Under the pieces are notes generated by a model. It was not told the DNA's origin and did no database searches. It saw only the letters and a list, made by a program, of their open reading frames with translations. Of a stretch of DNA of 35,690 bases, positions 1-35,690 are shown piece after piece; within the stretch, counting starts at the first letter, position 1, and each line of letters starts with the position of its first letter. The stretch lies in the IMG/VR virus record IMGVR_UViG_3300045988_151125; one strand, given 5' to 3'. A program made the position numbers and the translations under genes. The DNA is from a virus.

Positions 1-119
1 CCACAGTGCAAGATACGCATTGTGGGTTTCTTTATATAGGGGCATAGCTCAGTTGGTAGAGCAGCGGTCTCCAAAACCGCGTGCCGAGGGTTCGAATCCT
101 TCTACCCCTGCCATCCATA
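1..119. repeat. Left arm of a perfect 119-bp terminal inverted repeat
   Basis: nt 1-119 are the exact reverse complement of 35572-35690. Similarity continues imperfectly (one indel, a few SNPs) to ~190 on the left and ~35505 on the right. Confidence 0.95.
38..113 (+). tRNA. trnW: tRNA-Trp (anticodon CCA)
   Basis: 76-nt cloverleaf. Acceptor is AGGGGCA/TACCCCT with one C6:A67 mismatch. Anticodon stem GCGGT/ACCGC carries loop CTCCAAA. T arm is GAGGG-TTCGAAT-CCTTC, with discriminator G and encoded CCA. Confidence 0.9.
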
Positions 120-190
120 ATCCGAAAAAAATCATTGTGTTGCCTATCGGTCTGATAGTTGCAGACTTTGCATTTTTTCGGTAAACGAGT
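114..190 (-). repeat. Copy a of the tRNA-Trp trailer unit (inverted relative to copies b, c, d)
   Basis: The reverse complement reads TTTACCGAAAAAATGCAAAGTCTGCAACTATCAGACCGATAGGCAACACAATGATTTTTTTCGGATTATGGA. It is near-identical to 740-812 and 35505-35577, and partly to 34374-34416. Confidence 0.85.
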
Positions 191-700
191 AGGAGGTTCT
201 CCTTAAAGAGCCGGCCTCTCACATCACCGTGCGTACCGACCGGTACATGGCGGTTCAACCGCATGAGTGCAAGAACTCGTAGTAGTTAGGGATGCTAAAG
301 TATCCCGCTGCTACGAGTCTTTTGTTTGTAATGGAACATTTTAATACAGGACTGCCGGCGATACGTCAATAGCCCAGTCTGGAATTTCCCCACTGGTAAG
401 CCCTGTCGGCCGGGATGCCCAGCTTTCTCAAGTTGGCAACCTTCGTTTTGGGCTTCTTCCACTGCTTCCAGATGTACATCGAAACCTGCGCCGCATCCAT
501 TCATCTCAAAACGTCAGCGTCCGCTTCATATGCCACACGAAAATAGCCAATCCAACCACGGATAGACACTTTCACTTCCTGCATCACTCTGCGGACATTG
601 CGTCTACGGTTTTGCTTTGTAAGAAGTTTCAGCGTTTTCTTTGCCCTGGCAAGAGACTTTCGGTGTTCACCACCTGGTTGTTGCTCTTGCCGGGCGCAAA
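189..700 (-). mobile_element. Internally deleted group IIC intron remnant (5' end, 3' part of the IEP ORF, domains V and VI)
   Basis: The minus strand starts TTGCGCCCGGCAAGAG right after a terminator hairpin and T-run, the typical IIC insertion context. Domain V-like hairpin GAACCGCCATGTACCGGTCGGTACGCACGGTG lies at 225-256 with a CGC triad. A DVI-like GGAGAACCTCC hairpin precedes the 3' end near 189. About 500 nt remain of an element that is normally ~1.9 kb or longer. Confidence 0.65.
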
Positions 701-716
701 ACCGAAAAAACCCCAC
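255..716 (-). pseudogene. Group II intron reverse transcriptase/maturase, C-terminal (X/thumb) fragment with in-frame stops
   Basis: A single frame reads ..VSIRGWIGYFRVAYEADADVLR*MDAAQVSMYIWKQWKKPKTKVANLRKLGIPADRAYQWGNSRLGY*RIAGSPVLKCSITNKRLVAAGYFSIPNYYEFLHSCG*. The RGWxxYF and IWKQWKKPKT maturase motifs are present. In-frame TGAs lie at 501-503 and 366-368, the latter at the conserved GYW Trp. The RT domain is absent. Confidence 0.7.
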
Positions 717-2448
717 CGGTTTGCCCGGTGGGGGTTTTCTGTTTTACCGAGAAAAAATAAAGTCTGCAACTATCAAGCCGATAGGCAACACAATGATTTT
801 TCCGGATATGGATGGCAGGGGTAGACCGTTGCCGGTCGTATCCAAAAAATGTGTCAAGTTCGGATAATGGCGCAGTTATGAGGTTTTCGGGCAGTTTATC
901 CGGGGCGATGTGCGCGGGATTCAGGACGATGCGCACCCGATGACCGCCGTCGTCGTCATCGTACACAATAATTTTCTCGACAAATTCACGGATAAACGCC
1001 CGCAGCTGTTCCGGCTGCATATTTTCAAGCCGGATATTTGTCCAGACCCGGCGCAGCTGTTCCACTGTGTCCGCCGTCTTGCGGGCATCCTCCCCCAGCG
1101 CGTCCACTTCTGCTTGCAGGGTGGCTTGCTGTTGTCGAAGGTCGTTTATGCGCTGAATGGTGAACGGCGCGTCAAGTCCGTTCTCTATGGCGGCATAAAG
1201 CCGATCAATTTTTTGCTGTAAAATGCCTATTTCTTTCCGCAACTCGCTGGCGCGTTCTGCCGGGGGCGTTCCCGGCAGCGTAGCGCCCAGCACAGCGGCG
1301 CAGATCGCGTCCATCGTTTCGGGGCGCAGGACAACGTGCTGCAGGTAGTCAACGACCGCCTTTTCCAGTTTGTCGGCGGGCACGGCGCGGACGTGCGCCC
1401 CATCGTCGTGCAAGCGCTTCTTATTGATACAGCTGTAATACCTGTATTCGACCGGCTGCCCATGGCTTTTATACCGGCGCATTTCGCCGCCCATCTGCCC
1501 GCCGCACCCGCCGCAGACGACCAGCCCGGAAAGCAAATAAAACGCTTTTGCCTTGTGCTGGGCATTGCGATGGCGGCGCTTTTCCATTTCGTCCTGTACG
1601 CGCTGCCAGTCTGCCGGATCTATGATTCGCGGCATACCGTTTTCGACGCAGACCCATTCGTCGCGGGGCTTCAACCGCCTGCGGTTGGTCTTGCCGTCAA
1701 AGTCGGCGGGCGCAAGGCGGTTCCAGATATACAGCCCGGTATATTTTTCGTTTCTCAAAATGTCGTATAGGCTATTTTTCCCAAACGGACGCCCCCGGCG
1801 GGTCGTGTAGCCGCCCGCGTTCAGCGCGTCGAGGATACCGGCATAACCAACATCTTGCAGATACAGCCGGAAAATCAGCTGCACCGCTTCCGCCTCGCGC
1901 GGGGCAACGACAAATTTGCCGGTCGTCTTATCCACGGCATAGCCCAGCGGCGGCGGCCCGCCTGTGTTGCGGGCGCTCATGGCATTTTCTCGCAAGCCTT
2001 TAACAACCTCTTGCGCAAGGTTCGCACTGTACCACTGATTTATCGCTTTCGTGACGTTCCGCATGAACTGCCCTTGCGGGGTGTCGTCGAAATGTTCCGA
2101 CGCCGACAGGACGCGAACACCATACCGCCGCAGCTGTGCTTCGACAAGGGTCTGCCGTTCCGCATTGCGGAAAAAGCGGTCGAGCTTGTGGACAATAATA
2201 AACTGCGCCCCGCCATTGATGGCATCCTGCACCATCTGGGTGAACTGCGGGCGCTCGCCGTTCCGTCCGCTGTTGCCGTGATCCTTGTAGACCTTTACCA
2301 ACTCAAAGCCGGACGCGGCAGCATAGGACACAATAGCCCGCTGCTGTGCCTCGATACTTTCTTCACGCTGCCCGGTCGTGGACTTGCGGCAGTAGCCGAA
2401 CGCGCGGGGCATATAATTATAAGCGTTGATGCGTTCCAAGATTATCAC
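667..2448 (-). CDS. Large serine recombinase (integrase)
   Basis: N-terminal resolvase motif AFGYCRKSTTGQ (catalytic Ser), a recombinase domain, a zinc-ribbon LVVCGGCGG...YYSC and a coiled-coil. The GTG start overlaps the upstream stop as GTGA. The last ~55 codons run through attL and the terminator hairpin. Confidence 0.9.
   Translation of the reverse strand: MIILERINAYNYMPRAFGYCRKSTTGQREESIEAQQRAIVSYAAASGFELVKVYKDHGNSGRNGERPQFTQMVQDAINGGAQFIIVHKLDRFFRNAERQTLVEAQLRRYGVRVLSASEHFDDTPQGQFMRNVTKAINQWYSANLAQEVVKGLRENAMSARNTGGPPPLGYAVDKTTGKFVVAPREAEAVQLIFRLYLQDVGYAGILDALNAGGYTTRRGRPFGKNSLYDILRNEKYTGLYIWNRLAPADFDGKTNRRRLKPRDEWVCVENGMPRIIDPADWQRVQDEMEKRRHRNAQHKAKAFYLLSGLVVCGGCGGQMGGEMRRYKSHGQPVEYRYYSCINKKRLHDDGAHVRAVPADKLEKAVVDYLQHVVLRPETMDAICAAVLGATLPGTPPAERASELRKEIGILQQKIDRLYAAIENGLDAPFTIQRINDLRQQQATLQAEVDALGEDARKTADTVEQLRRVWTNIRLENMQPEQLRAFIREFVEKIIVYDDDDGGHRVRIVLNPAHIAPDKLPENLITAPLSELDTFFGYDRQRSTPAIHIRKNHCVAYRLDSCRLYFFSVKQKTPTGQTGGVFSVLRPARATTRW
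705..739. terminator. Bidirectional rho-independent terminator shared by the two convergent tRNA-Trp units
   Basis: AAAAAACCCCACCGG-TTTGC-CCGGTGGGGGTTTT: a 9-10 bp GC stem with an A-run on one side and a T-run on the other. Confidence 0.75.
705..825 (+). repeat. attL-side direct repeat (terminator, trailer copy b, last 13 nt of tRNA-Trp)
   Basis: 705-825 matches 35467-35590 apart from compensatory changes in the hairpin, one SNP and a T-run length difference. TGGCAGGGGTAGA at 813-825 is the reverse complement of the tRNA 3' end. Homology stops at 825/826. Confidence 0.8.
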
Positions 2449-3446
2449 TCCAGCAAGTCATCAAGGGCATGTTCAAATACCTTTTCAATTAAATAGCAAT
2501 CAGTAAGACCGCTGTGCGGTTTGTCGGAGTATATGTGGCAATTTTCAAGAACTTCGTCAAGCTTAAAGGAATCCAAGTCAGAACTGTAAACTTTTCGAAC
2601 AAGCGGAAGCATATCATAAAAACGGCGTTTTGTCGAAACTATGTCTATGCCACGCGAAAACAGAAATTTCAAATCAAAAGGCAGACTATAACCGATAATT
2701 GCAGAAGAACCAAGGAAAGAAACAAAGGACGTCGCAACCTGCGACAGTGTAGGAGCGCCCGCAACGTCTGCGTCGGTAATACCATTGACGGCGGTCGCTT
2801 CGGGCGGAATAGTCGTTCCCGGATTGACAAGCGTTTCAAATGCAGCAATCGGCTCGTAATCTTCATAACGGATAGCAGAAAGTTTAAGTATTCGCCCGCC
2901 CTGTACTTTTAAGCCGTTGGTTTCGACAGAAAGGACGACAAAAGCGGGCAAACGGTCACGGTTGAACGCCGTGCCGATACCTGTATAACTGACTATCGGC
3001 ATATCAGACAGCGCGAGCCGATGCAGGACGGTGGATCCGTCAAGCTCTATTTTTGTTCTGGGAATTGCCGCTACTGCGTGGGTAACGTCGCGGCATTCAT
3101 CCGCGCGGTGTGCTTCTATGCGGTGGCTGCGCTCGACGTTTTCAAGTATTGTGTCGTAGGGGCTTTGTGATGCAGGGAGATAGCCATAAAGTCCGCTATA
3201 ATTTTTGTCTTTCCCTGTTCTAAGTTCTGCGCGGATTTTTCTGTCAATTTCGTGTTTGTCAATGGTTGCGCAATAATCAAGAAACCGCTGCCCTGCTTCG
3301 GCTTTGTTGATGTACCCTTTTGCAACCTTATAATCGCCGTATAAAGTGCGGAACGTTGTGTAGTTTCCGGAAGCACGCGGTTCAGAAGATTCTTGCTGCG
3401 GCGTGGTTTCGCTCTTCTTACCGAACAATGCGGACAGAAAGCCCAT
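2445..3446 (-). CDS. DEDDh (DnaQ-like) 3'-5' exonuclease domain protein with an unassigned ~165-aa N-terminal region
   Basis: ExoI-like FVVLSVETNGL, ExoII-like IIGYSLPFDLKFL and ExoIII-like HSGLTDCYLIEKVF motifs. GC is roughly 40-48% against ~60% in the flanks. Confidence 0.75.
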   Translation of the reverse strand: MGFLSALFGKKSETTPQQESSEPRASGNYTTFRTLYGDYKVAKGYINKAEAGQRFLDYCATIDKHEIDRKIRAELRTGKDKNYSGLYGYLPASQSPYDTILENVERSHRIEAHRADECRDVTHAVAAIPRTKIELDGSTVLHRLALSDMPIVSYTGIGTAFNRDRLPAFVVLSVETNGLKVQGGRILKLSAIRYEDYEPIAAFETLVNPGTTIPPEATAVNGITDADVAGAPTLSQVATSFVSFLGSSAIIGYSLPFDLKFLFSRGIDIVSTKRRFYDMLPLVRKVYSSDLDSFKLDEVLENCHIYSDKPHSGLTDCYLIEKVFEHALDDLLE

Positions 3447-3475
3447 AAGTCAACATCCTTTACATATAAAATTTT

Positions 3476-3508
3476 GACCGTTCCTATACAAGTGAACGGT
3501 CGTTTTTT
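3476..3508 (+). terminator. Hairpin plus T-run between the repressor and exonuclease genes
   Basis: GACCGTTC-(10 nt)-GAACGGTC followed by GTTTTTT. The T-run is on the plus strand and the upstream flank is AAAATTTT, so function on the minus strand is uncertain. Confidence 0.5.
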
Positions 3509-3532
3509 ATTTTATCCAATAAGCACATTCAA

Positions 3533-3901
3533 TTATGCGTTTTGGGAAACAGGACAAGACGCCCCCTCCCCATATAGGGCGGCGTATTCGTGTTCCAAAA
3601 TGTTAAGTACAGCAGATTGACCGCGGGCATCAAGTGCGCGGAATTTGTCAATTAAAAGCTGTTCTGCGGTTGATAGGCTGCTGCTTTCTGCGGACAAAGG
3701 CGAAAAACTATCTTGAAAAAGGAAATTCGGTTCTACATTCAAAACATCGAATATTTGAAGAAGAACAACGTCTTTCGGGCTGCTGACACCGTTTTCATAA
3801 TTGCCGACAGCCGATTTTGTAATACCAAGTTTCTTTGCTAATTCGAGCTGCGTAAGCCCAGCGCTTTCGCGTGCCTGTCGAAGGCGTGTTGCAAATGACA
3901 T
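3533..3901 (-). CDS. XRE-family HTH repressor (cI-like)
   Basis: MSFATRLRQARESAGLTQLELAKKLGITKSAVGNYENG is a classic HTH_3 motif. The RBS is AGGGAGGG. The gene is divergent from a cro-like gene. The ORF-track start at 3997 is rejected in favour of the ATG at 3901. Confidence 0.85.
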   Translation of the reverse strand: MSFATRLRQARESAGLTQLELAKKLGITKSAVGNYENGVSSPKDVVLLQIFDVLNVEPNFLFQDSFSPLSAESSSLSTAEQLLIDKFRALDARGQSAVLNILEHEYAALYGEGASCPVSQNA

Positions 3902-3925
3902 TTTGGCATCCCTCCCTTTTATTAC

Positions 3926-3954
3926 AGTATATAGGCGGCATCTCAAAAAGTCAA
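3926..3954 (-). promoter_or_regulatory. Putative repressor (maintenance) promoter
   Basis: On the minus strand, TTGACT (3949-3954), a 17-nt spacer and TATACT (3926-3931) sit upstream of the cI-like RBS. Confidence 0.6.
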
Positions 3955-3961
3955 GATAAAA

Positions 3962-4037
3962 GTACAAGAAAATTGTACAAAGGTCTTGACAGTACAAGAT
4001 AATTGTGCTATTTTAAGGATGTCCAAGAAACTTGTAC
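3962..4037. promoter_or_regulatory. Three 17-bp palindromic operators plus the rightward early promoter
   Basis: O1 is GTACAAGAAAATTGTAC (3962-3978), O2 is GTACAAGATAATTGTGC (3992-4008) and O3 is GTCCAAGAAACTTGTAC (4021-4037). TTGACA at 3986-3991 and TATTTT at 4009-4014 flank O2 with an exact 17-nt spacer. Confidence 0.7.
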
Positions 4038-4055
4038 TTTGGAGGTGTCAGTGTA

Positions 4056-4280
4056 ATGGAAGTAACCGAAACTATTACTAAAATTATTTCGGACAGATGT
4101 ATGAAACAGGCGGCTGTTGCAAGGGCTGCCGGATACACGCCGAAACAGTTCAATAACCTGCTTCATGGCAGAAAGCGCTTCACCGCGGACGACGTTGTCC
4201 CGATTTGCAAAGCCCTGTCGATTACGCCGAACGAACTTTTTCGATATGGGCAACACCCCGGCGGCATAACGGAGGGCTGA
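4056..4280 (+). CDS. Cro/XRE-like HTH early regulator
   Basis: MEVTETITKIISDRCMKQAAVARAAGYTPKQFNNLLHGRKRFT. RBS GGAGGTG lies 8 nt upstream of the ATG. Confidence 0.75.
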   Translation: MEVTETITKIISDRCMKQAAVARAAGYTPKQFNNLLHGRKRFTADDVVPICKALSITPNELFRYGQHPGGITEG

Positions 4281-4282
4281 CG

Positions 4283-4498
4283 ATGACACTGTACAGCGTT
4301 CTGATGCTTTCAATTCTGTGGGCGGTTGCTGCTGCGTGTGCGTTCGTCCATACAGCAACAGCCGCAACGCATGAATTTGAAATGACAGGCAAGCTGTCAA
4401 AGCGCTGGTGGCTGGGTTCTCTTCTGTATCTGCTTTACGCGCTGCTCGTCTGCGCTGCTATCACTATATTTTTACTACGGTACGCAGACCTTTTGTGA
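4283..4498 (+). CDS. Small membrane protein (two predicted TM helices)
   Basis: The RBS GGAGGG lies in the upstream junction motif. Hydrophobic segments are LMLSILWAVAAACAFV and LLYLLYALLVCAAITIFLL. Confidence 0.55.
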   Translation: MTLYSVLMLSILWAVAAACAFVHTATAATHEFEMTGKLSKRWWLGSLLYLLYALLVCAAITIFLLRYADLL

Positions 4499-4856
4499 TT
4501 TCGCTTAAAAGTTCCACAGTGCCTTCGCAATATTCGGGATCTGTAAGCATAGTGCTAAACTGTTGCATTTTGGGCAGGATTTCAGCTGGCGCGTATAGTT
4601 CCGCTTTTGCAGATGCAGCGCCGAAAGCTGCGATATTTTCTGGCGACGAATAGGCGGAGCACCGCCCGGCTGCAATTACATAAGCATCAAATATTTCTAT
4701 AATGCGCTGCGTTTGTCGTTGATTTTCGGCGTTTTCGAGTTCGAGCTTTTTTAGATTATATTCAGCTTGACTTTTGATTTTCGTAGTAATAACCGGCGCG
4801 ACAACGGCAGAAATGCCAAGGATAACGCTAAATGTGACAGTAAAATCAAAATTCAT
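4464..4856 (-). CDS. N-terminally membrane-anchored protein of unknown function (immunity-region moron)
   Basis: ATG with RBS AAAGGGG. TM segment FTVTFSVILGISAVVAPVI. AT-rich. Its 3' end overlaps the convergent gene 4283-4498 by 35 nt. Confidence 0.6.
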   Translation of the reverse strand: MNFDFTVTFSVILGISAVVAPVITTKIKSQAEYNLKKLELENAENQRQTQRIIEIFDAYVIAAGRCSAYSSPENIAAFGAASAKAELYAPAEILPKMQQFSTMLTDPEYCEGTVELLSEITKGLRTVVKI

Positions 4857-4967
4857 AAACAAAACCCCTTTACAAATTATTTAGTAAAAAATACCACAAA
4901 AACGAGAAAAGCACAAGAATCTCTGCCAGTCGTATCCAAAAAGCGGCGGCATAACGGAGAGCTGAAA

Positions 4968-5210
4968 ATGACAAGCGTAAAAGTAACTTATCTAGTTGTC
5001 CGGCGTGATTTTTGGGGCGTCACCGCAAACGAAGAAACCGAAACGCTCAGAGTGGACGATTGGGTGGCGGAAAAGCTCATTGACGGAACAGCGCCCAAAG
5101 AACTGATTGAAGCTGTTAAAGGGTTTCTTTTCGGCGTCGAATATTTTCAAGGGCACAAGGGCGCAATCAAGAGTATTCAAAAATGCGAGAAAGCCGAGTC
5201 GGAGGGCTGA
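4968..5210 (+). CDS. Hypothetical early protein
   Basis: ATG preceded by ACGGAGAGCTGAAA. Compact gene packing. Confidence 0.55.
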   Translation: MTSVKVTYLVVRRDFWGVTANEETETLRVDDWVAEKLIDGTAPKELIEAVKGFLFGVEYFQGHKGAIKSIQKCEKAESEG

Positions 5211-5212
5211 AC

Positions 5213-5452
5213 ATGAAAAACATCGAAGTAACCTACACCGCGCAGGCGTGGGAAAACGGAAAATGTGAAGAGGGCGAAGCAGCTTTTATTTTGCCCATGA
5301 CTGACGGGCTTGCAGAATGTTACCTGACCGGCGTCGGTATGAATCGCGGCGCGGTCAACCTTGTGGAAACCGCGCTGGAAGCCGTCGAGATCATGCGCGG
5401 GCGCATCTACGTTCGCGGCAGCATTAAGTGCTACCGCGAAGCCAAGGGGTGA
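5213..5452 (+). CDS. Hypothetical early protein
   Basis: ATG preceded by GGAGGGCTGAAC. Confidence 0.55.
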   Translation: MKNIEVTYTAQAWENGKCEEGEAAFILPMTDGLAECYLTGVGMNRGAVNLVETALEAVEIMRGRIYVRGSIKCYREAKG

Positions 5453-5458
5453 AAGACT

Positions 5459-5626
5459 ATGAAAGAGAAAGCCTGTACCGTCAGCGGCGTGGAGCTGCCG
5501 GACGGTACGCCGGTCGGTCTGGGCATTCTGACCGATGCGGGCGTCAAGGCGGCGGCGCCATTTCTGGTAGAGCTGTTCGCCGCAGAATTGAACAAACAGA
5601 AAGCAGGGGTCAAAAATGCAGTATAA
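5459..5626 (+). CDS. Hypothetical small protein (55 aa, below the ORF-track cutoff)
   Basis: ATG at 5459 with RBS GGGGTG. It fills the gap between neighbours, and its 3' end overlaps the next gene's start (ATG at 5616). Confidence 0.45.
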   Translation: MKEKACTVSGVELPDGTPVGLGILTDAGVKAAAPFLVELFAAELNKQKAGVKNAV

Positions 5627-5906
5627 AATTATCACCGTCAATCTTCCCCACGGCGGCAGCACCGCCCCGGCGGATACCGCCCGGCAGGTCGAACACCTGC
5701 GCGCCGAAAACCGCATTTTGTGGCGGCTGGCGGTCGTCTGCACCGTCACACTGCTGGCGGCGCTGACGCTGTTCAGTTGGCAGCTGCACACGACCCGCGA
5801 AACCTACGACGTTTTGAAAGCGTCCTGCGAGTTCCGCGCCGCCGCAGCTGAACAGCGGGCGCGCGACTACCGCGCCTTGCTGGATACCTACGAGGCGGCA
5901 CAATGA
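5616..5906 (+). CDS. Hypothetical membrane-anchored protein
   Basis: TM segment LAVVCTVTLLAALTLF. Start and stop are coupled to the neighbouring genes. Confidence 0.55.
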   Translation: MQYKIITVNLPHGGSTAPADTARQVEHLRAENRILWRLAVVCTVTLLAALTLFSWQLHTTRETYDVLKASCEFRAAAAEQRARDYRALLDTYEAAQ

Positions 5907-6190
5907 CAATTTTAGAATATCTGCAAGACCTTGACCGCGACGACCGCGCCGCGCGGGTCGGCTGCGTAGATAACGCCCTGCTGGGTCTGCGCGGGCTTGC
6001 CCCTGAGACGGTCGCCGCCGCAAGCTGGAAAACGTGGGCTTGCCCGGAATATCTGGCGGAGGCGCTGGGCTTTGTATTTGAGTGCAAACACCCGCGCACC
6101 GGCGACACCACAATCTGCGAGGAATGCGCCGCCGCGTTCCTGCGGGCGCAATACCCCAACACAGGGAGGGCAAAAAAGTGGAAAAAATAA
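5903..6190 (+). CDS. Hypothetical protein
   Basis: ATGA overlap with the upstream gene. Confidence 0.55.
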   Translation: MTILEYLQDLDRDDRAARVGCVDNALLGLRGLAPETVAAASWKTWACPEYLAEALGFVFECKHPRTGDTTICEECAAAFLRAQYPNTGRAKKWKK

Positions 6191-6435
6191 GCCAACGCGA
6201 GGCAGTCGCATGGGTCATTGAGGGAGTGCGGCAGAACGAAAAGACATTTCACACGGTACTGCATAACACAAACGGCGTACATAATCCCGGCGCGCGCGGG
6301 TCGCTGATCTGCCAAGCGGCAGAGCTGGCGGGCATGACTGCCGCCTACAAAGACACCTTGCAGCGCCTTTTGCTGGCGGGCATGGTTCCCGCCGACCTGC
6401 TGGACGATGCGCGGGAGGCGGCAAAGAAAAAATGA
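6178..6435 (+). CDS. Hypothetical protein
   Basis: GTG start with RBS GGGAGGG 8 nt upstream. Confidence 0.5.
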   Translation: MEKISQREAVAWVIEGVRQNEKTFHTVLHNTNGVHNPGARGSLICQAAELAGMTAAYKDTLQRLLLAGMVPADLLDDAREAAKKK

Positions 6436-6605
6436 ACGTCTTATTTTATGCGCTGACCGTGGTCGTCGCAGGTGTCGGTCTGGCGTCGGCATGGATAAGC
6501 GGGCGCGACGTCGGCTACCGTAACGCAATGCGCGAGCACGACCTGCTGGACGACAACGAACCGACCATCTATCGCCCGGACAATGACGCCGGGAGCAGAA
6601 AATGA
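6432..6605 (+). CDS. Hypothetical small membrane protein (57 aa)
   Basis: ATG at 6432 overlaps the upstream stop. TM segment LFYALTVVVAGVGLASAWI. ATGA overlap with the next gene. Confidence 0.45.
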   Translation: MNVLFYALTVVVAGVGLASAWISGRDVGYRNAMREHDLLDDNEPTIYRPDNDAGSRK

Positions 6606-6904
6606 CCCCGGCGGAACAGAGGGCGGCGCTCATCGACGCGCTGGCAGCGTTGGTTCTGGAAGATCGCCGCCGCGAAGCAGAGCACAACCCCAAAAAGCCG
6701 CCCTACTACTTCATCAATATAAGCCACCCGGTTATCCGTGTTTTCTATCTGCAATGGATGGCAAAACACAACGAAGCCGCCCCGCCCGGCGACCTGAGCC
6801 GCACCCGGTTCGAGCTGTCCATGCTGCACCCCGCCGCCCTGCGCGACCTTGCCCGCTACTATCAAGAGCAAGGGCGGTTGCAGAATATGCAACTACCACA
6901 ATAG
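6602..6904 (+). CDS. Hypothetical protein
   Basis: 100-aa ORF coupled to the upstream gene. Confidence 0.55.
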   Translation: MTPAEQRAALIDALAALVLEDRRREAEHNPKKPPYYFINISHPVIRVFYLQWMAKHNEAAPPGDLSRTRFELSMLHPAALRDLARYYQEQGRLQNMQLPQ

Positions 6905-7166
6905 CCCCCGCCGCTGGTGGGGCATATATGTCGCCGACGCCGCACGAGGCTGACGCGATACCCCGCAACCGTTCGGCGGGTACAGTTCGGCGGTGCTTGT
7001 GCGCGAGCGACGCGCACCCCCCGCCCGCAGCCTGTTTCCGCTGGGCGGGTTCAGATGGCGCGCAGCGGTCAAAGGCAAGTGCCGCAAGCAGGCTTGCCGC
7101 CCGGTTCGACACCGGGGCGCGCCACAACTGCGGGAAAACCGTAAAAACACCATAGGAGGCAAGACC

Positions 7167-7526
7167 ATGGAAGGTAATTTAATCAGCATCGGCGAGTGTA
7201 GGTGCTGCCACCAGACACAGACATTAAACGCCCCGGTGTCAACCATCGAGGCGGCAGACGAAGCCGCGACCCTGTTGTGCAGCTGCCCACAGGGGCAAAT
7301 TGTCCGCCGCCAGATGCAGCAGCAGAAAATTATCAAGGATTTGTTCGGCGACGCCGACGACGAACAGCTTGAATTGCTCAATCATACGGCAGAGGCGGTG
7401 CGCGACATGGGAGTCGAAACCGCCCAGATCAAGCTCGACGGCGGCGTGGTTGCAAAATTTAAGGTGAAAGACGGCGCTGTTGTTATTACCCGCGCATATA
7501 AGAGCGAGCGCCAGCGCAGCATTTAA
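7167..7526 (+). CDS. Hypothetical Cys-rich protein
   Basis: ATG with RBS TAGGAGG. Contains CRCC...CSC motifs. Confidence 0.6.
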   Translation: MEGNLISIGECRCCHQTQTLNAPVSTIEAADEAATLLCSCPQGQIVRRQMQQQKIIKDLFGDADDEQLELLNHTAEAVRDMGVETAQIKLDGGVVAKFKVKDGAVVITRAYKSERQRSI

Positions 7527-7538
7527 GGGGGCGAAGAA

Positions 7539-8147
7539 ATGGTAACTATTGACATTCGGAACGCCGGAGAAGAGCTGCAACGCTCATTTTGCGCAGAAAA
7601 GCGCCGGGAATTTTGGGAAATCCTCGACGCGGCACTGGCAGAAGCAGACTGCAAAAGCGTCTGCCCGGCAGAGTTCAGGGAATGGCTGGACAAAACAGAC
7701 TTTTTTACAGCGCCCGCTTCGACAAGATTTCACGACGCCAACCCCGGCGGGCTAGTCGCACATAGCATTGCCGTCTACCGTGAGTTGACGAAGATCATCG
7801 ACGCCCACGATCACCAATACAAATATGACGACCTTGCACACAAACAGGCAACCGTCGCCGCCCTGCTGCATGATGTCTGCAAGATTGACTGCTATCACGC
7901 CACAAATAAAGACGGCGGCGCGAAATATACCTACAGAGACCCGCTGCCGCTGGGTCACGGTGAAAAATCGGTTATGCTGCTGTTGCAGCACGGGTTTAAG
8001 CTGACAGAGGTCGAAATGCTGGCGATTCGCTGGCATATGGGCGCGTACCGCGACCGCGACGCGCGGGAGCTTGACGCAGCGCAGAGAATCCCGCTGGTGC
8101 TGCATCTGCATCTTGCGGACATGATGGCGAGCCGATGGGAGGGGTGA
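7539..8147 (+). CDS. HD-domain metal-dependent phosphohydrolase
   Basis: H..(AHSIAVY)...LLHDVCK...GHGEKS...RWHMG pattern. RBS AAGGGGG. Confidence 0.7.
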   Translation: MVTIDIRNAGEELQRSFCAEKRREFWEILDAALAEADCKSVCPAEFREWLDKTDFFTAPASTRFHDANPGGLVAHSIAVYRELTKIIDAHDHQYKYDDLAHKQATVAALLHDVCKIDCYHATNKDGGAKYTYRDPLPLGHGEKSVMLLLQHGFKLTEVEMLAIRWHMGAYRDRDARELDAAQRIPLVLHLHLADMMASRWEG

Positions 8148-8149
8148 CA

Positions 8150-8395
8150 ATGCGAAACAAATTGAAAAGCCTGTGGCGCTGGCATCGTACCCTATGCCGG
8201 AAATGCCGCCGCGAAGCCGATTACCCCTGCCGGGGCTGCGGTGAAATCGCGCTGGTCAAAGCGCTGGCGGCAGAAAATAAACGTCTGCGCGAAACCATCA
8301 ATTTGCTGGCCGTGAAAAAGGCGTTGCAGAACGCTGGGACGCTTGACCCGGCGGATCTTCCGTTCCCGGAGGTGCTGAACGAATGCAAGCGGTAA
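8150..8395 (+). CDS. Hypothetical zinc-ribbon-like protein
   Basis: CRKC...CRGC motif. Confidence 0.55.
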   Translation: MRNKLKSLWRWHRTLCRKCRREADYPCRGCGEIALVKALAAENKRLRETINLLAVKKALQNAGTLDPADLPFPEVLNECKR

Positions 8396-8880
8396 TTTTG
8401 AGTATTCGTAAAGAGTGGGCGCGGCTGATTCTGTCCGGCGACAAAACGCTGGAAATCCGAAAGACTAAGCCAAACTACTGCGCGTTTACAATTTCAAAAG
8501 CCGCCTACCCGCTGCGGGTGTTCCTGTACGAGAGCAAGGCAAACGGCGGGCGCGGCATGATCGTGGGCTGGGTGGATTGCGAGGGCGTACAGGAAATCCC
8601 GGCAGACGCCGACGCCGAAACCGTCCGCGCTACCGCCGCCCGTGCCTGCCTGCGGGTGCAGGATTTTGACACCTACCGGCGCGGGAATAAGTCCTACATC
8701 TGCCAGCTGGGCGGGCGCACCGTCTACGCCTGGCGGCTGGGCGAGCCGCACAAAATCGAGCCGTTGGGCTTGATGCGGTTCGGCATCGACCGCGCGCCGC
8801 AGAGCTGGCAATGGCTGCGCCCGGAGTTTGCGGACGCCCGGCGCTATGCCGCACCGCCAACCATTGAGGGCACGGAATGA
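8383..8880 (+). CDS. ASCH/PUA-like domain protein
   Basis: N-terminus ILSIRKEWARLILSGDKTLEIRKTKP resembles the ASCH signature. Confidence 0.55.
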   Translation: MQAVILSIRKEWARLILSGDKTLEIRKTKPNYCAFTISKAAYPLRVFLYESKANGGRGMIVGWVDCEGVQEIPADADAETVRATAARACLRVQDFDTYRRGNKSYICQLGGRTVYAWRLGEPHKIEPLGLMRFGIDRAPQSWQWLRPEFADARRYAAPPTIEGTE

Positions 8881-9940
8881 CAGCGCCGCCGTTTTACCTG
8901 TATACACAGACGCCCGCGCCGGATTGCTTTCTGCTGGGTGACAGTTTCGAGCTGCTGCCGCAGATCGCGGCGGGGTCAGTCGATCTTGTGCTGCTTGACC
9001 CACCCTATTATATAGGGAAAGACAAATGGGATAATTTCGACGGTCGCGCCGATTATCTCGATTTTATGGGGCGGGCGTTTCTGAGTGCGGAACGGATACT
9101 CCGGGATAGCGGAACGCTTGCGTTTTGGCACAACGACCTTGTGAAGCTGTCGTGGCTGGTCGAGTGGCTGGCGGAACACACTGCCTTTACCCTCAACAGC
9201 TGGGCAGTGTGGGTCAAGCCAAATTTCCGCCGCAAGCTGTGGCTGAATCCCGGCGAAAACAACACCCTGCGCAGTTGGTTCAACATCTGCGAATTTCTGG
9301 TGGTGTTCGTCAAAACGACACCGGGCACGGCATGGAACAAAACCGGGCTTGCGCTGGCAAAGCTGGACTTGCAGAATTTCGGCGCGCTGCGCGACTACTT
9401 CCGCCAAGTGCAGGAATACACCGGCGCAAGCAAGCGCGACATTATAGCCGCCTGCGGGCAGGCTGCCGACCATTGTTTCCGCTGGAATAGCAGTCAATGG
9501 AGTTTGCCGACCCGCGAAACCTATCTGGATATAACTGCCACCTACCAGCTGACAAACTGGGGGGCTATAAAAGTTATGACGAACTCGCCGCAATGCAAGA
9601 CGAACTTACAGCGGAATGCAACCAGCAGATTCAAGACGTCGAGGCGCACCGCTATGTGCATAACCTTGACCCTGCGCATTGCAATGTGTGGCAAAGCACC
9701 GAGCCGACGACCGGGCATAGCATACACAGCTGTCAAAAACCTGTTGACTTGCTGGAACGCATCATCCGCACCCACACCAACCCCGGCGATACCGTCTGCG
9801 ACTTTTTCGCGGGAAGCGGCAGCACTGGGGTGGCGGCAGTACATACCGGGCGGCGCTATATCCTGATAGAGCGCGAGGCGCGCTACCAGCAGCCCGGCGC
9901 GGCGTGGATAGCCGCCGAAAAGAACAAAGCGAAGCCGTAA
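8877..9940 (+). pseudogene. DNA methyltransferase (N6-adenine/N4-cytosine, beta class) split by a frameshift in a G6 run
   Basis: Frame 1 carries motif IV LLDPPYY. Frame 2 (from ~9560) carries HSCQKPVDLLERII and motif I DFFAGSGSTG. The frames meet at GGGGGG (9559-9564), and one extra G would fuse them. Confidence 0.8.
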
Positions 9941-10188
9941 AGCCCGCAACGCACACAGCGCTGCGGGCTTCGGACAAGCGGTCGAAGATGACCGCTTGCC
10001 GGGCTTGTATGGGGTAATAAAATCAGAACGATTTCCAACACGCCGGGGAAAGGGGTGCAGGGGAAAACGAGGGCGCGGGCAGATCACTGACCCATAACCG
10101 CCAACGAGACCCGCGCCCGGTGTTGTTCCCTGCAAGCGCAGCCCCATCACTCACTGGCTAAAATACAAAATTTTACAGCGAGGGAATT

Positions 10189-11073
10189 ATGCCAAGACGA
10201 TACCAAAGGGAGCGCCGCTACATCTGCGGGCAGAGCCGTGCGGCTGCACAGTACCAAGAGGTCGAAATATACCCGATATGCGAGGGCGCGCAGGCAAGCC
10301 GCGAACTTGACCGGGCAAACGGAAAACCGCCACAGTTTCGCGGAACGCCAAAAGCACAGGCAAACCACAACGCCAAGGTTGCCCGCCGCTGGTTCTGCCG
10401 CTTGCTGGTTACAAATTTTGACGATCACGACCTGCACATCACACTGACCTATGCCCCGGACAAGCGCCCGGAAGATGAGACACAGGCGTGGCGGGATTTC
10501 AAAAATTTTTTGTGCCACCTGCGCACAGCTTGCAAGCGGCAAGGACTGCCGCCGCCTGAATGCCTCGCGGTGCTGGAATGGCAGGAAGCTGACCCGGACA
10601 CCGGGCAAAAGGCGGTTGCCCCGCATTTCCACGTTGTGTTGAAATGCGGGGTTGACCGCGACACCGTGGAACGTGCGTGGCACAGAAAAGGCGAACGTCT
10701 TGGCAGAGCCAACGCCGACCGCCTACAATTCGACGGCGGCAGCCTCGAAGCCCTCGCCAACTACTTGATGAAATACCCAAAGCGAAAGCACCGATATTTC
10801 CGCAGCCGTGGAATAAAAAATCCTGTCATGCCGCAGCCGCGCGACGGCAAATATACGCGGTCACAGGTCGCCCGCATTGCCACCGACAGCGGGCGGCTGA
10901 ACGACCGGGAATACTGGGCGCGGAAATATCCGGGGTGGGAGCTGACCGAGGCGACCGCCACATATAACGATTTTCTGGGCTGGTCTATCAGTCTAAAGAT
11001 GCAGCGAAAGCGAGGGCAAGCCGATGGGCGTGGACATAAAAAGCCTAGGGGCAGCGGCACAAGCTCAGGTTAA
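10189..11073 (+). CDS. HUH rolling-circle replication initiator (pC194/Rep_1-like)
   Basis: Motif 1 is HITLTY, motif 2 is PHFHVVL and motif 3 is LANYLMKYPKRK. Confidence 0.75.
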   Translation: MPRRYQRERRYICGQSRAAAQYQEVEIYPICEGAQASRELDRANGKPPQFRGTPKAQANHNAKVARRWFCRLLVTNFDDHDLHITLTYAPDKRPEDETQAWRDFKNFLCHLRTACKRQGLPPPECLAVLEWQEADPDTGQKAVAPHFHVVLKCGVDRDTVERAWHRKGERLGRANADRLQFDGGSLEALANYLMKYPKRKHRYFRSRGIKNPVMPQPRDGKYTRSQVARIATDSGRLNDREYWARKYPGWELTEATATYNDFLGWSISLKMQRKRGQADGRGHKKPRGSGTSSG

Positions 11074-11548
11074 AGCAGAGCTAGAGCGCCGCGCCCGCCT
11101 ACGGCAGACGGCGGACACCGTTGCCGCCGCCCGCGCAAGCCCGCTGTTGCCGGGCGCGGACAGTAAGCTGGAGCAGGACTATTATGCCGCCTGTATCTAC
11201 CCGGACATACTGGCGGGCAAGGTTGCAAGCTGCGAACTGCACAAGCGTTTCGAGCTGTTCCCGGCTGCTGATTTCTGCGGGCTGCATCTGCCGCCAGCAC
11301 ACTACACACCTGATTTTTTCATCACCTACGCAAACGGCACGGTCAAGGTCGTAGAGGTCAAGGCAGCGAAAATTCGCAAGCTGCAACGCGACTACATCTA
11401 CCGCCGCCGCCTGTTCATTGAGCTATACGCCCGCCCGCGCGGGTGGGCGTTTGCAGAATACATACCAGACAAGGAAAGGAAATGCAATGAAAACTTTAGC
11501 CGAAACCCTCGCGATGATCGAGGAACAACAGAAAGCCCTAACCCCTGA
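11024..11548 (+). CDS. DUF1064-like PD-(D/E)xK nuclease-fold protein
   Basis: SKLEQDYY...ELHKRFELFP...YTPDFFITYANGTVKVVEVKA pattern. Confidence 0.6.
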   Translation: MGVDIKSLGAAAQAQVKAELERRARLRQTADTVAAARASPLLPGADSKLEQDYYAACIYPDILAGKVASCELHKRFELFPAADFCGLHLPPAHYTPDFFITYANGTVKVVEVKAAKIRKLQRDYIYRRRLFIELYARPRGWAFAEYIPDKERKCNENFSRNPRDDRGTTESPNP

Positions 11549-11840
11549 CGCTGCGCCGTGGTGCGTCGGCGAACAGCTGAAAGACATCATCAAGGAAACG
11601 CCAGAGCTTGCACCCATCGTCGGCGACGATCTCGACAAAAAGGGCTTTGCCCTGACGGACTGCGAAAAGAAAATCGCGGATTTTGCCAAGAAACACGCGA
11701 AAAACGGTGTCGGCTTTTGCGGGCCAGCGCAAGCGGACAAGATTATCCGCGAGTTTTACGGCTTGACGAATGTCACGCCCACCCCGGCGGAACAGCCGCA
11801 GCGCCGCAGGATCATAAGCCTCGCCGACTTCATGGACTAA
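11487..11840 (+). CDS. PcfK-like protein (family that includes AcrIIA9)
   Basis: The layout ..ALTDCEKKIADFAKKHAKNGVGFCGPAQADKIIREFYGL resembles PcfK, and the gene sits directly upstream of a PcfJ-like gene. RBS AAGGAAAGGA. Confidence 0.45.
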   Translation: MKTLAETLAMIEEQQKALTPDAAPWCVGEQLKDIIKETPELAPIVGDDLDKKGFALTDCEKKIADFAKKHAKNGVGFCGPAQADKIIREFYGLTNVTPTPAEQPQRRRIISLADFMD

Positions 11841-11854
11841 GGGGGGGCGGCATT

Positions 11855-13498
11855 ATGGAGATTATCGACTTGTTACCAGATGCGCCGGAAATGAAAGCCG
11901 CACAGGTGTGGGAGTGGCTGAAAGCCAACGGCAACGCCGGGCAAGAAGTTATCCGCTACACAACCGAACGGCTGCGGCATCCCCTGACAGGGGCGTCGGA
12001 GTGGTTCGCGAAATGTGACTGCACCGCCTGCGGCGCTGTGTGGCATGAACGGCTTGCCGCTGGCGGCGAGGGCGGAAAGTACAAGTATTTTCTGACCGCC
12101 GACGGCGAGAAGCGCAACGGCATGGGCATGACCTGCCCCACCTGCGGAACGTATGCGGTTATAGCCCACCGCCGCAGGCTGGACGACTACCCCATCATCT
12201 ACAAAAAATACTTGTGGGAAATCCGCAAGGCTGGCGGCTGCGTTATGTTCATCAACTGGCTGGCGGTGCGCGAAATCGGCTACGACTACGACGGCCTCGA
12301 AATGTGCAAGCGCAACGCCTATGTGCTCGACCCCGGCGGGCGGTGGCATCGCTTTACGGCTATGGAGCGCGGCGGCTGGTCGCCTATGTGCCGAATGGGG
12401 TATATGGACACATGGCGAGAAACGGAGCGCTTCGAGGTCGCGGACGGCAATTTCGCGTATTTGCTGCCCCATGCGCCGGACGTCTACGAGGAAACGTCGT
12501 TGGAAAACGCCAAGCTGGAAAAGCTCGAAGGGCTGCGCGGGCGGAGAAACACCGCCGATCTGCTGCAATACGCCCGGATTTTCCTGCGCCACCCGGTTAT
12601 TGAGAATATAGCCAACACTGCCCCAGAGTTGTGCGCCTGTTTGTTGGAAAGCGCGCAAACAAGAAACGGCAGCATGTCCGTTGCCGGGCTGGATTGGCTG
12701 GACTGGACGGCGAAAAAACCGCACGAAATTCTGCGCATGAGCAAGCCGGAATACACAGCAGCGGCGAAGATGACGGATCCGTACGAAATTGCAAAACTGG
12801 TAAGCCGTCAACACGCTGTTGCCATCTGCCTGAAATATGCAGCGCCGCGCAGCTATGCGGACGTTCTGGGTTATGATGGTACATATTGGGCGGAAAACAA
12901 CGCGAAGCTGTGGCTGTTGCAGAAATATGGCATCGTGCGCACATGGAATTATATCAAAAAGCAAGGCAGCTCGCGCCTGTGTCTTGATTACTGGACGGAC
13001 GCGGTAAGCGCCGGGTTTGACCTCGACGACGATGCGGTAGTATTTCCCCACGACGTCAAGGCGGCGCAGGCACGAGCCACCGCCGCCATTAAGTACGAAA
13101 CGAAGAAAGAGCTGCGGGAAAAATTCAAAAAAATGGCAGAAAAAATCTCTTGTTTGCGGTACGAAAAAGACGGCTTGCTGATTATCCCGGCTGAGAACGA
13201 AAACCAGCTTATTGCCGAGGGGAAATTTCTGCATCACTGTGTCGGCGGCTATGGCAAGGAACATTGCGGCGGGAACTGCATATTTTTCATTCGCCGCGCC
13301 GATGCGCCGGACGTGCCGTTCTACACCTTGCAACTAGACACCCACACCGGCAAGGTTATCCAGAACCGGGGCGAGAAAAACTGCGCCAGAACCGCAGCGG
13401 TACAGGCATTTGAAAACGCATGGCTGCGGGAAGTTGTGCGGCCGTGGATTTTGAACAAGCAGAAAGCAATGAATAATTTCGCCGCGCCTGCGGCATAA
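11855..13498 (+). CDS. PcfJ-like protein
   Basis: C-terminal EGKFLHHCVGGYGKEHCGGNCIFFIRRADAPDVPFYTLQLD motif. The ATG at 11855 follows a GGGGGGG RBS. The upstream 99 codons of the ORF track are rejected. Confidence 0.65.
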   Translation: MEIIDLLPDAPEMKAAQVWEWLKANGNAGQEVIRYTTERLRHPLTGASEWFAKCDCTACGAVWHERLAAGGEGGKYKYFLTADGEKRNGMGMTCPTCGTYAVIAHRRRLDDYPIIYKKYLWEIRKAGGCVMFINWLAVREIGYDYDGLEMCKRNAYVLDPGGRWHRFTAMERGGWSPMCRMGYMDTWRETERFEVADGNFAYLLPHAPDVYEETSLENAKLEKLEGLRGRRNTADLLQYARIFLRHPVIENIANTAPELCACLLESAQTRNGSMSVAGLDWLDWTAKKPHEILRMSKPEYTAAAKMTDPYEIAKLVSRQHAVAICLKYAAPRSYADVLGYDGTYWAENNAKLWLLQKYGIVRTWNYIKKQGSSRLCLDYWTDAVSAGFDLDDDAVVFPHDVKAAQARATAAIKYETKKELREKFKKMAEKISCLRYEKDGLLIIPAENENQLIAEGKFLHHCVGGYGKEHCGGNCIFFIRRADAPDVPFYTLQLDTHTGKVIQNRGEKNCARTAAVQAFENAWLREVVRPWILNKQKAMNNFAAPAA

Positions 13499-13512
13499 CG
13501 GAGGGCTGAACC

Positions 13513-14478
13513 ATGAACGAAAACCAGATGACATTTTTCGAGAATACAACACCCGCACAGGCGGACGCGCTGGCGCTGCACTATGAAATTATGACCGCCG
13601 CCCGCGCTGCGGCGGACAGTCTGCTGAATCTGGGGCGAAAGCTCAAACAGATGCGCGACACCGGGCATTACAAGGATCTGGGCTTCGACACGTTTGCCGC
13701 CTATACCGAAACGGCGGTCGGCATCCGGCAGCGGCAAGCCTATAATTACATTTCCGTTGTGGAGAAACTGCCCGCCCAGCTCATTGAAGAGAACGCAGCA
13801 GCGGGCGTCACAAAACTGGCACTACTTGCAAAACTGGGCCCGGACGACCGTGAAGAAGTTGCTGCCGATGGGCTGGCAAATATCACGGTCGCCGAATTGC
13901 AGAAGATCATCGACGAACGCAACAACATGGCGGAGCAGCTGGCAATGTTTGAAACTTCCCCGGCGGATACCGTCGAAGCCGACGCCCACGAAGTTGACAT
14001 GGAACAGCTGCGGGCTGAGATTGCGGCAGAGCTGGAAGCCAAACACGCCGCCGCGCTCGAAGCAGCAAAGGCAGACGCCCAGCGCGAGGCGGAAAAGGCT
14101 GCCGCCGATAAAATCGCCAAAGCCAAGGCGGACGCCAAAGCCAAGGCGGAACGGCAAATCGCTAACGCCCGCAAGGAAGCCGCCGACGCTGCTGCCGCTG
14201 AACAGGCAGAGAAAGACCGGGCAGAGCTTGCCGCCGCCCAGCAGCGGGCAGCAGAAGCCACCCAGCGGGCAGCAGAAACCGCCAAGCAGTTGAAACTTCA
14301 AGCGGACGATACCGGCATCAAGTTCGGCTTGTTGTTTCAGGATATGCAGGACAAGGCGTACAGTCTGGCAGACCTCGCCGGAAAGCTGGCGGAAGCCGGG
14401 CGGATTACAGAGGCAGACAAATACCGCCAAGCCCTGCACAATGCGCTGCTGTTGCTGGCGGAAGAGGTGCTGAAATGA
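13513..14478 (+). CDS. Putative DNA-binding protein with a long Ala/Glu/Lys coiled-coil (DUF3102-like N-terminus)
   Basis: LGRKLKQMRDTGHYKDLGFDTFAAYTETAVGIRQRQAYNYISV, followed by low-complexity AEKAAADKIAKAKADAKAKAE. Confidence 0.6.
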   Translation: MNENQMTFFENTTPAQADALALHYEIMTAARAAADSLLNLGRKLKQMRDTGHYKDLGFDTFAAYTETAVGIRQRQAYNYISVVEKLPAQLIEENAAAGVTKLALLAKLGPDDREEVAADGLANITVAELQKIIDERNNMAEQLAMFETSPADTVEADAHEVDMEQLRAEIAAELEAKHAAALEAAKADAQREAEKAAADKIAKAKADAKAKAERQIANARKEAADAAAAEQAEKDRAELAAAQQRAAEATQRAAETAKQLKLQADDTGIKFGLLFQDMQDKAYSLADLAGKLAEAGRITEADKYRQALHNALLLLAEEVLK

Positions 14479-14741
14479 TGGGTGTAGTTTCGGAGTGCTG
14501 GCTGGCGTTCAGCGTGATGGTGCGCACCGTCCTGTTTCTGGGCGCTGGGCTGGCGGGCATTCTGCTGGCGGGCATCGTAGTTCTGGCGGTGCTTGCGATC
14601 CTCGCGGCAGCGGCGGGGGCACTGTTCGACTTTACCACCGACAGGCTGGCGCGCCGCTGGAACAAGACAGGACGCCGCCCGAAAGGACGCTGGGCTGCGA
14701 TACTGGAAAGGGGCTGGCATGACAAACACAGAGAGAAATAG
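14475..14741 (+). CDS. Small membrane protein
   Basis: ATGA overlap with the upstream gene. Two hydrophobic segments. Confidence 0.55.
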   Translation: MMGVVSECWLAFSVMVRTVLFLGAGLAGILLAGIVVLAVLAILAAAAGALFDFTTDRLARRWNKTGRRPKGRWAAILERGWHDKHREK

Positions 14742-15171
14742 CCGCCGCGCGGAAGCGGACGAAAAGAAGCGGGCGCTGTCCGTATACCTCGAAGCGCTGA
14801 AAGAATTGCATTATTGGAACGGTAAACTTGCAGACCTGCGCGCCAACGGCGTAAAGATCACCGCCAACCTGTCGGGAATGCCGACAAGTGGCGGCGGCAC
14901 TACCAGCAAAACTGCGCTGTTTGTCGAGCAGCTGGACGCAGCAGAGCGAAAGGAAGCCGCAGCCCTGGCGGTGGCGCGGACGCGGTACGCGGAAGTGTCT
15001 GCGCTGATCGAAACCGTGCAGGAGGCAGACCAGCGGAACGTCCTGCGCTGCCGGTATATTGACGGTTTGACATGGGAGCAAGCGGCGGAACGGCTGGGCT
15101 TTTCCCGGCAGTGGACGACGCTAAAACACGGAGAAGCGCTCAGAGCTTTGCAGCTACCGCCAAAAAATTAG
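14719..15171 (+). CDS. Late-gene transcriptional regulator with a sigma-70 region-4-like HTH (ArpU/RinA/DUF1492-like)
   Basis: QRNVLRCRYIDGLTWEQAAERLGFSRQWTTLKHGEALRAL. Located immediately before the packaging module. Confidence 0.55.
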   Translation: MTNTERNSRRAEADEKKRALSVYLEALKELHYWNGKLADLRANGVKITANLSGMPTSGGGTTSKTALFVEQLDAAERKEAAALAVARTRYAEVSALIETVQEADQRNVLRCRYIDGLTWEQAAERLGFSRQWTTLKHGEALRALQLPPKN

Positions 15172-15218
15172 AAACTTTTAGTCATTACTTGCTTTTTGTT
15201 TACAATCTGCCTGTGGTA

Positions 15219-15246
15219 TAGTGTAAGCACGAAATGGTCGAGCGAA
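15219..15246 (+). promoter_or_regulatory. 9-bp-stem hairpin in the gap before the late operon
   Basis: AAATGGTCG-(10 nt)-CGACCATTT followed by AGTTTTATG. It could be a terminator/antiterminator target or a packaging-related structure. Confidence 0.35.
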
Positions 15247-15283
15247 AGCCCGACCATTTAGTTTTATGCGGGGGTGGGTGAAA

Positions 15284-15619
15284 ATGTACAACCCTGACGC
15301 ATATCCGGCGAACTGGGTTTTGCAGTTAATTGCAACCGACAACCTACACGCTTTCTACACGTCGCCAGAGTGGCGACACACCCGGCGGGAAGTCATGAAA
15401 CACCGGAAGCGCTGGTGTTGGGATTGCGCCCACAAAAGCCCGGCGGTCAAGAAGCGCGGCAACACTGTCCACCATGTCAACGAACTGCGGCAGCGTCCAG
15501 ACCTTGCCCTGTCGGAGTACGACGAACAAGGGCGGGTCAATCTGGTTGTGTTATGTCCGTCCTGCCATTGGAAGAGACACCACAAGCGCCGCGTGGAGGT
15601 GACGCCGGAACGCTGGTGA
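15284..15619 (+). CDS. HNH endonuclease (packaging-associated)
   Basis: WCWDC...HHVNE...LCPSCHWKRH HNH/zinc motif. Sits upstream of the terminase genes. An alternative ATG lies at 15266. Confidence 0.8.
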   Translation: MYNPDAYPANWVLQLIATDNLHAFYTSPEWRHTRREVMKHRKRWCWDCAHKSPAVKKRGNTVHHVNELRQRPDLALSEYDEQGRVNLVVLCPSCHWKRHHKRRVEVTPERW

Positions 15620-15805
15620 CAGCATACCCCCCACCCCATGAAATCAAATTTCCCTACCCCCGGCGGGACCGACAGGGATACCTGACAGAGTAGCGGCTCG
15701 CGCGTGTGAGCAAAAAAGGTGTAAAAACTATATAAGTACCCGCGCCCGCGCGCGGGCATAGGGCTTGCAGAAAATCGCCAAAATCGGCAGAAAGGAGCGC
15801 AGAAA

Positions 15806-16114
15806 ATGACAGCTTCGGACGTCCGCGCAAGTTTGCAGCGGCAGTTGCAGGAACGCGGCGCAGAAACGCCGCACTTCCTCGCGCTGATTGATGATTATAT
15901 GTTTTATTATCAGCAGGAAAAGAAGATGCAGGCGGCAGTTAAAAAGGGGCTGACGGTCAAAGCCAAAAGCGCGGCGGGTAAAGAGTACGACAAGGAAAAC
16001 CCCGCAATCAAGGCGGCGGCGCTGTACAGCAAGCAAAAGCTGGCGATTCTGCGCGAGTTGGGACTGACAACCGACACTGTGCCGCCGGTCGATGAAAGCG
16101 GCGGCAACCTGTGA
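15806..16114 (+). CDS. terS: Terminase small subunit (P27 family-like)
   Basis: ~100 aa, positioned directly before TerL. The ..LIDDYMFYYQQEKKMQ..KENPAIKAAALYSKQKLAILRELGLT pattern matches the family. Confidence 0.75.
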   Translation: MTASDVRASLQRQLQERGAETPHFLALIDDYMFYYQQEKKMQAAVKKGLTVKAKSAAGKEYDKENPAIKAAALYSKQKLAILRELGLTTDTVPPVDESGGNL

Positions 16115-17781
16115 CGCAGATACCCCGCCGCATTGCTGATTATCTGGATTTGGTGGAATCTGGCACGGTTCCGATGTGCCGCGACCAGTTGCTGCTTGCT
16201 GGCTACATTCGGCGCGTGTTTGAAACCGAAAACGTCCATGTTGACGAAGAACAGCTAGAGCGCTACCTATCCAACCAGAAATATTTCCCTTACAGGCTGC
16301 TGCCGTGGGAGGTTTTCTGCTTTGCCCTGCACAACTGCACATATACCGACACCGGGGCGCTGCGCTTCCCGGTGCTTTTCATCATGGTAGGACGCGGCGC
16401 GGGCAAAAATGGCTATCTTGCTTTCGAGGATTTCTGCCTCGTGACGCCCATCAATGGAATAAAGCACTACAACATTGATATGTTTGCCACATCGGAAAGC
16501 CAGGCGAAAGCCACGTTTGACGACATTTTCGAGCTGCTGGAATCAAACGAAAGATTCTTTCGGAAATATTTCCGATGGACGCAGGAAGAAATTGTAAATC
16601 TAGCGACAAAATCAAAGATCAAGTATCACACAAAAGCCCCCGAAACGAAGGACGGCGGCAGGCCCGGCAAAGTTGATTTTGACGAAGTACACGCCTACCA
16701 GAACAACAAATTAATAACCGTAGCGGTCACAGGTCTGGGAAAACGCCCGCACCCCCGCCGCACGTTTATAACGACGGACGGCGACGTCCGAGACGGCCCC
16801 CTTGATCGCTACATGGAAAAAGCGGCGCGGGTGCTGAATGGCAGCGAGCCGGACAACGGCTGGCTGTATTTTATTTGTCGTTTGGACGACGACAGCGAGA
16901 TCATGCACCCCGCAGCGTGGGCAAAGGCAAACCCATCGTTGAACGACCCGACCCGCAAAGAGTTGTTGCAGGAAATTGAACTGGAATTTGCAGAGTATAA
17001 GGACGACCCGGCGGGCAATCAGGCTTTTGCCACAAAGCGCATGAACCGACACCAAGGCAACGCCGAAATTGAGGTCACGAGCTGGGAAAACATCAAGGCA
17101 GCAAGCCGACCGTTCCCGGCAGACGTTGACCTGACCGGGCGCGCCGCTGTCTGGGGCATCGACTACGCAAGCACGCAGGACTTTGTCGCCGCTGGTATCT
17201 TGATACAGGTTGACGGCTGCTATTACTGGATTACACACACATGGGTGTGCAAGCAGTCCAAAACCTTGAGCCGCATAAACTTCCCACTGGCGGAAGCGGA
17301 AGCGCGCGGGGAGCTTACGATGGTGGACGCCCCGGAAATTGACCCGGACACGCCGGTGGAGTGGGTGGCAGAACAATGGCAAAAATACAGCTTGATTTAT
17401 GGCGGCATCGACCATTTTCGTTATACGCTTCTATCTCGCTCGCTGCGTGAAGCTGGCTTCGATACCGACCGCAAAACCGGCAACCTAAAATTAGTTTATA
17501 CGCCGGAACAGTCCAAAGTTGCCCCGGTAATAACAAGCGCGTTTATCAATCAGAAAATCGTATGGGGCGACAATATGCTAATGAGATGGTACACAAATAA
17601 CGCTTGCCGCGTCATCGACAAGCGCGGCAATATCACATTTGGAAAAATCGAGCCGAAAAGCCGCAAAACGGACGGCTTCATGGCGCTGGTCATGGCGTTT
17701 GTAGCGGCTGACTGCAAACAGGCGGAACTTGATGCGGCTAACGCCCCGGCGGGCGGGCTGCCGGACGTCTATATTTACTGA
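16111..17781 (+). CDS. terL: Terminase large subunit
   Basis: 556 aa. Walker A-like VGRGAGKNG, then the ATPase and nuclease halves. GTGA overlap with terS. Confidence 0.9.
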   Translation: MTQIPRRIADYLDLVESGTVPMCRDQLLLAGYIRRVFETENVHVDEEQLERYLSNQKYFPYRLLPWEVFCFALHNCTYTDTGALRFPVLFIMVGRGAGKNGYLAFEDFCLVTPINGIKHYNIDMFATSESQAKATFDDIFELLESNERFFRKYFRWTQEEIVNLATKSKIKYHTKAPETKDGGRPGKVDFDEVHAYQNNKLITVAVTGLGKRPHPRRTFITTDGDVRDGPLDRYMEKAARVLNGSEPDNGWLYFICRLDDDSEIMHPAAWAKANPSLNDPTRKELLQEIELEFAEYKDDPAGNQAFATKRMNRHQGNAEIEVTSWENIKAASRPFPADVDLTGRAAVWGIDYASTQDFVAAGILIQVDGCYYWITHTWVCKQSKTLSRINFPLAEAEARGELTMVDAPEIDPDTPVEWVAEQWQKYSLIYGGIDHFRYTLLSRSLREAGFDTDRKTGNLKLVYTPEQSKVAPVITSAFINQKIVWGDNMLMRWYTNNACRVIDKRGNITFGKIEPKSRKTDGFMALVMAFVAADCKQAELDAANAPAGGLPDVYIY

Positions 17782-17801
17782 TAGAAAGGGGGTGAAAATA
17801 T

Positions 17802-18968
17802 ATGCGATTTAGGGATTTTCTCGACGATTTTCTCGACCTTGCCCCCCGCGACGAAAACGGAAATATACAGCTTTCCAGCAAGGCGGGCGTGACGATAGCC
17901 GCGCCGAACACGCTGGACGTGGAAGAACTCGCGATTTTTTCCGTTATAGACCTCATAGCGTCAGCGGCGAGCCTGTGCGAGTTCCGCACCTACCAGAACG
18001 ACACGCGCACACGCGCAAAGGACTGGTATGCGTGGAACGTCGAGCCGAACCAGAACCAAAACGGCACGGAGTTCAAGCGCTTGCTGTTTGCCCGCCTGCT
18101 GCGGTACAACGAAGCGCTGGTTTTCCAGCGCCGCGACGGATCCTTATATCTGGCGGACACGTTTGCGCGGAACGCCTACGCTTTTCGCCCCTGCACCTAT
18201 ACCGGCGTAAGCACCAACGGTCTGACGCTCAGTTATACGCTGCTCGAAGATCAGGTGTATTATTTTCGGCTGGCAAATCAGGACGCCGCCGCCCTGCTGG
18301 GCAGGCTGCGCGGGCTGTACAGCAAGGCAATGGCGGAAGCGTTCGGAAAGTATCAGAAATCTGGCGGGCGCAGCGGTATCCTGCACATAAACGGCACGGC
18401 GCGCGGTACAAAGACGTTTGAAACGGACATCGACACATTGATGAACGACCGTTTCAAAAAGTTTTTTGAAAGCAAAAACGCCGTTCTGCCGCTGTTTGAT
18501 GGCTACACCTACACCCCGCAGGACGGCCCGGCGGTACAAAAAGGCGCGTCGGAGGTGTCAGACCTTGACAGCTTGATGAAACAGGCGCAAGATCGCGCCT
18601 GCAACGCCTACCATGTGCCGCCCAGTCTGCTGCGCGGCGACGTCACGAACATGGACGAAGCCGTCAAAAGCCTTTTGACGTTTGGGCTGAAACCCCCGGT
18701 CGAAGTCGTGCAGACCGAAATCAACCGAAAAGCCTACGGCGCGGCAATGCTGCAAGGCTGGCGGCTGAATATCGACACCACGCACGTTCGCGCCGTTGAT
18801 GTGTTCGACATTGCGGAAAAGGCGGACAAGCTGCGGCAGGACGGTATCTACAACGTCAACGAGCTGCGCGAAAAGGTCGGCGACGACCGTATCCCGGAGC
18901 CGTGGGCGGACAAATACAGCATCACGAAAAACATGGAATCGGTCAACGCGACCGACCCCACCACCTGA
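17802..18968 (+). CDS. Portal protein (HK97 family-like)
   Basis: 388 aa, positioned after TerL. RBS AAGGGGGTG. Confidence 0.85.
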   Translation: MRFRDFLDDFLDLAPRDENGNIQLSSKAGVTIAAPNTLDVEELAIFSVIDLIASAASLCEFRTYQNDTRTRAKDWYAWNVEPNQNQNGTEFKRLLFARLLRYNEALVFQRRDGSLYLADTFARNAYAFRPCTYTGVSTNGLTLSYTLLEDQVYYFRLANQDAAALLGRLRGLYSKAMAEAFGKYQKSGGRSGILHINGTARGTKTFETDIDTLMNDRFKKFFESKNAVLPLFDGYTYTPQDGPAVQKGASEVSDLDSLMKQAQDRACNAYHVPPSLLRGDVTNMDEAVKSLLTFGLKPPVEVVQTEINRKAYGAAMLQGWRLNIDTTHVRAVDVFDIAEKADKLRQDGIYNVNELREKVGDDRIPEPWADKYSITKNMESVNATDPTT

Positions 18969-18984
18969 AAGGAGGTGAAAAACT

Positions 18985-19836
18985 ATGTTGAAAATGAACG
19001 TGACCCACAAGGTCGAAATGCTTGAAACCGGCAAGGTTGTGGAATTTATGATCCGCGACGAAATCCGCCCAGACGGTGTGAAGTTTGACTGGTCAACGTG
19101 GAAAGAGGTTGACGACCCCAGCGACACCAGTCAGCGCTATTTTAACGAGAATCTGGCGGGCTTGACCGCTGCCGACACCGTGCGGCTGTATATCAACAGT
19201 TTGGGCGGTAGCGTCAAGGAAGCGCTGGGAATTTACAGCGCCCTGCGCCGCTGCCCGGCAAAGGTCGAGGCGTACATCGACGGTTATGCGGCTTCTGCCG
19301 CCTCTATCATTGCAATGGCTGCCGACAGGGTCGTCATGCCGCGCAACACCTGCATGATGATACACAACGCGGCGTGGATGACCTACGGCAACCCCACCGA
19401 GTTGCGCAAGTCTGCTGACGACCTCGAAATCATCAACACGGCGGCAATCAGCAGTTACACAGCCCGCGCGGGCGATAAGCTGCCGGAAAGCGAGCTGCGG
19501 CAGATGCTTGACGCGGAAACGTGGCTGAGTGCCGACGACTGCATCAAGTACGGACTGGCGGACGAATACGGCGACACCGACGCGGACACCGCGCAGATGG
19601 CGCAGACATACGCTGCCGCCGCGTCTGCGGCTGGCGAGACCGTGAGAGCCTACGGCAAGCCCCCGGAATATCTTGCGGCGGCTTGCCTTGCGGCAGCCGC
19701 ACAGAGCGCCGCAGACGGCTTGCAGAAGCCGACGCCTACACCGCCGCCCGCGCCGAAAGCGGCGCAGACCCCCGCACCGACCGAAACACCAAAAAGCAGC
19801 ATTTTCAAGCTGCTGGAAACCATGACAAAGGAGTAA
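18985..19836 (+). CDS. ClpP-like head maturation protease
   Basis: YINSLGGSV...GYAASAASIIAMAADRVVMPRNTCMMIHNA, a ClpP Ser/His signature context. Confidence 0.85.
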   Translation: MLKMNVTHKVEMLETGKVVEFMIRDEIRPDGVKFDWSTWKEVDDPSDTSQRYFNENLAGLTAADTVRLYINSLGGSVKEALGIYSALRRCPAKVEAYIDGYAASAASIIAMAADRVVMPRNTCMMIHNAAWMTYGNPTELRKSADDLEIINTAAISSYTARAGDKLPESELRQMLDAETWLSADDCIKYGLADEYGDTDADTAQMAQTYAAAASAAGETVRAYGKPPEYLAAACLAAAAQSAADGLQKPTPTPPPAPKAAQTPAPTETPKSSIFKLLETMTKE

Positions 19837-19841
19837 AAACC

Positions 19842-21065
19842 ATGAGCATGAGTAAAGACTTGATCGCCAATGCAAAAAAGCAGAACGCCGCCGCCCTCGC
19901 TGCGGCGTTCAAATCCGGCGACGAAGAGCAGATGACCGCCGCCCTCGCCACGTTCTGCGACGATGTGCAGGACGCTGTGCTGCAGAATGCCGCCGAGGTT
20001 GCCGAGCAGCGCAACGCCGACAACGCTATTATGGCGGCGCGCGGCGTCCACGTCCTGACCAGTGCCGAAATGAGCTATTACAACGCCCTGAGCGACGCGC
20101 TGCGGTCTGAGAATCCCCGCGCCGCCGTTACCAACCTCGACGTTGCGATGCCCCAGACCGTTATCGACGGCGTTATCGGCACCATCAAGACCGAACACCC
20201 CCTGCTTGACCGCCTGAACTTCACCAACACCAGCTATCTGACCCGCATTATTACCGCTTCGTCCACTGCTGGGCTGGCACAGTGGGGCAAGCTGTCCGCG
20301 CAGGTCACGCAGGAGGTCAACGGCGCGCTGAAAGAAATCAACCTGACGCTGTGCAAGCTGACTGCTTTCATGTGCATTTCCACCGACCTGCTTGATCTGG
20401 GCCCGCAGTGGCTTGACCAGTATGTCCGCGAGATTCTGGCGGAGGCGCTGGCGATGGCACTTGAAACCGCTGTCGTCAGCGGCGACGGTAAAGACAAGCC
20501 TATCGGCATGATTCGCGACGTGTCTGCGTCCGCCAACGTGCAGGACGGAAAGTACCCGGAACAGACCCCCACTGAGTTGACCGAGCTGACCCCCAAGGCG
20601 ATGGGCGCAATCGTCAAGATGATCGCGCGCGACCCCAAGGACAGCACCGGCGCGACCGCCCGCCCGGTCGATGACCTGATTTTCGTCGTCAACCCGTTCG
20701 ACTACTGGGGGACTATCATGCCCGCCACCAGTTACCAGCGCCCCGATGGCACATGGGCGCACGACATTCTGCCCATTCCCGCAGACCTGTTCCAGAGCGC
20801 CGCGCTCGCGCAGGGCAAGGCGGTTCTCGGTATGCCGAAACAGTATTTTGTCGGGTTGGGCGTCACGTCCAAAGACGGCGTTATCACGCAGGACGACAGC
20901 GTTCACTTTTTCGAGGACGAACGCGCCTACAAAATCAAGTTGCAGGGCAACGCCCGCCCGGTGGACGAGTATGCCTTCGTGTACATCGACATTTCCAAAC
21001 TTGACCCGGAGACCGCGACCCCTGTCAAGGTCAAGGGCACTGTTACCACTAAGGCGAGCACCTAA
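19842..21065 (+). CDS. Major capsid protein (HK97 fold family)
   Basis: 407 aa following the protease. The ATG at 19842 has an RBS. The upstream ORF-track extension overlaps the protease gene. Confidence 0.85.
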   Translation: MSMSKDLIANAKKQNAAALAAAFKSGDEEQMTAALATFCDDVQDAVLQNAAEVAEQRNADNAIMAARGVHVLTSAEMSYYNALSDALRSENPRAAVTNLDVAMPQTVIDGVIGTIKTEHPLLDRLNFTNTSYLTRIITASSTAGLAQWGKLSAQVTQEVNGALKEINLTLCKLTAFMCISTDLLDLGPQWLDQYVREILAEALAMALETAVVSGDGKDKPIGMIRDVSASANVQDGKYPEQTPTELTELTPKAMGAIVKMIARDPKDSTGATARPVDDLIFVVNPFDYWGTIMPATSYQRPDGTWAHDILPIPADLFQSAALAQGKAVLGMPKQYFVGLGVTSKDGVITQDDSVHFFEDERAYKIKLQGNARPVDEYAFVYIDISKLDPETATPVKVKGTVTTKAST

Positions 21066-21081
21066 CCGGGAGGGCTGACAC

Positions 21082-21411
21082 ATGGCTACCAACGACACGA
21101 CGGCAAGCACCGAGACCATCAGCGCGGAGCTGTACGCTGCGGCGCTAAACCGCATGAACATAACGTGGGAGCCTGACGAAAAAACCGCCCAGAACATAAA
21201 AGCCGCAATCATTGAGGCGCAGGACTATTTGCGAGGGATCGCCGGAAGCCCTGCGCTTTCTTTTGCTATGGGCGCAGACCGCGCCCTGCTGCTGACCTGC
21301 ACAGAGTACGTCATCAGCAAGAAGCTGGCGGATTTCCGGGCGGACTACCTCGAAGAGCTTAACACGTTGCGATTGCGGGAGGCGTTCGGCTGTGGCAAAG
21401 GCGAGAGTTGA
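21082..21411 (+). CDS. Head-tail connector (gp6-like)
   Basis: Size, position and RBS GGGAGGG. Confidence 0.65.
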   Translation: MATNDTTASTETISAELYAAALNRMNITWEPDEKTAQNIKAAIIEAQDYLRGIAGSPALSFAMGADRALLLTCTEYVISKKLADFRADYLEELNTLRLREAFGCGKGES

Positions 21412-21757
21412 GTTTCAAACATTTCTTGACGGCTTGTGCAGTATCTACCGGCTGGACAAAAACCGCCGCCCCACGCTGCTGCTGGGCAACGTCCGTTTTC
21501 AGCGCCGCGTCGTCGGCGCGAAACGCCACTGGACGGCAGAACAAGCCGGGCACAATATCGAGATGGTGATACGGCTGCCGCGCGCGGATTTTATAACTGG
21601 GGGCGCGTTTGTCGTTATCGGCGGCAAGCAGTACGTTGTCACACAGGCGCAGATCATCCCCGACACCCTGCCGCAATGCACCGACCTGACGCTGGAACAG
21701 CCCGAATTGCTGCTTGATTTCAAAGAAAGCGAGGTGGGAGCCGGTGGGCGCTATTAA
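21392..21757 (+). CDS. Head closure / head-tail adaptor protein
   Basis: Size and position. The start codon is uncertain. Confidence 0.6.
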   Translation: MAKARVEFQTFLDGLCSIYRLDKNRRPTLLLGNVRFQRRVVGAKRHWTAEQAGHNIEMVIRLPRADFITGGAFVVIGGKQYVVTQAQIIPDTLPQCTDLTLEQPELLLDFKESEVGAGGRY

Positions 21758-22184
21758 AGGCGTTGCACAATTCGACGTTGCCAAACAGCTGAACGACATC
21801 ATCAAGTCGTACAACTGGGATGCACGCGAAAAAATCAAAGAGGCGGGGCAATACTGCGCCAAGGAAATGGCGAAAGAGCTTCGCAACTGCCCCAACTTTG
21901 CGGCGGGCAAAGGAAAGCACGGAACGTCAACCGGAAAATATAACCGGGGCTGGTCGAGCAAGCCGCAGGAAGGACACAGCGGAAGCCGATATTTTTATTC
22001 TTACGTTGTTTACAATAAAGACAAATATCGCTTGACGCATCTGCTGGAAAAAGGACACGCAATTAAAAATAAAAAAGGCGGCGTTTCCTACGGCGACGTT
22101 GCTGCATTCCCACACATTGCCCCGGAAGAAGAGCGCTGGAACAACGAGTTTATGAAGCGCTGTGAGGAGGCGGTGCAGGAATGA
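21744..22184 (+). CDS. HK97 gp10-like tail component
   Basis: YVVYNKDKYRLTHLLEKGHAIKNKKGG pattern. GTG at 21744 follows AGGTGGGAG. The ORF-track start at 21714 is also possible. Confidence 0.6.
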   Translation: MGAIKGVAQFDVAKQLNDIIKSYNWDAREKIKEAGQYCAKEMAKELRNCPNFAAGKGKHGTSTGKYNRGWSSKPQEGHSGSRYFYSYVVYNKDKYRLTHLLEKGHAIKNKKGGVSYGDVAAFPHIAPEEERWNNEFMKRCEEAVQE

Positions 22185-22507
22185 AAGCCACCGACGTGCT
22201 GGCGATCCTCGACGGCATCGGTATCCCACGCGAGGAAGATTTTATAACCCCGGCGGGTGGCGCACAAATCCCGCTGCCCTACATGGTCGCCCGGAAAAAT
22301 GAAACGACCCGCGCCGCCGACAACAGGCGCGTGGGTATCGTTTCGGTTTCGTGGACGGTTGCGCTTTTTACAGCAAACAAGGATTTTGCACTTGAACGCA
22401 AAATCCTTGCTGCGCTGCACAGCGTCGCCGACATTGAAACCGAGCATTTCCCGGACGGCTCACCGTATCAAACAAATTTTTATTTTAACACGAAAGAGAG
22501 GTTCTAA
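22181..22507 (+). CDS. Tail completion/terminator-like protein
   Basis: Position, and ATGA overlap with the upstream gene. Confidence 0.55.
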   Translation: MKATDVLAILDGIGIPREEDFITPAGGAQIPLPYMVARKNETTRAADNRRVGIVSVSWTVALFTANKDFALERKILAALHSVADIETEHFPDGSPYQTNFYFNTKERF

Positions 22508-22510
22508 CCC

Positions 22511-23095
22511 ATGAGTGAAACCAGAGCTGCAAGCACCAACGCCGCAGAGATCGACAACAGTGAAAATATTATTCTGGGCAGTGGTGACCTGTTCATCGTC
22601 GAGTATTCGGGCACTGTCCCGGAGGACGCGACCATCGAAGTCGACGACAACCGCGCGGGCAACATCAAGGGCGGCGCGACGCTGGAATATTCCACCGACA
22701 GCAAGACCGTGGAGGACGACAAGGGGCGCGTCAAGAAAACCGTGCTGACATCCGAAACCGTCACCCTGAAAACCGGGCTGATCACGTGGGCAAAAAGGTG
22801 GATTCAGGCGCTTGTGCAGACTGCCCGCATTGATGAAACCACCAAAGCGGGGCACCGCATTTTCAAGATCGGCGGGCTATCGAACAACCAGAAGAAAAAA
22901 TACTTGTACCGCTTCGTACATACCCGCGACGATGGGCGCAAGCTGCGTGTGACTGTCACCGGCAAGAACACCGGCACGCTGTCGCTGGCGTTCGACCCGG
23001 ACAACGAAACCACCGTGGACGGCGAGATCACGGCGGACACCCTCGACAAAGAGGGCACGCTGGTCATCGTGGACGACGAACTTGTGGCCGGATAA
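22511..23095 (+). CDS. Major tail protein
   Basis: 194 aa, immediately before the chaperone pair and the tape measure gene. Confidence 0.8.
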   Translation: MSETRAASTNAAEIDNSENIILGSGDLFIVEYSGTVPEDATIEVDDNRAGNIKGGATLEYSTDSKTVEDDKGRVKKTVLTSETVTLKTGLITWAKRWIQALVQTARIDETTKAGHRIFKIGGLSNNQKKKYLYRFVHTRDDGRKLRVTVTGKNTGTLSLAFDPDNETTVDGEITADTLDKEGTLVIVDDELVAG

Positions 23096-23109
23096 GGGGG
23101 CTTTACCGT

Positions 23110-23403
23110 ATGTTTTCCGTTGCGAATGTGAAACCGCGCTATTTTGAGTTTCAGCAGCCCGGCGGCGACAACGTGCTGAAGATTGAGCCGCCGAAGCTGA
23201 AAACCATGCGCGAGCTGGAAGAAGTCGACGACGACGACCGCAAGCTGATTGAAGTCGTTGCAAAAATCATTGCCAAAAATACGGCAGGCTTCCGGGTCAC
23301 GCCGGAAATGGTGGAAAGTTGGCTGGACGTTGACCAGCTGGTCGAGTTTATCACCGCTTTCATGGATTGGCTGCGCGCCGAAAGGAAAGCTGACCCAAAC
23401 TAA
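23110..23403 (+). CDS. Tail assembly chaperone G
   Basis: 97 aa, acidic, directly upstream of the tape measure gene. Confidence 0.75.
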   Translation: MFSVANVKPRYFEFQQPGGDNVLKIEPPKLKTMRELEEVDDDDRKLIEVVAKIIAKNTAGFRVTPEMVESWLDVDQLVEFITAFMDWLRAERKADPN

Positions 23404-23666
23404 ACACCCCCTATTACCCCGAAAAGGGTACGGAGGGGGTATATTTCGACATTTCCACCGTGCGCGAAAAAGCAGTAGCGGAATATGCGGGAATATCCCT
23501 TTTTCAAGTCCAGAATCTCATGATTCTTGACTTTTGGGCGTTATTTCACGACGCTGTTGTTTACAACCGCGCACAGACGCCGGACGGCCGCAAGTGGCTG
23601 AAAAATGCCTGGCGTCTTACGCAGACCGAGCCGGAAACGGCGAAGCTGCACAAAAAATACGGTTGA
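23110..23666 (+). CDS. Tail assembly chaperone GT fusion (-1 programmed frameshift product)
   Basis: The -1 frame is open from 23394 to the stop at 23664-23666. The slippery heptamer C CCA AAC lies at 23394-23400 in the G frame, three codons before the G stop. Confidence 0.65.
23394..23400 (+). promoter_or_regulatory. -1 ribosomal frameshift slippery site CCCAAAC
   Basis: X XXY YYZ pattern in the zero frame of the G gene. Confidence 0.6.
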
Positions 23667-23681
23667 GGGGAGGAATAAAAC

Positions 23682-26348
23682 ATGGCATCAAAGGGTATCA
23701 AGGGCATTACTGTCGAATTTAACGGCGAAACACAAGGGCTTGACAAAGCGCTGCAAACGGTAAACACAAACGCCAAGAAAACACAAGCCGCCCTGCGCGA
23801 CGTAGACAAGGCGCTAAAGCTCAACCCAAGCAGCACCGAGCTGTTGACGGAAAAGCAAACCGCGCTGCAAGCCGCTGTTTCTGCTGCCCGCGACAAAGTG
23901 AAAGACCTTGAAGCGGTACAGGAACAAGTAAAACAGCAGTATGCAGCGGGCGAAATCGACCAAGGCGCATACGCCCAGTTTCAGCTTGAACTTGAAACCG
24001 CCAGCGCCAACCTGAAAAAGTTGGAAGAACAGCAGAAGCAGTTCGGCAATGTGGCAAAGCAGGTTTTGCAGGGAGCCGGGCAGAAAGTGCAGGATTTTGG
24101 CAAAAAAGTCGAAACTGCCGGGGAAAATATAACAAAAGTCGGCGACGGCATGACAAAGAACGTGACCACCCCCATCATGGCGGTGGGCACGGCTGCGGTG
24201 GCTGCATTTAGCGCCGTGGACGATGGCGCGGACACGATTGTGCGCGCCACCGGCGCAAGCGGCGACGCCCTCGACGGTCTGGTCGGCAGCTATGAAAACG
24301 TGGCTACCAAAATTCCGGCAGAGCTGGGCGATGTGGCGTCGGCAATCGGCGAGGTAAACACCCGGTTTCAGACGACGGGCCCGGAACTGGAAAGCCAGAC
24401 AGAGCTTTTCCTGAAATTCGCAAACATCACAGGCGGCGACGTCGTGGGGTCTGTTGACGATGCAGACAAAGCGCTGGAAGCGTGGGGAAGCGATGCAAGC
24501 GACCTGCCCGGATTTCTGGGCATGGTTGCCAAGGCGTCGCAGGATACCGGGCTGAACGCTCAAAAATTGATGCAGGACGTACAGGGAAACAGTGCGAGTT
24601 TCAAAGAGCTGGGCTTTTCGCTGGAAGAATCCATCAATTTTATGTCGATGCTTGACGCGAACGGCGTGGAATCCAGCACGGCGTTGGCGGGCTTGAAAAA
24701 AGCCGTCGTCAACCTGACCGATTCGGGCATGGACGAACACGAAGCCTTGCAGCAGGTCATCGGCAGCATTAAAGACGCTTCGACCGAAACCGAGGCACTG
24801 GAAAAAGCGCAGGAGGTTTTCGGCACTAAGGGCGCGGCAGAAATGGCTACCGCAATCCGTGACGGACGCCTTGACATTGACGATCTATCCGCCAGTATGT
24901 CGGACTACTCGACCGTAGTAGACGACACATTCGCAAATACTGTTGACGGCGTGGACGGCGCAAAAACAGCGGCAAACGCTGCAAAAATCGCGCTTGCCGA
25001 TCTGGGCGGCACTATCAGCGATATGCTGGGCCCGGTGTTGGAACAGGTAACGCAGATTTTACGTAACGCAAAAGCTGCCCTTGACAATATGGACGAAGGA
25101 CAGAAGCAAGCCATTGTAAAAGTGGCGCTGCTGGTTGCAGCAATCGGCCCGGCTATTGCGATAGGCGGGCGCGTCGTAGGAATCATCGGAACGGTTATAG
25201 AAAAAGGCGGCGCGCTCATCGGCTTTCTGGGCAAAGTTCCCGGCGCTGTGACGACGATCATCAGCGTGGCGAGCAAGGCGGGCAGTCTGATTTCTACCAT
25301 CGGCGGCGTGGCAATGCCCGCACTGTCGGCGGCAATCGGCTTTCTGACCTCGCCGATCGGCATTGCTGTCGCTGCCATTGTGGGCGCGGTTGCGGTTTTT
25401 GCACTGCTGTATAACAAGTGTGAGGGTTTCCGCAACGTCGTGAACACGGTCGGCTCGGCAATTCAATCGGGCTGGTCGTCGGCAATGACGGCGGTCGGCA
25501 GCCTCGCAAGCAAAGGCATGGAAGCCGCCCGCGCGACGGTATCCGAAAAGCTGACGAACATCCAAAATGCCTACACCCAGAACGGCGGCGGCATCAAGGG
25601 CACAGTAGCGGCAACTTTCGAGACTATCAAGAGCTTGCACACGGCGGGCTTTACATTCATCGACAATCTGACGGGCGGAAAGCTGTCCGCAATCGTGGCG
25701 AAGTTCAACTTGCTGGACGCAGCCAAGACCACCGTGTCGAACGTCATGGAGAGCGTGCGCGGGTTCTTTTCGTCGAAAATCGAAGCCGCCCGCGCGTCAA
25801 TCTCGCAGGGCGTCCAGAACATCAACAGCCAGTTTCCCGGCTTGTCCGGCGCGGCCTCGACAGTATCGAACATTATGGACGGCGTGCGCAGTGCGTTCGC
25901 GTCGAAAATCGAAGCTGCCCGCAGTGCGGTGTCACAGGGCATAGCCAACATCAAGAATTTGTTCAATTTTTCGTGGAGCCTGCCGCCGATTAGACTGCCG
26001 CACTTTTCCGTGTCTGGCAGCTTTTCCCTTAACCCGCCCAGTGTGCCGAAAATCGGCGTCAGCTGGTACAAACAGGGCGGCATCCTCAACGGCGCGCAGA
26101 TTTTTGGCAGCATGGGCGACACCCTGCTGGGCGGCGGCGAGGCTGGCGCGGAAGCAGTTCTGCCCCTGTCGAGCTTTTACAGCGAGCTGGCGGAAATCCT
26201 TGACGAACGGCTGGCGGCGTTGCAGCACACCGGCCCGCTGATTGAGCAGCATAACGAATACCACAGCCCGAAAGCACTAAGCCCGGCGGAAGCCGCCCGC
26301 GAGACCCGCGAAGCGACCCGGCAGGCAGTGCGCGCAATCCGAAAGTGA
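23682..26348 (+). CDS. Tape measure protein
   Basis: 888 aa with a coiled-coil N-terminus, central TM-like segments and internally repeated SKIEAAR motifs. Confidence 0.9.
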   Translation: MASKGIKGITVEFNGETQGLDKALQTVNTNAKKTQAALRDVDKALKLNPSSTELLTEKQTALQAAVSAARDKVKDLEAVQEQVKQQYAAGEIDQGAYAQFQLELETASANLKKLEEQQKQFGNVAKQVLQGAGQKVQDFGKKVETAGENITKVGDGMTKNVTTPIMAVGTAAVAAFSAVDDGADTIVRATGASGDALDGLVGSYENVATKIPAELGDVASAIGEVNTRFQTTGPELESQTELFLKFANITGGDVVGSVDDADKALEAWGSDASDLPGFLGMVAKASQDTGLNAQKLMQDVQGNSASFKELGFSLEESINFMSMLDANGVESSTALAGLKKAVVNLTDSGMDEHEALQQVIGSIKDASTETEALEKAQEVFGTKGAAEMATAIRDGRLDIDDLSASMSDYSTVVDDTFANTVDGVDGAKTAANAAKIALADLGGTISDMLGPVLEQVTQILRNAKAALDNMDEGQKQAIVKVALLVAAIGPAIAIGGRVVGIIGTVIEKGGALIGFLGKVPGAVTTIISVASKAGSLISTIGGVAMPALSAAIGFLTSPIGIAVAAIVGAVAVFALLYNKCEGFRNVVNTVGSAIQSGWSSAMTAVGSLASKGMEAARATVSEKLTNIQNAYTQNGGGIKGTVAATFETIKSLHTAGFTFIDNLTGGKLSAIVAKFNLLDAAKTTVSNVMESVRGFFSSKIEAARASISQGVQNINSQFPGLSGAASTVSNIMDGVRSAFASKIEAARSAVSQGIANIKNLFNFSWSLPPIRLPHFSVSGSFSLNPPSVPKIGVSWYKQGGILNGAQIFGSMGDTLLGGGEAGAEAVLPLSSFYSELAEILDERLAALQHTGPLIEQHNEYHSPKALSPAEAARETREATRQAVRAIRK

Positions 26349-26360
26349 GGTGGTGCAGCC

Positions 26361-27224
26361 TTGAAAGTTGTTTGCAGAAACAGCGCCACCGGGCGCGCTA
26401 TTACGTTTGACTATGGCGACGTTGTTTTTTTACAGGACGTCGAGGACATCGGCGCAGCCGACTACACAAACGAAACCAGTAAAAACACCGGCGTCAATGG
26501 CGTGACGGTCGAGGGCGAGAGCCAAGACGAACGCCACCCCATAATCCGGGCGGCCGTTATGTCAAACTATGACGTCATACGCGACCAGCTGGACGCGGTG
26601 TTCCAAAAGGGCGTTGACGGCACGCTTATGGTGTACCGAGACGACGGCAGCTGCCGCGTGGCAACCTACCGCCCGGAGGGGTGGGAGCTGCCGCCGACCG
26701 GCATCGTGCGCGACCTGACCGTAAAGCTGTTATGTGCGGATCCGCTGTTCTACGACCCGGAAGAAGAGTTCACGACTATGGCGGCGTGGCGCAGCCTGTT
26801 CAAATTCCCGCTGACGTTCCACAGCCCGTTCAAAATTTCCGAACACGTCGCAAATTTGCTTGCGACCATCGTCAACCCCAGCAGCGCCGCGCAAGCGCTG
26901 CGTATTGTGTTCACGGCGACCGGCGAGGTCGAAAACCCCTACTTGACCGACGTCAAGCGGCAGAAAACGCTCAAAATCGGCACGGACGGCAAGCCGTTTG
27001 ATATGCACAACGGCGATAAAATCGTTGTAACGACCAGCCGGAACAATATGCACATTATGTTGACGCGCGGCGGCATCGAGACAGAAATCACCAACCGGGC
27101 GGCATGGCCCGTCCGCTGGTTACAGCTGCAACCGGGCGAAAACCTGTACCGATACGGCGCAGCGACCGGCGAACAATCCCTGCAGGTGCAAATCTGGCAC
27201 CGACAGAGTTATGGGGGTGCATGA
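26361..27224 (+). CDS. Distal tail protein (Dit-like)
   Basis: Position after the tape measure gene. TTG start with RBS GAGGTGG. Confidence 0.7.
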   Translation: MKVVCRNSATGRAITFDYGDVVFLQDVEDIGAADYTNETSKNTGVNGVTVEGESQDERHPIIRAAVMSNYDVIRDQLDAVFQKGVDGTLMVYRDDGSCRVATYRPEGWELPPTGIVRDLTVKLLCADPLFYDPEEEFTTMAAWRSLFKFPLTFHSPFKISEHVANLLATIVNPSSAAQALRIVFTATGEVENPYLTDVKRQKTLKIGTDGKPFDMHNGDKIVVTTSRNNMHIMLTRGGIETEITNRAAWPVRWLQLQPGENLYRYGAATGEQSLQVQIWHRQSYGGA

Positions 27225-28294
27225 TGGCGGAAAATCCTATTTTGTCGTTTTTTGCCCCCGACTTGACGCTGGTTTTCGATTTGGGCAAATACACAAGCCT
27301 GCGCTGGCGGGCGAAGTATTTCGAGCCGGGCGAATTTGAACTGCACACCAGCCCGGATTATTTCGGGCTGGTGAAGTATGGGCAAATCGTTTTGCGCGAC
27401 GACCGAAAGGACGGCGCGGTGGTCGAGGGCATTCAAGTGCAGACCGGCGACCTTGTTATTACAGGGCGCTTTCTGGCGGCAAAGCTCGCAGACGCGGGCG
27501 TCCGTGACGTCTACAATCTCAACTGCACCATCGAAGCAGCAATGCGCAAGATGGTGGCGGAACAGTACGGACGGACACAGCGCACGCTATCCATCAAGCT
27601 GCCGCAGGCGGGCGGATACACCCCCACCATACAGGTGCAAATCAGCCGGAAAAACTTGTTGACAGTAACCGAGGCGCTGGCGCGGGCTGGCGGTCTGGGC
27701 TACCGGGTGTTCGCCGATGTGGACGCCCGCTGTTTATATTTCGAGGTGTACAACGGCGTTGACCGCACCGTCCGGCAGGAAGAAAACAACCGCGTTGTTT
27801 TCTCTGACGGCGTGGACGATGACGGCTATAACAACGTGGACGACCCGAAATACACCGAAAATTACACCAACGCCAAAAATTACGCCCTTGTTTATGGCGA
27901 GGGCGAGGGCGACGCCCGCGTTTGCGTGGAAGTGGACGAAACCAACGGCGCAGACCGGCGCGAACTGCTGGTTGACGCCCGCGACCTGCAACAGGGCGAC
28001 CAGAGCGCGGCAGAATACCGCGCAGCGCTCACCCAGCGGGGGCGGGATAAGCTGAAAGAAAACCAGCCCACCGCCGCCCTTGAAACCGGCATAAAATCGA
28101 CCTCACAATTTGCCTATATGATGGATTGGCAACTGGGCGACATTGTGACCGGGCAAATTACCGCGTGGGGCATGGAGACCGACCAGCGTATCACAGAGGT
28201 GGAAGAAGTCTACGAGAGCAACGCCTTGACCGTAACGCCTACGCTGGGCACGCCCGCCCCCGAAGCCTATAATCTGGAGGATACGATAGCATGA
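27221..28294 (+). CDS. Tail-associated/baseplate protein (Sipho_Gp37-like)
   Basis: ATGA overlap with the upstream gene. The upstream ORF-track extension is rejected. Confidence 0.7.
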   Translation: MMAENPILSFFAPDLTLVFDLGKYTSLRWRAKYFEPGEFELHTSPDYFGLVKYGQIVLRDDRKDGAVVEGIQVQTGDLVITGRFLAAKLADAGVRDVYNLNCTIEAAMRKMVAEQYGRTQRTLSIKLPQAGGYTPTIQVQISRKNLLTVTEALARAGGLGYRVFADVDARCLYFEVYNGVDRTVRQEENNRVVFSDGVDDDGYNNVDDPKYTENYTNAKNYALVYGEGEGDARVCVEVDETNGADRRELLVDARDLQQGDQSAAEYRAALTQRGRDKLKENQPTAALETGIKSTSQFAYMMDWQLGDIVTGQITAWGMETDQRITEVEEVYESNALTVTPTLGTPAPEAYNLEDTIA

Positions 28295-29373
28295 GCGACA
28301 CAGCAGAACAAGCTATGCCCACAAAAAGCAACGCGGCAGAAAGCAGCGGCTTTCTTGACGGGCAGGAATACACAGCCGCTTTTTTGTATGAGTTCGTCGC
28401 CCTGCTGGTCGGCAACGGCGTCTATAATGGCGAGCTGACGACGACCGCAACCAGCGGCGACATGAGTATTACACACGGCGCGGGTCATGCGTGGATTAAC
28501 GGCGTACTGTACAAAAACAGCACGCCGTTTTCGCTGCCCATCAACACGGCAGACGGCAGCCTGAACCGATACGACAGCCTTATGGTGCGGCTTGATTTGT
28601 CGAGTAATGAGGCTTACGCAGTCGTTGTGCAGGGCGAATATGCCGCAACCCCGACCGCCCCGGCGGTCACGCGCAACGCAGAAACCTACGACCTGAAAAT
28701 CTGCGATATTTACGTCCCGGCGGGCTGCACTGAAATCACGCAAGCGCAAATTACCGACACCCGGCTGGATCCCGACGTCTGCGGCGTGCCGGTGTTCCCG
28801 GTCGAGCATCTCGACACAGAAGAATTTTATAAACAGGTGCTTGCCGATCTCGCGGAATTTAAGGCAGGCAGTGAAGCGGATTTCACGGAGTGGGTCAAGC
28901 TGACGAAACAGCAGACTGACGCCACGCTGAAAAATCTGGTCGATACCGTTAAATCCGACGCCGACACCGCCGACAAGACAGTCAAGGACGCCGCGACCGA
29001 CGCAACGGACAAAATCAGGGACTATCTTGCAGAGCTGCGCACCCTCATCGACGGTGACACCGTGGGGCTGCTGACAGACAAAATCGACACCGCGCGCGGG
29101 CTTATCGACAAGCTGACCGCAGCGGTCGAGGCTGGCGAAATCCACGCAAACACAGCGGGCACAGCGGATTTTGCACTTAGTGCAAAATCTGGGAATGTGG
29201 GCACGCTGCTGGGCGCTGCCGATGGGCAAGACCTGCAAGCGGTGCTTGCTGATTTCGTCCGTAACATTGAGGCAGGCAAGGTCGTCACGGCGGTAACGAC
29301 GCCGGGCGGCGAAGCCTACACCGCAGCAGACGGCACAGCCTACACAGCAACCCAGAAAATCAATTTTTTATAA
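28291..29373 (+). CDS. Tail fibre/baseplate upper protein with a C-terminal coiled-coil
   Basis: Position and ATGA overlap with the upstream gene. Confidence 0.65.
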   Translation: MSDTAEQAMPTKSNAAESSGFLDGQEYTAAFLYEFVALLVGNGVYNGELTTTATSGDMSITHGAGHAWINGVLYKNSTPFSLPINTADGSLNRYDSLMVRLDLSSNEAYAVVVQGEYAATPTAPAVTRNAETYDLKICDIYVPAGCTEITQAQITDTRLDPDVCGVPVFPVEHLDTEEFYKQVLADLAEFKAGSEADFTEWVKLTKQQTDATLKNLVDTVKSDADTADKTVKDAATDATDKIRDYLAELRTLIDGDTVGLLTDKIDTARGLIDKLTAAVEAGEIHANTAGTADFALSAKSGNVGTLLGAADGQDLQAVLADFVRNIEAGKVVTAVTTPGGEAYTAADGTAYTATQKINFL

Positions 29374-29387
29374 CGGAGGTTTGAAAA

Positions 29388-30251
29388 ATGCTTTTGAACA
29401 ACTTACCCGGCGCGGCTGCGGTGGCATCTGCGCATAAAATCGTTGTTACGACCGACGACGGCGACAAGACCATCACCGCCGAACAGCTGCGGGCGTGGGC
29501 AGAAAACGAAGCCGCCCACCCATACAACTACGGCAAGGAAATTGCCCTGACGTGGGATGAAATCAGCGCCAAGACGAAAAAAGGCGACTTTTCCGGGCTG
29601 CGTATCGGCGACTATAAAACCATTACGCTGACGACTGGCGAAGTCGTCATTATGGAGATTGCAGGCATTGACCCGTATTTCGGCAGCGGCGATCAGGAAG
29701 CCGGGCATCACATTTTGTGGGTGTCTCGCGACTGCCTTGCCACTACATACCAGATGCGCAGCAGCAACACCAACAACGGCACGAGCGCAGAACCTAACCC
29801 CTACCGCGCGTCCGCGCTGTTCAGCACCCTGCAAAACACAATTTTCCCCACCGTTCCGGCAGAAATCCGTGCCCACGTCATCGAAATGCGCGGCTTGCTG
29901 GAAAAGCGGTACAGCGGCAGCGGAACATTGAACAATAGCAACGACTGGTCGTGGTACAGCCGCGGAAAAGCCATTTTGCTGACGCCGATCGAGGTTTTCG
30001 GCACGGCGGGCTGGGGCGAAAGCGGATGGAGCAACGGCGGCGGCGTCAACGTACATCTGCCGCTGTTTGCCGGTTCGTCGAAACACTTCATCAAGCGCAA
30101 GGGCAACGGCGGAGAGCGCGTCAACTGGTGGCTTGCTGCGGCTTCTGCCGGAAACAGCACTAACTTCTGTCTTGTCAGCCGCTACGGCGACAGCGACAAT
30201 AGCGGCGCGAGCCATTCGTTCGGCGTGCCCCTGAGCTTTTTCACATCTTGA
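29388..30251 (+). CDS. DGR target protein (variable receptor-binding candidate, C-terminal VR)
   Basis: The last ~45 codons form the variable repeat. The C-terminus NWWLAAASAGNSTNFC(x)...FGVPL fits the style of CLec-fold DGR targets. Confidence 0.85.
   Translation: MLLNNLPGAAAVASAHKIVVTTDDGDKTITAEQLRAWAENEAAHPYNYGKEIALTWDEISAKTKKGDFSGLRIGDYKTITLTTGEVVIMEIAGIDPYFGSGDQEAGHHILWVSRDCLATTYQMRSSNTNNGTSAEPNPYRASALFSTLQNTIFPTVPAEIRAHVIEMRGLLEKRYSGSGTLNNSNDWSWYSRGKAILLTPIEVFGTAGWGESGWSNGGGVNVHLPLFAGSSKHFIKRKGNGGERVNWWLAAASAGNSTNFCLVSRYGDSDNSGASHSFGVPLSFFTS
30116..30239 (+). repeat. DGR variable repeat (VR)
   Basis: A 124-bp match to 30776-30899. All 13 mismatches are at TR adenines. Confidence 0.9.
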
Positions 30252-30314
30252 ATCTGCGCCGCCCATCTCGCCGCTTTATGCGGCGGAATGAGGGCGGCGA
30301 AAGGAAGTTAAAAA

Positions 30315-30752
30315 ATGAGCGTACCAAAACGCAACCGCAAGCCCAGCCGCATGGAATTTCTGGTTTTATGCGACGAAATCCGCGCGGATACCACCCGCGT
30401 GTTGATGAATCGCAGACTTGTGGAGCCGAAATGGAAATATACCGTTGCGGTTCCGGGCATTCAGATGGCGCAACAAATTTGCTGGTACATCAAGGCAGCG
30501 AACTACATTTTCCCCAAAGATGAAACAGCCCTCGCCACCCGCCGAGAACTGCAATATAAAGCGCTGGGCGCTTGCGCGGGGCTTGCCGACCATTTCCGCT
30601 ATTGCCTCGAAACCCTGTGCGAAACCGACCTGAACGGCAGCCCGAAAAACCTTGTTGAAAGATTCGGGAAAATTTGCGAGAAGATCAACAAGCTGGTGGA
30701 CGTCCTGAAGGGTTGGCAGGCAAGCGACACGGTGCGCACGCCGAAAGAATGA
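30315..30752 (+). CDS. avd: DGR accessory variability determinant (Avd-like four-helix-bundle protein)
   Basis: 145 aa, basic, located between VR and TR as in the canonical target-avd-TR-RT order. Confidence 0.75.
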   Translation: MSVPKRNRKPSRMEFLVLCDEIRADTTRVLMNRRLVEPKWKYTVAVPGIQMAQQICWYIKAANYIFPKDETALATRRELQYKALGACAGLADHFRYCLETLCETDLNGSPKNLVERFGKICEKINKLVDVLKGWQASDTVRTPKE

Positions 30753-30775
30753 TCCTACGGGTTTTCCGCTGTTTC

Positions 30776-30899
30776 GCGCGTCAACTGGTGGCTTGCTGCG
30801 GCTTCTGCCGGAAACAGCACTAACTTCTGTAATGTCAACAACAACGGCAACAGCAACAATAACAACGCGAGCAATTCGTTCGGCGTGCCCCTGAGATTT
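30776..30899 (+). repeat. DGR template repeat (TR)
   Basis: Non-coding. Its A-rich core AATGTCAACAACAACGGCAACAGCAACAATAACAAC would read N-V-N-N-N-G-N-S-N-N-N-N in the VR frame. Confidence 0.9.
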
Positions 30900-31139
30900 G
30901 CGGTTCAGCCAGTATTACGAGTAGGGCGGAAACCGCCTAAAAGACAGAGCATACCGCAAAGGAGTGGGAGACCCTGCCGGAAACGGCTAAATAAGGCGCA
31001 GCCTGCTGAAAGGCTGCAAGTCCGATGCGGCAGGTCGGACGCTTCTTGCATGGCTGGCGGCGCGGCAACCGCCAGCTGCATGGCCTGCCGCCCAGTAGTC
31101 CAGATACCGCACCATATAAGACTATACGGAGCCACCAAA
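30900..31139 (+). ncRNA. TR-to-RT spacer, presumed part of the DGR template/priming RNA
   Basis: 240 nt between the TR and the RT start. The ORF track shows it as an N-terminal extension of the RT, but there is no RBS and no RT similarity there. Confidence 0.45.
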
Positions 31140-32321
31140 ATGACAAGCAAGGAAAGACACGACAGACGATACGAACGGAGGCAACAACATCGAAAACAAA
31201 AGCAGACCGCCGCCCTTGTAGCGGCAAACGATTTTGACCGGGTTATCAGCTATAAAAGCCTGTACGCAGCCGCCCGGAAATGCCGGAAAGGTGTCTACTG
31301 GAAGGACAGCGTGCGCCGGTTTTATGCGAATTTACTGCTAAATCTGGCAGAAATCCACACAAGGCTTGAAAAGGGGCAGAGCTGCCACCAAAAGACCAAC
31401 CATTTTGTGATATGTGAGCGTGGACACCTGCGAGCTATCACAAGTCATAGATTCGGCGAGCGCGTAGTGCAGACGGCAATCAACAGCGAAATGCTGGTGC
31501 CGATGCTTACGCGCTCGCTGATTTACGACAACGGCGCAAGCCAGACCGGGAAAGGCACAGACTTTGCAGCCGACCGGCTGGAAACTGCCCTGCACAGGTA
31601 CTACGACCACCACGGCAACAACCGGGGCGCAATCGCGCTGCTGGATTTCCACGACTTTTTCGGTAGTATCGTCAAGGCGGAAGCGCTGGGCGACGTCGCC
31701 GAGAAATGCACAGACGCCCGCCTTATGCGTCTGCTATGCCAAGAGGTCAAGCCGGGCGGCGACGTGGGCATAGGGCTGGGCAGCCCGCTGAATCAAACGC
31801 TTGCGGTCAACTACGTCAACCGCTGCGACCATCGGCTTGAAAACACGCCGGGGGTTGAGGCAGTGGGCGTCTACATGGACGACAGGTGGATACTGGCGGA
31901 AAGCCGGGAAGTTCTGCGGGCGGCACTGGCGGCGATAACGCCGGAGCTGAAAGCCAAGGGCTTGCAGCTGAACACAGCGAAAACCAAAATCGTGCCCATC
32001 AATAAGCCGTTTCGGTATTGCCAAACGCGCTATTTTCTGTCAGACAGCGGCGCAGTTGTGCGCTTGCCGATGGGCAGAAAAACGACCCGCTGGCGGCAGA
32101 AGATTAAAGCCATGCGGCGTCTATACGACGCCGGGAAGATACCGACCGGCGAAGATATTCGCGGCTCATACGTGAGCACGCGAGCAACCTACACACGGCG
32201 AAACGCGCGGCGGGTACTGCTGCACATGGACGGGCTGTTCACGCAGCTTTTTGTACTGCCGGGCATCGCGCGACCATTGGAGGAAGGCCAAAATGGAAAA
32301 TGCAAAAAATACCACCGTTGA
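31140..32321 (+). CDS. DGR reverse transcriptase
   Basis: YMDD catalytic motif (GVYMDDRWIL), GASQTGKGTDFA, LGSPLNQTLA (motif 4-like) and LNTAKTKIV. RBS ACGGAG lies 9 nt before the ATG. Confidence 0.85.
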   Translation: MTSKERHDRRYERRQQHRKQKQTAALVAANDFDRVISYKSLYAAARKCRKGVYWKDSVRRFYANLLLNLAEIHTRLEKGQSCHQKTNHFVICERGHLRAITSHRFGERVVQTAINSEMLVPMLTRSLIYDNGASQTGKGTDFAADRLETALHRYYDHHGNNRGAIALLDFHDFFGSIVKAEALGDVAEKCTDARLMRLLCQEVKPGGDVGIGLGSPLNQTLAVNYVNRCDHRLENTPGVEAVGVYMDDRWILAESREVLRAALAAITPELKAKGLQLNTAKTKIVPINKPFRYCQTRYFLSDSGAVVRLPMGRKTTRWRQKIKAMRRLYDAGKIPTGEDIRGSYVSTRATYTRRNARRVLLHMDGLFTQLFVLPGIARPLEEGQNGKCKKYHR

Positions 32322-32589
32322 AATGATGGCAGAAACCCCGCGCCAGAAATACGAAAAGCTGGTGCCTATGCTGATTGAAGGCGCGGGCTACACCAAAAAC
32401 GAAGAAAACAAGATCCAGCGCGAAGCATTCGCCGACTTTTTGGCGGGCAAGACCGACGGACCGGCGATCACCGCATTCAAGACCTACACGGCAGAGGTGG
32501 ACAAGCTGAAAGCTGCTGCCGCGAAAGAATGCGGCTACACCCCGGCAGACGTGGAGACCGTCGCCGAAACCGATGCAGCGCAGTCCTGA
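32293..32589 (+). CDS. Hypothetical protein
   Basis: ATG with RBS GGAGGAAGG. It overlaps the RT 3' end by 29 nt. Confidence 0.55.
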   Translation: MENAKNTTVEMMAETPRQKYEKLVPMLIEGAGYTKNEENKIQREAFADFLAGKTDGPAITAFKTYTAEVDKLKAAAAKECGYTPADVETVAETDAAQS

Positions 32590-32773
32590 ACTGCGTCGCG
32601 CCGCCGACCTGCTGGAAGATGCGGCGGCACTGACTGACGCGCAGCATGAAGCCCTTGTGGAAGCGGGGCTGGCTGACGGCACGGAAGCAGCTTATAAAGA
32701 GTTTACGGCAAAATACGCGGCACTGGTGGCGGACACAGACGAAAGCCAACCGACAGAAATGTGCCGCGAATAA
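32573..32773 (+). CDS. Hypothetical acidic protein
   Basis: 66-aa ORF with no clear RBS. Confidence 0.4.
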   Translation: MQRSPELRRAADLLEDAAALTDAQHEALVEAGLADGTEAAYKEFTAKYAALVADTDESQPTEMCRE

Positions 32774-32794
32774 CAACATACGAGGTAAAAAACT

Positions 32795-33664
32795 ATGTCT
32801 AAAATTTATGGCGCAGATTTTTCCCACCATCAGGGTACTGTTGATTGGGCGACCGTGGCGACGGAGCTGCGGCGCGTCAACGGCGGCACGTCGCCCGGCT
32901 TTGCCATTTTGCGCGCGGGCTATTCTGCCCGCCACGGCAAAGGCGGCTTGTGGACGGATGGGCAGTTCCTGCGCAATATCCGAGAGTGTGAGAAGTACGG
33001 CATCCCCATGGGCGTATATTTCTACTGTTACGACGAAAGCGCAGCAGCGGCAGAGATCACCGCCGAACAGGTTGCCGCCCTGCTGAAAGGTCACAAGTTC
33101 GCATACCCCATTTATTACGATGTGGAATACGAGCCGTTTAACACCGGCAAGGACGGCAGCGGGCGCACCTGCGCACAGGTCAAGGCAACCAACACCGCGA
33201 TGATTTCGGCGGCACTGTCGAAGCTGGAAAAGCTGGGCTACTACGCCGCCGTTTACTGTTCGCGCGACTTCTTCCTGAATTACACAAACCTGTCCGCGCT
33301 GTCGAGCTTCGACAAGTGGGAAGCTGCCTACACCGCCACCGACACCAACGCCGTGCAGAACGGTTTGTGGCAGTATTCCAGCACGAACGCGCTGGGCATC
33401 AAGGGCTTTGGAAACAAGCTGGACTGCGACGTCTGTTACCGCGACTACCCCGGCATTATGCAGGCGGCAGGGCTGAACGGCTACACGAAAACCAGCGGCA
33501 GCAACGCCGACAACGCGAACGATACTGACGACGATAGCACGACGCTGACCCAGCAGATCATCACGGTGGGCCCGGTAAGCAACGGCGACGCTGTGCAGTT
33601 CTACAAGCTGGCGCAGCAACTCGAATTGACCGCGCGCGGCCTGTACTGCGCAAAGTATGTGTAA
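32795..33664 (+). CDS. Endolysin, GH25 muramidase with a C-terminal domain
   Basis: YGADFSHHQGTVDW...GVYFYCY...YYDVEY GH25 pattern. Confidence 0.85.
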   Translation: MSKIYGADFSHHQGTVDWATVATELRRVNGGTSPGFAILRAGYSARHGKGGLWTDGQFLRNIRECEKYGIPMGVYFYCYDESAAAAEITAEQVAALLKGHKFAYPIYYDVEYEPFNTGKDGSGRTCAQVKATNTAMISAALSKLEKLGYYAAVYCSRDFFLNYTNLSALSSFDKWEAAYTATDTNAVQNGLWQYSSTNALGIKGFGNKLDCDVCYRDYPGIMQAAGLNGYTKTSGSNADNANDTDDDSTTLTQQIITVGPVSNGDAVQFYKLAQQLELTARGLYCAKYV

Positions 33665-33677
33665 CGGAGGACAGAAA

Positions 33678-34331
33678 ATGAATTTCAACGTTTTTCTCGC
33701 AAATTATATCGCAACCGCGAACAATCTGTTCGTTAAGCTGGCGGCGATTGCCGTCGTCATGGATACCGCGCTGGGCGCGTTGCGCGCGGCCAAATACCGC
33801 CGTTGGAACAGTTCGGTAGGCATTGACGGCGGCATTCGCAAGGTCGCCATGGTGCTGTCTATCCTGTTTTTGGTGGCGGTCGATATGCTGCTGCACGTCG
33901 ATGTGCTGTCGTTCGGATTCGTCAGCGAAGAGGTGCGCCAGGCGCTTGCCGCTGCAAACGTCACAAATCTGGGCATTGCGGAATTTTTCTGCCTTATGTA
34001 TATTTTGTATGAGTGTACCAGCATTTTGAAAAACGCTTTGCTGTGCGGTGTGCCCTGCCCGAAAGGACTGCAAAAGAAACTTGCCGAATGGCTGGCGCAG
34101 TTCACGGAGGAAACGAAAGAGGACGTCGTGGCAGCGGTCGGCGGGAAAGTCAAAACCCACCTCGCCACCTCGATGCTGGAAGAAATGGAAACCGACGAAC
34201 TGGAAAGCCTCGCCCTTGCAATGGGCTTGACCGTCAAAGACGGCACAGACCGTGCGGAACTTATCAAGATGATTGCCGCGACCGAGGTATACGTTGACCC
34301 CGATAACTGCACCGGCATTGCCGTGGCATAA
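33678..34331 (+). CDS. Holin (Phage_holin_4-like) with a long acidic C-terminal tail
   Basis: TM segments LAAIAVVMDTALGAL, VAMVLSILFLVAVDML and IAEFFCLMYILYECTSIL. RBS ACGGAGG. Confidence 0.7.
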   Translation: MNFNVFLANYIATANNLFVKLAAIAVVMDTALGALRAAKYRRWNSSVGIDGGIRKVAMVLSILFLVAVDMLLHVDVLSFGFVSEEVRQALAAANVTNLGIAEFFCLMYILYECTSILKNALLCGVPCPKGLQKKLAEWLAQFTEETKEDVVAAVGGKVKTHLATSMLEEMETDELESLALAMGLTVKDGTDRAELIKMIAATEVYVDPDNCTGIAVA

Positions 34332-34416
34332 CAAATAAAAGCCCCCACCGGTTTGCCCGGTGGGGGCTTTCTGTTTTACAGAGAAAAACAAAGTCTGCAA
34401 CTATCAGACCGATAGG
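34271..34416 (+). repeat. Direct repeat, left copy (holin 3' end, terminator, truncated trailer copy c)
   Basis: Imperfect match to 35394-35548. Homology ends at ..CCGATAGG. Confidence 0.8.
34341..34377. terminator. Terminator after the holin gene, probably bidirectional
   Basis: GCCCCCACCGG-TTTGC-CCGGTGGGGGC (11-bp stem), with AAAA upstream and TTTCTGTTTT downstream. Confidence 0.75.
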
Positions 34417-34437
34417 AAGCACGGAGATCACTGTTTT

Positions 34438-34908
34438 TTATTCTGCTTTTATAAAAAACACAATGCCGGAAGAGTAGTAGACCTGAAAGGAACCCTCGAC
34501 CGTTTCGGCCACGGTGTTGCCGCAATCGTAGTCGTAGATGTTGAATCTACCAGAAATCAACGTGAAGTAGTTGAAGGGCGCGGTGTCTATCTCGCCGCTG
34601 TTGTAGATGCAGAACGCGGAATCGCCGTCGCCTGCGCCGGTTGGAATCAGAACGGAGAAGGAATCATTTGCGATTTTGACCGCGCCCGCGTCGCTGACTG
34701 TATCGCGGCGGTTGCCGCTGGTAAGCTGCCACGGATCCGGCGTCGGTGGCGCGGCAAGTCGGTTGTCGGTGTAGGGTTCATCTTCGTCGATGAGCCAGTC
34801 ACGACCGACGCGGCGGGCTGTTTTGAAACCGCCGCGCAGTGCCTTTTGACGGACGGTGACGGGGCTGCGGTTGTGTCTGGCGGCGTATTCGGTAATTGTA
34901 ATTTCCAT
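34438..34908 (-). CDS. Excisionase/MerR-like HTH protein with an unassigned C-terminal domain
   Basis: ITITEYAARHNRSPVTVRQKALRGGFKTARRVGRDWLIDEDE matches the excisionase-family HTH pattern. RBS AAGGAGG. It is the second gene of a tight operon. Confidence 0.65.
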   Translation of the reverse strand: MEITITEYAARHNRSPVTVRQKALRGGFKTARRVGRDWLIDEDEPYTDNRLAAPPTPDPWQLTSGNRRDTVSDAGAVKIANDSFSVLIPTGAGDGDSAFCIYNSGEIDTAPFNYFTLISGRFNIYDYDCGNTVAETVEGSFQVYYSSGIVFFIKAE

Positions 34909-34922
34909 GGGAGCCTCCTTAA

Positions 34923-35258
34923 TTAAAGCTCGATGTTGACGTCCACGGTGATTTCTACGCCTACCGGGTTGCCGGCCTTTACAAAGGCAGAGCTGGCGGA
35001 ACGGGGCAGAATGTGGATGCTAAGGAGCGTTATGGTCTCATCGGACTGAATCAGTTCGCCGTCCTCGTCAAGCTCATCCTCTCGGTTGTAGTCGACGTAG
35101 TACTCCCAGCGACACAGGGCGTCGTCCTGACCAGTGACCCACTGCTTGCCGTTGTCCATGGCGGCGTTGGAAATTGCCTCGCGGATTTCATCGATAACAT
35201 CGTTGCTGTTGACGGAAGTGTTGGTGGCGGCGTAGATGGCATTAGAAATGGTGGTCAT
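34923..35258 (-). CDS. Small acidic protein of unknown function
   Basis: 111 aa with a strong RBS AGGAGG, driven by a consensus promoter. Contains an acidic stretch REDELDEDGELIQSDE. Confidence 0.6.
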   Translation of the reverse strand: MTTISNAIYAATNTSVNSNDVIDEIREAISNAAMDNGKQWVTGQDDALCRWEYYVDYNREDELDEDGELIQSDETITLLSIHILPRSASSAFVKAGNPVGVEITVDVNIEL

Positions 35259-35306
35259 TTTATTTTCCTCCTGTTATGTGGGTTGCTTATCTCTTTCTGT
35301 GTCTAT

Positions 35307-35335
35307 ATTATACATCGCTAGCGATGTAATGTCAA
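35307..35335 (-). promoter_or_regulatory. Consensus sigma-70-type promoter with an embedded 16-bp perfect palindrome
   Basis: On the minus strand: TTGACA (35330-35335), a 17-nt spacer and TATAAT (35307-35312). The palindrome ACATCGCTAGCGATGT occupies 35312-35327. Confidence 0.7.
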
Positions 35336-35384
35336 GGCTTTTTGCAAAGATTCTTTAGAACTTCCTGCAAAAATTGGCGTAAAG

Positions 35385-35463
35385 GCTGGCGGCGATTGCC
35401 GTCGCCGCAGCCGAGGTATATGTTGACCCCAAGAGCTGCACCAGCGTCGCCACGGCATAAACA
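35385..35463 (+). pseudogene. Internally deleted second holin copy
   Basis: 35385-35404 is identical to holin 33737-33756 and is then joined directly to a homologue of the holin 3' end (34279-34331). GATTGCCG microhomology sits at the junction. Confidence 0.65.
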
Positions 35464-35466
35464 AAT

Positions 35467-35590
35467 AAAAGCCACCACCGGGTTTGCCCGGTGGTGGCTT
35501 TCTATTTTACCGAGAAAAAATAAAGTCTGCGACTATCAAGCCGATAGGCAACACAATGATTTTTTTTCGGATATGGATGGCAGGGGTAGA
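35467..35590 (+). repeat. attR-side direct repeat (terminator, trailer copy d, tRNA 3' end)
   Basis: Matches 705-825. Confidence 0.8.
35471..35508. terminator. Terminator hairpin of the attR-side repeat (serves the minus-strand tRNA-Trp)
   Basis: GCCACCACCGGG-TTTG-CCCGGTGGTGGC (12-bp stem) flanked by AAAA and TTTCTATTTT. Confidence 0.7.
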
Positions 35591-35690
35591 AGGATTCGAA
35601 CCCTCGGCACGCGGTTTTGGAGACCGCTGCTCTACCAACTGAGCTATGCCCCTATATAAAGAAACCCACAATGCGTATCTTGCACTGTGG
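35572..35690. repeat. Right arm of the perfect 119-bp terminal inverted repeat
   Basis: Reverse complement of 1-119. Confidence 0.95.
35578..35653 (-). tRNA. trnW: tRNA-Trp (anticodon CCA), identical inverted copy
   Basis: Exact reverse complement of 38-113. Confidence 0.9.

Follow-up and report, generated by a model that had tools for sequence, protein, structure and literature searches.

Genes and repeats of the locus

The window, i.e. the whole stretch of 35,690 nucleotides analysed here (IMG/VR virus record IMGVR_UViG_3300045988_151125), carries on its plus strand a gene for a 287-aa protein (29388..30251), a gene for a 145-aa protein (30315..30752) and a gene for a reverse transcriptase (RT; 31140..32321), with a variable repeat (VR; 30116..30239) at the end of the first gene and a template repeat (TR; 30776..30899) between the second and the third. 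This is the order target–avd–TR–RT of a diversity-generating retroelement (DGR), and every element named in the original prediction, which had been made from the letters of the DNA, is present. Gene annotation placed the cassette where it had been predicted to lie, with tail genes for Dit and Sipho_Gp37 on one side and lysis genes for a GH25 lysin and a holin on the other; the tail module ends with the target gene, which directly follows the genes for Dit, Tal (Sipho_Gp37) and a 360-aa fibre-like protein.

A repeat search of the window recovered exactly the predicted 124-nt direct repeat (30116–30239 and 30776–30899, both on the plus strand, 90% identity) as one pair, with no third copy anywhere in the window. 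VR spans residues 244–284 of the 287-aa target protein, in frame and at the 3' end of the gene. Base-by-base comparison bore out that the two copies are identical over their first 55 nt and differ at 30171, 30172, 30178, 30180, 30181, 30183, 30189, 30195, 30202, 30204, 30205, 30213 and 30236. In the programmatic alignment that the prediction had asked for, A stands in TR and another base in VR at all 13 mismatches; mismatches at other TR bases, named beforehand as speaking against a DGR, amounted to 0 of 13. With 33 A among the 124 nt of TR, the chance of 13/13 mismatches falling on A is about 4e-9. All mismatches save one affect position 1 or 2 of an AAY codon (12/13), the remaining one being the third base of AGA, and the translations are those originally given (CNVNNNGNSNNNNASN for TR, CLVSRYGDSDNSGASH for VR).

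Two details of this picture had to be revised. The mismatch 30236/30896 had been counted together with the mutagenic ones. However, this site holds C in 8/8 related VRs and A in every TR, the Ser at residue 283 is invariant in 26/26 protein variants, and five other DGRs of the clade have the same TR-A/VR-C mismatch 3–5 nt from the repeat end. Judged from these alignments, it is therefore a fixed difference between TR and VR and not a product of mutagenesis, which leaves 12 mutagenic substitutions in 9 codons of the window's VR. Furthermore, the number of diversifiable residues had been put at about 11, whereas TR contains 13 AAY codons, all of which are hypervariable in the population; the higher number follows because codons N246, N256 and N259 are merely unmutated in the window's copy. 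The diversified part of VR extends from codon N246 (30123) to codon 276 (30215).

The adjoining 3' end of VR (TCGTTCGGCGTGCCCCTGAGCTTT; 30216..30239, plus strand) is identical in 8/8 VRs, G+C-rich and IMH-like, and contains the VR-specific C at 30236, to which the TR-specific A at 30896 corresponds. A G+C-rich hairpin (30257..30299, plus strand) begins 18 nt downstream of VR. Folded as DNA it reaches -21.1 kcal/mol (z -4.55), a stability equalled by 0/200 shuffled sequences; no T-run follows it and a terminator scan did not report it. The sequence features of a putative IMH, i.e. the invariant segment GGCGTGCCCC, the fixed C/A difference and the hairpin, are thus all present. By analogy with phage BPP-1, segment 30216–30239 may serve as the IMH, and the hairpin, or a cruciform formed by it, is a candidate for target recognition.

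Reverse transcriptase and Avd

The ORF at 31140–32321 (plus strand, 393 aa) had been taken for an RT with a YMDD motif, with failure to match RT models named as the finding that would count against it. The models did match (RVT_1, 1.2e-9; phrog_1423 RT, 2.6e-58), the reading frame is intact, YMDD occupies residues 245–248, and the closest solved structure is that of the BPP-1 enzyme bRT (8ub7_A), whose template- or dNTP-contacting and catalytic residues F66, R74, D138, G182, Q187 and D215/216 are conserved in the window RT. The protein also groups with the annotated DGR RTs of phages Shimadzu, Roos and Taranis. Its motif 4 reads 'NQ', in contrast to 'SQ' in the six other DGR RTs aligned, and this NQ is common to all members of its lineage, including ones with fresh A-only mismatches.

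The 145-aa ORF between target gene and TR (30315..30752, plus strand) is, as far as sequence comparison and modelling can tell, a divergent accessory variability determinant (Avd) of the four-helix-bundle type. Over its full length it is 25% identical (E 3e-13) to the annotated Avd of Shimadzu (orf23). Its AF2 model (pLDDT 90.1) shows four long helices and has 2gsc and 2rld as best folds in the PDB, the latter designated 'S23 ribosomal protein family', which we take to be a family related to Avd. Weak matches to Pfam bAvd (PF22296) occur in 5/36 members of its protein family; the window protein itself has no Pfam or NCBIfam match (families bAvd PF22296 and 23S_rRNA_IVP PF05635) and no similarity to BPP-1 Avd detectable by BLASTP or hhalign.

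Spacer RNA and its predicted pairings

The DNA between TR and the RT gene matches the Rfam family RT-2 RNA (RF03077) over its full length (30907..31152, plus strand; model positions 1–222 of 222; 79.7 bits against a gathering score of 40), with the match ending at the RT start codon. Besides two tRNAs this is the sole match in an Rfam scan of the window. The RNA, which we annotate as the spacer (Sp) RNA, is a divergent member of its family, since other DGR phages reach 145–175 bits and the window sequence does not form the model's first stem; it features a GAAA-type hairpin (30925–30937) and a conserved AAAGGAG block (30958–30964). RT-2 has been an orphan Rfam motif, to which its discoverers gave no specific role (Weinberg et al. 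2017). In Shimadzu, Roos, Taranis, Dulem virus 34 and the loci L013 and L018 we find it separating TR from RT; in L017, on whose short contig no TR was found, it immediately precedes the RT gene. Altogether, RT-2 RNA accompanies the RT gene of seven other phage loci, and an A-biased TR/VR pair is present in six of these. The RNA is absent from two deletion variants (L007 and L008).

Two long-range pairings of Sp are predicted. The 5' flank of TR (GGGUUUUCCGCU; 30759..30770, plus strand) could pair with Sp 30963–30974 in a helix of 12 bp, G-U pairs allowed, analogous to the stop duplex of BPP-1; cognate helices at the homologous site in six RT-2 DGRs comprise 8–12 bp, and their sum is reached by 1/720 permutations. 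The TR 3' end with the adjoining junction (UUUGCGGU; 30897..30904, plus strand) could pair with Sp 30953–30960 (ACCGCAAA), as an analogue of the primer duplex, with cognate helices of 6–8 bp compared with a non-cognate mean of 3.7 and 2/720 permutations reaching the observed sum. These statistics refer to six loci that are not all independent, and the pairings are not significant in these six loci when the position is left free. From the covariation and the analogy we infer that Sp would pair with the 3' end of TR and with its 5' flank in a manner resembling the BPP-1 primer and stop duplexes. A scan for a promoter-like site for the TR transcript found none.

The target protein

The N-terminal region of about 240 aa in the target protein had been described as no domain that was recognized. 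According to Pfam, AF2 and fold matches, it belongs to the same DUF6273 domain as VR, i.e. residues ~50–287, VR included, are modelled as a single globular domain (pLDDT 84.8 for the AF2 model), preceded by a low-confidence segment of residues ~1–47. The match of the target itself to Pfam DUF6273 (PF19789; E 7.6e-5) reaches 23.1 bits against a gathering cut-off of 23.5, and the family is precomputed for most of 132 target homologues, close and distant ones. The best fold match in the PDB is the T. ramosa IgA peptidase (9qa6, E 6e-5), and the paper on this structure assigns DUF6273 to the enzyme's N-terminal domain. In BFVD, 26 proteins match at E <= 1e-3; many bear the name DUF6273, and phage RBP and tail-fibre proteins occur among the fold matches as well.

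A structure prediction had been proposed in order to look for a CLec fold. The model has a fold in common with DUF6273 proteins and C-lec-like domains, with VR on its C-terminal strands and a probability of 0.82 for the match to the Lcl C-terminal domain; classical C-type lectins in the PDB match it weakly. Our C-lec assignment is taken from the literature, in which DUF6273 has already been published as a C-type-lectin-like target domain of DGRs. Homologues share residues ~48–287 and differ in their N-termini, which is what one would expect of a tip domain whose attachment modules can be exchanged. By analogy, this DUF6273 domain is most likely the receptor-binding tip of the phage.

Diversification among relatives and in the population

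When each VR is compared with its own TR, all mismatches again fall on TR adenines in four independent relatives (L001/L002, 11/11; L006, 15/15; L003, 17/17). TR is nearly invariant across the relatives, with differences at positions 85 and 91 only, while the VRs all differ; at these two non-A positions the VR of each relative carries the base of its own TR. At the level of sequence this demonstrates a one-way flow of information from TR to VR. Among 26 target proteins that are >=86% identical, 7–12 different residues are found at each of the 13 AAY codons, and the pairwise difference per site is 0.678 at adenine-bearing codons as opposed to 0.075 elsewhere. In this set of proteins, hypervariability in the population is confined to the adenine-bearing codons. 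Two target proteins (P0171 and P0180) have 0 differences outside VR and 11 differing residues inside, which argues for very recent mutagenesis in this lineage.

The machinery itself is conserved in some relatives and carries deletions in others. RT is intact in L001, L002 and L006, and Avd is 100% identical in L001 and L006. In relatives with ~95% DNA identity, Avd is 100% and RT ~97–98% identical, which points to purifying selection on both proteins. The RT of L003 has a 23-aa in-frame deletion, and TR/RT or avd-TR-RT is missing from L007 and L008, which retain a diversified VR. Since target genes persist in such relatives, the avd-TR-RT cassette is dispensable.

Discussion

RT, Avd, TR, Sp and target are all present and intact in the window, just as the prediction of a complete DGR had it, and VR/TR differences are adenine-only both here and in four independent relatives. 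On the evidence of these sequences, the DGR is genuine, complete and recently active, and we are highly confident that the locus is best explained as a complete DGR, carried by a temperate siphovirus as prophage in a gut host of the Clostridia type, that operates as follows. A transcript of the short avd-TR gap, TR and the ~240-nt spacer of the RT-2 family would be bound by RT and Avd. RT would copy TR into cDNA and misincorporate opposite template adenines, and the cDNA would replace VR at the 3' end of the target gene, with TR itself never being altered. Each of the 13 AAY codons could in this way turn into a codon for any of 15 amino acids, with no stop codons arising, which would provide ~10^15 variants of the C-terminal surface of the DUF6273 (C-type-lectin-like) domain. 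Several further steps are proposed in analogy to BPP-1. The Sp strand that ends at A30960 and is paired to the TR 3' end would prime in cis; cDNA would start beside the TR-specific A30896 and terminate at the duplex of 5' flank and Sp; the G+C-rich, invariant end of VR would, together with the hairpin downstream, serve target recognition; and the target protein would bind a receptor.

A rival view is that the window's DGR no longer mutagenizes and is structurally intact but silent or fossil, with the VR diversity of its relatives being old. The diversified VRs that outlived the loss of TR/RT or avd-TR-RT in L007 and L008, the deletion in the L003 RT, the three unmutated AAY codons of the window VR and the NQ in place of the SQ of six other DGR RTs could all be read in this way, and a study of Faecalibacterium prophages reports DGRs without detectable activity under its conditions. 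However, RT, Avd, TR and Sp are all intact here, the high identity of Avd and RT speaks for purifying selection, the pair P0171/P0180 attests to very recent mutagenesis in the lineage, and NQ also occurs in members with fresh A-only mismatches, so that silence appears improbable to us. An RT of another class altogether, be it from a group II intron, a retron or a defence system such as DRT/Abi, next to a repeat pair that arose by an unrelated duplication would fit weak NCBIfam matches to group II intron RT/maturase and Drt3a models, but these lie far below the cut-offs (45.9 versus 300 and 25.1 versus 200 bits). With the A-specific pattern persisting on realignment and recurring in relatives, bRT as best solved relative and RT-2 RNA beside RT genes of seven other phage loci, six with A-biased TR/VR pairs, this explanation is effectively refuted.

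Somewhat less far-fetched, albeit still rather unlikely, is a real DGR whose target does not bind the host receptor but is a virion decoration or adhesin, directed to mucus glycans or immunoglobulin, or even a non-structural protein. An IgA peptidase (9qa6) with DUF6273 in its N-terminal domain is the best solved structure, DUF6273 DGR targets are also published on Hoc-like or 'tentaclin' decoration proteins, and no PHROG or NCBIfam family names the target protein. Against this, the gene closes the tail module after Dit, Tal and the fibre-like protein and precedes the lysis genes, the annotated homologue nearest to its product, Shimadzu's 'tail fibre protein', is encoded at the same position, the protein has no Ig-like domains, and the exchange of N-termini on the shared residues ~48–287 is as for a tip domain. 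We therefore prefer a complete DGR that diversifies a receptor-binding tip.

Taken jointly, the data also allow a more general, tentative reading, which we would not yet call probable. RT-2 may be the spacer RNA of a large DGR clade in gut Clostridia phages, with a scaffold that differs from the Phage_DGR RNA of BPP-1 and exceeds it in size. The TR 3' end might dock on the 5' side of the conserved single-stranded 'AAAGGAG...' block of RT-2 and the TR 5' flank on the 3' side of this block, and the invariant TR-specific A at the junction, always C in VR, may mark initiation and act as a built-in sign of directionality. Judging from this lineage, the Ser of 'SQ' in motif 4 would also be replaceable by Asn without loss of adenine mutagenesis.

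In prokaryotes and their viruses, no natural system for the targeted hypermutation of proteins is known other than DGRs, and each well-defined DGR extends the catalogue of diversified binding scaffolds and of possible engineering parts. The present DGR is of a well-known kind and leaves the knowledge of DGRs unchanged; DUF6273 targets and DGR-rich prophages of gut Clostridia have already been published. It is of use as a clean reference case: the 2.9-kb cassette is compact, the DUF6273 target is small (287 aa) and consists of a single domain, diversification is recorded in a population, deletion variants occurring in nature mark the cassette boundaries, and the pairings predicted between the RT-2-type spacer RNA and the TR ends are directly testable.

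Comparison with known DGRs

The prototype is the DGR of BPP-1 (mtd, avd, TR, brt), a podovirus of a proteobacterium. 'Bordetella-phage-type', as the original prediction put it, holds for architecture and mechanism but not for the spacer RNA family or the Avd sequence. Gene order, location next to tail-fibre and lysis genes and adenine-specific VR/TR differences are common to both. In both, VR lies at the 3' end of its target gene, has a G+C-rich end that is invariant, and is followed by a hairpin; primer and stop duplexes of the same kind are predicted for the window. The RTs are 25% identical, with catalytic and template-/dNTP-contacting residues kept. The two systems differ in the target (Mtd versus DUF6273), in motif 4 (SQ in bRT, NQ here) and in the spacer RNA, which in BPP-1 is Rfam Phage_DGR (RF03022, 127 positions) and here RT-2 (RF03077, 222 positions).

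Among phages of gut Clostridia, Faecalibacterium phages Roos, Pioen and FP_Taranis and the gut phages nd4/nd12 also have DGRs that target DUF6273 C-lec-like domains, with RTs about 32% identical to that of the window. Roos and Taranis share the RT-2 RNA between TR and RT (175 bits) and the TR-A/VR-C end mismatch; nd12 gave no RT-2 match at the Rfam threshold. The 'target2' proteins of nd4/nd12 are, like the window target, single-domain DUF6273 proteins with a C-terminal VR, whereas the targets of Roos and Taranis (546 aa) and the tentaclins with their Ig-like domains are larger or multi-domain.

The closest annotated relative is the DGR of Roseburia phage Shimadzu (LR596903.1: orf22 tail fibre, orf23 Avd, TR, orf24 RT), in which target, Avd, TR, RT-2 RNA, RT, a small ORF and an endolysin gene follow in the same order as in the window. 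Its target is homologous over 96% of the length (35% identity), its RT is 38% identical and its Avd, as mentioned, 25%; there is no similarity at the nucleotide level. The phages differ in their tails, i.e. a myovirus-type baseplate (Baseplate J, P2 gpI/gpU) in Shimadzu versus siphovirus features (Dit, Sipho_Gp37, tape measure) in the window, and in target length (431 versus 287 aa). A second DGR target has been reported for Shimadzu, and no second one was found in the window. Both share an RT-2 RNA (144.9 bits in Shimadzu), the same fixed TR-A/VR-C end mismatch and the same predicted Sp pairings.

A complete and recently active retroelement

The window contains a complete, recently active diversity-generating retroelement (DGR), and our analysis thus supports the original prediction while correcting some of its details. 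A repeat search found a sole long direct repeat in the region, i.e. a variable repeat (VR, 30116–30239) and a template repeat (TR, 30776–30899) of 124 nt and 90% identity, which are the same over their first 55 nt. When the two were compared base by base, the predicted list of 13 mismatch positions was reproduced exactly, with A in the TR and another base in the VR in 13 of 13 cases. Twelve of these mismatches affect the first or second base of AAY codons in the target gene (29388–30251), and the last one is the third base of an AGA. As adenine occupies 33 of the 124 TR positions, a random placement of 13 mismatches would hit only this base with a probability of approximately 4e-9; a chance duplication as the origin of the pair was ruled out by the same base-by-base comparison. 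No extra copy of either repeat end was found in the 35.7-kb window, which therefore carries a single VR. The 13th mismatch concerns residue 283 (AGA in the TR, AGC in the VR), which is Ser in all 26 target proteins compared; since the third base is C in 8 of 8 VRs and A in all TRs, this is a fixed TR/VR difference and not a product of mutagenesis.

The reverse transcriptase (RT) is a protein of 393 aa (31140–32321) recognized by RVT_1 (E 1.2e-9) and by PHROG 1423 ‘reverse transcriptase’ (E 2.6e-58), and its best match among solved structures is 8ub7_A (E 6.6e-10), a chain with the sequence of Brt from Bordetella phage BPP-1. A group II intron, retron or defence RT was rejected, as the group II intron and defence RT models of NCBIfam were matched far below their cut-offs. 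In an alignment with six other DGR RTs including that of BPP-1 (bRT), the window RT conserves F89, R98, D169, G214, Q219 and YMDD (245–248), the equivalents of bRT F66, R74, D138, G182, Q187 and D215/D216, which are catalytic or contact template or dNTP (Handa et al., bioRxiv 10.1101/2023.10.23.563531). Its motif 4, however, reads GSPLNQ (N218, 31791–31793), whereas all six other aligned RTs have SQ; this NQ variant is fixed across the lineage, including members with fresh adenine-only VR changes. In the related locus L003, the RT lacks 23 aa through an in-frame deletion that is located shortly before motif 4 and flanked by two GDV tripeptide repeats (window equivalent 31697–31757), and the VR of this locus still carries 17 adenine-only mismatches.

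The 145-aa product of the ORF at 30315–30752 is supported as Avd by a full-length match to orf23 of Roseburia phage Shimadzu, which is annotated as Avd (25% identity, E 3e-13), by weak matches to Pfam bAvd in its relatives (5 of 36; a HMMER scan found 44 relatives) and by a confident AlphaFold model of a four-helix bundle (pLDDT 90.1). The best PDB fold matches of this model are 2gsc and 2rld (TM 0.82 and 0.71 on target); the latter comes from the ‘S23 ribosomal protein family’, which we take to be the family to which Avd belongs. At the sequence level, Pfam, NCBIfam and PHROGs gave no usable match for the window protein and a PDB search nothing meaningful; no similarity to BPP-1 Avd was detected, and hhalign of the Avd family profile against this protein gave no alignment. 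At approximately 95% DNA identity, relatives encode an Avd that is 100% identical.

The target protein and its diversification

With 23.1 bits, the 287-aa target narrowly misses the threshold (23.5) of Pfam DUF6273, and PF19789 is carried by most of its 132 homologues. In the structural model (pLDDT 84.8, pTM 0.80), residues from approximately 50 to the C-terminus form one globular domain, of which the VR provides the last five strands. A PDB sequence search with the target returned nothing meaningful. By fold, the model comes closest to 9qa6 (E 6e-5), the IgA peptidase of T. ramosa, whose N-terminal domain is assigned to DUF6273 in the corresponding paper; further matches include the C-terminal domain of Legionella Lcl (probability 0.82) as well as numerous proteins of phages (DUF6273, ‘receptor binding’ and ‘tail-collar fibre’ proteins), and classical C-type lectins match weakly. 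A role of DUF6273 as a C-type-lectin-like DGR target has already been published (PMC10743442; bioRxiv 10.1101/2024.10.15.618418; PMC11792537). Given the DUF6273 matches and the single globular domain in the model, the N-terminal region of approximately 240 aa that had previously not been recognized is mostly part of the same domain as the VR, with only residues ~1–47 being separate. Many homologues (P0057, P0075, P0078, P0084, P0092 and others) align only from about residue 48 and range from 250 to 484 aa in total length; sequence comparison suggests a modular exchange of the attachment region ahead of a conserved DUF6273 tip.

That diversification has operated in this lineage can be followed in related loci of 94–96% DNA identity (L001/L002, L003, L005 and L006). 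All VR mismatches to the respective TR are located at TR adenines, i.e. 13 of 13 in the window, 11 of 11 in L001/L002, 15 of 15 in L006 and 17 of 17 in L003. The TRs themselves vary at only two non-adenine positions (85 and 91), where each VR has the base of its own TR, which, judged from these sequences, is the signature of TR-to-VR transfer. Among 26 target proteins with an identity of 86% or more to that of the window, 7–12 different residues occur at each of the 13 TR AAY codons (residues 246, 256, 259, 262, 264–266, 268, 270–273 and 276), and adenine-bearing codons make up 15 of the 19 most variable columns, with a pairwise difference per site of 0.678 as compared to 0.075 elsewhere. Two of the homologues, P0171 and P0180, show no difference outside and 11 different residues inside the VR. 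Thus, a few AGC/ACT codons can be diversified in addition to all 13 AAY codons, and the earlier estimate of ~11 residues was an undercount; under the standard AAY rule, the theoretical repertoire is 15^13, i.e. ~2e15 variants. In L005, the TR has AAT instead of the TCT of the window TR (window equivalent 30804–30805, residue 253), which adds a 14th diversifiable codon and accounts for why this residue varies (C/Y/L/G) among some of the proteins.

Prophage context and relatives

The window is a temperate siphovirus prophage. Its left part carries a large serine recombinase (667–2448, minus strand) together with an exonuclease and a methylase; the structural part comprises terminase, portal, a ClpP-type protease and tape measure, then Dit, a Sipho_Gp37 tail protein and a 360-aa fibre-like protein, and is followed by the DGR, a 98-aa ORF, a GH25 lysin and a holin. 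The tape-measure gene contains a 95-nt direct repeat (25731–25825 and 25860–25954; 72% identity, 129-nt spacing). The 360-aa ORF (28291–29373) lacks a Pfam domain, and its PHROG matches (E 5e-45) carry the label ‘head protein’ or ‘virion structural protein’; its location, flanked by Sipho_Gp37 and the DGR target, points to a tail fibre or adaptor and not to a head component. The 98-aa ORF (32293–32589) overlaps the RT stop codon and has no family match; as it is kept in DGR-deleted relatives, it is not part of the cassette.

These relatives, L007 and L008, have deletions at window equivalents 30831–32105 and 30303–32092, respectively, one having lost the 3′ part of the TR, the spacer RNA region (Sp) and most of the RT gene, the other avd, TR and most of the RT gene. 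The two deletions stop no more than 13 nt apart in the RT C-terminal region; ~220 nt at the end of the RT gene are left in both loci, as is an intact target with a diversified VR, which is now frozen.

The window ends (1–185 and 35506–35690) form a 185-nt inverted repeat, 94% complementary, that includes tRNA-Trp(CCA) genes at 38–113 (plus strand) and 35578–35653 (minus strand). Such convergent duplicate tRNAs are unusual and could be an assembly effect. Next to the tRNAs, an 84-nt element occurs in direct copies at 718–801 and 35481–35564 (95%), with a diverged copy at 34349–34432; the direct copies, which bracket the prophage and its serine recombinase, may be att-related. Among species-representative genomes, the single match was to a Subdoligranulum variabile MAG (4.2-kb contig), which is weak evidence for the host. 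Megablast found no match to the cassette among 50,697 phage records, and the nearest annotated phage was found at the protein level only.

A spacer RNA with predicted long-range pairings

The Rfam motif RT-2 (RF03077) matches 30907–31152 in full length (79.7 bits, threshold 40), starting 8 nt past the TR and ending at the RT start codon. It occupies the same place in Shimadzu, the Faecalibacterium phages Roos and Taranis, Dulem virus 34 and two metagenomic phage contigs (145–175 bits); in a seventh locus, L017, it is directly upstream of the RT gene, on a short contig that yielded no TR. In the work of Weinberg et al. 2017 (PMC5737381), RT-10 (BPP-1) was the only RT motif linked to a DGR, with speculation on the others, and our literature search found no paper connecting RT-2 with DGRs.

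When Roos and Taranis are treated as a single case, there are six independent RT-2 DGRs that have a TR/VR pair, and all of them show the same TR-A/VR-C mismatch 3–5 nt from the repeat end. This mark led to two predicted long-range pairings. In a predicted primer-like duplex, the TR bases directly 3′ of the TR-specific A pair with a Sp strand ending just 5′ of a conserved GGAG/GGAA block (UUUGCGGU at 30897–30904 with ACCGCAAA at 30953–30960); cognate helices have 6–8 bp as compared to a non-cognate mean of 3.7, and the observed sum was reached by 2 of 720 permutations. The second predicted duplex is stop-like and joins the TR 5′ flank to the Sp strand immediately 3′ of this block (GGGUUUUCCGCU at 30759–30770 with AGUGGGAGACCC at 30963–30974), with cognate helices of 8–12 bp, a cognate sum reached by only 1 of 720 permutations, and a compensatory change in locus L018 and Dulem virus 34.

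We infer these pairings from six partly related loci. Without anchoring, the best TR-end:Sp helix did not surpass shuffles in any one locus, RNAduplex with the 70-nt upstream flank and TR-3′ plus Sp as partners gave sprawling, non-significant duplexes, and the longest helix with at most one mismatch was significant for the window and Shimadzu only, so that the pairing claims rest on the position-anchored comparison of cognate with non-cognate partners. A GAAA-type hairpin (30925–30937) is a candidate Avd-binding stem-loop, and a stable hairpin 3′ of the VR (30257–30299) could, by analogy to BPP-1, assist target recognition. A 15-nt stretch at the avd 3′ end (30736–30750) is complementary in 14 of 15 positions to 30874–30888 (TR positions 99–113) and hence to VR 30214–30228; 0 of 100 shuffles gave a helix of equal length, and no homologous pairing was seen in other RT-2 DGRs. 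A scan of 30200–31200 for sigma-70 promoters and intrinsic terminators yielded nothing beyond shuffle expectation.

Comparison with known DGRs

The clade to which this DGR belongs, gut Clostridia phages with DUF6273 targets, has already been described. Three points are modestly new: the orphan RT-2 RNA is assigned a role as the spacer of DGRs, with predicted, covarying pairings to each of the two TR ends; the TR-A/VR-C mark is fixed throughout the clade; and motif 4 of the RT occurs as an NQ variant. Shimadzu, the closest annotated phage, has the same cassette order as the window but, unlike this siphovirus, a myovirus baseplate, which indicates that the cassette travels between tail types. 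In the prototype DGR of BPP-1, the spacer matches RF03022 (Phage_DGR) rather than RT-2, and the ribonucleoprotein contains a template:primer duplex and a stop duplex, which the two duplexes predicted here match in kind.

Follow-up and report, generated by a model that had tools for sequence, protein, structure and literature searches.

In acr-aca operons, all Aca families tested so far are preceded by near-consensus -35 and -10 elements with one inverted repeat that always lies within the core promoter (Shehreen et al., 2022, PMC9410906), and the Pfam types of Aca1-12 comprise HTH_24, HTH_3, HTH_29, KORA, DUF1870 and YdaS_antitoxin (AcaFinder paper). The guilt-by-association criteria of AcaFinder are genes on the same strand, gaps of less than 250 bp and proteins of less than 200 aa. 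Repressor and inhibitor are joined in AcrIIA1 and AcrIIA13-15, where the HTH represses the protein's own promoter via an inverted repeat and the C-terminal domain inhibits (PMC9410906, PMC10901769). Every member of AcrIIA13-15 carries an N-terminal HTH ahead of the inhibitory part (PMC10901769), and the acidic C-terminal domain of AcrIIA15 mimics dsDNA (PMC9410906, PMC10901769). AcrIC5 has orthologues in Firmicutes and displays broad activity against type I-C systems (PMC7913775). Validated anti-defence genes are few for phages of the dominant gut Clostridia and are hard to find because they lack homologues.

We analysed a cassette of ~950 bases and two genes (A and B) at the end of a gut-Clostridia prophage, contained in a 35.7-kb window (the whole stretch of DNA examined, whose positions serve as coordinates throughout). 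Comparison with related loci suggests that the cassette is a self-contained, horizontally exchanged and autorepressed anti-defence operon of the acr-aca type, a reading to which we assign a probability of about one half (0.52). The features of the locus are as follows.

34275..34432, unstranded: flanking repeat copy C, consisting of the holin 3' end, a terminator and part of the 59-nt tRNA-downstream sequence (77-85% identity with copy D)
34337..34371, unstranded: bidirectional hairpin terminator common to gene B (minus strand) and the holin gene (plus strand)
34434..35384, minus strand: exchangeable module of promoter, operator, 5'UTR, gene A and gene B (93% nucleotide match to L036, L037, L042 and L046 over this span only)
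34438..34743, minus strand: end of the B linker and B C-terminal domain (aa ~56-156 plus stop), acidic and beta-rich, candidate effector and/or dimerisation domain (pI 4.08, net charge -8)
34438..34908, minus strand: gene B, 156 aa, starting 14 nt past the stop of A
34759..34908, minus strand: B N-terminal domain (aa 1-50), MerR/excisionase-type winged HTH, putative Aca-like autorepressor (structural and weak HTH_17 matches)
34923..35258, minus strand: gene A, 111-aa acidic protein, variable cargo slot, candidate inhibitor (pI 4.05, net charge -15)
35307..35335, minus strand: consensus sigma-70 promoter, -35 TTGACA at 35330-35335, 17-nt spacer, -10 TATAAT at 35307-35312 (12/12 match)
35311..35328, unstranded: 18-bp perfect palindromic operator TACATCGCTAGCGATGTA, putative B-dimer site, extending a 16-bp palindrome (ACATCGCTAGCGATGT, 35312-35327), filling the spacer and covering the first two bases of the -10
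35404..35564, unstranded: flanking repeat copy D, including a 66-nt remnant of a holin 3' end and a second terminator (35467-35502), extending into attR
35481..35590, unstranded: attR, ~110 nt, 95% identical to attL (718-826), taking in the last 13 nt of tRNA-Trp (35578..35653)

The cassette promoter was the only sigma-70 match of at least 11/12 on either strand of the window, where first-order Markov simulations of the window gave chance expectations of 0.0 at 12/12 and 0.08 at 11/12 or better. TACATCGCTAGCGATGTA was also the only palindrome in the window with arms of at least 9 nt (0.18 expected by chance). The size of the palindrome alone is not compelling and becomes so because the same CTAG-centred element holds one and the same promoter position in 25/25 related loci. 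The promoter itself is conserved in the 25 related loci and in an array that contains an AcrIC5 homologue (L012). The locus therefore shows the near-consensus promoter with an inverted repeat in its core that is characteristic of acr-aca operons (12/12 match; 18-bp palindrome; 25 loci). No second copy of the palindrome was found in the prophage at up to three mismatches, so B would be a local rather than a global regulator. Both genes are preceded by an AGGAGG-type ribosome binding site (35267-35272 for A, 34914-34920 for B), and an Rfam scan found no known RNA inside the cassette.

The modelled layout of B comprises a winged HTH (aa 1-50), a linker and a beta-rich part (aa 56-156) that is a candidate inhibitor domain. 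Foldseek against the PDB matched the N-terminus to BldC (6ama; rmsd 1.4 Å over 45 columns, 29% identity, probability 0.97), with further matches to HiNmlR, RdfS and lambda gpNu1. By sequence, its only Pfam match was a weak one to HTH_17 (E 0.028; 15 bits against a cut-off of 27), accompanied by weak matches to excisionase PHROGs; searches of PHROGs, PADLOC, NCBIfam and PDB sequence profiles with B returned nothing beyond this N-terminal HTH_17/excisionase signal. The B-type HTH has 1780 homologues; among the 120 listed, the majority consist of this domain alone (55-77 aa). The domain is also joined to at least four unrelated C-terminal domains, much as AcrIIA13-15 share an N-terminal HTH (PMC10901769). 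Judged by Pfam types, B falls outside the described Aca families (HTH_17 only, 15 bits against 27). Because its HTH lies below Pfam thresholds and outside the Pfam types of Aca1-12, guilt-by-association pipelines with those settings would miss it. The C-terminal domain was modelled as all-beta (pLDDT ~70-80) and had no significant fold match in the PDB by Foldseek; a weak, non-significant likeness to the beta-sandwich of ATP-synthase epsilon was rejected. In L009-L011 and L054 this domain forms a 123-aa gene by itself, upstream of an HTH_3 gene and behind a promoter (TTGCAA-17-TATAAT) that carries repeated operator-like elements. By its distribution, the domain appears to behave as cargo; it could also be merely a dimerisation or ligand-binding domain.

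Protein A was modelled by AF2 with a pLDDT of 84 as two helices and a sheet of 4-5 strands. No family match was found in Pfam, PHROGs, PADLOC, NCBIfam or PDB sequence profiles, and Foldseek of the model against the PDB and BFVD returned nothing with E < 0.07 or TM > 0.43. The family is rare: an exhaustive HMMER profile search of 1.84 billion representative proteins recovered 21 clusters, two of which are fusions, one with DUF5688 and one with an 82-aa domain, partners whose function is also unassigned (we found no useful literature on DUF5688 and DUF3846). Homologues of A with 58-61% identity have as their partner an Xre protein of 68 aa (HTH_3) without any further domain, and lie behind a promoter (TTGAAA-17-TACAAT) with a different perfect palindrome (GTACCGCTAAAGCGGTAC) and a second copy upstream; Eubacterium sp. 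14-2 has an A-like gene immediately after one that encodes a B-type HTH. Both A and the B C-terminal domain are small, acidic and non-membrane (maximum Kyte-Doolittle score in a 19-residue window < 1.2), and no enzymatic, nucleotide-binding or membrane features were detected in A or B. Small size, acidity and the lack of a known fold or family are typical of Acr proteins. Pfam and PDB searches revealed no homology of A or B to any Acr family, and no validated anti-defence protein is a homologue of either.

The cassette is antisense to the genes of a GH25 lysin (32795..33664) and a holin (33657..34331) and lies ~100-150 nt inward of attR, which the tRNA-Trp gene (35578..35653) adjoins. In the circular phage, CI, an exonuclease gene and int lie directly upstream on the same strand. 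Comparison of ~30 related loci revealed 34434-35384 to be a discrete unit that retains 93% nucleotide identity across unrelated phage backbones; outside this span the backbone of L036, L037, L042 and L046 is unrelated and encodes a tyrosine integrase, holin_5_2 and Peptidase_M23. Repeat copies C and D are both present in the phage-form contig L032. All contexts in which the module was found are temperate phages. No DNA match to the module was found among deposited phages (INPHARED), where the closest TerL is that of Clostridium scindens phage phiCs5676-1 (56%), and a scan of GTDB genomes with the HTH profile found 12 distant loci (55-66% identity) and no full module.

An earlier note on this DNA, made from the letters alone, had described much of this anatomy. 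Its minus-strand promoter of TTGACA-17 nt-TATAAT at 35307-35335 proved to be a full 12/12 match and the sole one at or above 11/12; its perfect palindrome was correctly located in the spacer and overlapping the -10, although at 18 bp it is longer than the 16 bp given. The 111-aa acidic protein (34923..35258; pI 4.05) followed 14 nt later by gene B was confirmed, as was the excisionase/MerR-like HTH at the B N-terminus (BldC 6ama at 1.4 Å; HTH_17 weakly). Sequence and fold searches, including Foldseek, agreed with the note that A matches no recognised family and that the B C-terminal domain is unassignable. The lysin, holin and attR coordinates bear out its placing of the cassette antisense to the late/lysis genes at the prophage end, and the moron position that it saw also held, between the lysis genes and attR with an own promoter and terminator. 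It had suggested a survey of neighbourhoods; the comparison covered ~30 related loci and showed the module to be shared by unrelated phage backbones.

Across the related loci the promoter, the operator and B (87-99% identity) are constant, whereas the slot ahead of B holds one of four cargo types: A (111 aa), an unrelated basic protein of 82 aa, a 218-aa fusion of 82-like and A-like domains, or A', a divergent 119-aa protein with 48% identity to A. Cargo swaps were seen inside both phage backbones. L032, the phage form of the window's phage (95-97% nucleotide identity, same integrase), has the 82-aa gene in place of A. Conversely, A is found in three HTH contexts (with B, with the 68-aa HTH_3 protein and with a protein that has a C-terminal B-type HTH), and the B C-terminal domain also pairs with HTH_3. 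The locus thus has the arrangement of acr-aca operons in which small variable cargo lies upstream of a conserved HTH gene with mix-and-match pairing.

The half-sites of the operator change symmetrically and follow the variant of the HTH. HTH type 1 (..NRSPVTVRQKAL) is paired with half-sites TACA[T/A]C[G/T]CT and HTH type 2 (..SRAAATVRQKAI) with TACTACGCT on both arms (half-site TACT[A/G]CGCT; operator TACTACGCTAGCGTAGTA). In L085, a type-2 HTH is joined to a C-terminal domain like that of the window and the operator is still type 2. A third HTH variant (..GRALATVRQKAY, P0031) goes with a third element, also centred on CTAG, in the homologous promoter of L012; this element (TGTAGAGCT / TACAGCGCT) is only an imperfect palindrome (6/9). 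The HTH residues that vary flank the recognition helix predicted from the model (H16-24). The rule of same HTH, same operator fails in places: P0029 (L013) has a recognition helix nearly identical to that of B, yet the promoters nearby have different inverted repeats, and L013 is an unexplained exception. The covariation comes down to two or three evolutionary events in sequences that are close relatives and physically linked, and is suggestive, short of a statistical proof. Since the half-site changes track the HTH variant, we infer that B binds the palindrome and represses the operon. Autoregulation through the palindrome, which the earlier note had proposed, gains support from these comparative data (conserved position; half-sites tracking the HTH).

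The gene immediately behind the homologous promoter-operator of L012, and driven by it, encodes an AcrIC5 homologue (PF22147; 91.3 bits, cut-off 27, E 4e-26). This gene forms an array on one strand with four short genes and the gene of P0031, a protein with a B-type HTH; gaps in the array are 11-111 nt and all of its proteins have at most 143 aa. The AcaFinder-type association with a known Acr is therefore found in the relative L012 and not in the window, which contains no known acr gene. The AcrIC5 link comes from a single contig family (L012), and the HTH protein there has no more than the N-terminal domain in common with B. Among candidate targets, type I-C CRISPR-Cas comes first only because the homologous promoter-operator drives an AcrIC5 homologue in an array with a B-type HTH gene.

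The repression kinetics, anti-defence activity and target that we infer would combine in the following way. When phage DNA enters a cell that holds no B, the consensus promoter would fire at full strength and give an early burst of A and B. As B built up it would dimerise, and its N-terminal winged HTH would bind the 18-bp palindrome across the spacer and the edge of the -10, where it would occlude RNA polymerase. Expression of the operon would then drop to a low maintenance level and would remain so in the lysogen. Protein A and, probably, the B C-terminal domain, both of them acidic, would be the payloads, and B would then be a bifunctional repressor-effector like AcrIIA1 and AcrIIA13-15. 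These payloads may bind and block a component of host immunity, possibly via nucleic acid mimicry.

The earlier note had left toxin-antitoxin (TA), superinfection exclusion, defence and anti-defence unranked; anti-defence is now favoured, and a cognate TA pair is argued against by the constancy of B at loci where unrelated genes freely take the place of the first gene. Such a pair, of type II or abortive-infection kind in HigBA-like order, would have A as the toxin and B as HTH antitoxin and autorepressor, with the C-terminal domain neutralising A. A small protein followed after 14 nt by an HTH protein, with an operator in the pair's own promoter, is what it would look like, and some Aca proteins resemble the antitoxins HigA2 and GraA (PMC9410906), so TA and acr-aca architectures are hard to separate by sequence. 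A strong two-gene module under autorepression at the end of a prophage may also be a TA system or a defence moron. However, B stays 87-99% identical while the gene upstream is A, the basic 82-aa protein, the fusion or A', and a single neutralising domain is unlikely to suit such different 'toxins'. A is also paired with the 68-aa Xre protein that lacks an extra domain, the B C-terminal domain is itself found in the cargo slot ahead of an HTH_3 gene, and A (pI 4.05) matched no toxin fold and no PADLOC, Pfam or NCBIfam family, all of which make a TA pair improbable. Somewhat better placed, if still rather unlikely, is a moron for defence, superinfection exclusion or another lysogenic conversion, in which the lysogen would express A and B against incoming phages or for the benefit of the host and B would set the dose by autorepression. 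Defence hotspots in prophages are polymorphic between near-identical phages, and this locus is polymorphic in the same way among otherwise near-identical phages; it is also placed after the lysis genes and before attR, on the strand opposite to the late operon, with a promoter and a terminator of its own, and every context found is a temperate phage. Against this stand the lack of a PADLOC match for A or B at E ≤ 1 and the lack of enzymatic, nucleotide-binding or membrane features in proteins whose length (~80-160 aa), acidity and orphan folds are more typical of inhibitors than of defence effectors. The homologous promoter-operator, moreover, drives a homologue of AcrIC5, a counter-defence gene, and a full-consensus promoter with an operator in its core suits burst-then-shut-off better than steady expression in the lysogen.

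Two further readings assign the cassette to the phage's own housekeeping. In an internal regulatory module (antirepressor or lysis-lysogeny modulator), B would control transcription and carry a sensor domain, and A would be its small regulatory partner; this would agree with the position of the cassette in the circular phage, immediately after CI, the exonuclease gene and int and in the same orientation, and with an HTH joined to a second, possibly ligand-binding, domain. Such a role is distinctly improbable, more so than a TA pair, as there is a single operator copy in the prophage, the module moves between unrelated backbones with different lysogeny modules, and the first gene is dispensable and replaceable. 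Least probable by far is a recombination directionality factor (RDF) module, with B as an Xis-like DNA-bending protein or A as an RDF that binds the large serine recombinase. The excisionase fold of the B N-terminus with its weak PHROG matches points that way, as does the abutment of the cassette on attP/attR. Three different lineages (the window, L018/L063 and L078) also have an A-like gene beside the gene of a large serine recombinase. Some phages that carry this module (93% nucleotide identity) nevertheless encode a tyrosine integrase (L035) or lack a serine recombinase gene within 4 kb of it (L036-L046), and A proteins with 59-61% identity lie beside integrases with only 31%. What varies with the HTH is a promoter palindrome and not direct repeats in an att arm, and lysogeny would be destabilised if an RDF were expressed from a 12/12 promoter. 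The serine integrase of the window is retained in L032 (96% aa identity), where A is missing from this position, and on this evidence together with that from L036 we rejected A as the RDF of the serine integrase. The combination of an Xis/RDF with a structural protein, which the earlier note had named as the case against its own proposal, is accordingly not what the module represents, given its occurrence with both serine and tyrosine integrases and the absence of A from L032.

Under the acr-aca reading, the conserved combination of promoter, CTAG-centred palindrome and excisionase-type HTH, which current Pfam-based Aca searches miss, would mark a polymorphic cargo slot, and the locus offers at least three candidate inhibitor families, each with members of less than 160 aa. 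One could tentatively go further, although we hold this to be somewhat doubtful, and propose that A, the 82-aa cargo and the B C-terminal domain are three undescribed families of immune inhibitors with orphan folds from gut-Clostridia phages, that B founds a class of bifunctional repressor-effectors with an excisionase/MerR-type winged helix in place of an Xre HTH, and that the ~1,800-member stand-alone HTH family is a new Aca-like marker. If true, a marker HTH family missed by Pfam-based pipelines could be used to mine Clostridia phages for anti-defence genes. Confirmation of the acr-aca reading would extend that principle to a new HTH class and provide a guilt-by-association handle for ~1,800 metagenome HTH genes. 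The natural set of operator and HTH variants is useful for the study of DNA-recognition specificity, and should the cassette serve defence or be a TA module instead, its exchangeable slot would remain a useful case of how morons evolve by modules.

Compared with known systems, the fold of the B N-terminal domain is the same as that of the excisionase, BldC and MerR-N winged-helix proteins. The sites of Xis and BldC are direct repeats, bound head to tail, and MerR dimerises via a long coiled coil, whereas B goes with a perfect palindrome, carries a beta-rich C-terminal domain instead and is not confined to one integrase type. Symmetric dimerisation is not known for an Xis/BldC-type domain by itself. 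Type II TA systems with the toxin first (HigBA, MqsRA) likewise have two genes, the second being an HTH autorepressor that acts on a promoter palindrome, as B is predicted to do; the first gene of the window type, unlike theirs, is freely exchanged, acidic and has no toxin fold or family match. AcrIC5 resembles A in being small and very acidic (pI 4.24 and charge -12 for the AcrIC5 homologue, pI 4.05 and -15 for A), although A is not homologous (no Pfam match) and has twice the length and a fold of mixed alpha/beta type.

AcrIIA1 of Listeria phages and AcrIIA13-15 of Staphylococcus are closer to B in plan, with ~150 aa and an N-terminal HTH followed by a C-terminal domain. They share no sequence or fold homology with B, whose HTH is of MerR/excisionase type and not Xre-like, and no AcrIIA structures were among its PDB matches by Foldseek or HMM. 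AcrIIA15, moreover, dimerises through its N-terminal domain, unlike what is known for Xis/BldC-type domains. Canonical acr-aca operons (Aca1-Aca12/13) differ from the window, which has no validated Acr and whose HTH protein is 156 aa long with an extra domain. They nevertheless share with it short genes on the same strand behind a near-consensus promoter with an inverted repeat in its core, one or more variable small acr genes upstream of a conserved HTH gene, a location in prophages and other mobile elements, and a many-to-many pairing of cargo families with HTH families.

A temperate siphovirus of Clostridia type (56% G+C) makes up the window as a prophage; its TerL shares 56% identity with the TerL of a Clostridium scindens phage. 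The lysin and holin genes lie on its right side and attR at tRNA-Trp, placing the two-gene cassette (34434-35384, minus strand) in the interval that separates the lysis genes from attR, in antisense orientation to the late operon; annotation bore out the position described in the earlier note. The features were as follows:

667..2448 (-), large serine recombinase, left side
718-826, attL, 95% identical to attR over about 110 nt, a stretch that takes in the final 13 nt of the tRNA
2445..3446 (-), RNase_T-domain protein, left side
3533..3997 (-), CI-like HTH_3 repressor, left side
32795..33664, GH25 lysin, right side
33657..34331, holin, right side
34275-34432, direct repeat copy C, about 160 nt, diverged, 77-85% identical to copy D
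34337-34371, hairpin terminator 3' of gene B, common to the convergent holin gene
34438..34908 (-), gene B, 156 aa
34923..35258 (-), gene A, 111 aa, pI 4.05, net charge -15
35404-35564, direct repeat copy D, attR-proximal, holding a 66-nt holin 3'-end remnant and a second terminator
35481-35590, attR, counterpart of attL with the same homology
35578..35653 (-), tRNA-Trp, integration target at its 3' end

In the circular phage the cassette follows int and attP directly and shares its strand with the lysogeny genes, an arrangement displayed directly by the phage-form contigs L032 and L018. Copies C and D flank the cassette, were also present in L032, and are probably a recombination scar left by module acquisition. 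The serine recombinase ORF (667-2448) runs through attL, so its last ~50 codons are bacterial-side, and the att homology, which includes the tRNA-Trp 3' end, is unusually long for a serine integrase. L018 is built likewise: it encodes a 31%-identical recombinase, and the 3' end of this int gene overlaps an attP derived from a tRNA (region 4600-4800). The two ends of the window (1-185 and 35506-35690) are an inverted repeat of 185 nt (94%), comprising two convergent tRNA-Trp genes and the sequences that flank them on either side, and the ~530 nt from the left tRNA to attL (186-717) contained no assigned feature. The prophage also carries a diversity-generating retroelement (29388-32321) with a variable repeat (30116-30239) at the 3' end of ORF 29388..30251, a template repeat (30776-30899), an Rfam RT-2 RNA (30907-31152) and a reverse transcriptase (30885..32321; RVT_1); the two repeats differed at 13 positions, 13/13 at template adenines.

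The consensus promoter reported previously was recovered in the minus-strand reading of 34200-35690 at 35335..35307 (TTGACA-17 nt-TATAAT; 12/12 consensus). It was the sole match of at least 11/12 on both strands of the window, compared to 0.0 matches at 12/12 and 0.08 at ≥11/12 in Markov-simulated windows. The palindrome, given earlier as 16 bp (ACATCGCTAGCGATGT; 35312-35327), is perfect and positioned as described, but its full length is 18 bp (TACATCGCTAGCGATGTA; 35311-35328). It occupies the promoter spacer, covers the first two bases of the -10, and was the only palindrome in the window with arms of at least 9 nt (0.18 expected).

Both genes were present as described, encoding proteins of 111 and 156 aa 14 nt apart, each preceded by an AGGAGG-type ribosome-binding site. 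Neither A nor B had a match in Pfam, NCBIfam or PADLOC, and PHROGs gave weak excisionase or TerS-N-terminus signals for the B N-terminus and nothing else. The AlphaFold2 model of A is confident (pLDDT 84) and has a 4-5-strand sheet with two helices packed on top, with no significant Foldseek match against the PDB (best E 0.3, TM 0.36) or BFVD and no match to PDB sequence profiles, so A falls outside recognised families as the earlier note had stated. In the AlphaFold2 model of B (pLDDT 72), the N-terminal domain is a winged HTH of MerR/excisionase type that superposed on BldC (rmsd 1.4 Å, 45 columns, prob 0.97) and also matched HiNmlR, RdfS and lambda gpNu1, in agreement with the fold first recognised from sequence. 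A flexible linker then leads to an all-beta C-terminal domain which, as in the earlier note, could not be assigned, neither Foldseek nor PDB profiles giving a significant match. Both A and this domain are acidic and contain no hydrophobic segment. The A family is rare (34 clusters at 90% identity; 21 representatives in 1.84 billion proteins by exhaustive profile search) and the B-type HTH family is large and unannotated (1780 matches), with stand-alone proteins of 55-77 aa making up most of the best 120 of the 1780 matches.

A neighbourhood survey, proposed in the earlier note, covered about 30 loci encoding relatives of the cassette proteins and found the module recurring with B constant and the cargo slot variable. 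Four contigs (L036, L037, L042, L046) matched the window at 93% nucleotide identity restricted to 34434-35384, the remainder being an unrelated backbone that encodes holin_5_2 and Peptidase_M23; judged by this confined match, the cassette is a discrete unit that is horizontally exchanged. Relatives of that backbone (L002, L004, L035) encode a tyrosine integrase. Promoter, palindrome position, 5'UTR and B were conserved in 25 loci, over which the slot ahead of B held A, a basic 82-aa protein unrelated to A, a 218-aa protein with an 82-like domain fused to an A-like domain, or A' (a divergent 119-aa relative of A). In L032, the phage form of the window's own phage (95-97% nucleotide identity, same integrase), the 82-aa gene stands in place of A. 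Fusions of the A-like and 82-aa cargo domains (P0227, and the 218-aa proteins of L035, L040 and L041) mean that these two alternative cargoes are sometimes one protein. An A-like domain is also fused to DUF5688 in P0234 (450 aa), and DUF5688 adjoins an ArdC-N gene in L082.

An 18-nt element with a CTAG centre adjoined the -10 in 25/25 loci. HTH type 1 (NRSPVTVRQKAL) pairs with half-sites TACA[T/A]C[G/T]CT and type 2 (SRAAATVRQKAI) with TACTACGCT in both arms, the palindrome again being perfect; L085 kept the type-2 operator though its type-2 HTH had recombined onto a window-like C-terminal domain. Residues differing between the types flank the predicted recognition helix in the model. The symmetric two-arm change suggests, from sequence, a site bound by a symmetric dimer, for which it would be predicted, and the covariation is suggestive rather than statistical because it reflects two or three linked evolutionary events. 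L013 is an exception, its HTH variant having a near-identical recognition helix and nearby promoters with different inverted repeats. Just upstream of its HTH gene (4740-4900), TTGACG-17-TATAAT is followed by ~100 nt without an ORF and a strong terminator; the transcript may be a small RNA. We consider it likely that B represses its own promoter via the palindrome.

Elsewhere, A homologues (58-61% identity) precede a 68-aa Xre HTH_3 protein behind TTGAAA-17-TACAAT with another perfect palindrome that is repeated ~55 nt upstream, and these cassettes likewise adjoin attP or a tRNA. The B C-terminal domain is also found by itself, encoded by a 123-aa gene ahead of an HTH_3 gene, with the promoter TTGCAA-17-TATAAT and a repeated 18-nt element. 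In Eubacterium sp. 14-2 an A-like gene lies directly 3' of a gene with a B-type HTH. Across the family, B-type HTHs carry C-terminal fusions of at least four unrelated kinds. B-type-HTH genes also repeatedly adjoin a Zn-ribbon/HNH-like protein of 194-246 aa (PHROG 'HNH endonuclease', E 3e-6), the HTH being stand-alone in L020 (4280-5017) and L082 (3271-4011) and fused in L012 (5480-6220) and L013 (5436-6020). Stand-alone genes are the last of same-strand accessory arrays (L079 1307-4210, L082 3053-5221), one of which includes Amidoligase_2, GGACT, DUF3846 and DUF7659 genes and faces lysis genes in convergent orientation, while a second converges on an ArdC-N/Peptidase_M78 gene that has an MmeI-type restriction-modification gene nearby. 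Given both recurrences, stand-alone family members may not all do the same job.

In L012, a promoter homologous to the window's (TTTACA, a CTAG-centred imperfect palindrome, then TATTATATAGACA; alignment A6) lies directly ahead of an AcrIC5 homologue gene (PF22147, 91.3 bits compared to a cut-off of 27), followed by four short genes, the gene for P0031 (a B-type-HTH protein, HTH 82% identical to that of B) and a terminator. AcrIC5 is documented to have orthologues in Firmicutes and to act across species against type I-C systems (PMC7913775). One ORF of this array (4129-4572) opens with a second copy of the first part of the HTH gene (MEITLAEYAKRHGRAL) and goes on as unrelated sequence; it resembles the scar of a recombination event that brought in cargo at the 5' end of that gene.

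We put the probability that the cassette serves anti-defence at about one half; a specifically anti-CRISPR function we consider less likely than not. A defence or lysogenic-conversion moron would agree with cassette position and locus polymorphism, but is rather unlikely given that A and B have no defence-like features, PADLOC was negative and a counter-defence gene sits behind the homologous promoter of L012. The gene order would also suit a toxin-antitoxin pair, a reading we regard as improbable because the single 'antitoxin' B stays constant while unrelated proteins replace the 'toxin', and A is acidic with an orphan fold. An internal regulator or antirepressor is still less probable, since the prophage has a single copy of the operator and the module passes from one phage backbone to another. 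The excisionase-type fold at the B N-terminus, together with neighbouring attP and serine recombinase genes, would fit a recombination directionality factor, but the module also occurs in tyrosine-integrase backbones and the same serine integrase is found without A, making this highly improbable.

Under the anti-defence reading, the unrepressed promoter would fire on DNA entry, A and B would build up, and a B dimer would bind the palindrome and occlude RNA polymerase, leaving the operon idling at a low level in the lysogen. A and the B C-terminal domain would inhibit a component of host immunity stoichiometrically, perhaps, given their charge, as nucleic-acid mimics, with type I-C CRISPR-Cas the first candidate target. 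Alternatively or additionally, the C-terminal domain could serve dimerisation, as Xis/BldC-type domains are not, to our knowledge, known to form symmetric dimers by themselves. An anti-defence role would make the cassette a source of new inhibitor families for gut Clostridia phages and a new marker for mining them.

By its anatomy the cassette is a candidate for working in the manner of an acr-aca operon whose Acr-Aca protein is bifunctional; membership is not claimed. A and B have no homology to any Acr or to Aca1-12, and the HTH class of B is absent from those reported for Aca proteins. This HTH fell below the Pfam threshold, and B would escape pipelines with AcaFinder-like settings (E below 1e-3, under 150 aa). 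The proposed burst and shut-off follows from agreement with experimentally established acr-aca operons, which share near-consensus promoters with an inverted repeat always in the core promoter, where, once an initial burst has passed, Aca binding silences the operon (PMC9410906). B in turn resembles in architecture AcrIIA1 and AcrIIA13-15, proteins of about 150 aa with an N-terminal HTH autorepressor and a C-terminal inhibitor, the C-terminal parts varying behind the HTH (PMC9410906; PMC10901769).
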